A DNA stretch of 39,797 nt from positions 1 through 39,797 of the forward strand of contig CANHBA010000001.1 in NCBI GenBank assembly GCA_947458985.1, in the 5' to 3' direction. This document shows, one piece after another, positions 1 through 39,797 of the stretch (the first letter of the stretch is position 1; every line of letters begins with the position of its first letter). The DNA is from Flavobacteriales bacterium. Lineage in GTDB: Bacteria; Bacteroidota; Bacteroidia; Flavobacteriales_D; Crocinitomicaceae. The position numbers and the translations under genes were made by a program. The notes beneath the pieces are model-generated. The model was not told the origin of the DNA, did no database searches, and saw only the letters and a list, made by a program, of their open reading frames with translations.

Positions 1-2
1 AC

Positions 3-809
3 CGCACCCAACAACAGATCCGCACTGAAGTGGAATACCAGAATTATTTTTCGCAACAAAATGCCCAAATCGGCTCCTTTGAAACCATGTCTCAACTAGA
101 ACTCACCCGTTCTCAACGCGAAATAGCAGCCCGTCAAAACAACAATACACAAGTCACCCTTGAAGCCGATAAAGCCCAACAAACCCAAGAACATGAAGTA
201 GCGGTTCAAGCCCGAGATGCAAGTGCAGCGGTTCGTCAACAAGAAAACAGTGACAACATCAGCGCCTGGAAAGACGCCAAAGACTACCAAGATCAAACTA
301 CCGCGAAAGCTGCCGCTAACCGTCAAGAATACGAACTCAAAAGACTCAATGAGTTTCAAAATGGCCTAGATCTTCAAGCGCAGAAAGAGCCTGCCAAAGC
401 CGAGCAAAACATGAATGAGCTCAATGCGCGCCAACAAGACGTTGCTTATACCAAACAGCAAGAGCAAGAAGCCGCTACAGTTGGTGGCCAAGCACAATAC
501 GAGAAAATCCAGCAAACTGCAGCTTCCACTGTTCAGTTGAAAACAACTCCTAATTATTTGCGCGATGAAAACGGCGTGTTGTTCGCAGTGAATACCATGA
601 CCGAAAAGACCTATCAAATCAAGAATAAAGAAGGTTTTGTTACCAAAGTTATTATTAGAAGAGTTGTAGTTGACCCGAACGGATATGGCGTCGTTTACGA
701 GCAAACAACTGATGAAAATGGCAAAACTTATTTTACAAGAGACGGACAGGTGAGTACAGAATACATATGGTTCAATGATTCTACCGGTGCCAATGTTTTG
801 AAAAAATAA
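3..809 (+). CDS. hypothetical Gln/Glu/Ala-rich (coiled-coil-like) protein; 5' end lies outside the window
   Basis: The frame is open from nt 3, with no stop upstream of the GTG at 30, and ends at TAA 807-809. The N part is low-complexity Q/E/A/K-rich and the last ~90 aa are beta-rich. No family recognised. Confidence 0.5.
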   Translation, partial: RTQQQIRTEVEYQNYFSQQNAQIGSFETMSQLELTRSQREIAARQNNNTQVTLEADKAQQTQEHEVAVQARDASAAVRQQENSDNISAWKDAKDYQDQTTAKAAANRQEYELKRLNEFQNGLDLQAQKEPAKAEQNMNELNARQQDVAYTKQQEQEAATVGGQAQYEKIQQTAASTVQLKTTPNYLRDENGVLFAVNTMTEKTYQIKNKEGFVTKVIIRRVVVDPNGYGVVYEQTTDENGKTYFTRDGQVSTEYIWFNDSTGANVLKK

Positions 810-814
810 GAAAA

Positions 815-2179
815 ATGCAAGTACATTTTATAGCCATTGGCGGCAGCGCGATGCACAATCTCGCCATTGCGCTTTCTAGAAAAGGAATCGAAGTAACTGG
901 TTCAGACGATGAAATTTTTGAACCATCGCTTACCCGCTTAAAAAAACAAGGTATTTTACCCCCCGACCTCGGTTGGGATGCTGCGCGCATTCACAAAGAC
1001 CTTACGGCTGTGATTCTTGGCATGCACGCAAGAGCCGACAATCCTGAATTATTGGCTGCTAAAGAATTAGGTATTCCTATTTACAGTTATCCAGAATACC
1101 TCTACGAGCAAAGCAAAGACAAGATTCGCGTCGTTATTGGCGGTAGCCATGGCAAAACTACCATCACTTCTATGCTATTGCATGCCGTAGCTAAAATTGG
1201 GCTAGATGTAGATTACATGGTCGGCGCTCAGCTTGACGGCTATGATTGTATGGTGAAGCTGACGCAAGAAGCCAAGTTTATGGTTTTAGAAGGGGATGAA
1301 TACCTGAGCTCACCCATAGACCGTCGCCCTAAATTTCATTTGTACAGACCACATATTGCTTTGTTATCAGGCATTGCCTGGGATCACATCAATGTGTTTC
1401 CAACTTTTGAAAATTATGTCTCTCAATTTGAAACATTTGTTTCGCTCATTGAACCTAACGGGGCTTTGGTTTACAATCAAGAAGATTTAGAAATTCAGCG
1501 ACTTGCTCAAAACGCTTCGAATATTTCTTTATTTCCATATCAGACGCCTGTTTTTGAACCCAACGCAAACGGTACCTTACTGACTTTTGACGAACAACAA
1601 TACCAACTTCAAGTTTTTGGCGCACACAACCTCCAAAATCTAATGGGCGCCATGTATGTGGCATCCCAGATGGGCATTGATCCTCATTCATTTCTCAACG
1701 CCATGTCCGATTTTACCGGTGCAGGTAAGCGTTTGCAGAAAGTGGTTTCAGAAGGTAGTTTTGTGCTTTACAAAGATTTTGCGCATTCACCGTCTAAACT
1801 CAAAGCAACTACCTCGGCTGTTAAACAACAATATCCAGATCGAGAAGTCATTGCCTGCATGGAACTCCACACTTTTAGTTCTTTGCAAAAAGCATTTTTA
1901 CCGCAATACGAGGGCGCAATGGATGCCGCTGACCACGCGCTCGTTTATTTTAGTCCGGAGGTAGTTGAACACAAAAAATTACCGGCACTCGATCCGGAAG
2001 AAGTGAAAGCAGGTTTTGGAGGCGCCGTGCAGATTTGTACGCAAACCCAAGATGTGTTGGCTTTTATTGAAGCGCAAGATTGGCACCATAAAGTGCTGCT
2101 CATGATGTCTAGTGGCAACTTTGATGGAATTGACTACGACGCACTCGGGCAAAAGCTGTGCGCGTCTTTAAATGCTTAA
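815..2179 (+). CDS. mpl: Mur ligase family protein, Mpl-like (UDP-MurNAc:tripeptide ligase / peptidoglycan recycling ligase)
   Basis: The N-terminus IAIGGSAMHNLAIALSRKGIEVTGSD resembles the MurC/Mpl Rossmann fold. P-loop GGSHGKTTITSM is present. Length is 454 aa. ATG lies 5 nt after the preceding stop. Confidence 0.7.
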   Translation: MQVHFIAIGGSAMHNLAIALSRKGIEVTGSDDEIFEPSLTRLKKQGILPPDLGWDAARIHKDLTAVILGMHARADNPELLAAKELGIPIYSYPEYLYEQSKDKIRVVIGGSHGKTTITSMLLHAVAKIGLDVDYMVGAQLDGYDCMVKLTQEAKFMVLEGDEYLSSPIDRRPKFHLYRPHIALLSGIAWDHINVFPTFENYVSQFETFVSLIEPNGALVYNQEDLEIQRLAQNASNISLFPYQTPVFEPNANGTLLTFDEQQYQLQVFGAHNLQNLMGAMYVASQMGIDPHSFLNAMSDFTGAGKRLQKVVSEGSFVLYKDFAHSPSKLKATTSAVKQQYPDREVIACMELHTFSSLQKAFLPQYEGAMDAADHALVYFSPEVVEHKKLPALDPEEVKAGFGGAVQICTQTQDVLAFIEAQDWHHKVLLMMSSGNFDGIDYDALGQKLCASLNA

Positions 2180-2182
2180 AAG

Positions 2183-2725
2183 CTAATCTCTAAACACAAC
2201 CCTACGGTAAATAACCGCAATGAGCAGGCTATTGAGGGTTCCGTAAACCAAAAGGGCCAATAAGCTGACACTTAAAGTAAATTGTGGGTCGTACATCATG
2301 GCAGTGTTTTGTCGCGCCATGGCTACTATCTCTGCATCGCTTTTGTTTTCTAGCGCGCTGTTGCCATTGCGAATAGCTGCAATTTCTTCTGGGCTATCCA
2401 TTTTGCGTTCAAACGCAGCTCTTTTTTGTTCATTGAACTCAGGATAGATGTCCTGGTAATAAAAAAACAAAAAGAAACTCACCAAAAGAGTGTAGGGAAG
2501 GCCCACGGTAACGCCCGCTTTGATGTCGGTTAGGAAGTTGCTCTCTTCGGTGTTGGTTCTTTTTTTGTGGTACATAAACAACGCAATAGCGCTGGTCAGG
2601 AAAGCCATATTGAGCAAGACGAAAATTTGGATTTCATCTAAGCGCCAATTGCACCAAAAAGCAAGCATTTTGAGCGCAATCCAAAGACCGCTAAACACCA
2701 AGCCGTAATGCCAACCTTTTTTCAT
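2183..2725 (-). CDS. small multi-pass membrane protein (DUF4199-like)
   Basis: 180 aa with about 4 hydrophobic helices separated by a soluble loop. Its ATG overlaps the rho stop by 1 nt (TAATG at 2727..2723). Confidence 0.55.
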   Translation of the reverse strand: MKKGWHYGLVFSGLWIALKMLAFWCNWRLDEIQIFVLLNMAFLTSAIALFMYHKKRTNTEESNFLTDIKAGVTVGLPYTLLVSFFLFFYYQDIYPEFNEQKRAAFERKMDSPEEIAAIRNGNSALENKSDAEIVAMARQNTAMMYDPQFTLSVSLLALLVYGTLNSLLIAVIYRRVVFRD

Positions 2726-4386
2726 TAGCTATTCATTGAAACTAAAAACTCTTCGTTGGAGAGTGTGTTTTCCATATGTGATTTCATGAATTCCATGGCT
2801 TCAACTGGGTTCATGTCGGCGATAAACTTGCGCAGGAGCCAAACGCGTTGTAAGACGTCTTTACCGACAAGTAAGTCTTCGCGACGTGTTCCTGATGCCG
2901 TAATGTCAATGGCAGGGTAGATGTGTCGGTTAGAAATTTTGCGGTCGAGTTGGAGCTCCATGTTGCCTGTTCCTTTGAATTCTTCAAAGATGACTTCATC
3001 CATTTTAGAACCGGTTTCGGTAAGTGCAGTGGCGAGAATAGAGAGTGAACCTCCGTTTTCGATTTTACGCGCAGAACCAAAGAATCTTTTTGGTTTGTGC
3101 AAGGCATTGGCGTCGACACCACCCGAAAGCACTTTGCCTGAAGCAGGGGAAACGGTATTGTAGGCACGTGCCAAACGCGTGATGGAATCTAGTAAGATAC
3201 AGACGTCGTGTCCGCATTCTACCATGCGTTTTGCTTTTTCGAGTACCATATTGGCCACCTTTACGTGGCGGTCAGCTGGTTCGTCAAAAGTAGAGGCAAT
3301 GACTTCTGCTTTTACAGAACGCGCCATGTCGGTTACCTCTTCAGGACGCTCGTCAATGAGCAAAACAATCAGATAGGTTTCAGGATGATTCGCGGCAATG
3401 GCGTTAGCTACGTCTTTTAGGAGCATGGTTTTCCCCGTCTTAGGTTGAGCGACAATCATGCCGCGCTGTCCTTTTCCGATGGGCGCAAAAAGATCCATAA
3501 CTCTTGTGGAGAGTGTTTCTTGAGCGTGGCCTGTGAGTTTGAATTTTTCGGACGGGAAGAGCGGAGTAAGGTATTGAAAAGGAACGCGGTCTCGGATGTA
3601 AGAAGGGTCGCGGCCGTTGATAGATTCTACTTTAACAAGCGGAAAGAATTTTTCACCTTCTCTAGGTGGGCGAATGGTGCCCTTAACGGTGTCTCCGGTT
3701 TTTAGACCAAAGAGTTTGATTTGATTTTGAGAAACATAGATGTCGTCTGGTGAGGGCAAATAGTTGTAGTCTGAAGAACGCAAGAAGCCATAGCCATCTT
3801 GAATCACTTCTAAAACACCTTCTGCTGAAACGATGCCAACGAGGTCGAAGTGTTCTTCTTTGATGACTTCTTCTTGATTTTCGTTAGGCTGGCGCTGCTG
3901 ACGTTGATTTGGATTTTGGTTCGGATTGCGGTTCTCGAAACGTTGGCCTTGTTGTTGGTTTTGATTTTGGTGCTGATGTTGCGGCTTTCGTTGTTGAATT
4001 TGTCCGTCTGGCTGTTCTTGACTTTGCTCGCTGGCTTCTGGCGCAGTACGCGTTTGTTTCTTCTGAAAGCGTTCTCGTTTTTCATCTTTGAGAACTGGCG
4101 TATCCAAAACTAGCGCTACTTCTTCAACAACAGGCGTTTCGTCGCTTACCACGATTCTGGGCTTGCGACCACGTTTGCGGACTTCAGGTTGAGCGTCTGT
4201 TGTTGCAACAGGTGCTGCTGCTTCAGTTACGGGGCCTGCATTTTCAACAGGTGCTGAGCTGTTTTTACCTGTAATTGCGGCAATGAGTTCGTTTTTCTTG
4301 AGACTGCCGGCATCAATGCCAAGGCTTTGTGCAATTACACGTAGGTCCGAGATTTTTTTACTCTCTAAGGTCTTTAAATCCATCAA
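2725..4386 (-). CDS. rho: transcription termination factor Rho with a ~135-aa disordered N-terminal insertion
   Basis: Rho_N helix bundle ([13 protein letters not shown]), cold-shock-like RNA-binding domain ([14 protein letters not shown]) and Walker A (AQPKTGKT) are present. The C-terminal ATPase region is conserved. 553 aa. Confidence 0.95.
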
Positions 4387-4491
4387 TGGTATGTTATAAG
4401 CTGAATTTGGAGCTGGCCCTGAAATGGGCGATTGGAAATTCGATGCAAGTTTAAGTAAAAAAACGCGAAAATGAATGCGATTTGCTAAAAA

Positions 4492-5766
4492 CTATGTTTT
4501 GCGTTTTTGTTTTTTGGCAGCAGGAAACAATATGTTGTTCAAAATGAGGCGGTAACCTGGTGAGTTGGGGTGTAAATTGAGGTCTGTTGGAGGGTCGCCT
4601 ACAAGGTGTTGGTAGTCTTCGGGGTCGTGGCCTCCGTAGAAAGTCCAGGTGCCTTGGCCAAATTCGCCATGCACGTATTTGGCGGTGTTGGCGGCTTTGT
4701 TTTCGCCCAAAATAAGTACGTTTGACTTAATGAATTCTTTGTGGAAGTCGGTGGTTTGGCCCAAGAAGCCGTTGATGACGTCGACATGACACTGCGTGAG
4801 CATGGTTGGCACGACATCCCATTTGGCAGAGAAATCAAAGAGTGTAAATTGATCGGTTTTTTCGGTGATTTGGCGTTGAGTGCGCAGATCGGTGCCATCG
4901 ATGTCGCTGTATTCGTAGACCATTGGGTCTTTGATGATGTGAAAATCTTCAAAAGCAAAGGTTTGGCCGAAGTCTAGTTTGCCTTGCGCATTGGGGTCGG
5001 AGGGGGTGCCGTCAAAGACCGCTTCTTGGATGTCTACGTTTTGTGCGGCCAATGCAATGTCGAAAGAATCGGTGCCCGAGCACATGGTGAATAAGAAACC
5101 TCCTCCAATGACAAAATTCCGAATGTTTAAAGCCACGGCACGTTTGAGCGCTGCCGTAGAAGCAAAGCCTAATTTGGTCGCTGCTGCTTCAGAGCGTTGG
5201 ACTTCTTGCTGGTACCAACTTTGCATGCGTGCCGAGCTGTAGAATTTACCATATTGCCCAGTGAAATCTTCGTGGTGTAGGTGCAGCCAGTCGTATTTAG
5301 GCAAAATACCATTGACAATAGCGGAGTCGTAGATTTTGTCGTATTTGATTTCGGCGTATGTCAGGACAAGCGTAACGGCGTCGTCCCAGGGAAGTTTGTT
5401 GGGTGGGGTATAAACGGCAATTTTGGGCGCTTTTTCTAGCTGCACTACTTCCATATTGACCTCTGGGTTGGCAATTTCATTTTTGATTTGATTGACCTGA
5501 CCTTCGGCTAAAATTTGGTAGCTGATGTTGCGCAGTAATAATTCTTCTTCGATGCGTTGCAAGTGCGGAATCAGAAAGCTACCGCCACGGTAATTGAGCA
5601 ACCACTCAATGGTGATTTGGTTTTCGAGGGTCCAGTAGGCCAAACCGTAGGCTTTCAGGTGGTCGCGTTGGGAGTCGTCCATTGGCACTAGGATTTGACT
5701 AGACCAACTCTGAAAACTGATACAAAAGGCGAAAAAGGTGAAAAGAAGGCTAGAACGGATCTTCAT
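4492..5766 (-). CDS. conserved secreted hypothetical protein (possible class-I glutamine-amidotransferase-like fold)
   Basis: I chose the internal ATG at 5766, which gives MKIRSSLLFTFFAFCISFQSWS, a signal peptide. The track start at 5865 would overlap dnaB by 116 nt. The FTMCSGTD nucleophile-elbow-like motif is weak evidence for function. Confidence 0.55.
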   Translation of the reverse strand: MKIRSSLLFTFFAFCISFQSWSSQILVPMDDSQRDHLKAYGLAYWTLENQITIEWLLNYRGGSFLIPHLQRIEEELLLRNISYQILAEGQVNQIKNEIANPEVNMEVVQLEKAPKIAVYTPPNKLPWDDAVTLVLTYAEIKYDKIYDSAIVNGILPKYDWLHLHHEDFTGQYGKFYSSARMQSWYQQEVQRSEAAATKLGFASTAALKRAVALNIRNFVIGGGFLFTMCSGTDSFDIALAAQNVDIQEAVFDGTPSDPNAQGKLDFGQTFAFEDFHIIKDPMVYEYSDIDGTDLRTQRQITEKTDQFTLFDFSAKWDVVPTMLTQCHVDVINGFLGQTTDFHKEFIKSNVLILGENKAANTAKYVHGEFGQGTWTFYGGHDPEDYQHLVGDPPTDLNLHPNSPGYRLILNNILFPAAKKQKRKT

Positions 5767-7300
5767 CGGAGTTGTCTTTGCTGAAAATGTCTTCGCTGCC
5801 GTCATCCATTTTACTTTTGATGGTATAGGTCGAAAATTCTTGGTTAAATTGATTGAGCCCTGCATTGTTTGTGCCGGGAAGATCTAAGGCTTCTACTTCG
5901 TCGAGGTTTTCGAAACGGGCAAATTCTGGTACAAAGCGCAACCTGACATTTTTGAGGGCGCCATTTCGGTGCTTGGCAATGATGATTTCGCCAGTTCCTA
6001 ATGTAGAATTACCATCGGAGTCTTGGGTGATATCGTAGTATTCCGGACGGTAAATAAAAGAAACGATATCGGCATCTTGCTCGATGGCCCCGGATTCACG
6101 TAAGTCGGAAAGCATTGGTCGTTTGTCTCCGCCTCTTGTTTCTACCGAGCGGCTCAACTGAGAGAGTGCGATAATAGGAACATTCAATTCTTTGGCGATT
6201 TCTTTGATGGAGCGCGAAATGGTCGAGATTTCTTGCTCGCGGTTGCCTCCACTTTTTGAATCTTTGGCGCTCATCAATTGAAGGTAGTCAATGATGATGA
6301 GGTCGATGTTGTGTTGGGCTTTCAAACGGCGACACTTGGCTCGGAAGTCAAAAATATTGATGCCTGGGGTGTCGTCAATAAAAATAGGTGCTTCGGCTAG
6401 TTTGCCAATGCGGCTGTGGAGTTGCTGGAATTCGTGTTCTTTGAGGTCACCTTTACGCAGTTTTTCTGCAGAAAGACGAGATTCACTCGCAATAAGACGC
6501 TTGACCAACTGCACTGAGGACATCTCGAGTGAGAACACCGCAACGCCTCTGCCGTAATCTACGGCGGTATTGCGCGCCATCGAAAGTACAAATGCGGTTT
6601 TACCCATACCTGGGCGCGCCGCAAGGACAATCATGTCTGAGCGTTGCCAGCCTGAAGTTACTTTGTCGAGGTCGTGGAAACCGGTCGGGATGCCCGAAAC
6701 ACCATCCGTGTTTTTGGAAGCGAGTTCAATCTCGTGAATGGCTTCTTGCACAATATAGGACATAGAGCCCACTTGCTTTGACATGTTGTTTTCAGCAATA
6801 CTGAAGAGGTCAGATTCGGCATCGTTGAGCAAATCAAAGACATCGCGGGTGTCGTCGTAGGCATCGCGGATGATTTTCGAACTGACGTTAATGAGTTCTC
6901 TTTTGATAAATTTCTCCGCAAGAATACGTGCGTGGTGTTGTACGTGAGCAGCGCTTGCTACCCGCGTTGTGAGGGAGCTCACATAGCCTGCACCGCCTGC
7001 AAGTTCGAGTTCGCCACTTTTTTGTAAATGGGAAGTAACGGTAACGAGGTCGATAGGGTTGGTTGCAGCAAAAAGCCCACGAATGGCTTTGAAAATGTAT
7101 TGGTGACGTGGGTCGTAGAATGTTTTTTCTGAAAGGATGTCGATGGTGTCGTTGATGGCTTTGCTTTCAAGCATCATGGCGCCAAGCACAACTTGTTCGA
7201 TGTCAATGGCTTGAGGTGGTACGCGCCCGATTTCTCCAAACGCTTGCGCTTGGTTTTTGATGCGTGCAATTGGTTTGCGGTTGTTGTCGGGTGCGTCCAT
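5750..7300 (-). CDS. dnaB: replicative DNA helicase DnaB
   Basis: DnaB N-terminal domain (PPQAIDIEQVVLGAMM), Walker A (ARPGMGKTAF) and RecA-like C-terminal domain (IIIDYLQLM, SQLSR). 516 aa. Confidence 0.95.
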   Translation of the reverse strand: MDAPDNNRKPIARIKNQAQAFGEIGRVPPQAIDIEQVVLGAMMLESKAINDTIDILSEKTFYDPRHQYIFKAIRGLFAATNPIDLVTVTSHLQKSGELELAGGAGYVSSLTTRVASAAHVQHHARILAEKFIKRELINVSSKIIRDAYDDTRDVFDLLNDAESDLFSIAENNMSKQVGSMSYIVQEAIHEIELASKNTDGVSGIPTGFHDLDKVTSGWQRSDMIVLAARPGMGKTAFVLSMARNTAVDYGRGVAVFSLEMSSVQLVKRLIASESRLSAEKLRKGDLKEHEFQQLHSRIGKLAEAPIFIDDTPGINIFDFRAKCRRLKAQHNIDLIIIDYLQLMSAKDSKSGGNREQEISTISRSIKEIAKELNVPIIALSQLSRSVETRGGDKRPMLSDLRESGAIEQDADIVSFIYRPEYYDITQDSDGNSTLGTGEIIIAKHRNGALKNVRLRFVPEFARFENLDEVEALDLPGTNNAGLNQFNQEFSTYTIKSKMDDGSEDIFSKDNSDEDPF

Positions 7301-7304
7301 TGAA

Positions 7305-7312
7305 CAAATATA
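7305..7312 (-). promoter_or_regulatory. Bacteroidota -7 box TAtaTTTG, 4 nt upstream of the dnaB ATG
   Basis: The minus strand reads TATATTTG TTCA ATG, matching the TAnnTTTG consensus. Confidence 0.45.
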
Positions 7313-7395
7313 GGCAAAGGCTACCTGACAACGAAAAACTAGCGACCCTTAGTTATAAAAAAGTTGTGAAGGAGGGTTATCAACAATTGTTGAAA

Positions 7396-8043
7396 TCAAC
7401 AAAGTTCTTTGCGCGCTTTGGCAGTGCCAATTGCTAGCGTAATGAAGTCTTTGTCTCGTTTAGGTGAACGCGCAGGTGAGTATTCGCGTCCATAAAAAAT
7501 GATTTGGAGGTGCAGTTTGTTCCAGGTGTTTTCGGCAAAAAGACTTTTGGCATCTCGTTCGGTTTGCTCGACGTTCTTGCCGCTCGTTAGGCCCCAGCGC
7601 GTCAGTAAACGATGGATATGCGTATCGACGGGGAAGGCGGCAAAACCAAAAGCTTGCGACATCACAACTGACGCTGTTTTGTGCCCTACACCTGGCAGGG
7701 CTTCTAGCGCTTCGTAATTTTTTGGAACCTCACCTTGATATGTATCGATCAATATTTTAGAAAGTGTAGATATTGCCGCTGCTTTTTTAGGAGAAAGCCC
7801 GCAAGGCCTGATGATTTCTTGGATACGCTCCACAGGTTGCTGAGCCATATCGAAGGGGTTGTCGGCAAGTGCAAATAAGTGTGGTGTTACGGTATTGACG
7901 CGTGCATCTGTACATTGTGCAGAAAGTAAAACCGCAATTAATAGGGTGTAAGGATCTTTGTGGTCGAGCGGAATAGGTGTTTCTGGATAAAGTGTTTCTA
8001 ACGCTTCGACAACAAATTTTGCTTTTTCTTTTTTGGTACTCAT
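7396..8043 (-). CDS. nth: endonuclease III (HhH-GPD DNA glycosylase/AP lyase), variant lacking the [4Fe-4S] cysteine ligands
   Basis: LLIAVLLSAQCTD, HhH-GPD LPGVGHKTASVVM (catalytic Lys present) and VDTHIHRL (catalytic Asp present). The C-terminus has no C-x6-C-x2-C-x5-C motif. Confidence 0.85.
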   Translation of the reverse strand: MSTKKEKAKFVVEALETLYPETPIPLDHKDPYTLLIAVLLSAQCTDARVNTVTPHLFALADNPFDMAQQPVERIQEIIRPCGLSPKKAAAISTLSKILIDTYQGEVPKNYEALEALPGVGHKTASVVMSQAFGFAAFPVDTHIHRLLTRWGLTSGKNVEQTERDAKSLFAENTWNKLHLQIIFYGREYSPARSPKRDKDFITLAIGTAKARKELC

Positions 8044-8906
8044 AATTGGCCTAAACTCAAGAGATGAAGGTAGCGGTTTTCACTGATTAAAAACCATAAC
8101 ATGACTGCAAAAATAGCATAGCGAGAAACAAAAGAACCCGCTACAAAAATAATATCTGCACTCGCAAAATGCCAACTGAGAAAAGGAACCAAAAAGAGTA
8201 AACTCACCCAAATTTGAGCCCAATAAAAACTGAAATGGATTGGCGTACTGAGCTCGTATAGGCCAGCATTGAAATGCAAGGCTTTGACCTGGTGCAGCCA
8301 AGGTGTTTGGATGGTACTTAAGCCCTGTACTTTTGGTAAATTTTGGCTGAGATAGTCACTGACCCAATAAGTGCGGCCGTCCGTGCTTTTGAAAAGTTGC
8401 ACCAAATGATTGTCTACGCTGCCATAGGCATGAATACCATAAGCCTGAGCTTGGATGGGCACTTGTTTGGAAGGCAAGAAGTAGTCTAGCCAAACCACAA
8501 AAAATAGGAGCAAGCCCAAGTAAGCCACAGCCTGGTGCCAAAGTCTAATTTTTCCACTTTTCAGTTGTTGAAGGTAGTTTAATTTGTAAGCTTCTTCTTT
8601 GAGTTTTTGTTGGCGGAGTTTTTCGCGGGCAGCGGCTCTTTGTTGCTTATAGGCCTCGAGGTCTTGGTCGTATTGTTGTTGGGTGGCGCGGTATTTTTGT
8701 TCTACTGCTTCAGGCTGAAGCCCACCTTCGCCATTGGTGATTTGTTCGTAGGCGGCTTGTATTTCAATGAATTTGGCGGCAGCTACTTGATTCGGGTTTT
8801 TGTCTGGGTGGTATTTTTTCACCAAAGTGCGGTAAGCCTTTCTAATGGCTTCAGGACTTGCATTTGGCTCAACGCCGAGTGTTTTATATGGATTTCCAGT
8901 CGGCAT
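8040..8906 (-). CDS. J-domain (DnaJ-like) membrane protein
   Basis: N-terminal J domain YKTLGVEPNASPEAIRKAYRTLVKKYHPDKNP with the HPD motif. A charged coiled-coil follows, then about 4 TM helices. ATGA overlap with the nth start. Confidence 0.75.
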   Translation of the reverse strand: MPTGNPYKTLGVEPNASPEAIRKAYRTLVKKYHPDKNPNQVAAAKFIEIQAAYEQITNGEGGLQPEAVEQKYRATQQQYDQDLEAYKQQRAAAREKLRQQKLKEEAYKLNYLQQLKSGKIRLWHQAVAYLGLLLFFVVWLDYFLPSKQVPIQAQAYGIHAYGSVDNHLVQLFKSTDGRTYWVSDYLSQNLPKVQGLSTIQTPWLHQVKALHFNAGLYELSTPIHFSFYWAQIWVSLLFLVPFLSWHFASADIIFVAGSFVSRYAIFAVMLWFLISENRYLHLLSLGQL

Positions 8907-9897
8907 TGCTCAAAGATTGAAGGATTTCTTTGCGTTGAATTTTGTGGGTGCTTGTGCGCTTGAAAACCTGAATGCAGGCATATTTTTTTGGTATTTCTGC
9001 ACTAGAGAGTCCGAGTCCGTCGAAATGAAGGTAATCTTTGACGATTTCGCCTTCAAAAATGATCCCGACGACTTGTCCCCATTTTTCATCGGTAATACCT
9101 GCGGTGAAGAATGGATTTTGAAAGTGACCAGCCAGTTTTTGTTCGAGGAGTTCAGGAATGATTTTGAATCCGCCGGAGTTAATAGCGTTATCGGCTCTGC
9201 CTAACCAAGTGAAGGTAGTTGAACTGTGAAGGTTGACAAGGTCTTTGGTGTAAAATGCCTGGAGTTGCATTTGTGGGTAGTGGATTACTAAGCAGTCGTT
9301 TTTTGTTGAAAATTGAATGCCGGGTAGGGCGCTGTAATGCGCAACTTCTATGGGGCTAATTTGTTGGAGTGCCACATGAGAAAGCGTTTCGGTCATGCCG
9401 TAGCTTTGCCAAACTTGGAGCCCTGCCGCACGACACGCCGCTTTCAGCACAGGCGTGAGCTCGCCTCCGCCCACTAAAATTTTAGGAATGCGCTTGAGCT
9501 GCTCGAGGTCGTGCAAGAGGCTTTGTTGCAACTGTGTGGGTACCATTGCAATAAAATCGATGGCTTGTTCGAGGTGCTGAAGTGGTCTTGAGCTAGGTTG
9601 TTGGAGGGTCAATTCAAAAGCACCAACTAGAGAACGCGCCATGAGCATTTTTGCGCCAACACTGCTCGTGGGCAAACAAAGGAGTGCTTTGGTTTGTGTA
9701 TTTAACCCTAAAGCGTCAATACTTGCTTTTGCAGAATGCAGCATTTGCGCATGACTAAATCTGAAAATTTGAGGTGCGCCGGTGGTGCCTGAACTCTGGA
9801 TTTCAAAGGTGGCTTGGGCATTCCACTGCTGCAAAAAATATTGGGCTTCTTTTTCGAGAAGTGGGTTGGGTGCTGCAAATATCCAGTTGGCCTGCAT
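8884..9897 (-). CDS. short AMP-binding (adenylate-forming) enzyme, O-succinylbenzoate-CoA ligase-like
   Basis: Motifs SSGTTGAPQ, YGMTET and GRADNAINSGGFKI. 337 aa. ATGA overlap with the stop of the dnaX C-terminal segment. The menE assignment is only by size and motif similarity. Confidence 0.6.
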   Translation of the reverse strand: MQANWIFAAPNPLLEKEAQYFLQQWNAQATFEIQSSGTTGAPQIFRFSHAQMLHSAKASIDALGLNTQTKALLCLPTSSVGAKMLMARSLVGAFELTLQQPSSRPLQHLEQAIDFIAMVPTQLQQSLLHDLEQLKRIPKILVGGGELTPVLKAACRAAGLQVWQSYGMTETLSHVALQQISPIEVAHYSALPGIQFSTKNDCLVIHYPQMQLQAFYTKDLVNLHSSTTFTWLGRADNAINSGGFKIIPELLEQKLAGHFQNPFFTAGITDEKWGQVVGIIFEGEIVKDYLHFDGLGLSSAEIPKKYACIQVFKRTSTHKIQRKEILQSLSNADWKSI

Positions 9898-10529
9898 CAG
9901 TAATCGATGTCTAGATTGAAACGATTTTTGAGTGTGTGCAGGTTCGGGTTTTTGCGAGCCAATGCAGCAAATTTGTCTTTGCCAGTAAGGAATTTGACTT
10001 CTTCTTCATCGGCGGCGGCTTGCACCAACACGATGTCTAGGTAGAAGTTGTTGAGTTGCTTGCGCATGAATTCTTTAAAGGTAAGCAGGTGGGTTTGGAT
10101 GTAATTTTGCTGAACGAGGTTGTCTACGGTAAGTTCGAGGGTTTCTTCGCCTCTCAAGACAGGGTCTCGCTTGATGAGTGCATTGTAAAAAGTTTCCATG
10201 CCATCTTCTTTGACTTGAAACGCAAATTGTTTCCAGTACATTTTGACGTGATCGAGGTGAAAGCCTTCGCGTGGGAGGTCTTCTTGGCGCACCTGTTGGT
10301 TGCTTTCTTTGTCTTTTTCGAGGGTTTCCCGAATAGAAATCATGTTGGCTTTCACGTTGCCTTGCGGCTTACTCAACTGAATTGCTGGTTCTTTTAAGGG
10401 TAGAGCAGGTGGAGCACTTGTGGTGGTGGGTGCTGCAGTTGTTGTACTCGTTGAAGGAGCGCTGTTGGTTTTGGCTTTTCGCAGTGATTGTTTGGGCGAA
10501 GGGAGGATGTCGATGCGCTCAGTTAGCCC
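9897..10529 (-). CDS. dnaX: tau-specific C-terminal part of DnaX, in the -1 frame relative to 10523..11638 (not an independent gene)
   Basis: The -1 frame is open with no stop from GGG at 10529 through the track ORF 9897..10376. It encodes a P/T/A-rich linker (PSTSTTTAAPTTTSAPPALP) followed by a folded C-terminal domain. There is no ATG or promoter box at its 5' end. Confidence 0.75.
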   Translation of the reverse strand, partial: GLTERIDILPSPKQSLRKAKTNSAPSTSTTTAAPTTTSAPPALPLKEPAIQLSKPQGNVKANMISIRETLEKDKESNQQVRQEDLPREGFHLDHVKMYWKQFAFQVKEDGMETFYNALIKRDPVLRGEETLELTVDNLVQQNYIQTHLLTFKEFMRKQLNNFYLDIVLVQAAADEEEVKFLTGKDKFAALARKNPNLHTLKNRFNLDIDY

Positions 10530-11638
10530 TTTTTTTTTTCTTGCTCTTGCTTGAGGGAGCAGAGCTGCATAAGAGCTACTTCAATGAGAAGCCGCTGGTT
10601 TTTGGAGGCTTTGTAGTCGACATCGGTTTTGGACAGCACCTGCAGGCCTCTGAGGAGTCTTTGTGCTTCAATTTCTGTTGCTTGCTGCACAAAGCGTTGT
10701 TTGATGGTGTCTGGTGTTTCGAGTAAACTTGCGGTTCTGGGGTCTTTGCAAACGAGAATGTTGCGCAGGTGTTCGGCAAGCCCAACAACGAAATGATGGC
10801 CATCAAAGCCTTTTTCGTAGATGTCGTTGAGAATGAGTAGGGCCGAAGAAATGTCTTCTTTTTCAGCGGCGTCGATGACTTTGAAATAGTATTCGTAGTC
10901 TAGGATGTGCAGGTTTTCAAGAACATCTTTGTAGGTGAGCGTGTTGCCGGCAAAGGTAACGAGCTGATCAAAGATAGAAAGGGCGTCGCGCAAGGCGCCA
11001 TCGGCTTTCATGGCTATTTGGTGCAGGGCTTCTGGGTCGGCAGAAACACCTTCTTTGGTAGCAATGGTGCTGAGGTGATCGGCGATGTCCTTGACACGGA
11101 TTCTCTGGAAATCAAAAATTTGACATCTGGAGAGAATAGTGGGGATGATTTTGTGTTTTTCCGTGGTTGCTAAAATAAAAATAGCATGCTTTGGAGGCTC
11201 TTCTAGGGTTTTGAGAAAGGCGTTGAAAGCCGAAGTAGAGAGCATGTGAACCTCGTCGATGATATAAACTTTGTGGCTGCCGAGTTGTGGCGCAATGCGC
11301 ACTTGATCGATGAGGTTGCGGATGTCGTCAACGGAGTTGTTGGAGGCGGCATCTAGCTCGTAAATGTTGAGGGAGTTTCCGGTGTGGAAGGATAGGCAGG
11401 AATCGCATTGGTCACAGGCTTCAATTTCTGATGTAGGGTTGAAGCAATTGATGGTTTTGGCCAGGATACGCGCCGTGGTGGTTTTGCCTACACCCCGTGA
11501 GCCACAAAATAAAAATGCTTGGGCAAGGTGCTGGTTTTTGATGGCATTTTTGAGTGTATTGGTAATGGATTGCTGCCCCACAACCGTGTCAAAGGTTTGC
11601 GGGCGGTATTTGCGTGCCGATACAACGAATTCACTCAT
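10523..11638 (-). CDS. dnaX: DNA polymerase III subunit gamma/tau, zero-frame product (371 aa, domains I-III only)
   Basis: Walker A CGSRGVGKTT, Zn module CDQCDSC, DEVHML and SRC motif LSRCQIF. The ORF stops 2 codons after the A10 tract. Confidence 0.95.
   Translation of the reverse strand: MSEFVVSARKYRPQTFDTVVGQQSITNTLKNAIKNQHLAQAFLFCGSRGVGKTTTARILAKTINCFNPTSEIEACDQCDSCLSFHTGNSLNIYELDAASNNSVDDIRNLIDQVRIAPQLGSHKVYIIDEVHMLSTSAFNAFLKTLEEPPKHAIFILATTEKHKIIPTILSRCQIFDFQRIRVKDIADHLSTIATKEGVSADPEALHQIAMKADGALRDALSIFDQLVTFAGNTLTYKDVLENLHILDYEYYFKVIDAAEKEDISSALLILNDIYEKGFDGHHFVVGLAEHLRNILVCKDPRTASLLETPDTIKQRFVQQATEIEAQRLLRGLQVLSKTDVDYKASKNQRLLIEVALMQLCSLKQEQEKKKG
10529..10539 (-). other. A10 homopolymer ending in an in-phase A_AAA_AAG slippery heptamer (candidate recoding or slippage site, or homopolymer miscall)
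   Basis: The minus strand reads CAA GAA AAA AAA AAG GGC TAA. The 10 consecutive A span 10539..10530. The heptamer A AAA AAG spans 10535..10529 in the dnaX zero frame. Confidence 0.8.
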
Positions 11639-11642
11639 AGCT

Positions 11643-11650
11643 CAAAGATA
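11643..11650 (-). promoter_or_regulatory. Bacteroidota -7 box TAtcTTTG, 4 nt upstream of the dnaX ATG
   Basis: The minus strand reads TATCTTTG AGCT ATG. Confidence 0.45.
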
Positions 11651-11694
11651 CCGCTTATTTTTAAAAATATGCAGCGAAGATATCAACACTTCGG

Positions 11695-13209
11695 CTAATT
11701 TTTGAGCAATTTAAATTGTTGGCGTCCGACCGACAAGAAGTAAGTTCCTGCAGGAAAAGAACTGAGGTCAAGTTGCTGTTCTAGGGTACCCATTAAAACT
11801 ACTTTTCCATCTTGGTTACAAACTTCGAAAGCTTGCCCGTTACAGACTACTGGAACTTCAAAAATACCAAAACTAGGATTGGGGTAAATAGGCAAAGCTG
11901 TAGGGATTTGCTGCACAAAATTGGTGCTGTCGTTTTGATTGTAGCGATTGAGGTAGATTTTCAAACTGCCACTGCGTACATCGCCCCAAACAGTATAAAG
12001 TTGATTGTTTTGAAATTGTACATTTAAGAAGTCGTTGCCATTTTCAAGTAAGATGGAATCGTGTGCAACATTCGGGCTAATTGTAAATTCGGCGCCCCAA
12101 GACTGATTGCTTTGAATGCGGCAAAAGATTTGGCTGGCGCTACTATAAGTTCCAGGGCTGCCATTGCGGCGGTCTCGCCAGCAAACGGCAAGGTCGCCAT
12201 CGGTGTCGTAGTCTGCCCAAATTAAATCTTGTATAACGCCATTGGCTTGCGGGTCGTTGTTTACTCTGGATGGTGCACTCCATGTGCTGCCATTTTTTTC
12301 AATAAAGGCGATATCAGGATCTCCAAATACAGCAGTCATAAAGAAATAGGCAGCGCGTCCAGAATTAGTTGGGTCAAGCGCCAAATGCGGGCCGCTCTTG
12401 AGGGTGTCGTTTCCGGCGCCAAAGCCAAGGCCTTGAAAGGCTGTTTGGTAGCTGTAAAATGATGCAGGTGCGGTTTTGTTGACCTCTACCACTCTAGGTA
12501 AAATACTCTGGGCTGTTTCAAAGCTTGGATACGCTGCCATAAATGTGCCGTCGTTGGCAAATGCAGGCGAAGGCATTGGTTGAGGTATCGCGCTGCCCGC
12601 TAAAAACGGCGCTGCATCGAGTTCTTGTAAACTGAAGCTCGCACCGCCATCTGATGAGATTGCCGTATAAGGATGATACGGTGCTTGCACAAGTGTTGGT
12701 TGCTTGGCGTTTGTACTCGTAATGACGATGCTTCCTGTTAATGGATCTACTGCAATCCAAGGGCGGTCAATACACAGTTTATTCGGACATGAAGCGATGG
12801 ATCTTGCCAACACGGCTGCCCCCCAACTGAGGCCTCCATCGGTGGATTTTCTGCAAATGACGGCGCCATTTGTAAAATTGACGTTGTCGTAGTCAATATA
12901 TGCCATGTAAAGGTTGCCATTGAGGTCAAAGCCGAGCGAAACATCGGCACTGCTGTTGCCTGCTTGTTGATGCGCTTGCCAAACAGGCGCTGACCACGTG
13001 TTGCCTCCATCTAATGAAACAACGCTTTTGATCACAATTTTTTGATTGAATTGAAAACCCATCCAGGCCGCCACCAAATGTTGCTCATTTTGGGGATTGA
13101 CTGCCAAATACGGCTCACCTTCAAAAATATTTCCGCTCGAGATTAGTGTGTTTTGTGCAGTTGCGCTTAGCAGTGAAAAAGCGCTAAGCAACAATAATAA
13201 TAACTTCAT
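11695..13209 (-). CDS. secreted BNR/Asp-box (sialidase-like beta-propeller) protein with T9SS C-terminal sorting domain
   Basis: Asp-boxes SLDGGNTW, STDGGLSW and SSDGGASF. Signal peptide MKLLLLLLSAFSLLSATAQ from the internal ATG at 13209. The C-terminus (IYPNPSFGIFEV...GTYFLSV...FKLLKN) is typical of a T9SS CTD. Confidence 0.75.
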   Translation of the reverse strand: MKLLLLLLSAFSLLSATAQNTLISSGNIFEGEPYLAVNPQNEQHLVAAWMGFQFNQKIVIKSVVSLDGGNTWSAPVWQAHQQAGNSSADVSLGFDLNGNLYMAYIDYDNVNFTNGAVICRKSTDGGLSWGAAVLARSIASCPNKLCIDRPWIAVDPLTGSIVITSTNAKQPTLVQAPYHPYTAISSDGGASFSLQELDAAPFLAGSAIPQPMPSPAFANDGTFMAAYPSFETAQSILPRVVEVNKTAPASFYSYQTAFQGLGFGAGNDTLKSGPHLALDPTNSGRAAYFFMTAVFGDPDIAFIEKNGSTWSAPSRVNNDPQANGVIQDLIWADYDTDGDLAVCWRDRRNGSPGTYSSASQIFCRIQSNQSWGAEFTISPNVAHDSILLENGNDFLNVQFQNNQLYTVWGDVRSGSLKIYLNRYNQNDSTNFVQQIPTALPIYPNPSFGIFEVPVVCNGQAFEVCNQDGKVVLMGTLEQQLDLSSFPAGTYFLSVGRQQFKLLKN

Positions 13210-13242
13210 ATTTTTGGTATTAAAGGCAAGAAACAACTTTAC

Positions 13243-13271
13243 AAAAATAAAAAAGCCACTCGAGAGTGGCT
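13243..13271 (-). terminator. rho-independent terminator after the M16 pair
   Basis: Minus strand: AGCCACT-CTCG-AGTGGCT followed by a T-rich run. Confidence 0.7.
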
Positions 13272-13282
13272 TTAAAATTGGT

Positions 13283-15364
13283 CTAAAAATCGGTGGGCAA
13301 TACTGCTTTCGGATTGACTTCAATAGTTTTGACAACTCCGTTTAAGGTCATTTTGCCAACGCTCATGCTGAAGGAGTGAGCGAACATCATGCCGTTGACA
13401 AGCTTGAAGTCAGAGAAAGATGTTGTTGTTTCTACGAGTTCATCGCCAACTTTGCGCAGGTTGGTAGAACGCAGCTTCATGAAAGTATTGGTTGTGAAGT
13501 AATCGTAGTTCTCAGCTTGGCCGTCGGTGGTGTATAACACATAGCAATCTTGACCATCAATGGCTTCAATGCCTTTGAGTTCGTAGTTCATGCCTTTGGC
13601 CTTGTAGTTGAGTTCAGGGATGAGCCCGCTCGCTTTTTGCTTGGCAGCGATTTCTTCTGCTTTGAGGTCTTCGCGGCCATTTTGCATGCTAAACGTGTAG
13701 CCGCTTACGCCGTCAAAATATGATTTTTGCAAAACCATTCCGGGCATTTCCATTTTGCTCGCTTCTTTGACACCTTCCCAGAAGTAGTCTGTAGAGCTAA
13801 GGGCAAAAGGAATTTGCTCCGAACTCAACTCAGAAACACGCACATATGATTTGATCGCTTTTACTTTTTTGAGCGCGGCTTTTTTAGAGCTGGTTGCTGT
13901 CAGGGCCATTACATAACTATCGAGGAGTTGATCGGCGCTGATATCAGCTGTTTTGGTTTCTTTGATGGCAGCACCAAAAGCATCTAGTTTCTCGATTTTA
14001 CCGTCACTGTCGAAAGGCAAGAGTTTGGGTAAAATTTCTTCGTTACCCACCACAATAATGTGGCAGTTTTTGGCGGTGAAATACTGTTGGGCAACGCGGA
14101 GGACATCTTCTTTGGTAATGGCCTCGAGTTGTTGCAAGTACTTTTGGTAGTAATCCGGAGCTAATTTTAGTTTGATGGTATTCAAGGCAAAACGCGCAAC
14201 TGTTTGCGGACGCTCCAAAGAACGTGCAAAACCACCAGCCATGTTGTTTTTAGTGAGGCTGAGTTCTTCGTCGGTAACCTGCGCTTCAATGATACCTGCA
14301 AATTCTTTCAGGATTTCAGTGATGGCGGAGTCCGTTACTGCATTTTTGAAATTGCCACCCGCAGACATCCAAGAGCCATTTTCGGTGATGTTCAAAGAGG
14401 AATAACAGCCGTAAGTAAAGGCTTTGTCTTCGCGAAGGTTTTGCATCAGGCGCGTCCCAAAACCGCCCCCGCCTAAAATGCCGTTCAAGACATTTAGTGC
14501 GAGTTGGTCTTTGTGACCTGCGCGCATATCAATAGGAAAGGTGACATATACAACAGATTGTACAGCTCCCGGTTTTTTGACAAAAATGACGCGGTTGCCT
14601 TTGTCAAATTGGCCTTTGCCTAAAGAAGCTTGGTAAGCTGGCCCACCTTGCCATGTCGCAAAATAAGTTTGAACCAACGCTTCGGTTTCAGCTCTTGTGA
14701 TGTCGCCCACAACAACTAAATAACTCCCTTGCGGGGTAAAAGTGCTTTTGTAGTAAGCGAGTAGGTCTTCGCGTGAAATATTTTGAAGTGTGGCTTCGGT
14801 CATGATTTCGCCGAGCGGATGGTTCGGAAAGTTTACAGCGCGCGTGGCATTGCTGGCCATCTCTCCTGCGTCTGCTTTGGTCGATTGCAAGCCCGATAAA
14901 TTTTGCTTGCGCACGCGTTCTACTTCGCTTTCAGGGAAGTTGGCATTGTACAACACGTCGGTCATGAGGTCGAGGCCTTTACTGAGGTGCTTGGTGAGGC
15001 AACCTAAGTACATGCTAGAAGAACCAGCAGAAAGATCGGCGCCGATGAAGTCGATTTCGCGATCGAGTTGGTCTTTGGAGCGGGTAGTGGTACCCGACAT
15101 CAGTAAAGAACCAGTAAAATCAGCCAAACCTGCTTTGTTACCTTCTAAGCGCGGCGTGTTGCCGAGACTCAGTTCGATAGATACTTTTGGAATTTTGTGG
15201 TTTTCAGATAAAATAACCGTGATTCCATTTGAGGTTGTGAAAACCTGCGAAGCAGGAATGTTGATTTTTTGTGCCGCCGCTGGAGCTGGTCTTTGAGATC
15301 GATCGAGTTGTGCAAAAACACTGTTGGTCAAGATCAATACCACGAGGAGATATAGACTTTTCAT
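13283..15364 (-). CDS. M16 (pitrilysin) family protein, non-catalytic partner with an extra ~230-aa C-terminal domain
   Basis: M16 fold signature is present, but the HxxEH position reads FTGSLLMSGT. Signal peptide MKSLYLLVVLILTNSVFAQ. 693 aa. It starts 6 nt downstream of the catalytic M16 gene. Confidence 0.8.
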   Translation of the reverse strand: MKSLYLLVVLILTNSVFAQLDRSQRPAPAAAQKINIPASQVFTTSNGITVILSENHKIPKVSIELSLGNTPRLEGNKAGLADFTGSLLMSGTTTRSKDQLDREIDFIGADLSAGSSSMYLGCLTKHLSKGLDLMTDVLYNANFPESEVERVRKQNLSGLQSTKADAGEMASNATRAVNFPNHPLGEIMTEATLQNISREDLLAYYKSTFTPQGSYLVVVGDITRAETEALVQTYFATWQGGPAYQASLGKGQFDKGNRVIFVKKPGAVQSVVYVTFPIDMRAGHKDQLALNVLNGILGGGGFGTRLMQNLREDKAFTYGCYSSLNITENGSWMSAGGNFKNAVTDSAITEILKEFAGIIEAQVTDEELSLTKNNMAGGFARSLERPQTVARFALNTIKLKLAPDYYQKYLQQLEAITKEDVLRVAQQYFTAKNCHIIVVGNEEILPKLLPFDSDGKIEKLDAFGAAIKETKTADISADQLLDSYVMALTATSSKKAALKKVKAIKSYVRVSELSSEQIPFALSSTDYFWEGVKEASKMEMPGMVLQKSYFDGVSGYTFSMQNGREDLKAEEIAAKQKASGLIPELNYKAKGMNYELKGIEAIDGQDCYVLYTTDGQAENYDYFTTNTFMKLRSTNLRKVGDELVETTTSFSDFKLVNGMMFAHSFSMSVGKMTLNGVVKTIEVNPKAVLPTDF

Positions 15365-15369
15365 GAGGC

Positions 15370-16836
15370 TTATTTTTCTTTAGGTAAGTAATAGAGGATC
15401 ACGCGGTTGTCCTGAGTGAGGTAAGTATTGGCTACTCTAAGGATGTCTTCTCTGGTGACTTTCAAATAATTTGACAACAAGGAGTTGACGCGATTGGCGT
15501 CGCCGTAATAAACATGGTTGTCTGCTAAATTCTCAGCGATGCCGGCAATGCTAGCGTTGCTAGAAGCAATATCGTTTTCGAATTTATTGCGCACTTTCTG
15601 AAATTCTTCTTCACTAATGAGTGACGCTTTAATGGTGGCAATTTGAGCGTCAAATGCAGCAAGAAGGGTGTCTAAGGCAACTTCTTTTGGCGCAATGGCC
15701 GCCATAATTCCGATACCGGCATCTTCCAAACCATAATTAAAGGAGAAGGCATATTGTGCCAATTGGCGTTTCTCTACGATTTCTTTATTGATGCGCGAAG
15801 AACTACCGCTCGAAAGCACTTCGTTTAGGAACTCCAAAGCGTAGGTATCAGGGTGTGTTTGTGCAGGCATTTTGTAGCCCATAAAAAGCGCCGGTAACTG
15901 GATGTTGTCGTAGATGGTATCCTTGATAACGCCTGAAATACTTTGTTTGTCTTTGGCTGGTCTTTCTATGACACACGGTTTGCTTAGGTAGCTGTTGATG
16001 ATTTTTTTAGCTTCTGGTGTATTCGATGCCATAAAATTCTTGGCGTCAAACTGATTCTTTGAAATGTTGTAACGCGCCACAAATGCGTCATCACTTAAAT
16101 TGATGAAATCGCGGTAGAGGTTGATTGCTTGCCCTTGTGGAATGCTTCCGAAGTAGGCAGCAATCCATTTTTTGGTTTGTTCGATGTTGATATCGCCAGC
16201 AATTGACAACGTCGCATTTGACGGAACATAATAAGTTTTGTAGAAATTGACGTAGTCTTCTTCTTGGGCAGCGTCGAGGTGTTCCATGCTTCCAATAGGC
16301 GCCCAGTTGTAAGGGTGCGCAGTAAAGACGCGTTTGAACATTTCGGTAAAGAAAGATCCATAGGGTTGGTTGTCTACGCGTTGTCTTTTTTCTTCTTTGA
16401 CCACACTGCGTTGCGTTTCAATTCCTTTGATGTCCACTTTTGCGTGTAGCATGCGCTCGCTTTCTAACCAAAGGCCTAATTCGAGTTGGTTAGAAGGCAA
16501 TACTTCGTAATAGTAGGTGCGGTCTTGGGACGTGTTGGCATTGAGCGTTCCGCCATTTTTTTCGACGAGCTCGCTGTATTCGCCGCGACCAATATTGGCA
16601 GACCCTTCGAAAAGCAAGTGCTCAAAAAAGTGTGCAAAACCAGTGCGGTTGGTGTTTTCGTTTTTCGAGCCGACATGGTACAGAACAGATACCGCTACAA
16701 TTGGCGTGGCGTGTTCTTCGTGCAGTATGACATGCAACCCATTCGGGAGGTCATATGCTTCATAAGTGATTTTTTGCTGCGCCCAAAACGAAGCGCTACC
16801 AAGCAAAAAAAGACTGCATAAAATAGTTTTTTTCAT
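15370..16836 (-). CDS. M16 family zinc peptidase (catalytic subunit)
   Basis: Inverted zinc motif HFFEH within FAHFFEHLLFEGS. A signal peptide is present. I chose the ATG at 16836 (MKKTILCS) rather than the TTG at 16842. Confidence 0.85.
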   Translation of the reverse strand: MKKTILCSLFLLGSASFWAQQKITYEAYDLPNGLHVILHEEHATPIVAVSVLYHVGSKNENTNRTGFAHFFEHLLFEGSANIGRGEYSELVEKNGGTLNANTSQDRTYYYEVLPSNQLELGLWLESERMLHAKVDIKGIETQRSVVKEEKRQRVDNQPYGSFFTEMFKRVFTAHPYNWAPIGSMEHLDAAQEEDYVNFYKTYYVPSNATLSIAGDINIEQTKKWIAAYFGSIPQGQAINLYRDFINLSDDAFVARYNISKNQFDAKNFMASNTPEAKKIINSYLSKPCVIERPAKDKQSISGVIKDTIYDNIQLPALFMGYKMPAQTHPDTYALEFLNEVLSSGSSSRINKEIVEKRQLAQYAFSFNYGLEDAGIGIMAAIAPKEVALDTLLAAFDAQIATIKASLISEEEFQKVRNKFENDIASSNASIAGIAENLADNHVYYGDANRVNSLLSNYLKVTREDILRVANTYLTQDNRVILYYLPKEK

Positions 16837-16886
16837 AGTCAATTGGATAAGCGCTACGAAGATACATTTATTGGTCTAAATTTTGG

Positions 16887-16894
16887 TAACTTTG
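16887..16894 (+). promoter_or_regulatory. Bacteroidota -7 box TAacTTTG, 4 nt upstream of ATG 16899
   Basis: The plus strand reads TAACTTTG AAAG ATG. Confidence 0.45.
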
Positions 16895-16898
16895 AAAG

Positions 16899-17993
16899 AT
16901 GCCGTTAAAAAGATTATTCCTCATTCTTTGTACATTTTTGTCTTGCGCCACAACAATTCAGGCACAAGGCATCGTTCCTACCACTGACTTCAACAACTAT
17001 TTTGTCTCCTTCCAAGACGGTTTTTTTCGACCTATCGAAATTCAGCCAATTGTCAACTACAAAGCCGGCGACGAAATGGTCGCTTACATCGACACCCGAG
17101 GTAATCTTAAAATTTACGATGGCAAGCAACGCATAGACGTCACCACTTTAAACGTCAATTACCAAGTCTCAGATCACCTCATGGCCTACAGCATTGCCAA
17201 TGGCCTGCGCATGTGGGACGCCGGTAAATTTACTACCCTCACCAATTTTGGCCGCGAGTATGTCGTCAAAGACAGCCTTATTGTTTTTGAAGATACCCGC
17301 TACCAAGCCCTCAATGTCTACTGGAATCAAAAGGTAGAGAGTTTGGTCACCATCACCAATGGGCTTTCCATGAATGCCAGTGTGGGCGAAAACCTCGTTG
17401 TATACAAAGACAACAGCAATACCTATTTTGTATATTGGAACGGTCAGAAATTCGAAATCGGCACTTACAATGAAGAAGTAATCGATTTTCAGTTAGGCAC
17501 TGACGTCATGTGTTTTAAAGACCCATACACCCAATCTTTTTATGTTTTTGACAAAGGGAATTTCGTGGAGCTAGAATCCTTTCCCATCAAAAAATACAAA
17601 GCTGGTCGCGGTTTTGTGGTCTACGAAGACATGAACGGCAATTTGTGGCACTACCAAAACGGTCAAAAATCAGCGCTATCTAATTTTTCTACAGAGCTTT
17701 GGGACGTCAAAGACGACATCTGTGTCTGGATGGAAAACTCCTACTTTTTTGCCTATTCAAATGGTCAACGCATCCAAGTTGCCACCTATCAACCGCATAC
17801 CTTCTTGCTCAAAAATAATGTATTGGTGTTTCGCAACATCATCGGAGGCGTGAGTGCTTTGGTGGACGGAAAGGTGGAAGAACTGACTACTTTTCAAAAC
17901 GCTGAGTACGAAATTTACGGCAATAAAGTACTCGTGAAGTTGGCCAATCAAACATCAGTCGTTTATTACAATGGTAAGCTTTATTCGAACTAA
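16899..17993 (+). CDS. secreted repeat protein (~9-10 degenerate ~35-40-aa beta repeats), unknown function
   Basis: Signal peptide MPLKRLFLILCTFLSCATTIQAQ. The recurring motif is hydrophobic-x-Y-x-D-x3-N-x3-Y-x-NGQK, for example VAYIDTRGNLKIYDGKQ, VVYKDNSNTYFVYWNGQK and VVYEDMNGNLWHYQNGQK. Confidence 0.6.
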   Translation: MPLKRLFLILCTFLSCATTIQAQGIVPTTDFNNYFVSFQDGFFRPIEIQPIVNYKAGDEMVAYIDTRGNLKIYDGKQRIDVTTLNVNYQVSDHLMAYSIANGLRMWDAGKFTTLTNFGREYVVKDSLIVFEDTRYQALNVYWNQKVESLVTITNGLSMNASVGENLVVYKDNSNTYFVYWNGQKFEIGTYNEEVIDFQLGTDVMCFKDPYTQSFYVFDKGNFVELESFPIKKYKAGRGFVVYEDMNGNLWHYQNGQKSALSNFSTELWDVKDDICVWMENSYFFAYSNGQRIQVATYQPHTFLLKNNVLVFRNIIGGVSALVDGKVEELTTFQNAEYEIYGNKVLVKLANQTSVVYYNGKLYSN

Positions 17994-18636
17994 ACGCGCT
18001 CTAGGTGCGCTTTTTTTTCTATTGTTCCTTGTTTCAAAGGTCTCCGCCCAAGACACCAAACTTCAAACTTTAGCGCAGCTTTACAGCCAAGGTCATTACA
18101 AACTTGTTTACCGCAAAGCAGGCAGGCTCCTCATGAACCCGGCTTACGACCAAAGCAAGGACCCCGCCAAATACCGACAACTCGCTGCTTTGGAACTCGC
18201 CAAAAATCCAAATTGGGCCAAACGACACGCCTTAGAGCTCGAATGGATGGAAAAACCAACCGATTCCAATGTGAAGGTCACTGCGCAAGGCAGCGCTCAA
18301 ACACAACAGCTCCTCAAAGAAGCCCAGAAATACATCGGTGTTCCTTACAAAACCGCAGGCATAGATCCTTCTGGTTTTGATTGCAGCGGATTCACCTGTT
18401 ATGTTTTTGAAAAACAAGGTGTAAAATTACCCAGAAGGGCCATGGATCAATTTAACTTTTGTGAAGCTATAGACCCCGAGAAGGCCACTGCTGGTGATTT
18501 AGTTTTTTTTACAAATGGAACGCAAATCAATCATGTAGGTATTCTCATTTCTGAAAAAGGCGCGCCCAAACAGATGATACACTCGAGTTCTTCTATTGGC
18601 ATTTCTATTGTTGAAATTGAAACGTCTTCTTATTGA
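17971..18636 (+). CDS. NlpC/P60 (C40) cell-wall peptidase
   Basis: Catalytic Cys motif GFDCSGFTCYVF and His motif INHVGILIS. A signal peptide is present. It overlaps the upstream gene by 23 nt. Confidence 0.8.
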   Translation: MVSFIRTKRALGALFFLLFLVSKVSAQDTKLQTLAQLYSQGHYKLVYRKAGRLLMNPAYDQSKDPAKYRQLAALELAKNPNWAKRHALELEWMEKPTDSNVKVTAQGSAQTQQLLKEAQKYIGVPYKTAGIDPSGFDCSGFTCYVFEKQGVKLPRRAMDQFNFCEAIDPEKATAGDLVFFTNGTQINHVGILISEKGAPKQMIHSSSSIGISIVEIETSSY

Positions 18637-18717
18637 CAAACGCGCATTGCGGGCTACGGCCGTGTCAAGCCATAATATCGGTCATGATGAGGCCTGGGCT
18701 TGGGAAGGTTGGAGACC

Positions 18718-19242
18718 TTAATTTTGCTTGAGCAGTAAGCTGAAATAATAGATGATAGCCACTACCTCCAAGATAATGCCCGGCAAAAGAAAGTCTACAT
18801 GTGCAAAAGCACCCATCAATAAATAAAACAAGCCAGTAAGGAACAAGAGGCCTTTGATGCGTTTGGTGTGTCCTTGTAATTGATATTGGTTTTGTCTGGA
18901 GGAAAGCAAGCTTATTTTAGCGAGAAGCAATACAATTGTTGAGAGCAATGGGCTGACAAGCAATAGCAGCAGGTTGGGCGCATGCGGGTCTTGTAAATTA
19001 AAAACAATCAAATAAAAAAGCGTGTGCAAACCGAGTAAGCCAAGTTGAATGCGCACGTATAGTGGCGTTTGTTCGGGAGTGAGCTTTGTCAAAAAACTAA
19101 TTGCAGCCAAGAAAGGGAATAAAAAGAGTTTGGTGCCCCAGCCGAGGAGGTCCCAGTTGTAAATATTCCAGATGCTAAATAAACTGAGTAAGCCAAAAGT
19201 TAGTGCTAGGCCGGAAAGTATTTGTGACTGCTTGATTTTCAT
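18718..19242 (-). CDS. multi-pass membrane protein, unknown function
   Basis: About 5 hydrophobic helices. I chose the ATG at 19242, which forms an ATGA overlap with the ureohydrolase stop. Confidence 0.55.
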   Translation of the reverse strand: MKIKQSQILSGLALTFGLLSLFSIWNIYNWDLLGWGTKLFLFPFLAAISFLTKLTPEQTPLYVRIQLGLLGLHTLFYLIVFNLQDPHAPNLLLLLVSPLLSTIVLLLAKISLLSSRQNQYQLQGHTKRIKGLLFLTGLFYLLMGAFAHVDFLLPGIILEVVAIIYYFSLLLKQN

Positions 19243-20282
19243 AAGGATTGTCGTCGGGAAAGTTCGGTTGCACATACCAAATGCCAGAGCGCACGTGCAC
19301 CCACGTTTGCATCCCAGTCGCCGTCTGGGCCTGGCGCTACTTCATTGAGGTCAAAGCCGATGATTTGGCGGCCAGAACGCACGAGTTCAAAAAGTAAAAA
19401 AGCGATTTGTTGTAGTTCAAAGCCACCGGCTACAGGCGTGCCGGTATGTGGGCAAAGAGAAGGTAGTAGGCCATCGATGTCAAAGGAGACATATACTTTT
19501 TGAGGAAGTGTAGCGATGATTTTCTGCACTTGTTCAGACCAATTTTTGCCTAAATATTGCTCATTTTTGAGGTTCCAATCGTAGAAAGTATTTACTCTTG
19601 GATCGTTTTTGGCAAGTTCGATTTCTCGTTCTGAAACATCTCGAATGCCTACTTGCGTAAGTCTTTCTAAGTTTTTGAGCTCCTTTAAAGCGTTGAACAT
19701 AATGCTGGCATGCGACTGCTCAAAACCTTCATAAGCGTCGCGTAGATCGGCATGCGCATCGATTTGCAAAATACCAAAAGAGGAATGGTGCTCATTGAGC
19801 GCTTGAAGAAGCCCAAGTGGGGTAGAGTGTTCTCCGCCCAACACACACGGCATTTTACCATCTTTGATCAAAGCAAGGCAACGCTCTTTGAGGTTGGCGC
19901 GCAGTGCTTGATGCGCTTCATTGATTTCTTCAAGTGTGGAACTGTAGCGAATTTGAGCCTTTTCTTCGCCAACTTCTTCTAAATAGGAAATGTACTCCAT
20001 TCCTTTTTCACATAGGCGGGCATTGATCTCGAGCCATTCTGCCGAAACCGGCGACATATAAATTTTGGTTTCGTAAGCGCGCTCGAGTTCAGGATGGTAA
20101 AAGTCTAATTGGGTAGAGGCATCTAAAATGGCTTGTGGTCCGTTGCTGGTGCCTTTGCCATATGAGGCAGTGGCATCCCAAGGCACAGGAATGAGCACGA
20201 TGTCTGCTTCTTGCTCGGAATAAGGAAAACCAAAAATATTGCCGTTGGCAATGCCTACGCCATTTGGATCAAATGTGTTCAT
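19239..20282 (-). CDS. arginase/agmatinase/formimidoylglutamase-family ureohydrolase
   Basis: Mn-ligand motifs GGEHS, DAHADL and SFDIDGL. I chose the ATG at 20282 (MNTFDPNG); the track start at 20366 would overlap murQ by 98 nt. Confidence 0.8.
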   Translation of the reverse strand: MNTFDPNGVGIANGNIFGFPYSEQEADIVLIPVPWDATASYGKGTSNGPQAILDASTQLDFYHPELERAYETKIYMSPVSAEWLEINARLCEKGMEYISYLEEVGEEKAQIRYSSTLEEINEAHQALRANLKERCLALIKDGKMPCVLGGEHSTPLGLLQALNEHHSSFGILQIDAHADLRDAYEGFEQSHASIMFNALKELKNLERLTQVGIRDVSEREIELAKNDPRVNTFYDWNLKNEQYLGKNWSEQVQKIIATLPQKVYVSFDIDGLLPSLCPHTGTPVAGGFELQQIAFLLFELVRSGRQIIGFDLNEVAPGPDGDWDANVGARALWHLVCATELSRRQSL

Positions 20283-21096
20283 TGTTGTGTTGATTTTGAT
20301 AAGCTTCGACAGCCTTGCGCACAGAGCCGTGTTCAAGAAGCCATTGTTGCGCTGTTTCGTGTGCAATGTTTAACTCTGCAGCTACCATTTTGGCGCCGCG
20401 GTCTACGAGTTTTTCGTTGGAGAGCTGCATGTCTACCATGCGGTTGCCTTTGACATGCCCAAGCTTGATCATGAGGCTTGTGGAAATCATGTTGAGGACC
20501 AATTTTTGGGCGGTGCCGGATTTCATGCGCGTGCTTCCTGTTACGAATTCAGGCCCAACTACGGGTGTGAGCGCGTGTTGTGCAAGCGCAGCAAGTGGCG
20601 AGCCCGGATTGCAAGAAATACCTGCGGTGAGCAGCCCAGCTTCATTGGCAGCTTGTAGTGCCCCCAATACATAAGGAGTGGTGCCCGATGCGGCAATGCC
20701 GACAATGGTGTCGAGTGGAGTGGGCTGGTGGGCTAGGATGTCTTTCCAGCCTTGCTCGGTGTCGTCTTCGGCGAATTCGACCGCTTTGCGAATGGCGCTA
20801 TCGCCACCAGCTATGAGGCCAATGACGCGGCCATGTGCAACGCCGAAGGTGGGCGGGCATTCGCTGGCATCTACGATGCCCAAGCGCCCGCTGGTTCCGG
20901 CGCCAATGTAAATGAGCCTTCCGCCTTGTTGCATGCGCTCAAAGCAGGAATCAATAAAAGCTTCGAGTTCATTGGTGATTTGAGCAATGGCAAGCGGTAC
21001 AAGTTGATCTTGTGCATTCATGCCCTCTAGGAGCGCTTTGGTGCTCAAGTGCTCGAGGTCGTTGTAGACAGAGCTGGCTTCGGTTATTTTCTCCAT
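20269..21096 (-). CDS. murQ: N-acetylmuramic acid 6-phosphate etherase
   Basis: SIS domain GGRLIYIGAGTSGRLGIVDASECPPTFG. 275 aa, the typical MurQ length. Confidence 0.9.
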   Translation of the reverse strand: MEKITEASSVYNDLEHLSTKALLEGMNAQDQLVPLAIAQITNELEAFIDSCFERMQQGGRLIYIGAGTSGRLGIVDASECPPTFGVAHGRVIGLIAGGDSAIRKAVEFAEDDTEQGWKDILAHQPTPLDTIVGIAASGTTPYVLGALQAANEAGLLTAGISCNPGSPLAALAQHALTPVVGPEFVTGSTRMKSGTAQKLVLNMISTSLMIKLGHVKGNRMVDMQLSNEKLVDRGAKMVAAELNIAHETAQQWLLEHGSVRKAVEAYQNQHNNEHI

Positions 21097-21591
21097 TTAG
21101 TAAAGGAATACTTTTGCGTCAGTAGGGCTGAGGTCAACCTCGACGTGGTTCTTGAGGGTAGTAGAAAGACTCAAGCCCGCAAAATCTGTTTTGATTGGGT
21201 AGCGGCGGTGTTGGCGATCGATGAGCGCTACGGTTTTGATGGCTTTGGTAGCTTGCTCTAAAAATTTCAATAAAGCATATTGCATGGTTTTGCCGCTGTT
21301 CACAACGTCGTCAATAAGGACGATGTATGAATTTTTGAGGTCTTTTTGAGGTATAGAAAAGGCAATTGCATCACTCCATGGCTCGTCTTTATTGAGCTGG
21401 ATTTCAAAACAAACCACTTTTAATGGGCTATTTTGTGAAACGACGTCGGAGAGCATTTGCGCTAAAACAAAGCCGTTACCAACAATGCCACCTAAATAAA
21501 TCACTTCTTGGTCAAATGCAGCCTCGATGAGCTGATGGCCCAAGCGAACGATTTTTTGTTGAATTTGCTGCTGATTGAGTATTGTTTGCAT
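21097..21591 (-). CDS. pyrR: PyrR-like phosphoribosyltransferase (pyrimidine operon regulator/UPRTase family)
   Basis: PRPP loop VLIDDVVNSGKT followed by VALIDRQHRRYPIKTDFAG, which resembles PyrR. The stop abuts the murQ ATG (TAAATG). The start at 21591 is supported by a -7 box. Confidence 0.6.
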   Translation of the reverse strand: MQTILNQQQIQQKIVRLGHQLIEAAFDQEVIYLGGIVGNGFVLAQMLSDVVSQNSPLKVVCFEIQLNKDEPWSDAIAFSIPQKDLKNSYIVLIDDVVNSGKTMQYALLKFLEQATKAIKTVALIDRQHRRYPIKTDFAGLSLSTTLKNHVEVDLSPTDAKVFLY

Positions 21592-21595
21592 AGAA

Positions 21596-21603
21596 CAAAG
21601 ATA
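21596..21603 (-). promoter_or_regulatory. Bacteroidota -7 box TAtcTTTG, 4 nt upstream of the pyrR-like ATG
   Basis: The minus strand reads TATCTTTG TTCT ATG, immediately downstream of the terminator at 21614..21644. Confidence 0.45.
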
Positions 21604-21613
21604 AGCAAACAGC

Positions 21614-21644
21614 AAAAAGGCCACTCGTTTAAGTGGCCTTTTTT
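21614..21644 (-). terminator. rho-independent terminator after the riboswitch-controlled gene
   Basis: Minus strand: GGCCACT-TAAACG-AGTGGCC followed by TTTTT. An A-run on the other side makes it formally bidirectional. Confidence 0.75.
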
Positions 21645-21660
21645 CAGTGTTCGAAAAGAA

Positions 21661-22914
21661 TTACTGCTTGATGAGCTTGATGCTGCTTTTTTCGGTGTTC
21701 AAAAAGTAGATCCCGCTTTCAAAATTACTGAGGTCGATGCTGTTGTTTTGGCCCGTCAAAATGATTTGACCGGTGGTGTTCACAATTTGATAAGTTTGAT
21801 TCAAACCTAAGCCATTGATTTGAAAAACACCATTAGAAGGATTGGGTGCAACGCCGATTTGCTCGCTGCTTTCATTTAGGCCTACGTTTGATCTGAGGTC
21901 AAAAACGATGGTGCCCGGAGATACGCCTACTGCAAATTGGTGACTTAGCGAATTGGTTGCATCATAAATTTGAACCATTCCTTGAGAGAAGAAATCGGTG
22001 GTAGTCGTGTACAAAAGGCCATTGATTGGTTCTTGTGCAAGTTCGTAGAAGTTATTGACGATGCCGGCTACTGGTCCAACGTTGCTCATGCTGAGGAGGT
22101 TGTAGTCGTTGAGGGTGTTTTCCATGGAAATTTGATAGACGAGTTTGTCGTCGCGGAGTGCTGAGGTACCACAACCTGTTACCGCGCTTGCAATGTTTTG
22201 GGTGTTGACGTTGCCGCTTAAACTCACTTTTGAAACAGATGCGCCGGACCAATCTTTGTTGTTGACGGTATAAATTTCATTATTAAACAAGAACATGTTG
22301 TCAGGGTTCGTGCCCTCTGCACCTAGGTCGATTTCTGAGCCGTATTGTAAGGTGCTGAGGTTGAGTTGGCCGATCAAGCCTTTTTCGTTGCCCCACTCAT
22401 AGGCGTTGTTGATGGCGATGTATGCGATGTCATTGGCTACAACAATATTTTGAGCAGCCCATTTTGGACCATTCGTAGTGTCAAAAGCAGCGATCAATTG
22501 AAGGCTATTTTTGTCAAATACTTGTAAGTAAGAATCAAAAGTTTGAAGGTATTCACCGCGTGTGGCGATGAGTTTGTTGCCTGAAATAGCCAAATTGCGT
22601 ACGCCTGGCAAGCTGATGCTTCCTACTTCTTGATGCGTATTTAAATCGAATTTGTAGATTTTAGTGTCGGCGGCTACATAGTAAAAGTTGCCATCGATAA
22701 TGACATCTGAACTAAAACGTTGGCCAGCGAGCGTGTTGGCTACTTGATAGGTTTGTGTTTGCGGGTTGTAGCTGCCAATGGTAGCAGGTTCTACAATGTT
22801 GTTGGTTTGAAAGTCAAAGTAACCTTCGTTGGCAATGAGCACTTGGTGCACATATTGCTGGGCAAATGCGGTGGCGCAAAACAATGCTGCCGAAAATAAC
22901 AATCCTTTTTTCAT
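21661..22914 (-). CDS. secreted beta-propeller-like protein with T9SS C-terminal sorting domain; B12-riboswitch controlled
   Basis: Signal peptide MKKGLLFSAALFCATAFAQ from ATG 22914. It has repeated blade-like segments. The CTD reads VAPNPSNGVFQING...GIYFLNTEKSSIKLIKQ. A cobalamin riboswitch sits in its 5' leader. Confidence 0.7.
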   Translation of the reverse strand: MKKGLLFSAALFCATAFAQQYVHQVLIANEGYFDFQTNNIVEPATIGSYNPQTQTYQVANTLAGQRFSSDVIIDGNFYYVAADTKIYKFDLNTHQEVGSISLPGVRNLAISGNKLIATRGEYLQTFDSYLQVFDKNSLQLIAAFDTTNGPKWAAQNIVVANDIAYIAINNAYEWGNEKGLIGQLNLSTLQYGSEIDLGAEGTNPDNMFLFNNEIYTVNNKDWSGASVSKVSLSGNVNTQNIASAVTGCGTSALRDDKLVYQISMENTLNDYNLLSMSNVGPVAGIVNNFYELAQEPINGLLYTTTTDFFSQGMVQIYDATNSLSHQFAVGVSPGTIVFDLRSNVGLNESSEQIGVAPNPSNGVFQINGLGLNQTYQIVNTTGQIILTGQNNSIDLSNFESGIYFLNTEKSSIKLIKQ

Positions 22915-22983
22915 GTGTTGAAAATTAAAATAATTAAACAATGACATGGAAAAAAGTGGAGCGACAAGGGTATACGAAGCCCT

Positions 22984-23178
22984 TGGCGATACCGACTTTA
23001 ATCTGAAGTCTTCACGCAGTTCGAGGGCAAGTCTTCTGGCTCGTGCCTTTTGTGGTATCGCCTTCCCGCTTGCGCAGTGGCTAATAGATACTACTTTTGA
23101 AGCACTTACAGCTGCAGATACAGCTCCGGATTCTAACCGGATTCCTTATTAAGTCCGACAAGCGAACACCCAAGAACG
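22984..23178 (-). promoter_or_regulatory. cobalamin (B12) riboswitch
   Basis: The minus strand contains AAGGAATCCGGTTAGAATCCGGAGCTG...GCAGCTGTAAG, then AGCCACTGCGCAAGCGGGAAGGCG, then the B12 box GAGCCAGAAGACTTGCC. A putative P1 pairs GTTCTTGGG (23177..23169) with CCCTCGAAC (23027..23019). It lies about 70 nt upstream of ATG 22914. Confidence 0.8.
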
Positions 23179-23181
23179 GCA

Positions 23182-23189
23182 CAAAGGTA
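23182..23189 (-). promoter_or_regulatory. -7 box TAccTTTG driving the riboswitch transcript
   Basis: The minus-strand TACCTTTG ends 4 nt before the first nucleotide of the proposed P1 helix. Confidence 0.5.
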
Positions 23190-23235
23190 GCAATAAAAAC
23201 CACATGCGATTTTTGTCTGAATCAAAAAGAGTTCG

Positions 23236-23243
23236 TATCTTTG
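23236..23243 (+). promoter_or_regulatory. -7 box TAtcTTTG (with TTG 20 nt upstream at 23213) for rpsO-pnp
   Basis: Matches TTG-N20-TAnnTTTG. It leaves a ~55-nt leader before the rpsO ATG. Confidence 0.5.
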
Positions 23244-23252
23244 CAGCCGTAT

Positions 23253-23267
23253 TGACCAGAGTGGTCA
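23253..23267 (+). promoter_or_regulatory. hairpin in the rpsO 5' leader (possible S15 autoregulatory element)
   Basis: TGACCA-GAG-TGGTCA perfect 6-bp stem. S15 is known to autoregulate through leader structures in several phyla. Confidence 0.3.
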
Positions 23268-23300
23268 GTCTACATAATAATCATTTACACAAATATTAGC

Positions 23301-23570
23301 ATGTATTTAGATTCAGCAAAGAAGAAAGAGATCTTCGCCAAACACGGTGGTTCAGAAAACAACACCGGTTCTACAGAAGGCCAAGTTGCCTTGTTTACAT
23401 TTCGTATTGCTCACCTTACTGAGCACTTGAAAAAGAACCGCAAAGACTTCGGCACCCAACGTTCACTTCAGTTGTTAGTTGGTAAACGTCGTAGCTTGTT
23501 AGACTACCTAAAGGCAAAAGACATCGAGAAATACCGCGCCTTGATCAAAGAATTAGGACTACGTCGTTAA
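23301..23570 (+). CDS. rpsO: 30S ribosomal protein S15
   Basis: 89 aa. GSTEGQVALFTFRIAHLTEHLKKNRKD...LVGKRRSLLDYL is canonical S15. Confidence 0.95.
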   Translation: MYLDSAKKKEIFAKHGGSENNTGSTEGQVALFTFRIAHLTEHLKKNRKDFGTQRSLQLLVGKRRSLLDYLKAKDIEKYRALIKELGLRR

Positions 23571-23604
23571 TTCTGAGATACGCTCGGAAAATTTTATGGG
23601 AGAG

Positions 23605-23642
23605 GGGGCTTCGATAACATCGATAGCCCCTTCTTTTGTTTT
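23605..23642 (+). terminator. rho-independent terminator/attenuator between rpsO and pnp
   Basis: GGGGCTTCGAT-AAC-ATCGA(T)AGCCCC followed by TTCTTTTGTTTT. Confidence 0.8.
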
Positions 23643-23663
23643 AAAAATTGTAAATAAATAAAG

Positions 23664-25814
23664 ATGAATATAGGAACAAGAAAGTCAATGATGACCGGCG
23701 GCAAGGAAATCCTTGTAGAGACCGGGAAGTTGGCAAAACAGGCAGATGGTTCTGTTGTGGTGCGCATGGGCGACACCATGTTGCTCGCTACTGTAGTGGC
23801 AGCACAAGACGCAAAGGAAGGCGTCGATTTTCTTCCACTTACGGTAGATTACCGTGAGAAATACGCGGCTGCAGGTCGTTTCCCAGGCGGGTTCTTCCGT
23901 CGCGAGGCGCGCCCTTCAGAAACCGAAATTTTAGTCATGCGTTTGGTAGACCGCGCTTTGCGTCCACTCTTCCCAGACGATTACCATGCTGAAGTTCAGG
24001 TCATGATCCAACTCATGTCTTACGACGGCGTACACAACCCAGACGCATTGTGCGGTTTGGCAGCTTCAGCAGCTATTGCGGTTTCTAACATCCCGTTCAA
24101 TGGTCCAATGTCTGAAGTACGCGTAGGTCGTATCAATGGTGAGTACATCCTCAACCCAACAATGGCTGAAATCGCACTTTCAGACATCGATGTGATGGTT
24201 GCAGGTACAGCTAAAGATGTCAACATGGTTGAAGGCGAAATGCAAGAAATCTCTGAAGCCGAATTGGTAGAAGTGATCAAACTTGCACACGCTGCAATTA
24301 TTGAACAATGTAATTTCCAATTGGAGCTTGCTGCAGAAATCCCAACTGCCAATCCAAAACGCGAATACTCCCACGAGTCTCACGACGCAGACGTTCGTGC
24401 CAAAGTATTCGAACTTGCAATGGAAAAATGTAAAGACGTCGCACGTCAAGGTTTGGCTAACAAAGCAAAACGCACCGAACTTTTCGATGCCATTAAAGCT
24501 GAAGTTAAAGCTGGTTTTTCTGAAGAAGAACTCGAGCATGCAGCCAAATTCATTTCAACTTACTTCTCAGAAGTGAAGAAAAAAGCAGTTCGTTGGGTCA
24601 TGCTCAATGAGCGCAAGCGCTTAGACGGTCGTCAGTTTGACGAAATTCGTCCGATTTGGGCCGAGGTAGATTACCTTCCAATGGTACACGGTTCTGCAGT
24701 GTTCACCCGCGGTGAAACTCAATCGCTTACTACCCTTACTTTAGGTGGTAAAATGGACGAGCAAATGATCGACGGTGCTACTTTCCAAGGAACTGAAAAA
24801 TTCTTATTGCACTATAACTTCCCGCCGTTCTCAACAGGTGAAGCCAAACCACTTCGTGGAACTTCACGTCGCGAAATCGGTCATGGTAACTTGGCGCTTC
24901 GTGCCCTCAAGCCTGTCATGCCAGACGACTACCCGTACGCGGTTCGTATCGTTTCTGACATTTTAGAATCAAACGGTTCGTCTTCAATGGCAACAGTTTG
25001 TGCAGGTACCCTTGCCCTTATGGACGGTGGTGTGCCTATCAAATCTCCAGTTTCTGGTATCGCAATGGGCTTGGTTGCCGACGAAGGTAAATTTGCTGTC
25101 TTGTCTGATATCCTCGGAGATGAAGATCACCTCGGCGACATGGACTTCAAAGTAACGGGTACTGCCAACGGCATCACCGCTTGCCAAATGGACATCAAAG
25201 TCGATGGTTTGCCATACGAAGTATTGACACAAGCACTAGAGCAATCACGCGCAGGTCGTTTGCACATCCTCGGTAAAATCACCGAAACCATGCCAGCACC
25301 ACGCCCTGAGCTCAAGCCACAAACACCACGCCTAGAAGCATTGACCGTTCCAAACGAAATGATCGGCGCCATCATCGGGCCTGGAGGAAAAATCATCCAA
25401 GGTTTACAGAAAGAAACCAAAACTACCATCACCATTGAAGAATTACCAAATGGCGAAGGTCGTGTACAAGTACTTTCTAACAACGGAAACGACATGGCTG
25501 AAGCAATCCGCCTGATCCGTCAAATTGCATTTCCACCACAAGTAGACGAAGGTGCTACTTATGAAGGTAAAGTAAAATCTGTCAAAGAATTCGGTTGCTT
25601 CGTAGAAATCGTACCAGGAACAGATGGCCTTATCCATATCTCTGAATTTGCTTGGGAAAAAACAGCAAAAATGGAAGACGTCGTGAAAGAAGGCGAAATG
25701 CTTACTTTCAAAGTGATTGGCAAAGATCCAAAAACTAAAAAATGGAAATTATCTCGCAAAGTTTTGTTGCCGCGCCCTGAGCGCCCAGCAACAGAGCAAG
25801 CTTCTGCAGAATAA
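23664..25814 (+). CDS. pnp: polyribonucleotide nucleotidyltransferase (PNPase)
   Basis: Two RNase PH domains ([25 protein letters not shown]), a KH domain ([10 protein letters not shown]) and an S1 domain ([10 protein letters not shown]). 716 aa. Confidence 0.95.
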
Positions 25815-25839
25815 GATCCAAAGGATAATAATAGCAAAA

Positions 25840-25865
25840 GGGCGGAGGTAACTCCGCCCTTTTTT
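25840..25865 (+). terminator. rho-independent terminator after pnp
   Basis: GGGCGGAG-GTAA-CTCCGCCC followed by TTTTTT. Confidence 0.85.
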
Positions 25866-25938
25866 AATGTACTATTCATCCTAACGTACAGTATATTAAC
25901 CTACAAAGTTGTAACTTTACCCAATCAAAAATATTTTT

Positions 25939-28617
25939 ATGAAAAAAGGTTTACTTTTTATACTTACCATCTTGAGCCTCAATGCCTTTGCGCAGGCTTT
26001 TGAATCATTCAACTTTACGGGTTCGGCCAATGCAAACGGCTGGGCAACGCACAGTGGTACAGCAGCTCAGGTTGTTGCCATTACAACGCCATCAGGAAGC
26101 GGGAATAGCCTTACCTATTCGGGTCTTCAAGCTTCAGTAGGTAACCGCATTGAACTGAATTCAGCTTGGTCAGAAGACATCAACAAACCAGTTGTCATTC
26201 CAGGTACAACTGGGTATTTTTCATTCTTGATGAACGTGCTCAACACGACAGGATTAACAGCAGCAGGTAATTATTTCATTGGTTTTGCTGCTTCTGCAGG
26301 TACAACCAACGTAACCATTTTCTTTCCGCGTTTATACATCAAGTTAGGCACTACCCCAAATACCTTTCAGCTAGGTATCTTAAATACTTCAGGTGGAACT
26401 GTGTCAATTTCATACGCACCTACAGAGTATGCACTAAACACAACTTTATTTGTAGTTGCCAAAGCAACATCCACGGCCGTGGGTTCTCCTATTACCGCAT
26501 CCCTTTGGGTCAATCCAATTCCAGGTGCAGCTGAGCCAGCTGCTGTTGTGACCAACTCTTCGGGTACCAGCAACTGGGCGGCAACCGGTATTCAATCTAT
26601 ATATCTCCGTCAAGCAGCAGGTACGGGCAATTACGAAATCGACGAAATTCGCGCAGGTGAAACCTGGGCTTCAGTAACGCCAGGGTCTGCAGCATCTTGT
26701 GTCACTTACAACACCATTACTGCAACGGCTTGTAATACTTATGCTTTGAACAATCAAACGTATACCACTTCAGGTACGTATGTGCAAACGCTCGCGAATG
26801 CAAACGCTGCGGGTTGCGACTCTATCATCAACTTGAATTTGACCATCAACAATGCCAATAGTTCAACCTTGAACATTACCAACTGTGGTCCTTACACTTT
26901 AAACAACCAAACCTATAGCGCTTCTGGAGCCTACACCCAACTTACTCAAAACGTTGCTGGTTGCGACAGCACCATTAACCTCAATTTAACCATTGTTGGT
27001 TCCCTAACTTACTATCAAGATTTAGACAACGACGGCTACGGAAATGCAGCGGTTTCTCAAACGGGTTGTGCAGCCATTACGGGTTATGTAACAAATAGCA
27101 CTGACTGTAATGACAACAACAACGCTATTTATCCTGGTGCAGTGGATATCGCTGGAAATGGCATTGACGAAGACTGCAATGGTTTTGATGCACCTTTGCA
27201 ATTGGGTATTTATCAGTTTGCGGCAACAGTTGATTGCGCTACTCAAGACGTAGCTGCCACAAATACAAGTACCAGCTGGACTTTCTCAGATTTCACTGCG
27301 CAAGGCAATAGCTGTGCAGCAGGCGGTGGTGTTTTTAACCGCAGCGGATGGAATCAAACTGCTATTTTAGACTTGAATCAATACAATGAATTTACAGTGA
27401 GTGGTGCCAATTGTTCGAACCTCAATTTGTCTAAATTGGCCTTGAACCACCGCACCAGTACAACAGGTGGAACACCAACCATTTTTGTGCGTTCAAGCTT
27501 GGATAATTTTGCTACTGACATCGATACAATTGCTTCCTCTTGGAATGGCAATGTAGCTTTAGCTGACACCGTACTTTTACCAGCAACATTTGCTAATGTG
27601 AGTTCAGTAACTTTCCGTTTCTATGTCATTAACCAAGCAACAGCTACTTCTACCTTGCGCATGGACAATGTTTCTGTATGGGGAAATACAATTACCATTA
27701 CACCTTCATTGTTCTATGCCGATACCGACAACGACGGTTTTGGAGATGCCGCCAATGACTCACTTTCTTGTTCTGCTCCTGTAGGTTATGTAGCGAATAG
27801 CACCGATTGCAATGACAACGATGCCTTGGTGAACCCAACTACCATTTGGTACCAAGATCTAGACAACGACCAAGTAGGTAATGCTGCTGTTAGTCAAGTT
27901 GCTTGCTTGCAACCTGCAGGTTATGTATTGGCCAACGGCGACTGCGACGACAACAACGCAGCTGTTGTAGCACCAGTTATTTATTACACCGATGCCGACA
28001 ACGATGGTTTTGGCGACGACGCTACGGCAACTCCTTTCTGTCAAGCACCAGTCAACATGATCGCTATCGGTGGCGACTGCAACGATTCCAACAACGCTAT
28101 TTATCCAGGCGCACCTGAAATTTGCGATGGTTTTGATAACAATTGTAACGGTACCAATGACGAAGGTCTTACTTTCTTGAATTACTATTTCGATGGAGAT
28201 GACGACGGTTATGGTATTGGCAACCCTACAGTTTCTTGTACGCCTTTAACAGGTTACGCCACCCTCACCGGCGACTGCGATGACAGCAATGATACAGTTT
28301 ATCCTGGTGCTACTGATACCGAAGGCAACAACGTAGATGAAAACTGTGACGGTGTAGACGGCGTGCTTGGTTTGAACACAATTGAACTCAGTGCTCAAAT
28401 TGCACCAAATCCGACCAACGGAAGTATTCAAATCACTTTGAATCAAGTTGGCAGCGGTCAAATTCAGATATTGGATTTGAATGGTAAGGTTTTAATCAAC
28501 AAACAATTGAACGGAGCTACCGCGCAGATCGATTTGGGTTCTTTACAACAAGGTACTTATTTAGTAAGTATATTAACAACCCAAAAACCTATCGTTCAAC
28601 GCATCAACAAAATGTAA
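25939..28617 (+). CDS. large T9SS-secreted surface protein with five MopE-like Cys-rich DxDxDG repeats
   Basis: Signal peptide MKKGLLFILTILSLNAFAQ. Five units fit the pattern Y-x-D-x-D-N-D-G-(F/Y)-G...C...GYV...DC(N/D)D.N...PGA. There are two copies of a C..Y.LNNQTY..SG.Y.Q......GCDS.INLNLTI module. The CTD reads IAPNPTNGSIQITL...GTYLVSI. Confidence 0.75.
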   Translation: MKKGLLFILTILSLNAFAQAFESFNFTGSANANGWATHSGTAAQVVAITTPSGSGNSLTYSGLQASVGNRIELNSAWSEDINKPVVIPGTTGYFSFLMNVLNTTGLTAAGNYFIGFAASAGTTNVTIFFPRLYIKLGTTPNTFQLGILNTSGGTVSISYAPTEYALNTTLFVVAKATSTAVGSPITASLWVNPIPGAAEPAAVVTNSSGTSNWAATGIQSIYLRQAAGTGNYEIDEIRAGETWASVTPGSAASCVTYNTITATACNTYALNNQTYTTSGTYVQTLANANAAGCDSIINLNLTINNANSSTLNITNCGPYTLNNQTYSASGAYTQLTQNVAGCDSTINLNLTIVGSLTYYQDLDNDGYGNAAVSQTGCAAITGYVTNSTDCNDNNNAIYPGAVDIAGNGIDEDCNGFDAPLQLGIYQFAATVDCATQDVAATNTSTSWTFSDFTAQGNSCAAGGGVFNRSGWNQTAILDLNQYNEFTVSGANCSNLNLSKLALNHRTSTTGGTPTIFVRSSLDNFATDIDTIASSWNGNVALADTVLLPATFANVSSVTFRFYVINQATATSTLRMDNVSVWGNTITITPSLFYADTDNDGFGDAANDSLSCSAPVGYVANSTDCNDNDALVNPTTIWYQDLDNDQVGNAAVSQVACLQPAGYVLANGDCDDNNAAVVAPVIYYTDADNDGFGDDATATPFCQAPVNMIAIGGDCNDSNNAIYPGAPEICDGFDNNCNGTNDEGLTFLNYYFDGDDDGYGIGNPTVSCTPLTGYATLTGDCDDSNDTVYPGATDTEGNNVDENCDGVDGVLGLNTIELSAQIAPNPTNGSIQITLNQVGSGQIQILDLNGKVLINKQLNGATAQIDLGSLQQGTYLVSILTTQKPIVQRINKM

Positions 28618-28656
28618 GTTTGTAACATTTGACGATGTTTAACGTCAACTCTTTGA

Positions 28657-28681
28657 AAGCCACCTTCGGGTGGCTTTTTTG
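28657..28681 (+). terminator. rho-independent terminator
   Basis: AAGCCACC-TTCG-GGTGGCTT followed by TTTT. Confidence 0.8.
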
Positions 28682-28719
28682 TGCGCAAAACTTTGTACTT
28701 TTATTTCAAATATTTCTAC

Positions 28720-31686
28720 ATGAAAAAATTACTTTTTTTACTTCTACCTTTCGGCGCTTTTAGCCAGTATTTTCAGCAAGATGTCAGCTATCAAATTGAG
28801 GTCAAACTAGATGACAAGAATCATACATTAAGTGGTTTTGAATCTTTCTCCTACAAGAATAATTCTCCCCAAACACTAGACGTCATCTACATGCACGTTT
28901 GGCCCAATGCCTACAAAAATAAAGAGACGGCACTCGCCCAGCAGCTCAAACGCAACGACGGCGACAAAATTGCCAAAGCAGAAGCTAAAGACCTCGGTTT
29001 CATCGATTCTCTAGATTTCAAAGTCAATGGCAATAAAGTAAGCTGGGAATACGATCCTGCGCATATCGATATTGTTGTATTGCATTTGGCAAACCCTTTA
29101 GCACCCGGGCAACAAATTCAGATTTCTACGCCTTTCAAAGTCAAGATTCCATCGGGGAGCCTTTCTCGCTTGGGCCATATCGGTCAGTCTTATCAAATTA
29201 CGCAGTGGTATCCTAAACCTGCGGTCTATGACCAAAACGGCTGGAATGCCATGCCTTACTTGAATCAAGGTGAATTCTATTCGGAATTTGGCAATTTTGA
29301 TGTCAAGATTACCGTGCCTGCTAACTATGTAGTTGGTGCAACTGGTGAGCTGCAAACGGCAAGTGAAATTGCCTTCTTGAACGATAAAGTCAACGAAAGC
29401 AAGAAAAAATTAGAAAAGCTCCTCAATCAAGAAACTGACCGCTCCAAGAACTTTCCGGAATCAGCTACAGAATGGAAAACCATTCAATACAAACAAGACC
29501 GCGTCCACGACTTCGCTTGGTTTGCCGATAAACGCTTTTTGGTCTTGAAGGGCGAAGTTGTATTGCCACATTCCAAAGAAACCGTCACTACTTGGGCTAT
29601 GTTCACGCCCCAAAATGCCAAACTATGGTCCAACGCCTTGGAATACCTGCACGACGGAACTTATTACTATTCGTTGTGGAACGGCGATTACCCTTACAAG
29701 CACGTTACCGCAATTGACGGTACCATTAGTGCGGGTGGAGGCATGGAATACCCCATGATCACCGTCATTGGTAATTCAAGTTCGAAGGAAGAATTAGAAG
29801 TAGTCATTGTGCACGAAGTAGGGCACAACTGGTTTTACGGTATTTTAGGTTCTAACGAGCGCGTTCATGGCTGGATGGACGAAGGACTCAACACACTCAA
29901 TGAAATGCGTTACGTCCAAACCAAATACCCTGACAACACCCGCTTTTCTGATATGGTTGCCGGTGGCCGCTTTCACCTCGGAGACCTCGATCACCACGAC
30001 TCCGGCGACATCATGTACCGTTCTTTAGCTAGTTTTGGCCTAGACCAACCGCTCGAAACCCATTCTGATGATTTCTCTAGTTTCAACTATGGCGCCATTA
30101 TGTACCAAAAAACAGGGGTCATTTTCTTTTACCTCATGGATTACCTCGGTGCCGAAAAATTCGATGCAGCGATGTCTGCCTACTACCAACAATGGAAATT
30201 CAAGCATCCACAACCTGCCGATTTGCGCAAAGTATTGGAAACCGAAACGGGTAAAGATTTGAGCTGGTTATTTGAAGACCTCATTCAAACCACCAAACAC
30301 ATCGACTATAAAGTGAAGGCGGTCCAAATCTCCAAAACAGGATCAGTTGTGAAGTTGGCTAATAAAGGACAGGTTGACGGTCCAATAGAAGTGAATATCT
30401 ACGGCCAAGACAAACAAGTTGAAACCGTTTGGGCTGAACCAGGTCAAAAATCGGTGTTGGTTCAAACGCCATTTGCTGCCATTTCAAAAGTTGAAATAGA
30501 CCGCTACAACGATATCCCTGAACTCAATCGCCAAAACAACCTTTGGGTGAAAGATCAAGCATTTCACAAGTTAGAGCCCATCAAATTTGAGTTTTTATTT
30601 GGCGATCACCAAAAAGACCAAACCGCTATTTTCTGGACGCCTATGCTTGGCGGCAATGCCTACGATGGCCTCATGGCTGGCGTTACTTTGCACAACATCG
30701 GTTTGGCACCAAAGAAATTCACTTATTTAGTAAGCCCAATGTTCAGCACTGCGCGCTTGCGCCCTGCGGGTATCGCTGAGTTTTCTTATCAGATCTTGCC
30801 AACAAAAGCAATGGAACTCATGCGCTTGGGCTTATCCGTCAAATCTTTCGGAACGCAACGCGACGCTGACAACAACTATTTTGTTGCTTTCTCTCCTTAC
30901 GTCTCGATCAATTTTGGCGACCGCAAAGCACGCCATGCTTTTCACCATGATTTACTCATCCAAGGGATTTATAAAAGAAATGTCCTAGGAGGCGCTATTT
31001 CATATAACGATCAAGGGGCGTTTGTTCAATTTACTACGAATTACCGCAAGCCAGCTTATCAAGCCCAGTGGGTCAATCGTTATGAGTACTTTAAAACAGG
31101 CGAAGAATTCATCTCAAGAATCTGGACCAACCTCAATCAGAACTTCTCTTACCGAATAGGTAAACTAGACCGCGATGTTACCTTAAATCTATTTGGTGGC
31201 TATACACTCAATCATCAATACTCAAACCTAAGTGGCGACCGCTTTTTTTGGTCCATGAACGGTTTGCAAGGTCCGCAAGATTTATTCTTAGAAGATTACA
31301 ACTTTGGCCGTTCTGACGTCAGTGGTTTGTGGTCACAGCAGCGCATGGAGCGCCATGGTCAATTCCATACTGGTAACTCTGCGGGTAGCAACATCAACTG
31401 GCTCACCAGCGCGACTGTATATGCGCAACTTCCCATTAAGCCCAACTTCTTTGGTGTTTTTGCCGATTTTGGTGCGGGGCGCGGTACGTTTCAAACAGTT
31501 GATCTATATTACAACGCCGGTGTAGCACTCCGCCTCGGCAAAGTATTTGGCGTCTATTTTCCTTTAGTTTATGGCAATAATACCTTCTCTGGTGACCTCT
31601 TCACAAACTATGCGCAAAATATCCGCTTCAGTTTGCGCATCAATCCAGTCAACCGCTTGGGCCTACACGCGCTTTTAAATTCTTAA
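28720..31686 (+). CDS. M1-family (gluzincin) metallopeptidase with a ~370-aa C-terminal beta-barrel-like (Omp85-like) extension
   Basis: HEVGH-x18-E, seen as VIVHEVGHNWFYG...WMDEGLNT. Signal peptide MKKLLFLLLPFGAFSQ from ATG 28720. The C-terminal third has alternating beta-strand patterns and ends in FADFGAG...AGVALRLG...YFPLVYG...IRFSLRI. Confidence 0.75.
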   Translation: MKKLLFLLLPFGAFSQYFQQDVSYQIEVKLDDKNHTLSGFESFSYKNNSPQTLDVIYMHVWPNAYKNKETALAQQLKRNDGDKIAKAEAKDLGFIDSLDFKVNGNKVSWEYDPAHIDIVVLHLANPLAPGQQIQISTPFKVKIPSGSLSRLGHIGQSYQITQWYPKPAVYDQNGWNAMPYLNQGEFYSEFGNFDVKITVPANYVVGATGELQTASEIAFLNDKVNESKKKLEKLLNQETDRSKNFPESATEWKTIQYKQDRVHDFAWFADKRFLVLKGEVVLPHSKETVTTWAMFTPQNAKLWSNALEYLHDGTYYYSLWNGDYPYKHVTAIDGTISAGGGMEYPMITVIGNSSSKEELEVVIVHEVGHNWFYGILGSNERVHGWMDEGLNTLNEMRYVQTKYPDNTRFSDMVAGGRFHLGDLDHHDSGDIMYRSLASFGLDQPLETHSDDFSSFNYGAIMYQKTGVIFFYLMDYLGAEKFDAAMSAYYQQWKFKHPQPADLRKVLETETGKDLSWLFEDLIQTTKHIDYKVKAVQISKTGSVVKLANKGQVDGPIEVNIYGQDKQVETVWAEPGQKSVLVQTPFAAISKVEIDRYNDIPELNRQNNLWVKDQAFHKLEPIKFEFLFGDHQKDQTAIFWTPMLGGNAYDGLMAGVTLHNIGLAPKKFTYLVSPMFSTARLRPAGIAEFSYQILPTKAMELMRLGLSVKSFGTQRDADNNYFVAFSPYVSINFGDRKARHAFHHDLLIQGIYKRNVLGGAISYNDQGAFVQFTTNYRKPAYQAQWVNRYEYFKTGEEFISRIWTNLNQNFSYRIGKLDRDVTLNLFGGYTLNHQYSNLSGDRFFWSMNGLQGPQDLFLEDYNFGRSDVSGLWSQQRMERHGQFHTGNSAGSNINWLTSATVYAQLPIKPNFFGVFADFGAGRGTFQTVDLYYNAGVALRLGKVFGVYFPLVYGNNTFSGDLFTNYAQNIRFSLRINPVNRLGLHALLNS

Positions 31687-31687
31687 T

Positions 31688-33478
31688 ATGTCAGAAAATC
31701 GCCTTTCATTCGGTAAACTCTTTTGGCCAAGTTTCCTTGCTGTCTTTGTTGCAGGCTTGGTGGGCATGGTCTTTTTCTTTCTTGTTTTGGGCGGCATCAT
31801 CGGCTCCTTCGGCGATTTCGGGCCAGAGCCTCTTGCTTTGCAAAATAAAACAGTTTTGCACCTTAGGCTTTCAGGTACCGTTCAGGATATCTCCGAACAG
31901 TCCTTTGACCCTACATCCTTGCGCCTCGACCACACGATGGGTTTGCCAGAAATTCTCGTAGGGCTTCAGGAGGCTGCGCAAGATTCCAAAATCAAAGGTA
32001 TTTTCTTGGAAATGAAAAGCCCAACTATAGGCATGGCTACAGCCGAAGAGCTCAGAACCGCTTTAATTGATTTTCAAAAATCAGGAAAATTTGTAGTGGC
32101 CTACCTTACAGGTGAGCAGGTAAGTCAATTAGACTACTACGTGAGCAGTGCGTGTAAAGAAGTCTATGGCATGCACGGCGCTACATTTCTCTGGAGCGGA
32201 CTTCATGCCGAGAGCTATTTTTTTAAAAACCTCCTAGACGAGCTGCAAATTGGAGTAATGGTAGTAAGAGGCAAAGAAAATGACTTTAAAAGTGCTGTAG
32301 AACCATTCTTTCGCAGCGAAATGTCCGACTCTAGTCGCGTGCAAATGCAAGTACTTATGCAAGGTCTTTGGGGGCAAATACGCAACGACATCTCTAGCTC
32401 CAGAAAAGTCGACACCGCTGTCTTAGATTCGCTTGCCAATGCCTTAGCTGTGCGCAATTTAGATCAAGCAGCAAGTAATCGTTTACTACAAAAAACCATG
32501 TATAGAGGTGAGGTGCTTGCCATGCTCAAGAAAAAAGTAGGTATTGACGAAAACACACCATTGCGCTTACAAGCATTTGGGAAATATGCCCGCGACACCT
32601 TCCATGACAACCAACTTTTAGCCCGTCAGGAGCGCCATGTCGCTGTCATCCTCGCTGAAGGCGATGTCGAAACAGAAGGCGCGCAAATTAGCACCTCACG
32701 CATGACCAAAATGCTGCGTCAAGTACGCGACAACGACGAAGTCAAAGCTGTTATTTTGCGCATCAATAGCCCAGGCGGATCAGCCTTAGCCAGCGAAGAA
32801 ATCTGGAAAGAGGTAGCGCTTACCGCTGCTAAAAAAACTTTGTATGTCTCCATGGGCGACTACGCAGCCTCGGGTGGTTACTACATTGCCATGCCAGCGC
32901 TTAAGATTTTTGCCAGCCCCATGAGCATCACCGGTTCAATTGGTGTTTTTGGTGTCGTGCCGTACGCTGGTGATTTCTTCGAGAATAAATTAGGTGTCAC
33001 TACCGATGAAGTTCGTACGCACCGCTATGGCAATTTATCCTTGACCCACCAACTGAGCGCCGAAGAATTGAACATGATGCAATTAGAAGTAGATGCCATT
33101 TACAATCAGTTTCTCAAACGGGTAAGTGAAGGTCGAAAACTTTCAAAAAAGGCAGTCCAACGCGTTTCACGAGGCAGAATATGGACTGGTATTGACGCAA
33201 AACAAAATGGCTTGGTCGATGAATTGGGGGGCTTAAATGCAACCATTCGGGCGCTGCAAAAACAAGTAGGCGTCAAAGAAGTTGTCTATTATCCACAACA
33301 AGAAGACGATGCTTTTAGCAACATTTTAGCGCTCTTAGACGAAGAACTGGAGGGTGAAAAGAGTCAGTCAAAAGTTCAGATTCCCAGTGAGTTATTGCTC
33401 TATTATCAAAAATATGCGCAAATTAAAAAAATGAAAGGCCTTCAAATGCGCTTGCCTTTTTCCTTCTGCATCTATTGA
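31688..33478 (+). CDS. sppA: signal peptide peptidase SppA, 67K type (S49)
   Basis: N-terminal TM helix and duplicated S49 domains, with SPGGSALASEEI and GDYAASGGYYIA. The ATG lies 1 nt after the upstream stop. Confidence 0.85.
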   Translation: MSENRLSFGKLFWPSFLAVFVAGLVGMVFFFLVLGGIIGSFGDFGPEPLALQNKTVLHLRLSGTVQDISEQSFDPTSLRLDHTMGLPEILVGLQEAAQDSKIKGIFLEMKSPTIGMATAEELRTALIDFQKSGKFVVAYLTGEQVSQLDYYVSSACKEVYGMHGATFLWSGLHAESYFFKNLLDELQIGVMVVRGKENDFKSAVEPFFRSEMSDSSRVQMQVLMQGLWGQIRNDISSSRKVDTAVLDSLANALAVRNLDQAASNRLLQKTMYRGEVLAMLKKKVGIDENTPLRLQAFGKYARDTFHDNQLLARQERHVAVILAEGDVETEGAQISTSRMTKMLRQVRDNDEVKAVILRINSPGGSALASEEIWKEVALTAAKKTLYVSMGDYAASGGYYIAMPALKIFASPMSITGSIGVFGVVPYAGDFFENKLGVTTDEVRTHRYGNLSLTHQLSAEELNMMQLEVDAIYNQFLKRVSEGRKLSKKAVQRVSRGRIWTGIDAKQNGLVDELGGLNATIRALQKQVGVKEVVYYPQQEDDAFSNILALLDEELEGEKSQSKVQIPSELLLYYQKYAQIKKMKGLQMRLPFSFCIY

Positions 33479-33550
33479 TTTCATTAGGTTTTTGTAAATT
33501 ATTGACAATAAAATAGTTAGGTTTTTTAGTTTTTGTTGAATAAATTTTAT

Positions 33551-33570
33551 CAATTATTAAACAATAATTG
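33551..33570. repeat. perfect inverted repeat CAATTATT-AAAC-AATAATTG in the proteorhodopsin upstream region
   Basis: Read directly from the sequence. It lies 80 nt upstream of ATG 33650 in a 171-nt AT-rich intergenic region. Function unknown; it could be an operator. Confidence 0.6.
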
Positions 33571-33649
33571 TATATCATTGTTATTCAGTTTATTATTGGC
33601 GGTATCCGAAAAGCCACAAAAGAGTAGGAAAAACTAAACCTATCTATTT

Positions 33650-34399
33650 ATGTTATTTTCTTTATCTAGTGCACTTAACGTGCAAGCATTATTTGAAAAA
33701 GGAGACGTGTATACGTACACAGCGTTTACCTTCTTCATTGGAACAATGGCCATGATGGCTGCAGCTGCATTTTTCTTTATGGAAATGCGCAACATGGAAG
33801 AGAAGTGGAGAACCTCCATTTTAGTTTCCGGACTCATCACTTTCATTGCCGCTGTTCACTATTATTACATGCGTGATTACTTCACAGCAACTTCTACATC
33901 ACCAACGTTTTTCCGTTATGTAGACTGGATGCTCACAGTTCCACTCATGTGTGTTGAATTCTATTTGATCACCAAAAAAGCGGGTGCTAAAACAAGCTTA
34001 CTATGGAAACTTATCTTTGCTTCTGTTGTAATGCTCGTTACAGGTTACTTCGGTGAGTCAGTAGACCGCGACAACAGCGTTATGTGGGGTGTGCTTTCAG
34101 GAGCAGCTTATTTCTACATCGCTTATTTAGTATGGTTTGGCGAAGTGGCCAAATTGGCAGAATCAGCAGGTCCGGCTGTAGCTAAAGCAACACGCATTTT
34201 AGCTTGGTTTGTACTCGTTGGTTGGGCAATTTACCCACTTGGTTACATCATCGGTACGCCAGGCGGATTGTTTGGCGCATTTGGTAGCTCAGGTCCAAAT
34301 CCTTGGATGGATGTTGTTTACAACATCGGAGATGCCGTAAACAAAATCGGTTTTGGTTTGGTTATTTACGCATTGGCTAAATCTGATTCCAAAGCATAA
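33650..34399 (+). CDS. proteorhodopsin (light-driven proton pump, DTE motif, Met at the spectral-tuning site)
   Basis: RYVDWMLTVPLMCVEF gives D92/T96/E103, equivalent to PR D97/T101/E108. M100 is equivalent to tuning position 105. The Schiff-base region YNIGDAVNKIGFGL gives D228 and K232. 7 TM helices, 249 aa. Confidence 0.9.
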   Translation: MLFSLSSALNVQALFEKGDVYTYTAFTFFIGTMAMMAAAAFFFMEMRNMEEKWRTSILVSGLITFIAAVHYYYMRDYFTATSTSPTFFRYVDWMLTVPLMCVEFYLITKKAGAKTSLLWKLIFASVVMLVTGYFGESVDRDNSVMWGVLSGAAYFYIAYLVWFGEVAKLAESAGPAVAKATRILAWFVLVGWAIYPLGYIIGTPGGLFGAFGSSGPNPWMDVVYNIGDAVNKIGFGLVIYALAKSDSKA

Positions 34400-34423
34400 T
34401 CATTTTACATATGATATGAAAAA

Positions 34424-34449
34424 GGGAGGCGAAAGCCTCCCTTTTTTTT
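34424..34449. terminator. bidirectional rho-independent terminator between convergent genes
   Basis: GGGAGGC-GAAA-GCCTCCC flanked by an A-run and TTTTTTTT. Confidence 0.85.
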
Positions 34450-34466
34450 GTTTGAATAAGTTTGTT

Positions 34467-36911
34467 TTAATAAACCTTCGGAAAACTTTGCGGATCGAGG
34501 TCGTGCATCATGTCGAGGACTTTTTCGATGATGTCGTCGATGTTGGGCTTGCTGAAGTAGTCGCCGTCAGAGCCATAGGCAGGTCGGTGGTCTTTGGCAG
34601 CCATCGTTTGAGGCGAGAGGTCTAGGTGTTGGTAGCCGTTCTGTTTTACGAGAATTTGATCGAGCATAAAGGCGCTGGCACCACTGCTGACGTCTTCGTC
34701 TACGATGAGTAGGGCGTTGGTTTTAGCCAAAGACTTAGCGATGAGGTGCTCGGTGTCAAACGGAAGCAAAGTTTGCGCATCGATGAGTTCTATGGAAATA
34801 TCCATTGCCGAAAGCTGTTGCACAGCAAGTTCGCAAATATTGAAAGTTGACCCGTAAGAAACGAGCGTGAGGTCGGTGCCTTCTTGCACAATTTCGGGAA
34901 CGCCAAGCGGCTCGGTGAACGCTCCAAAATTGATCGGCATGCGTTCTTTGCTGCGGTAACCATTGAGCGGTTCGATAACGAGTGCAGGTTCGTCGGCCTG
35001 AAGTAAGGTGTTGTAAAAGGCAGCTGCTTTGGTCATGTTGCGGGGCACACATACGTGGATGCCTCTTAAAGCGTTTATGATCATGCCCATTGGCGAGCCG
35101 CTGTGCCAAATGCCTTCTAGTCGATGCCCGCGTGTGGAAATAATGAGAGGTGCTTTTTGACCGCCTTTGGTGCGGTATTGTACTGTTGCGAGGTCGTCGG
35201 ACATGATTTGAAGCCCATAAAGCAAGTAGTCTAGGTACTGTATTTCGGCGATAGGGCGCAGGCCGCGCATCGCCATACCGATACCTTGACCTATAATGGT
35301 GCACTCGCGGATGCCGGTGTCAGAGACGCGTAAGTTGCCAAATTGTTCTTGTAAACCTTCTAAACTTTGATTGACACCACCAATTTTGCCAGCATCTTCG
35401 CCAAAAACAAGTACTTCTGGACGGTTTTCAAGGATGTGTCGGTAGTTTTCGCGCAAAATGATGCGGCCGTCTTCTAGTTGTGTTTCAGATGTATAGGCAA
35501 CAGGTACTTTCGGAACATTTGAAATACTGTTCGCTGAGTTAGAGTAGAGGTAAGAGCTGTAGCGGTCTTGGGCTTTGAGCTGAATGCGCTGCACCCAAGC
35601 AACTAAAGCGCTGCGTTGAGGGCTTTGGTCGTGAAGGCCTTGGCGCAAAAGCAATCGCGCTTGCGTGAGGAGGTCGCGACGGATGCTGTCTTTTTCTTTG
35701 CTGAGCTGTTGGTGCATGTTGTTGGCACTCACATGAAGGCTGTGTGCGGCATCGAAGCTGGCTAAGATGGTAAGCAATTCGTTTTTATCTTCTATGATGT
35801 CTGCGGTGAAGGCCTGCCAAGCATTGTTTTTGGCGTTTCTGACGCGTTCTTTTGCAGCATTTGAAATGGCATCGAGTTCTTCTTCAGTGGCTAAAACCAA
35901 GCCTTTTTGTGCAAAAGACAAGATCCATTCTTTGAATTTGGCGATACAGTCAAAATCGGTTTCCCATTGGAGGCGTTCTTCCGATTTGTAACGTTCGTGC
36001 GAACCCGAAGTAGAATGCCCTTGGGGTTGATTCACTTCTTTGACGTGTACCAACACAGGAACGTGTTGTTCGCGTGCAATTTGCACGGCTTTTTCGTAGG
36101 TTTCGCAAAGATGCGCGTAGTCCCAACCTTTGGTGATCAGGATTTCAAATCCTTTTTGGTCGGCATTGCGCTGAAAACCTGCAAGTGCGTCTGAGATGCT
36201 ACCTTTGGTAGTTTGGAGTTCGCGTGGCACAGAAATGCCATAGCCGTCGTCCCAGACGGACATCACGAGTGGCACTTGCAACACACCGGCAGCATTCATG
36301 GTTTCCCAAAAAGGGCCTTCAGAAGTGGAGGCATCGCCGATGGTTCCGAAAGCTACCTCGTTACCGCCCGCACTGAATTTTTTGAAGGCCTCTAATTCTT
36401 TGAGTGAAGGGTGCTCGCGGTAAACTTTAGAGGCTTGCGCCAAACCGAGTAAACGCGGCATTTGTCCTGCGGTAGGAGAGATGTCTGAGGAGCTGTTTTT
36501 TTGCGCCATGAGGTCTTTCCATTGGCCGTTGCTGTCTAGGTTGCGCGTGGCATAATGCCCGCCCATTTGACGGCCTGCAGATTGCGGCTCTATATTTTCG
36601 TCGGTGTGGGCGTAGAGCCCAGCAAAATATTGTTCTAGGGTGAGGGCTGAAATAGCCATCATGAGGGTTTGGTCGCGGTAGTAGCCCGAGCGGAAGTCTC
36701 CGTTTTGGAATTGTTTGGCTAACGCAATTTGAGCAAGCTCTTTGCCATCGCCGAAAATGCCAAATTTGGCCTTCCCGGTAAGGACTTCTTTTCGCCCCAT
36801 TAAAGAGGCTTCTCTGGATTCACAAGCAAGTTGGAAATCTTGGATCACTTGTTGCTTGAAACTATTGAAGTCAAGTTGCTCGTTTGTTGGAGACGCTTTT
36901 TCTTTGGCCAT
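34467..36911 (-). CDS. fused E1 alpha/beta 2-oxoacid dehydrogenase component (TPP-dependent)
   Basis: The N-terminal half carries TPP-binding GDASTSEGPFWETMNAA...VWDDGYGISVP. The C-terminal half is transketolase-like pyrimidine-binding and C-terminal domains. The 814-aa fusion is typical of Bacteroidota. Confidence 0.85.
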   Translation of the reverse strand: MAKEKASPTNEQLDFNSFKQQVIQDFQLACESREASLMGRKEVLTGKAKFGIFGDGKELAQIALAKQFQNGDFRSGYYRDQTLMMAISALTLEQYFAGLYAHTDENIEPQSAGRQMGGHYATRNLDSNGQWKDLMAQKNSSSDISPTAGQMPRLLGLAQASKVYREHPSLKELEAFKKFSAGGNEVAFGTIGDASTSEGPFWETMNAAGVLQVPLVMSVWDDGYGISVPRELQTTKGSISDALAGFQRNADQKGFEILITKGWDYAHLCETYEKAVQIAREQHVPVLVHVKEVNQPQGHSTSGSHERYKSEERLQWETDFDCIAKFKEWILSFAQKGLVLATEEELDAISNAAKERVRNAKNNAWQAFTADIIEDKNELLTILASFDAAHSLHVSANNMHQQLSKEKDSIRRDLLTQARLLLRQGLHDQSPQRSALVAWVQRIQLKAQDRYSSYLYSNSANSISNVPKVPVAYTSETQLEDGRIILRENYRHILENRPEVLVFGEDAGKIGGVNQSLEGLQEQFGNLRVSDTGIRECTIIGQGIGMAMRGLRPIAEIQYLDYLLYGLQIMSDDLATVQYRTKGGQKAPLIISTRGHRLEGIWHSGSPMGMIINALRGIHVCVPRNMTKAAAFYNTLLQADEPALVIEPLNGYRSKERMPINFGAFTEPLGVPEIVQEGTDLTLVSYGSTFNICELAVQQLSAMDISIELIDAQTLLPFDTEHLIAKSLAKTNALLIVDEDVSSGASAFMLDQILVKQNGYQHLDLSPQTMAAKDHRPAYGSDGDYFSKPNIDDIIEKVLDMMHDLDPQSFPKVY

Positions 36912-36928
36912 TTTCTGTTGATTGCCTA

Positions 36929-36936
36929 CAAATATA
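36929..36936 (-). promoter_or_regulatory. -7 box TAtaTTTG for the E1 gene (17-nt leader)
   Basis: The minus strand reads TATATTTG, then 17 nt, then ATG 36911. Confidence 0.45.
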
Positions 36937-36984
36937 CGTAAAATGGACCTGATTTTTGTTGTAAAATGTGCAATTTTGCCCTAT

Positions 36985-37686
36985 ATGAAAGCTTTGCAAC
37001 TCGAATTATGCGCCGCCTCCGTGGAGGCACTCGCGCTCGCTAAGACACACGGCTTTGACCGTATTGAACTCTGTCAGAATCTCGAACAAGGTGGTCTCAC
37101 CCCTTCGGCTGGCCTCATTCAGCAAGCCTTGAACTTAGGTTTAGAGACGCATGTACTCATCAGGCCCCGCGCAGGAGGTTTTCATTACCAGCAAACTGAA
37201 ATAGAGGTCATTCGGCAAGACATCCAATACTGTCAACAGTCAGGGGTGAAAGGGGTAGTTGTTGGTTTGCTCAAAGCAAATTTTGAATTGGATAAACCTT
37301 TGCTACAAGAATTAATGCATTTGGCGCCTGAGCTAGACTGGACCTTCCACCGCGCTTTTGACGAAAGTTTAGATTGGAAGCGTTCGTTGGATATCCTTAT
37401 TGAGCTCGGTTTCAAGCGGGTGCTTACCTCAGGTTTTGCCTCAAACGTAGAAATCGGTTTGCCTATACTTACACAAATGAGTCAATATGCAAACGGCCGC
37501 ATACAGATTATGGCAGGCGGAGGTGTAAACGCAGGAAACATCGGTAAGTTGGCACAAATCCCGAACATTTCCGCAGTACATTTTTCGGCTACCCAAAAAG
37601 AACTACTCGACGAAGATTCTGCCTTTTCTGAGACCATTTTAAAGGTGAGTGAATCGCGTCTGCAACGCATCCTGGCAGCAATCTAA
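36985..37686 (+). CDS. cutC: copper homeostasis protein CutC
   Basis: MKALQLELCAASVEALALAKTHGFDRIELCQNLEQGGLTPS is the canonical CutC N-terminus. The internal ATG at 36985 is preferred over the track start at 36922. Confidence 0.8.
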   Translation: MKALQLELCAASVEALALAKTHGFDRIELCQNLEQGGLTPSAGLIQQALNLGLETHVLIRPRAGGFHYQQTEIEVIRQDIQYCQQSGVKGVVVGLLKANFELDKPLLQELMHLAPELDWTFHRAFDESLDWKRSLDILIELGFKRVLTSGFASNVEIGLPILTQMSQYANGRIQIMAGGGVNAGNIGKLAQIPNISAVHFSATQKELLDEDSAFSETILKVSESRLQRILAAI

Positions 37687-37707
37687 GGTAGCTCAAATTT
37701 ATTTGCG

Positions 37708-37715
37708 TACCTTTG
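37708..37715 (+). promoter_or_regulatory. -7 box TAccTTTG upstream of the DEAD-box helicase
   Basis: The plus-strand TACCTTTG lies 21 nt before ATG 37737 and 54 nt before ATG 37770. Confidence 0.45.
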
Positions 37716-37769
37716 CACCACTTCGGCGGGTAAAAAATGTTGTTTACCGCGTCCGAAAATCAAGATTAC

Positions 37770-38879
37770 ATGTTATTTAATGAATTACCCCTGGAGCAGA
37801 AGCTCCTTCAAGCCATCGCTGAAAAAGGCTATACAAATGCAACTCCAATCCAAGAAAAAGCCATTCCACCTATTCTAGAAAAACGAGACCTCATTGGTTT
37901 AGCCCAAACCGGAACAGGAAAAACAGCAGCTTTTGCCATTCCAATTTTGGAGCTACTGAACGCCAAAAAACCTTTAGATGGGGGCATTCAAGCACTCATC
38001 GTTACGCCAACAAGAGAGCTTGCCATTCAAATTGCCGATAATTTCAAAGCTTACGGTAAGCATTTAGGCATGCGTTCATTGGTGATATTTGGTGGTGTGA
38101 AAGCCCATGCCCAAATTCAGACACTCAAGCAAAAGCCCGCAATCCTTATTGCAACGCCGGGTCGTTTACTCGACCTACATCAGCAAGGATTCGTCAACCT
38201 CAAGCAATTGTCTATTTTTGTTTTGGATGAGGCAGACCGCATGCTCGACATGGGTTTCATCCACGATGTCAAGCGCATCGTCAAGCTTTTGCCAAGAGAA
38301 CGCCAAACGCTTTTGTTTTCAGCAACTATGCCAAACGAGGTCAAAAGCCTGGCGCAAGGTTTGTTAAAAGATCCAATTGAAGTTACCGTAACGCCGGTTT
38401 CGTCTACCGTTGAGCGCATAGATCAATGCATGATCCACGTTGCCGACCGCAAACACAAAGAGTCATCATTGGTTGATCTACTCAAGAAAGACAAAGCTGA
38501 AAGTGTATTGGTTTTCTCCAGAACCAAACACGGCGCCGATAAATTAGTGCGCATGCTCGGTAAAAACAAGCTAGAGGCCATGGCCATTCACGGCAATAAA
38601 TCTCAAAATGCACGTCAGATGGCGCTCAATCATTTCAAGGAAGGTAAAATCCGAATTTTAGTCGCTACAGATATTGCTGCTCGTGGCATCGATATCTCTG
38701 GGCTTGACCTCGTGATCAATACCGACGTACCAACAGTTGCAGAAACCTATGTGCACCGCATTGGCCGCACAGGCCGCGCAGGGCGAGAAGGTCGTTCCGT
38801 TATTTTTTGTGAGCCCGAAGATCATAAATACTTCAAAGCAATTGAAAAACTAATTGCAAAAAAAATACGGGTTGAATAA
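37770..38879 (+). CDS. DEAD-box ATP-dependent RNA helicase (RhlE-like)
   Basis: Q motif (F..L.L......TPIQ), motif I AQTGTGKT, DEAD (VLDEADRM), SAT and HRIGRTGRAG. The start could instead be ATG 37737, adding 11 aa. Confidence 0.9.
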   Translation: MLFNELPLEQKLLQAIAEKGYTNATPIQEKAIPPILEKRDLIGLAQTGTGKTAAFAIPILELLNAKKPLDGGIQALIVTPTRELAIQIADNFKAYGKHLGMRSLVIFGGVKAHAQIQTLKQKPAILIATPGRLLDLHQQGFVNLKQLSIFVLDEADRMLDMGFIHDVKRIVKLLPRERQTLLFSATMPNEVKSLAQGLLKDPIEVTVTPVSSTVERIDQCMIHVADRKHKESSLVDLLKKDKAESVLVFSRTKHGADKLVRMLGKNKLEAMAIHGNKSQNARQMALNHFKEGKIRILVATDIAARGIDISGLDLVINTDVPTVAETYVHRIGRTGRAGREGRSVIFCEPEDHKYFKAIEKLIAKKIRVE

Positions 38880-38893
38880 CCCGTATTTTTTTT
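38865..38893. terminator. bidirectional rho-independent terminator between convergent genes
   Basis: ATACGGGTT-GAAT-AACCCGTAT followed by TTTTTTTT and preceded by an A-run. The helicase stop codon lies within the hairpin. Confidence 0.75.
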
Positions 38894-38915
38894 GTTTAAT
38901 ATGTTGATGCTTGAT

Positions 38916-39797
38916 TTAGATCGCTGCAATTTTATCCGACATATATTCGCCGGCTTTTAATTTGTTAACGATTTTGGAGAAGCATTCGATGGTGTATTTG
39001 ACATCTTCTAGGGTGTGAACAGCTGTAGGGATGAGGCGCAAAATGATCATGCCTTTTGGAACTACAGGATATACTACCATTGAACAAAATACGTTGTAGT
39101 TTTCGCGTAGGTCAAAGATGAGGTTTGTTGCTTCTGGAATAGAACCGCTGAGGTAAACCGGAGTAACACAGCTATCTGTTGGGCCGATTTCAAAACCTGC
39201 TTCTTTCAAGCCATTTTGAAGAGCGTTGGTGTTTTCCCAAAGTTTTGCTTTGAGCTCGGGGTGCTTGCGCATGAGGTCAAGGCGCGTGAGTAGGCCAGAA
39301 ACCAATGCTGCAGGCATGGCTTTTGCAAAGATTTGCGAGCGCATGTTGTAGCGGAGGTATTCAACTACTTGTTCGTCTGAAGAAATAAAGCCTCCAATGA
39401 GTGCGAATGATTTGGCGAAAGTACCGAAATAGATATCGATGCCGTCTTGGCAACCTTGCTCTTCGCCAGTTCCGGCACCAGTTTCACCTAAAACGCCGAT
39501 ACCATGTGCGTCGTCTACGAATAAACGGAAGTTGTATTTTTCTTTGAGGGCAACGATTTCTTTGAGTTTGCCTTGGTCACCGCGCATTCCGAAAACACCT
39601 TCTGTAATCACGAGGATCGCTCCTCCAGTTTCGGCAGCGAGTTTGGTGGCGCGTTGCAATTGTTTTTCGCAATCGTCGACTTCGTTGTGCTTAAACACAA
39701 AACGTTTGCCCATGTGTAGGCGAACGCCGTCGAGGATACAGGCGTGAGATTCAGCATCGTAAACGATGACGTCGTGGCGGTCAACAAGGCAATCAAT
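38916..39797 (-). CDS. alpha-oxoamine synthase family PLP enzyme (SPT / cysteate-acyltransferase / Kbl-like); 5' end outside the window
   Basis: The frame stays open to the window edge (IDCLVDRHDVIVYDAESHACILDGVRLHMGKRF...). DDAHGIGVLGETGAG is present, and the PLP lysine sits in GTFAKSFALIGGF. Confidence 0.8.
   Translation of the reverse strand: MDCLVDRHDVIVYDAESHACILDGVRLHMGKRFVFKHNEVDDCEKQLQRATKLAAETGGAILVITEGVFGMRGDQGKLKEIVALKEKYNFRLFVDDAHGIGVLGETGAGTGEEQGCQDGIDIYFGTFAKSFALIGGFISSDEQVVEYLRYNMRSQIFAKAMPAALVSGLLTRLDLMRKHPELKAKLWENTNALQNGLKEAGFEIGPTDSCVTPVYLSGSIPEATNLIFDLRENYNVFCSMVVYPVVPKGMIILRLIPTAVHTLEDVKYTIECFSKIVNKLKAGEYMSDKIAAI

Follow-up and report, generated by a model that had tools for sequence, protein, structure and literature searches.

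The question raised by this locus is how a dnaX gene whose reading frame closes shortly after a run of ten A residues can yield tau as well as a shorter, gamma-like clamp-loader subunit. In the window, meaning the whole stretch of 39,797 nucleotides that was analyzed, the dnaX frame-0 ORF in the ORF list lies on the minus strand at 10523..11638 and encodes a gamma-like product of 371 aa that ends in ...EQEKKKG-stop. A Bacteroidota-type -7 box located by pattern search, TATCTTTG (11643..11650, minus strand), ends 4 nt before the dnaX ATG and is a candidate promoter of this gene. Pfam assigns DNA_pol3_delta2, DNAX_ATPase_lid, and DNA_pol3_gamma3 to the 371-aa ORF, corresponding to domains I-III, so that it comprises the AAA+ ATPase with its Zn module, the lid, and domain III; the Zn module cysteines C65/C75/C78/C81 and the SRC motif are seen in the translation. 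The junction on the minus strand reads CAA GAA AAA AAA AAG GGC TAA (10543..10523). Its A10 tract (10530..10539, minus strand; T10 on the template), which is the putative slippery tract and recoding site, falls at codon 367 of 580. The frame-0 stop TAA (10523..10525) ends the gamma-like product two codons past the last full AAA, and a TGA (10519..10521) closes the third frame, both on the minus strand.

Beyond the run, the -1 frame is open from GGG at 10529 and provides a tau-specific coding segment of 210 codons plus a stop (9897..10529, minus strand; stop at 9899..9897), and conceptual fusion of ORF1 to this frame gives 580 aa. The NCBIfam DnaX equivalog NF011531 has a cut-off of 685, which is passed only by the fused product (740.6 bits); the 371-aa ORF alone scores 674.6 bits over positions 1-370 of 614, under that cut-off, and the tau segment matches positions 426-614, collinear with full-length DnaX. 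Immediately after the junction, the protein alignment and the junction peptides of 80 loci reveal a conserved tau-only motif, LTERIDILPSPKQSLRK (10476..10526, minus strand), with the family consensus LT[DE]xxD[IL][IL]PFPxQSLR and with variants such as IIPPxG and LIMPLPW in distant lineages. This motif is followed by a variable, low-complexity linker rich in P/T/S/A (10335..10475, minus strand), which is predicted to be disordered from its poorly conserved alignment columns and from pLDDT values below 50 over most of model residues 1-60. The segment has 370 homologues, is covered by Pfam PF28557 (DUF8439), and occurs predominantly as stand-alone C-terminal ORFs among these homologues and 150 representatives. 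Its folded C-terminal domain (9900..10334, minus strand) has a KH-like alpha/beta core in an AlphaFold2 model with pLDDT of about 90 for residues 90-170. The closest PDB folds to this domain are DnaA domain I (4tps, TMt 0.66-0.70, E 0.03) and DciA, folds that are common to DnaX domain V (PMC8216460), and the modeled DUF8439 domain is thus consistent with tau domain V. Strong purifying selection acts on this domain over the 46-93% identity range. The anatomy given by the original prediction, namely the minus-strand junction with its A10 and a stop two codons on, a 371-aa ORF limited to domains I-III with the Zn module and SRC, and a -1 frame running on for 210 codons with the peptide it quoted to about 580 aa, agrees with the sequence, the ORF list, and Pfam in all these respects.

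The A10 run is far from what chance would provide. No other A/T run in the 39.8-kb window exceeds a length of 8, and in 416 kb of related loci the counts fall from 203 runs of length 7 to 46 of length 8 and 5 of length 9, and then reach 80 for length 10, these being the dnaX junction runs themselves. Outside the dnaX junction, A/T runs of at least 9 are thus nearly absent from related loci, and such rarity of long runs is regarded as a signature of slippage-prone lengths (PMC1088944).

Conservation was assessed in 79 species representatives from GTDB, most of which bear the label Crocinitomicaceae and which are 46-93% identical; together with the window they make 80 loci. When these loci are aligned, as the original prediction had proposed, the A10, the immediate stop, and the open -1 continuation are kept in 80/80: every locus has G+A10 with tau in the -1 frame, a frame-0 stop at exactly 4 nt past the run, and a third frame shut within 3-6 codons. 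The frame-0 stop is embedded in -1-frame Leu-Thr codons of the form CTA/CTG ACN, with CTA in 47 loci and CTG in 33; the remaining four Leu codons never occur at the stop site, yet they make up 80% of Leu codons in the same genes. This restricted choice indicates that the frame-0 stop is under selection, and the comparison as a whole shows, at the level of sequence, that selection acts on both frames and on the stop. The phase of the run is constant within the family. The base directly 3' of it is G in 59 loci, T in 17, C in 3, and A in 1, which indicates that run length is conserved and the A_AAA_AAG heptamer is not. The original prediction had pointed to this heptamer in phase, and the part of that claim that holds is its presence in the window; as a family feature, the heptamer gives way to the run itself.

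Several observations indicate that translation of the -1 frame reaches back to the run itself. Codon-position variability in the first 20 codons past the run is 0.156/0.105/0.475, a coding periodicity that accompanies the conserved motif; in 62/80 loci the -1 frame contains no ATG, GTG, or TTG upstream of that motif, 18 loci have a TGA in that frame overlapping the first part of the run, and only the fusion passes NF011531. Loci differ in which start codon comes first in the -1 frame and in where it lies, its distance past the run ranging from 24 to 288 nt. These findings support the earlier views that the downstream ORF is not an independent gene and that frame 0 gives a gamma-length protein, with tau to be reached solely by recoding at A10.

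The RNA around the run offers a predicted structure on its 5' side only. An MFE fold gives a nascent-RNA hairpin of 8 bp with one bulge, GCUCUGCU / 6-nt loop / AGC(A)AGAGC (10543..10565, minus strand), which ends 3 nt 5' of the run. Placed on 38 relatives, this hairpin, which is short, modeled on the window sequence, and has its 5' arm in conserved Cys-Ser codons, is paired in 92.8% of cells versus 35-50% with partners slid, and two of its pairs show compensatory changes. The GAG codon before the run is invariant in 79/79 loci, although GAG makes up only 25% of the Glu codons in the rest of these genes; the predicted hairpin, to whose 3' arm it belongs, accounts for this. Across 11 lineages, unrelated hairpins are predicted at the same 5' place (Fisher p = 4e-6 to 1.6e-3), being weak or absent in 3-4 of the 11, and the folds thus show a predicted 5'-adjacent hairpin in most lineages. 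On the 3' side, RNAalifold finds no pairs in the relatives, the window has no significant downstream structure (z-score -1.0), the downstream windows of the 11 lineages carry no structure signal (p = 0.56-0.71), and the Rfam DnaX frameshift element gives zero matches at E up to 10. The original prediction, too, had seen no convincing downstream hairpin.

In other lineages of the same dnaX family, tau does not always occupy the -1 frame at this run. Loci L082, L083, and L092-94 have it in frame (0), and L085, L088, and L091 have it in the +1 frame, these in-frame and +1-type examples being mostly single metagenome contigs in which a 1-nt homopolymer error would change the type. Differing tau frames between lineages are the criterion that Antonov and colleagues themselves used for transcriptional realignment (PMC3711429), and this variation at the same run therefore favors transcriptional slippage.

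Our preferred reading, to which we give a probability of about 0.6, is that the two-frame dnaX is genuine and conserved and that tau is produced through RNA polymerase slippage giving A11 mRNA, with the hairpin probably promoting it. Faithful transcription and translation would produce the 371-aa gamma-like clamp-loader subunit ending two codons past A10. Slippage of RNA polymerase on the T10 template would create a mixed mRNA population and, from it, the 580-aa tau (...EQEKKK-GLTERIDILP...). A11 transcripts, and likewise A8 or A14 transcripts, would join domains I-III to the motif, the disordered linker, and the KH-like domain, whereas A10/A13 and A9/A12 transcripts would meet stops within 2 and 3-6 codons, respectively, and give gamma-length products; for A9 or A12 this product would end in ...KK-RAN. 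Slippage is probably stimulated or tuned by the nascent-RNA hairpin located 3 nt ahead of the run, as in Roseiflexus IS630, and a -1 ribosomal shift on A_AAA_AAG may add to the tau yield without being the conserved design. That the shift is made by RNA polymerase and not by the ribosome is our inference, as is a role for the hairpin. The comparison favors transcriptional slippage over ribosomal frameshifting of the E. coli type because the 3' base is variable, conserved downstream structure is lacking, and the tau frame differs among lineages, and the same three observations back the leaning of the original prediction toward slippage. Experimental work on Bacteroidota dnaX recoding at the RNA, protein, or reporter level was not found in the literature searched.

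A programmed -1 ribosomal frameshift, in which ribosomes slip on A_AAA_AAG and continue with GGG CUA ACU..., much as in E. coli dnaX with the products swapped, would give the identical tau sequence, and we consider it rather unlikely while still deserving serious attention. The window and 59/80 relatives carry the in-phase heptamer, the constant phase of the run within the family fits such a shift, and 8 nt ahead of the heptamer there is an RGAG element, spaced much like the SD-like stimulator of E. coli. Moreover, Atkins et al. (2016; PMC5009743) described a reversed dnaX class as seemingly arising from ribosomal frameshifting, with E. coli-like signals in Chlorobium phaeobacteroides. However, the final G of the heptamer is replaced by T, C, or A in 21/80 relatives, and all of A10 is conserved, though the heptamer uses only six A's and the next base. 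There is also no conserved 3' stem-loop or pseudoknot and no Rfam DnaX element match, Bacteroidia ribosomes sequester their anti-SD, the 5' hairpin accounts for the GAG, and a -1 shift could not serve lineages whose tau lies in the +1 frame at the same run.

The remaining explanations dispense with recoding or move the change into DNA. Homopolymers are error-prone, and an assembly or sequencing artefact would mean that the true tract is A11 in a single 580-aa dnaX ORF; indeed, MAG contig L001 has A11 and a fused ORF and is 98.2% identical to the A10 locus L014, with the sole gap at the run. Nevertheless, L001 still retains the frame-0 stop, which is selected through its Leu codons, all 79 independently assembled species representatives are split with G+A10, nearly all of the 370 C-terminal homologues are called as stand-alone ORFs, and the same class occurs in finished genomes of cultured species (PMC3711429). 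The A11 undercall offered as an alternative in the original prediction is excluded by this conservation in 79 species, and an artefact has practically no probability left. A truly split gene, with a gamma-like protein and a C-terminal protein translated separately by an internal start or reinitiation and assembling non-covalently, would agree with the two ORFs that gene callers annotate and with the TTG at 10376, the nominal start of a 159-aa product. Against this, no start codon precedes LTDxxDILPFPxQSLR, the best-conserved stretch of the linker region, in 62/80 loci, the first start varies, coding periodicity begins right at the run, and a pattern search for TAnnTTTG on the minus strand from 10376 to 10560 found none, so that the C-terminal ORF has no upstream -7 box, as had been claimed earlier. 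Its variant, a C-terminal pseudogene in decay, is opposed by the strong purifying selection on that domain, and both versions are very improbable. Phase variation at the DNA level, in which replication slippage toggles the tract between A10 and A11 inside a population and the A11 cells supply tau, would draw on the hypermutability of long homopolymers and on the A10/A11 difference between the two 98%-identical assemblies. It is highly unlikely as well: tau is essential for the replisome, so a heritable OFF state would be inviable without recoding, A10 is the consensus in 79/79 species representatives with no mixture, and both alternative frames carry selected stops.

Transcriptional slippage, as the preferred reading, also allows a broader and more tentative proposal, namely that the terminator-like arrangement of hairpin, A10, and stops in both non-tau frames acts as a slippage cassette that sets the tau:gamma ratio transcriptionally across Bacteroidota and relatives. 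Because slippage yields all three frames, tau would be free to occupy the -1, 0, or +1 frame. This extension is possible, and we hold it with reserve. The practical consequence for annotation is that gene callers split dnaX into a 'gamma/tau' ORF and a 'hypothetical protein' or DUF8439 in hundreds of public assemblies, and tau therefore appears to be missing from such genomes, Pfam DUF8439 being in fact the C-terminus of tau. This dnaX would also be among the clearest natural cases of an essential replisome subunit made only via a programmed decoding 'error'. With all three frame configurations present in related lineages, it offers a good system for studying slippage efficiency in Bacteroidota and its tuning by the 5' hairpin. 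If true, hairpin-assisted homopolymer slippage in an essential cellular gene exceeds the descriptions found in the literature, as would the +1-type dnaX genes.

Antonov et al. (2013, NAR 41:6514) reported dnaX genes made of two ORFs joined at a poly-A recoding site as the GeneTack dnaX cluster, with members in Flavobacterium johnsoniae, F. psychrophilum, Cytophaga hutchinsonii, and Capnocytophaga ochracea and also in Chlorobi (PMC3711429). To judge from its sequence, the dnaX gene in the window belongs to this class: one ORF holds domains I-III and the neighboring -1 ORF holds the tau part, ten A's in a row mark the junction with a stop shortly after, recoding is needed for tau and not for gamma, and the phylum is that of several listed members. 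The present locus differs in coming from an uncultured freshwater Crocinitomicaceae/Cryomorphaceae lineage absent from the published list. The basic two-frame picture was thus already published in 2013 and is unchanged here. The present comparison adds family-wide figures for the stop, for the third frame, and for the 3' base, which varies; it also adds the 5' hairpin and relatives in which tau occupies the 0 or +1 frame at the same run. These details were not found in the literature searched, and two of them, the 5' hairpin and the existence of three frame configurations, may be new.

Compared with E. coli, whose dnaX cassette has an SD-like element upstream of A_AAA_AAG and a stem-loop downstream of it and is the Rfam DnaX element, the gene, the position at the domain III boundary, the phase of the heptamer, and the existence of two products are the same. 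The polarity is reversed, as the zero frame gives tau and the shifted frame gamma in E. coli; the original prediction was correct in calling the polarity inverted relative to E. coli and Thermus, and this reversal had already been described (PMC3711429, PMC5009743). In addition, the heptamer is not conserved in relatives here, there is neither a 3' stem-loop nor an Rfam match, and a hairpin is predicted on the 5' side instead. The invariant RGAG located 8 nt 5' of the heptamer is the 3' arm of this hairpin, and Bacteroidia ribosomes are reported to be SD-blind; according to the available account, they do not make use of SD pairing, and the SD-like element of prfB makes no contribution in F. 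johnsoniae (PMC13000453).

A parallel for the proposed mechanism is Thermus thermophilus dnaX, for which experiments have demonstrated slippage (Larsen et al., 2000, as related in PMC1088944 and PMC5009743). Both genes have a long A run (9 in Thermus and 10 here), stops in both non-tau frames, and two products with common N-terminal domains, and the mechanism proposed here is that of Thermus. In Thermus, however, the run sits elsewhere in the gene, and the templated frame gives tau with slippage producing gamma, whereas the templated A10 here gives gamma and slippage would be needed for tau. Loci L082, L083, and L092-94 resemble Thermus in that the templated run puts tau in frame. For the hairpin, the precedent is Roseiflexus IS630, in which hairpin-stimulated RNA polymerase slippage was demonstrated experimentally (Penno et al., 2015, as summarized in PMC5009743). 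As that summary describes it, a nascent-RNA stem-loop lies directly 5' of the slippage motif in an arrangement like that of an intrinsic terminator, similar to what is predicted in silico here. As a counterpoint, the hairpin-stimulated slippage known from that element deletes a base at a heteropolymeric motif (T5C5), while insertion on a homopolymer, which must gain one A (or lose two), is needed here. Finally, in Shigella flexneri mxiE, as outlined in PMC1088944, two overlapping ORFs are fused by transcriptional insertion at a T run, so that there, too, the longer, functional product of a cellular gene requires slippage, although gene and function are different and the shorter mxiE product, in the same outline, is not a functional subunit.

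The minus strand of the window reads ...CAA GAG CAA GAA AAA AAA AAG GGC TAA at the end of a 371-aa dnaX ORF (11638..10523), which comprises DnaX domains I-III according to the ORF list and its domain matches (DNA_pol3_delta2, DNAX_ATPase_lid, and DNA_pol3_gamma3) and whose translation shows a four-Cys Zn module (C65, C75, C78, C81) and the SRC motif. The A10 tract at 10539..10530 (minus strand), alone among the A/T runs of the 39.8-kb window in exceeding a length of 8, is followed by the frame-0 stop at 10525..10523 (minus strand), while translation in the -1 frame gives 210 open codons on the same strand, from GGG at 10529 to 9899..9897, with the peptide quoted in the original prediction. NF011531, the NCBIfam equivalog for Bacteroidota-type DnaX (614 positions, cut-off 685 bits), covers the 371-aa ORF with its positions 1-370 and the -1 segment with 426-614; the ORF alone scores 674.6 bits, below the cut-off, and the conceptual 580-aa fusion scores 740.6.

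Several features flank this gene. A candidate -7 promoter-like box, TATCTTTG, lies at 11643..11650 (minus strand), 4 nt from the dnaX ATG at 11638, and its position suggests an mRNA that is leaderless or has a very short leader. The pattern TAnnTTTG occurs 63 times over both strands of the window, where shuffling predicts 36.4 and none of 100 shuffles attains 63, an excess consistent with Bacteroidota-type promoters across the window. At the other end, the TGA that terminates tau overlaps the start codon of the following gene (TGATG, 9895..9899, minus strand), a 337-aa ORF (9897..8884) that may be translationally coupled to dnaX. In L001, a related 2.3-kb MAG contig, an AMP-binding-type neighbor also lies 3' of dnaX, and this counterpart of the 337-aa ORF carries Pfam AMP-binding.

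The split is conserved. A protein search returned 370 homologues of the -1 segment, nearly all stand-alone ORFs of about 130-250 aa and carrying Pfam PF28557 (DUF8439), the longer of which begin upstream of KKK, that is, of the A run in the tau frame. When 1.84 billion cluster representatives were searched with a profile, 2082 matched, and the best 150 of these 2082 are nearly all short ORFs, with few fused. At the DNA level, scanning one genome for each GTDB species yielded 80 loci (46-93% identity; 79 of them span the junction), mostly labeled Crocinitomicaceae, Cryomorphaceae or Flavobacteriales and from freshwater metagenomes, the closest being a pond MAG (L006, 92.7% identical). At all 80 junctions, those of the 79 loci plus the window's own, G precedes A10 (at one locus the next base happens to be A too, making eleven), tau lies in the -1 frame, and the frame-0 stop sits exactly 4 nt past the run. 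The split at A10 with an open -1 continuation, as originally predicted, is thus borne out both in the window sequence and in its relatives, and the alternative of an assembly error, in which a true A11 had been undercalled, is ruled out by this conservation. The one exception is L001, which has A11 (L001:312-322) and a fused ORF; it is 98.2% identical to an A10 relative (L014), the run being the sole gap between them, and it retains a stop usable by the A10 frame. Its A11 reflects either DNA slippage at the level of strains or a miscalled homopolymer, and A10 is, on this comparison of loci, the conserved state whatever the explanation. Eight contigs with Crocinitomicaceae-type dnaX (L009, L023, L024, L052, L057, L072, L074, and L077) are labeled Chryseobacterium gleum, Sphingomonadales, Polynucleobacter, Akkermansia or Chitinophaga pinensis, and look like mislabeled or contaminated bins.

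Both products are under selection. The frame-0 stop sits within tau-frame Leu-Thr codons (CTA/CTG ACN), and the stop-bearing Leu codon is CTA at 47 loci and CTG at 33, while the remaining four, which account for 80% of Leu codons in the rest of these genes, never appear there; this restriction implies that the frame-0 stop itself is maintained. The third frame is closed within 3-6 codons at 80/80 loci, so that every transcript or ribosome not in the tau frame yields a gamma-length protein. On the tau side, variability over the first 20 codons past the run is 0.156, 0.105, and 0.475 at the three codon positions, and in the protein alignment LT[DE]xxD[IL][IL]PFPxQSLR is the best conserved stretch of the linker region. 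This tau-only motif lies at 10476..10526 of the window (minus strand), directly 3' of the junction, has variants in distant lineages (EIIPPNG, LIMPLPW, LLPKKF), and could be a docking peptide for a replisome partner. Separate translation of the C-terminal part finds little room: no ATG, GTG or TTG precedes the motif in the tau frame at 62 of the 80 loci, the first possible start codon there falls anywhere from 24 to 288 nt past the run and is of variable type, and a pattern search found no TAnnTTTG box upstream of the nominal TTG at 10376. At 18 loci the first A of the run is also part of a TGA in the tau frame. The scarcity of early starts, their variability, the codon periodicity, and the missing box together exclude independent C-terminal translation as a conserved design, in agreement with the original view that the downstream ORF is unlikely to be an independent gene. 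It is very likely, in our judgment, that tau requires programmed recoding, as had been proposed.

An AlphaFold2 model from 11 sequences gives the -1 segment a pLDDT of about 90 at residues 90-170, with roughly the first 60 residues predicted to be disordered. Among PDB folds it comes closest to DnaA domain I (4tps, TMt 0.66-0.70, E 0.03-0.14) and to DciA, and a type-II KH fold is common to DnaA domain I, the N-terminal domain of DciA, and DnaX domain V (Marsin et al. 2021, PMC8216460). Tau domain V itself is not among the 50 fold matches listed. The predicted structure agrees with the -1 segment being the tau-specific C-terminus, through a fold link to domain V that is indirect and has weak E-values of at least 0.03. 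Searching PDB sequences with the C-terminal profile returned nothing up to E = 10, and a local Pfam copy, which predates DUF8439, gave none for the C-terminal part. What Pfam lists as PF28557 (DUF8439), a domain of unknown function, matches the tau-specific C-terminal part of DnaX in Bacteroidota; since the gene is split by its recoding site, this part is annotated as 'hypothetical protein' in hundreds of public records.

Immediately 5' of the run, the MFE fold of the window shows a 23-nt hairpin (10565..10543) that has an 8-bp stem with a single bulge and is separated from the first A by 3 nt. When this structure is placed on 38 relatives, 92.8% of cells are paired, versus 35-50% with slid partners, a control biased by the fact that the tested register was taken from the window's own MFE fold. 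Compensatory changes occur at two pairs (GC/AU at 45-67 and UA/CG at 51-60), and the Glu codon in the 3' arm is GAG at 79/79 loci, although in the rest of these genes GAG accounts for just 25% of Glu codons. In the RNAalifold consensus the upstream helix is reduced to 4 bp, in another register and without compensatory changes. In other lineages a hairpin occupies the same place with a different sequence: GCGTC with GACGC in L082 and TCCGA with TCGGA in L083, both 2 nt from the run; CTTTGCT with AGCAAAG in L084, 1 nt from it; GCTCACT with AGTGAGC in L085 and L092, directly adjacent (0 nt); and 10 bp in the MFE fold of L088, also at 0 nt. Ranked by folding energy against all windows of the same locus, the 24, 30 or 36 nt 5' of the run gave Fisher p values of 4e-6, 5e-5, and 1.6e-3, respectively, over 11 lineages, 3-4 of which show little or no 5' hairpin. 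The stems are short, and the 5' arm lies within conserved Cys-Ser codons.

Among more distant members of the DUF8439-type dnaX family, with a G/C plus A10-11 run, the frame of tau differs. It is the -1 frame in L084, L086, L087, L089, and L090; frame 0 in L082, L083, and L092-94, whose -1 frame stops after 1-4 codons (A10 at L082:1424-1433, L083:980-989, and L092:474-483); and the +1 frame at an A10-11 run in L085 (1205-1214), L088 (about 402-411), and L091 (about 404-414), these variants being mostly single metagenome contigs in which a 1-nt homopolymer error would change the type. In the lineage of L085 (the P0194 family) the split is kept in five protein clusters of 48-68% identity, the direction being verified for L085 only. 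A narrow metagenome scan returned four loci, and we did not find a +1 dnaX configuration described in the literature examined. The dnaX of L083 is broken again in the AAA+ region, into a 120-aa fragment and a 454-aa ORF (L083:1-267 and 301-1665), probably by sequencing error or as a pseudogene.

Polymerase slippage and ribosomal frameshifting have the same outcome, the junction peptide ...EQEKKKGLTERIDILPSPK, and the tau junction ...EQEKKK-GLTER... is identical by either route, so that the anatomy has to decide which machine slips. Read in this way, six anatomical points favor RNA polymerase. What is conserved is the length of the run and not a heptamer, since the following base is G at 59 loci, T at 17, C at 3, and A at 1, and this variability speaks against ribosomal -1 frameshifting, as does the inability of a -1 shift to serve the +1-type loci. 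A 3' stimulator for the ribosome was sought without success: RNAalifold on 38 relatives gave no downstream pairing, the window's 80 nt past the run are no more stably folded than shuffled sequence (z = -1.0), downstream windows across 11 lineages are unremarkable (Fisher p = 0.56-0.71), and Rfam returned chance-level matches only, with the DnaX frameshift element absent even at E = 10. The original prediction had likewise noted no convincing downstream hairpin. Runs of at least 9 are nearly absent apart from the dnaX site: 416 kb of related loci contain 203 A/T runs of length 7, 46 of length 8, 5 of length 9, and 80 of length 10, the last being the dnaX junction runs.

The invariant GAG was considered as an SD-like stimulator, a reading rejected as the chief explanation since GAG is paired within the hairpin and Bacteroidia ribosomes are published as SD-blind; an E. 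coli-type upstream stimulator at the dnaX run is unlikely. Whether one or two tRNA-Lys isoacceptors are present affects the slipperiness of A_AAA_AAG; the window and 60 loci contain no tRNA genes, and the tRNA-Lys repertoire is therefore uninformative. Overall, the recoding would be mainly transcriptional slippage at the A10 tract, with a probability of about 0.6, and the original lean in this direction gains from the variable 3' base, the absence of 3' structure, and the differing tau frames. Ribosomal -1 frameshifting, as the main rival or as a contributor, is less likely.

This class of genes is known. Antonov et al. assembled 17 dnaX genes from 12 genera with two adjacent ORFs and a -1 frameshift at the DNA level, nine of them with A10, set their sites in alignment with the poly-A site of Thermus, and proposed transcriptional realignment, for which opposite shift directions serving one function are their criterion (PMC3711429). 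Members in their Supplementary Figure S3 include Flavobacterium johnsoniae, F. psychrophilum, Cytophaga hutchinsonii, Capnocytophaga ochracea, several Chlorobi, and Coraliomargarita (PMC3711429). Production of tau by frameshifting in some bacteria, with the gamma stop directly past the site, is also noted by Atkins et al. 2016 (PMC5009743). The literature searched contained no experimental test of the two-ORF dnaX class in Bacteroidota, papers on F. johnsoniae translation and prfB frameshifting have nothing on dnaX, and the searched text of Sharma et al. 2014 offers no efficiency figures of use here. The window's dnaX adds uncultured freshwater Crocinitomicaceae to a class described in 2013, and only the 5' hairpin and the three frame configurations, both observed in silico, may reach beyond the published description.

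Such a hairpin has a precedent in Roseiflexus IS630, where a nascent stem-loop 5'-adjacent to the motif is known to stimulate slippage by RNA polymerase (Penno et al. 2015, via PMC5009743); this precedent is a base deletion on a heteropolymer, whereas the dnaX run is a homopolymer. The scarcity of long runs is a signature of genomes with slippage-prone runs (Baranov et al. 2005, PMC1088944). Within the DUF8439-type dnaX family, the polarity of E. coli and Thermus is that of L082, L083, and L092, and the window's dnaX has in common with Thermus dnaX a layout in which both non-tau frames are closed beside the run (PMC1088944).

What the first reader, a model, noticed from the sequence alone, without database searches (positions are those of the whole stretch)
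21661..23189. Cobalamin riboswitch controls a stand-alone T9SS-secreted beta-propeller protein, a candidate extracellular corrinoid-capture protein
**Riboswitch evidence.** Track ORF 22946..23152 (+) is actually the antisense of a structured RNA. On the minus strand I read the hallmark cobalamin-riboswitch blocks: AAGGAATCCGGTTAGAATCCGGAGCTG...GCAGCTGTAAG, then AGCCACTG-CGCAAGC-GGGAAGGCG, then the B12 box GAGCCAGAAGACTTGCC. A TAccTTTG -7 box (23189..23182) ends 4 nt before the proposed P1 strand (23177..23169), so the transcript would begin at the aptamer.

**Regulated unit.** It is a single gene (22914..21661) closed by a strong terminator (21614..21644). There is no btuB or btuFCD next to it. 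The product has a signal peptide, blade-like repeats and a T9SS C-terminal sorting domain (VAPNPSNGVFQING...GIYFLNTEKSSIKLIKQ).

**Comparison and hypothesis.** In gut Bacteroides, riboswitch-controlled B12 loci encode the surface beta-propeller lipoprotein BtuG, which captures corrinoids for BtuB. Here the propeller is exported through the T9SS rather than lipid-anchored, and it is genetically uncoupled from a transporter. The working idea is a secreted or T9SS-anchored corrinoid scavenger in an aquatic, probably B12-auxotrophic bacterium. That function is inference only.
Basis: partly seen in the sequence, partly recalled or inferred. Interest (0 to 1): 0.7.

Follow-up and report, generated by a model that had tools for sequence, protein, structure and literature searches.

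The report
Riboswitch-controlled, T9SS-exported BtuG-like B12 catcher
A freshwater Bacteroidota genome has a vitamin-B12-sensing RNA switch controlling one gene for a secreted propeller protein that is a distant relative of BtuG, the gut-bacterial B12-capture protein. It carries a type IX secretion tag instead of a lipid anchor and has no B12 transporter gene beside it.

Summary
A full-length cobalamin riboswitch (RF00174, 94.9 bits, E 1.5e-22) lies at 23188..23009 (-). It starts at a TAnnTTTG -7 box. A conserved hairpin, a covarying terminator hairpin and a U-run follow, then a single 417-aa gene (22914..21661) closed by its own terminator.

The product has a Sec signal peptide, a seven-bladed beta-propeller and a type-A T9SS C-terminal domain.
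- The nine best PDB fold matches are all BtuG structures.
- A profile of 83 family members matches BtuG2 over its full length (E 8e-18).
- Three of 11 BtuG2 cobalamin-contact residues are identical. Nine of the 11 fall on invariant columns.
- The riboswitch precedes the gene in 78 of 78 testable orthologous loci and in 7 of 10 distant relatives in other gene neighbourhoods.
- Two Chitinophagales loci continue into a btuFCD-like ABC transporter.

It is not a canonical BtuG. It has no lipobox, no adjacent btuB and no Pfam DUF5074 match. Corrinoid binding, localisation and the outer-membrane partner are untested. No paper found describes a T9SS-type BtuG. I rate it a new variant of a known kind.

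The parts
23182..23189 (-). Bacteroidota-type -7 promoter box TACCTTTG (TAnnTTTG). Transcription would start at the 5' edge of the aptamer.
   Evidence: Sequence read. A TAnnTTTG box is at the equivalent position in 73 of 78 orthologous loci. No clear -33 TTTG element was seen. Promoter function is inferred.
23009..23188 (-). Cobalamin riboswitch aptamer (RF00174), including the B12 box
   Evidence: 94.9 bits against a gathering score of 31.5, E 1.5e-22, model positions 1-189 of 189. Conserved upstream of the orthologous gene in 78 of 78 testable loci. Confirmed by Rfam in L081 and L088.
22994..23013 (-). Nearly invariant hairpin GAAGACUUCAGAUUAAAGUC just 3' of the aptamer. It is a candidate P13/kissing-loop element of the expression platform.
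   Evidence: the stem GACUU/AAGUC is kept in 36 of 36 aligned leaders, with only G-U changes. Its role in switching is inferred.
22950..22993 (-). Leader terminator: an imperfect hairpin (22993..22958) with an invariant GG/CC base and a covarying upper stem, followed by a U-run (22955..22950)
   Evidence: among 53 distinct orthologous leaders nearly all fold into this hairpin, with a mean of -11.2 kcal/mol. It ends 2-3 nt before a run of 6-8 U, and the upper-stem sequence differs between clades. Window value: -11.0 kcal/mol.
21661..22914 (-). Gene for the 417-aa BtuG-like protein (stop codon included). Signal peptide residues 1-18 (22914..22861, predicted cleavage AFA|QQ). Seven-bladed propeller about residues 22-342 (22851..21889). 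T9SS type-A CTD residues 355-417 (21852..21664).
   Evidence: Translation, CTD, AF2 model, Foldseek, profile match to BtuG2, residue mapping. The start at 22914 is conserved (MKKGL...). The upstream in-frame ATG at 22947 directly follows the leader U-run.
21614..21643 (-). Intrinsic terminator that closes the single-gene unit
   Evidence: 13-pair stem with 5 G-C pairs and a 4-nt loop, followed by GCTGTTTGCT. The next gene, a phosphoribosyltransferase, has a candidate ATG start at 21591, downstream of the terminator.

Best explanation
This is a B12-repressed, single-gene unit for an extracellular corrinoid-capture protein.

1. Transcription starts at the aptamer from a TAnnTTTG promoter.
2. When intracellular cobalamin is plentiful, the riboswitch binds it and the downstream hairpin plus U-run terminates transcription in the leader.
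3. When cobalamin is scarce, transcription reads through.
4. The protein is exported by Sec, then moved across the outer membrane by the type IX secretion system through its type-A C-terminal domain.
5. Outside the cell, most likely still attached to the surface, its acidic seven-bladed propeller binds corrinoids on the same face as its distant homologue BtuG. It then passes them to a TonB-dependent transporter encoded elsewhere in the genome.

Shown here: the riboswitch, the conserved terminator, the domain architecture, homology to BtuG, and the conserved riboswitch-gene pairing. Inferred: the OFF logic, corrinoid binding, surface retention, and hand-over to BtuB.
For: Riboswitch and platform
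- RF00174 at 94.9 bits.
- Leader hairpin plus U-run conserved with covariation in 53 distinct leaders.
- -7 box conserved in 73 of 78 loci.

Protein
- CTD above the Pfam and NCBIfam cut-offs.
- N-terminus MKKGLLFSAALFCATAFA|QQ has no conserved lipobox cysteine.
- AF2 pLDDT 83.4 with about 29 strands, consistent with 7 blades.
- Top nine Foldseek PDB hits are all BtuG: 8okv, 8p97, 3dsm, 8bai and 8bn0, some solved with cyanocobalamin bound. E 1e-17 to 8e-15, rmsd about 3 A.
- The single sequence hits BtuG entries at E 6e-5. The profile of 83 relatives hits them at 8e-18 over residues 27-341 against 50-368.

Binding site
- BtuG2 contacts listed in PMC13616437 map as follows. Identical: E55 to E30, F58 to F33, Y316 to Y290. 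Similar: N107 to D83, Q219 to N203, Y239 to W222, Y335 to F308.
- Nine of the 11 mapped positions are invariant in 29 orthologues, against 119 of 319 columns overall.
- Mature propeller pI is 4.3, against 4.6 for BtuG2.

Context
- Riboswitch upstream in 78 of 78 testable orthologous loci from distinct species, at 54-93% amino-acid identity.
- Riboswitch upstream in 7 of 10 distant homologues with different neighbours.
- Two Chitinophagales loci read riboswitch, this gene, Peripla_BP_2, FecCD, ABC ATPase. The permease's best NCBIfam match is BtuC.
Against: - Only 21% identity to BtuG2. Three contact positions differ in kind (S131 to G104, Y196 to E177, S195 to N176). The loop alignments are HMM-based and uncertain.
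- No match to Pfam DUF5074 for this protein, and only 3 of 83 relatives match it weakly.
- No btuB within the window or adjacent in any of 12 Pfam-annotated contexts. How captured corrinoid would enter the cell is unknown.
- Three of 10 distant homologues have no riboswitch (L084, L085, L090).
- The antiterminator was not identified. The one good candidate pairing (GGCGAUACC with GGUAUCGCC) exists only in the closest relatives.
- No T9SS machinery gene lies in the window itself.
Confidence: 0.72

Rival explanations
1. It is a functionally orthodox BtuG. After T9SS export the protein is covalently anchored to the outer membrane through the usual CTD-sortase route. It then sits as a stable lid on a BtuB encoded elsewhere, as the lipoprotein BtuG does in Bacteroides. 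Only the anchoring chemistry and the gene order differ.
For: - Full-length homology and fold match to BtuG in BtuB-BtuG complex structures such as 8p97.
- Riboswitch control, as in Bacteroides btu operons (PMC6143338).
- In planktonic cells a surface-bound binder makes more sense than a freely diffusing one (inference).
Against: - btuB is not adjacent in any of 12 annotated contexts, whereas canonical btuG is next to btuB in 106 of 109 operons.
- The C-terminal attachment point would be at the opposite end of the chain from the N-terminal lipid anchor of BtuG. The geometry over BtuB would therefore differ (inference).
- Nothing here tests complex formation.
Confidence: 0.3
2. It is a freely released corrinoid-binding protein, a 'corrinophore' comparable to a hemophore. 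It scavenges B12 at a distance and returns it to a receptor, or it simply withholds B12 from competitors.
For: - The cargo carries a T9SS type-A CTD. From my own knowledge, many such cargos in Flavobacteria are released after CTD cleavage.
- The gene is a separate transcription unit, so it could be made in excess of any transporter.
- Purified BtuG2 can sequester cobamides away from competitors (PMC13616437).
Against: - In dilute lake water a soluble binder would largely be lost to the producer (inference).
- No receptor gene is linked to it.
- No localisation data exist.
Confidence: 0.2
3. The propeller has a function other than corrinoid binding. It might bind another ligand or act as an enzyme that becomes useful under B12 limitation. 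The riboswitch then only reports B12 status, as it does for metE or nrd genes.
For: - Cobalamin riboswitches also control B12-independent isozymes (established knowledge).
- Identity to BtuG2 is only 21%, and several contact residues differ.
- The more distant members of the family replace the NEG motif with NGG.
- Three of 10 distant homologues lack the riboswitch.
Against: - The only characterised homologues are B12 binders.
- The positions matching the BtuG2 binding face are the invariant ones.
- The operon link to a BtuC-like ABC importer in two lineages points to uptake.
- A secreted protein cannot replace a cytoplasmic B12-dependent enzyme.
Confidence: 0.1

Closest known systems
BtuG (BT1954/BtuG2, BT2095/BtuG3, BACUNI_02894; Pfam DUF5074), surface lipoproteins of gut Bacteroides that bind B12 with fM-pM affinity and cap BtuB
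   Same: - Seven-bladed beta-propeller, and the best structural matches.
- Full-length profile homology.
- The NEGxF motif with the Glu and Phe that contact cobalamin, plus other aromatic and polar positions conserved.
- Acidic surface.
- Expression under a cobalamin riboswitch.
- Found in Bacteroidota.
   Different: - No lipobox cysteine or lipoprotein export signal. It has a Sec signal peptide and a T9SS type-A CTD instead.
- Monocistronic and not next to btuB.
- About 21% identity and outside the Pfam DUF5074 model.
- Hosts are freshwater and environmental Flavobacteriales, Chitinophagales and Saprospiraceae, not gut Bacteroidales.
BtuJ (DUF4465) and BtuH, accessory extracellular B12-binding lipoproteins of B. 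thetaiotaomicron
   Same: A possible role as an outer capture layer that works upstream of the transporter and may be made in excess of it (PMC13616437).
   Different: Unrelated folds. They are lipoproteins or vesicle cargo, not T9SS cargo.
Classical cobalamin riboswitch (RF00174) with a transcription-terminator expression platform
   Same: Full aptamer with the B12 box, 5' of a B12-uptake-related gene, followed by a hairpin and U-run.
   Different: - It controls a single secreted-protein gene, not btuB, btuFCD or cob genes.
- The transcript appears to start directly at the aptamer.
- The switching helix has not been identified.
Secreted hemophores and HmuY-type surface heme binders
   Same: The same logic: an extracellular high-affinity binder for a tetrapyrrole cofactor, repressed when the nutrient is plentiful.
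   Different: No sequence or fold relationship. This is only an analogy for the released-protein reading.

Membership tests
Cobalamin riboswitch (Rfam RF00174) | Covariance-model score at or above the curated gathering score over the full model | tested here: met
   94.9 bits against 31.5, model positions 1-189 of 189, E 1.5e-22
Cobalamin riboswitch (Rfam RF00174) | Sense orientation in the 5' leader of the regulated gene, conserved among orthologues | tested here: met
   The aptamer ends 94 nt before the ATG. It is present in 78 of 78 testable orthologous loci and in 9 of 12 other contexts scanned with Rfam.
Cobalamin riboswitch (Rfam RF00174) | Ligand-dependent change in gene expression | not testable with these tools
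   A conserved terminator hairpin plus U-run is present. The response to B12 needs an experiment.
BtuG (Wexler et al. 2018; Pfam PF16819 DUF5074) | Seven-bladed beta-propeller fold matching BtuG2 | tested here: met
   Foldseek: the nine best PDB hits are BtuG structures, TM 0.75-0.81 normalised to the target, E down to 1e-17
BtuG (Wexler et al. 2018; Pfam PF16819 DUF5074) | Sequence membership of the family model PF16819 | tested here: not met
   No PF16819 hit at E up to 1 for the window protein. Only 3 of 83 relatives hit it, with a best E of 3.5e-4. Homology is detectable only profile-to-sequence, at E 8e-18.
BtuG (Wexler et al. 2018; Pfam PF16819 DUF5074) | N-terminal lipobox cysteine followed by a lipoprotein export signal (surface lipoprotein) | tested here: not met
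   The N-terminus is MKKGLLFSAALFCATAFAQQ. Cys13 has Phe at position -1 and is not conserved in orthologues. Only 6 of 150 family representatives show even a loose lipobox-like match.
BtuG (Wexler et al. 2018; Pfam PF16819 DUF5074) | Encoded next to btuB in the same riboswitch-controlled operon | tested here: not met
   No TonB-dependent receptor in the window. None is adjacent in 12 Pfam-annotated contexts. The riboswitch part of this feature is met.
BtuG (Wexler et al. 2018; Pfam PF16819 DUF5074) | Conservation of the cobalamin-contact residues of BtuG2 | tested here: inconclusive
   Of 11 residues, 3 are identical (E30, F33, Y290), 4 similar (D83, N203, W222, F308), 2 polar replacements (S69, N176) and 2 different (G104, E177). 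Nine of the 11 fall on invariant columns. The alignment in loops is uncertain.
BtuG (Wexler et al. 2018; Pfam PF16819 DUF5074) | High-affinity corrinoid binding and a stable complex with BtuB | not testable with these tools
   Needs purified protein and outer-membrane biochemistry
T9SS type-A cargo protein | C-terminal sorting domain above the curated thresholds (PF18962, TIGR04183) | tested here: met
   PF18962 at 37.7 bits (cut-off 27), residues 357-415. TIGR04183 at 32 bits (cut-off 23), residues 355-417. The CTD also matches solved CTDs 7pzj and 8glk.
T9SS type-A cargo protein | N-terminal Sec signal peptide | tested here: met
   By inspection: a basic n-region (MKK), a hydrophobic core and an AxA-type site AFA|QQ, conserved among orthologues as AQ|Q or AQ|N. 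No dedicated predictor was available.
T9SS type-A cargo protein | T9SS machinery present in the same organism | tested here: inconclusive
   The window holds two more CTD proteins but no machinery gene. Loci of homologues, not all from the same family, carry PorP/SprF, SprB-like, GldB and GldH genes (L088, L090, L092).

The most novel reading that the evidence does not exclude
Abundant freshwater and environmental Bacteroidota use the type IX secretion system to deploy a BtuG-derived corrinoid binder that is genetically and physically uncoupled from BtuB. It would act as a surface 'antenna' or a released 'corrinophore', made only under B12 starvation. This would be a new route of vitamin acquisition, and possibly of B12 withholding from competitors, in plankton. 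It would also be the first vitamin-uptake function assigned to T9SS cargo.
Probability: 0.3. Interest if true: 0.8.

Novelty: new variant of a known kind. Interest (0 to 1): 0.6.

Why it matters
B12 is made by few microbes and limits many aquatic ones. How planktonic Bacteroidota obtain it is poorly described.

BtuG has so far been defined as a gut-Bacteroidetes lipoprotein encoded next to btuB (PMC6143338; a September 2026 review, PMC13616437, says the same). This locus points to a sister family with these properties:
- 403 clusters at 50% identity match at E up to 0.001.
- Nearly all full-length members have a signal peptide, a propeller and a T9SS CTD.
- It is outside Pfam DUF5074.
- It is usually under its own cobalamin riboswitch.
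- It occurs across Crocinitomicaceae, Chitinophagales and Saprospiraceae.

If it binds corrinoids, four things follow:
- The BtuG capture principle extends from the gut to lakes.
- T9SS becomes linked to vitamin uptake.
- A large set of 'hypothetical T9SS sorting-domain proteins' gains an annotation.
- A small, soluble, easily expressed candidate B12 binder becomes available for biochemistry.

Tried and rejected
1. Antiterminator. The window has a perfect 9-nt complement between GGCGAUACC in the aptamer and GGUAUCGCC in the 5' arm of the terminator. It is present only in the closest relatives (window, L001, L003-L005), so I do not claim it as the conserved switch.
2. RNAalifold on the MAFFT alignment of the platforms found only the invariant hairpin. 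The variable stem was misaligned. Folding each leader separately showed the conserved terminator.
3. A homologue search with a 77-aa BtuG2 fragment returned only short fragments and no full-length BtuG. It did show that BtuG fragments carry PF16819 and are named 'YncE family protein'. The BtuG2 sequence 50-368 was rebuilt from the PDB alignment printout instead.
4. The idea that the riboswitch serves rpsO was rejected. rpsO is on the other strand and has its own S15 leader.
5. The lipoprotein reading was rejected: no lipobox.
6. The upstream in-frame ATG at 22947 (428 aa) was rejected as the start. It abuts the leader U-run and is absent from many orthologues.
7. One literature query was too broad and gave nothing useful.
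8. I could not test whether the same genomes hold btuB, a canonical btuG or B12-dependent enzymes elsewhere.
Full report

Yes. Rfam places a complete cobalamin riboswitch aptamer (RF00174) at 23188..23009 on the minus strand. It scores 94.9 bits against a gathering score of 31.5, with E 1.5e-22 and model positions 1-189 of 189. ORF 22946..23152 (+) from the ORF list is therefore antisense to a structured RNA and is spurious.

TACCTTTG occupies 23189..23182. This is the Bacteroidota TAnnTTTG -7 box, and it abuts the aptamer. The same box sits in the same place in 73 of 78 orthologous loci. I saw no clear -33 element.

The gene is 22914..21661 (-), 417 aa. A 13-pair hairpin plus T-run at 21643..21614 closes it. 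The next gene, a phosphoribosyltransferase, has a candidate ATG start at 21591.

I scanned 30 ORFs of at least 100 aa across the 39.8-kb window against Pfam. They are housekeeping genes (murC-like ligase, rho, dnaB, M16 peptidases, rpsO-pnp, M1 peptidase, a rhodopsin and others). None is a btuB or btuFCD gene.

**2. The leader**

Downstream of the aptamer I compared the leaders of orthologues. A 20-nt hairpin, GAAGACUUCAGAUUAAAGUC (23013..22994), is almost invariant. Its stem is kept in 36 of 36 aligned leaders, with only G-U changes.

A second, imperfect hairpin follows (22993..22958). Its GG/CC base is invariant and its upper stem has a different sequence in each clade while staying paired. 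It ends 2-3 nt before a run of 6-8 U (22955..22950 in the window). Over 53 distinct leaders the mean folding energy is -11.2 kcal/mol.

This is the anatomy of a transcription-terminating expression platform. All characterised cobalamin riboswitches are OFF switches (established knowledge), so B12 most likely causes termination in the leader.

I could not identify the antiterminator. The attractive GGCGAUACC/GGUAUCGCC pairing in the window is confined to the nearest relatives.

**3. The protein**

- *Export signals.* The N-terminus MKKGLLFSAALFCATAFA|QQ is a Sec signal peptide. The single cysteine has Phe at position -1 and is not conserved, so this is not a lipoprotein. The C-terminus is a type-A T9SS sorting domain: PF18962 at 37.7 bits and TIGR04183 at 32 bits, both above cut-off.
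- *Fold.* An AlphaFold2 model built on 29 orthologues has mean pLDDT 83.4 and pTM 0.75. It shows about 29 strands between residues 25 and 338, which fits seven four-stranded blades, plus a separate C-terminal sandwich.
- *Structural matches.* The nine best Foldseek hits in the PDB are all BtuG proteins. They are BT2095/BtuG3 with cyanocobalamin (8okv), BtuB3G3 (8p97), BACUNI_02894 (3dsm), BtuG2 with cyanocobalamin (8bai) and BT1954 (8bn0). E-values run from 1e-17 to 8e-15, TM-scores from 0.75 to 0.81 normalised to the target, and rmsd is about 3 A. The next hit, a designed generic propeller, is at E 1e-11 with TM 0.6.
- *Sequence homology.* The single sequence finds the BtuG entries weakly, at E 6e-5. 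A profile of 83 diverse relatives finds them at E 8e-18, aligned end to end: profile positions 27-341 against BtuG2 residues 50-368. The relationship is therefore homology, not only a shared fold.

**4. Binding-site comparison**

The 2026 review PMC13616437 lists the BtuG2 residues that contact adenosylcobalamin. The PDB chain 8bn0 carries the native numbering, since all eleven residue types check out. Aligning both proteins to the family HMM gives this mapping:

| BtuG2 | Window protein | Relation |
|---|---|---|
| E55 | E30 | identical |
| F58 | F33 | identical |
| Y316 | Y290 | identical |
| N107 | D83 | similar |
| Q219 | N203 | similar |
| Y239 | W222 | similar |
| Y335 | F308 | similar |
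| Q93 | S69 | polar replacement |
| S195 | N176 | polar replacement |
| S131 | G104 | different |
| Y196 | E177 | different |

Nine of the eleven land on columns that are invariant in the 29 orthologues. The background is 119 invariant columns out of 319. A simple binomial estimate of mine gives about 0.003 for that enrichment.

So the face that binds B12 in BtuG is the most constrained face here. The mature propeller is acidic (pI 4.3, against 4.6 for BtuG2). The loop alignments are model-based and could be off by a residue or two.

**5. Relatives and their neighbourhoods**

*Orthologues.* A scan of one genome per species returned 80 loci, almost all labelled as freshwater Crocinitomicaceae, 'Cryomorphaceae' or Flavobacteriales MAGs, at 54-93% protein identity. 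The riboswitch lies about 95-110 nt upstream on the same strand in 78 of them. In the other two the contig ends less than 110 nt upstream. Synteny (rpsO-pnp on one side, phosphoribosyltransferase-SIS-arginase on the other) is kept at 66% identity (L081).

*Wider family.* An exhaustive search with the propeller alone found 403 clusters (at 50% identity) with E up to 0.001. Nearly all full-length members have the same three parts: signal peptide, propeller and T9SS CTD. Only 6 of 150 show even a loose lipobox-like match. The NEGx[FY] motif persists down to about 30% identity, and more distant members have NGG instead. Pfam DUF5074, the model that covers BtuG, recognises only 3 of 83 members.

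*Distant members.* I looked at ten members (37-50% identity to the profile's first sequence, P0129) that sit in other gene neighbourhoods; named relatives in that search are Chitinophagales and Saprospiraceae.
- Rfam finds a cobalamin riboswitch directly upstream in seven: L082, L083, L086, L087, L089, L091 and L092.
- It finds none in three: L084, L085 and L090.
- The flanking genes differ from locus to locus, so the conserved unit is the riboswitch plus this gene.
- In L086 and L087 the unit continues into Peripla_BP_2, FecCD and an ABC ATPase. The permease's best NCBIfam match is BtuC (203 bits, below the equivalog cut-off).
- No context has an adjacent TonB-dependent receptor.

**6. Mechanism**

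The best-supported reading is as follows. Under B12 sufficiency the leader terminates. Under B12 limitation the cell makes an acidic BtuG-like propeller, exports it through Sec and the T9SS, and uses it outside the cell to capture corrinoids for a transporter encoded elsewhere.

Shown: the RNA elements, the domain architecture, homology to BtuG and the conserved association. Inferred: the direction of regulation, ligand binding, localisation and the hand-over. I put this at 0.72.

Within it, two sub-readings remain open. In one the protein is surface-anchored and caps BtuB like a normal BtuG. In the other it is released as a soluble binder. A non-corrinoid function is unlikely (about 0.1), given the homologues, the constrained binding face and the link to a btuC-like importer.

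**7. Comparison with what is known**

It works like BtuG but is not a member of the family as defined. Wexler et al. (PMC6143338) define BtuG homologues as lipoproteins with a lipobox cysteine and an export signal, encoded in 106 of 109 btuB operons of gut Bacteroidetes. Here the lipobox, the btuB adjacency and the Pfam model all fail. The fold, the riboswitch control and part of the binding site hold.

Full-text searches for BtuG together with T9SS, for cobalamin riboswitch together with type IX secretion, and for BtuG homologues across the phylum found no description of a T9SS-type BtuG. Absence from the searchable library is not proof of novelty.

**8. Verdict**

It is a new variant of a known kind. 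Interest is moderate to high, because the family is widespread in abundant freshwater Bacteroidota and the hypothesis can be tested directly with one small soluble protein.

Noticed in passing
window 33596..33630 (+) and 33650..34399 (+): A DUF805b RNA motif (RF02914, 45.2 bits against a gathering score of 35.6) sits 20 nt upstream of a bacteriorhodopsin-like gene (PF01036), not a DUF805 gene. It may be a regulatory element of a proteorhodopsin.
   Followed up: no
window 23182..23303: Two divergent transcription units stand back to back. The rpsO S15-Flavobacteria leader (RF03161, 23236..23303 +), whose first bases include a TATCTTTG -7 box, is about 47 nt from the TACCTTTG box of the riboswitch unit on the other strand.
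   Followed up: partly
window 22946..23152 (+) and 22947 (-): The 68-aa plus-strand ORF is antisense to the riboswitch and is spurious. An in-frame upstream ATG at 22947 yields the 428-aa gene calls seen in public databases (P0007, P0009, P0010), but it directly follows the leader U-run. The conserved start is 22914.
   Followed up: yes
L087 9855..10064 against gene start 10001: The public gene call of 480 aa (P0410) overlaps the Rfam riboswitch, so the start is over-extended. A member of the same cluster (P0498) is 428 aa.
   Followed up: partly
L086 11330..14264 and L087 11495..14429: In two Chitinophagales-type loci the riboswitch-controlled BtuG-like gene is followed on the same strand by Peripla_BP_2, a FecCD permease (best NCBIfam match BtuC) and an ABC ATPase. 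This is a btuFCD-like operon without btuB.
   Followed up: yes
L091 6868..8361: A gene for a B12-binding radical SAM enzyme lies 1.2 kb upstream of the riboswitch-BtuG-like unit, and a TonB-dependent-receptor-like gene lies at 2421..4673 on the same strand.
   Followed up: no
window 11695..13335 (-) and 25939..28617 (+): Two further T9SS CTD proteins are in the window: a BNR-like protein and an 892-aa protein with MopE-type putative metal-binding repeats. They indicate that the organism uses the T9SS widely.
   Followed up: no
L084 and L085, 9100..11300: In two of the three distant homologues without a riboswitch, the gene follows an AIRS-domain gene and an Rce1-like (CPBP protease) gene, with only 70-150 nt of spacer. 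This sub-lineage seems to have lost, or never had, B12 control.
   Followed up: no
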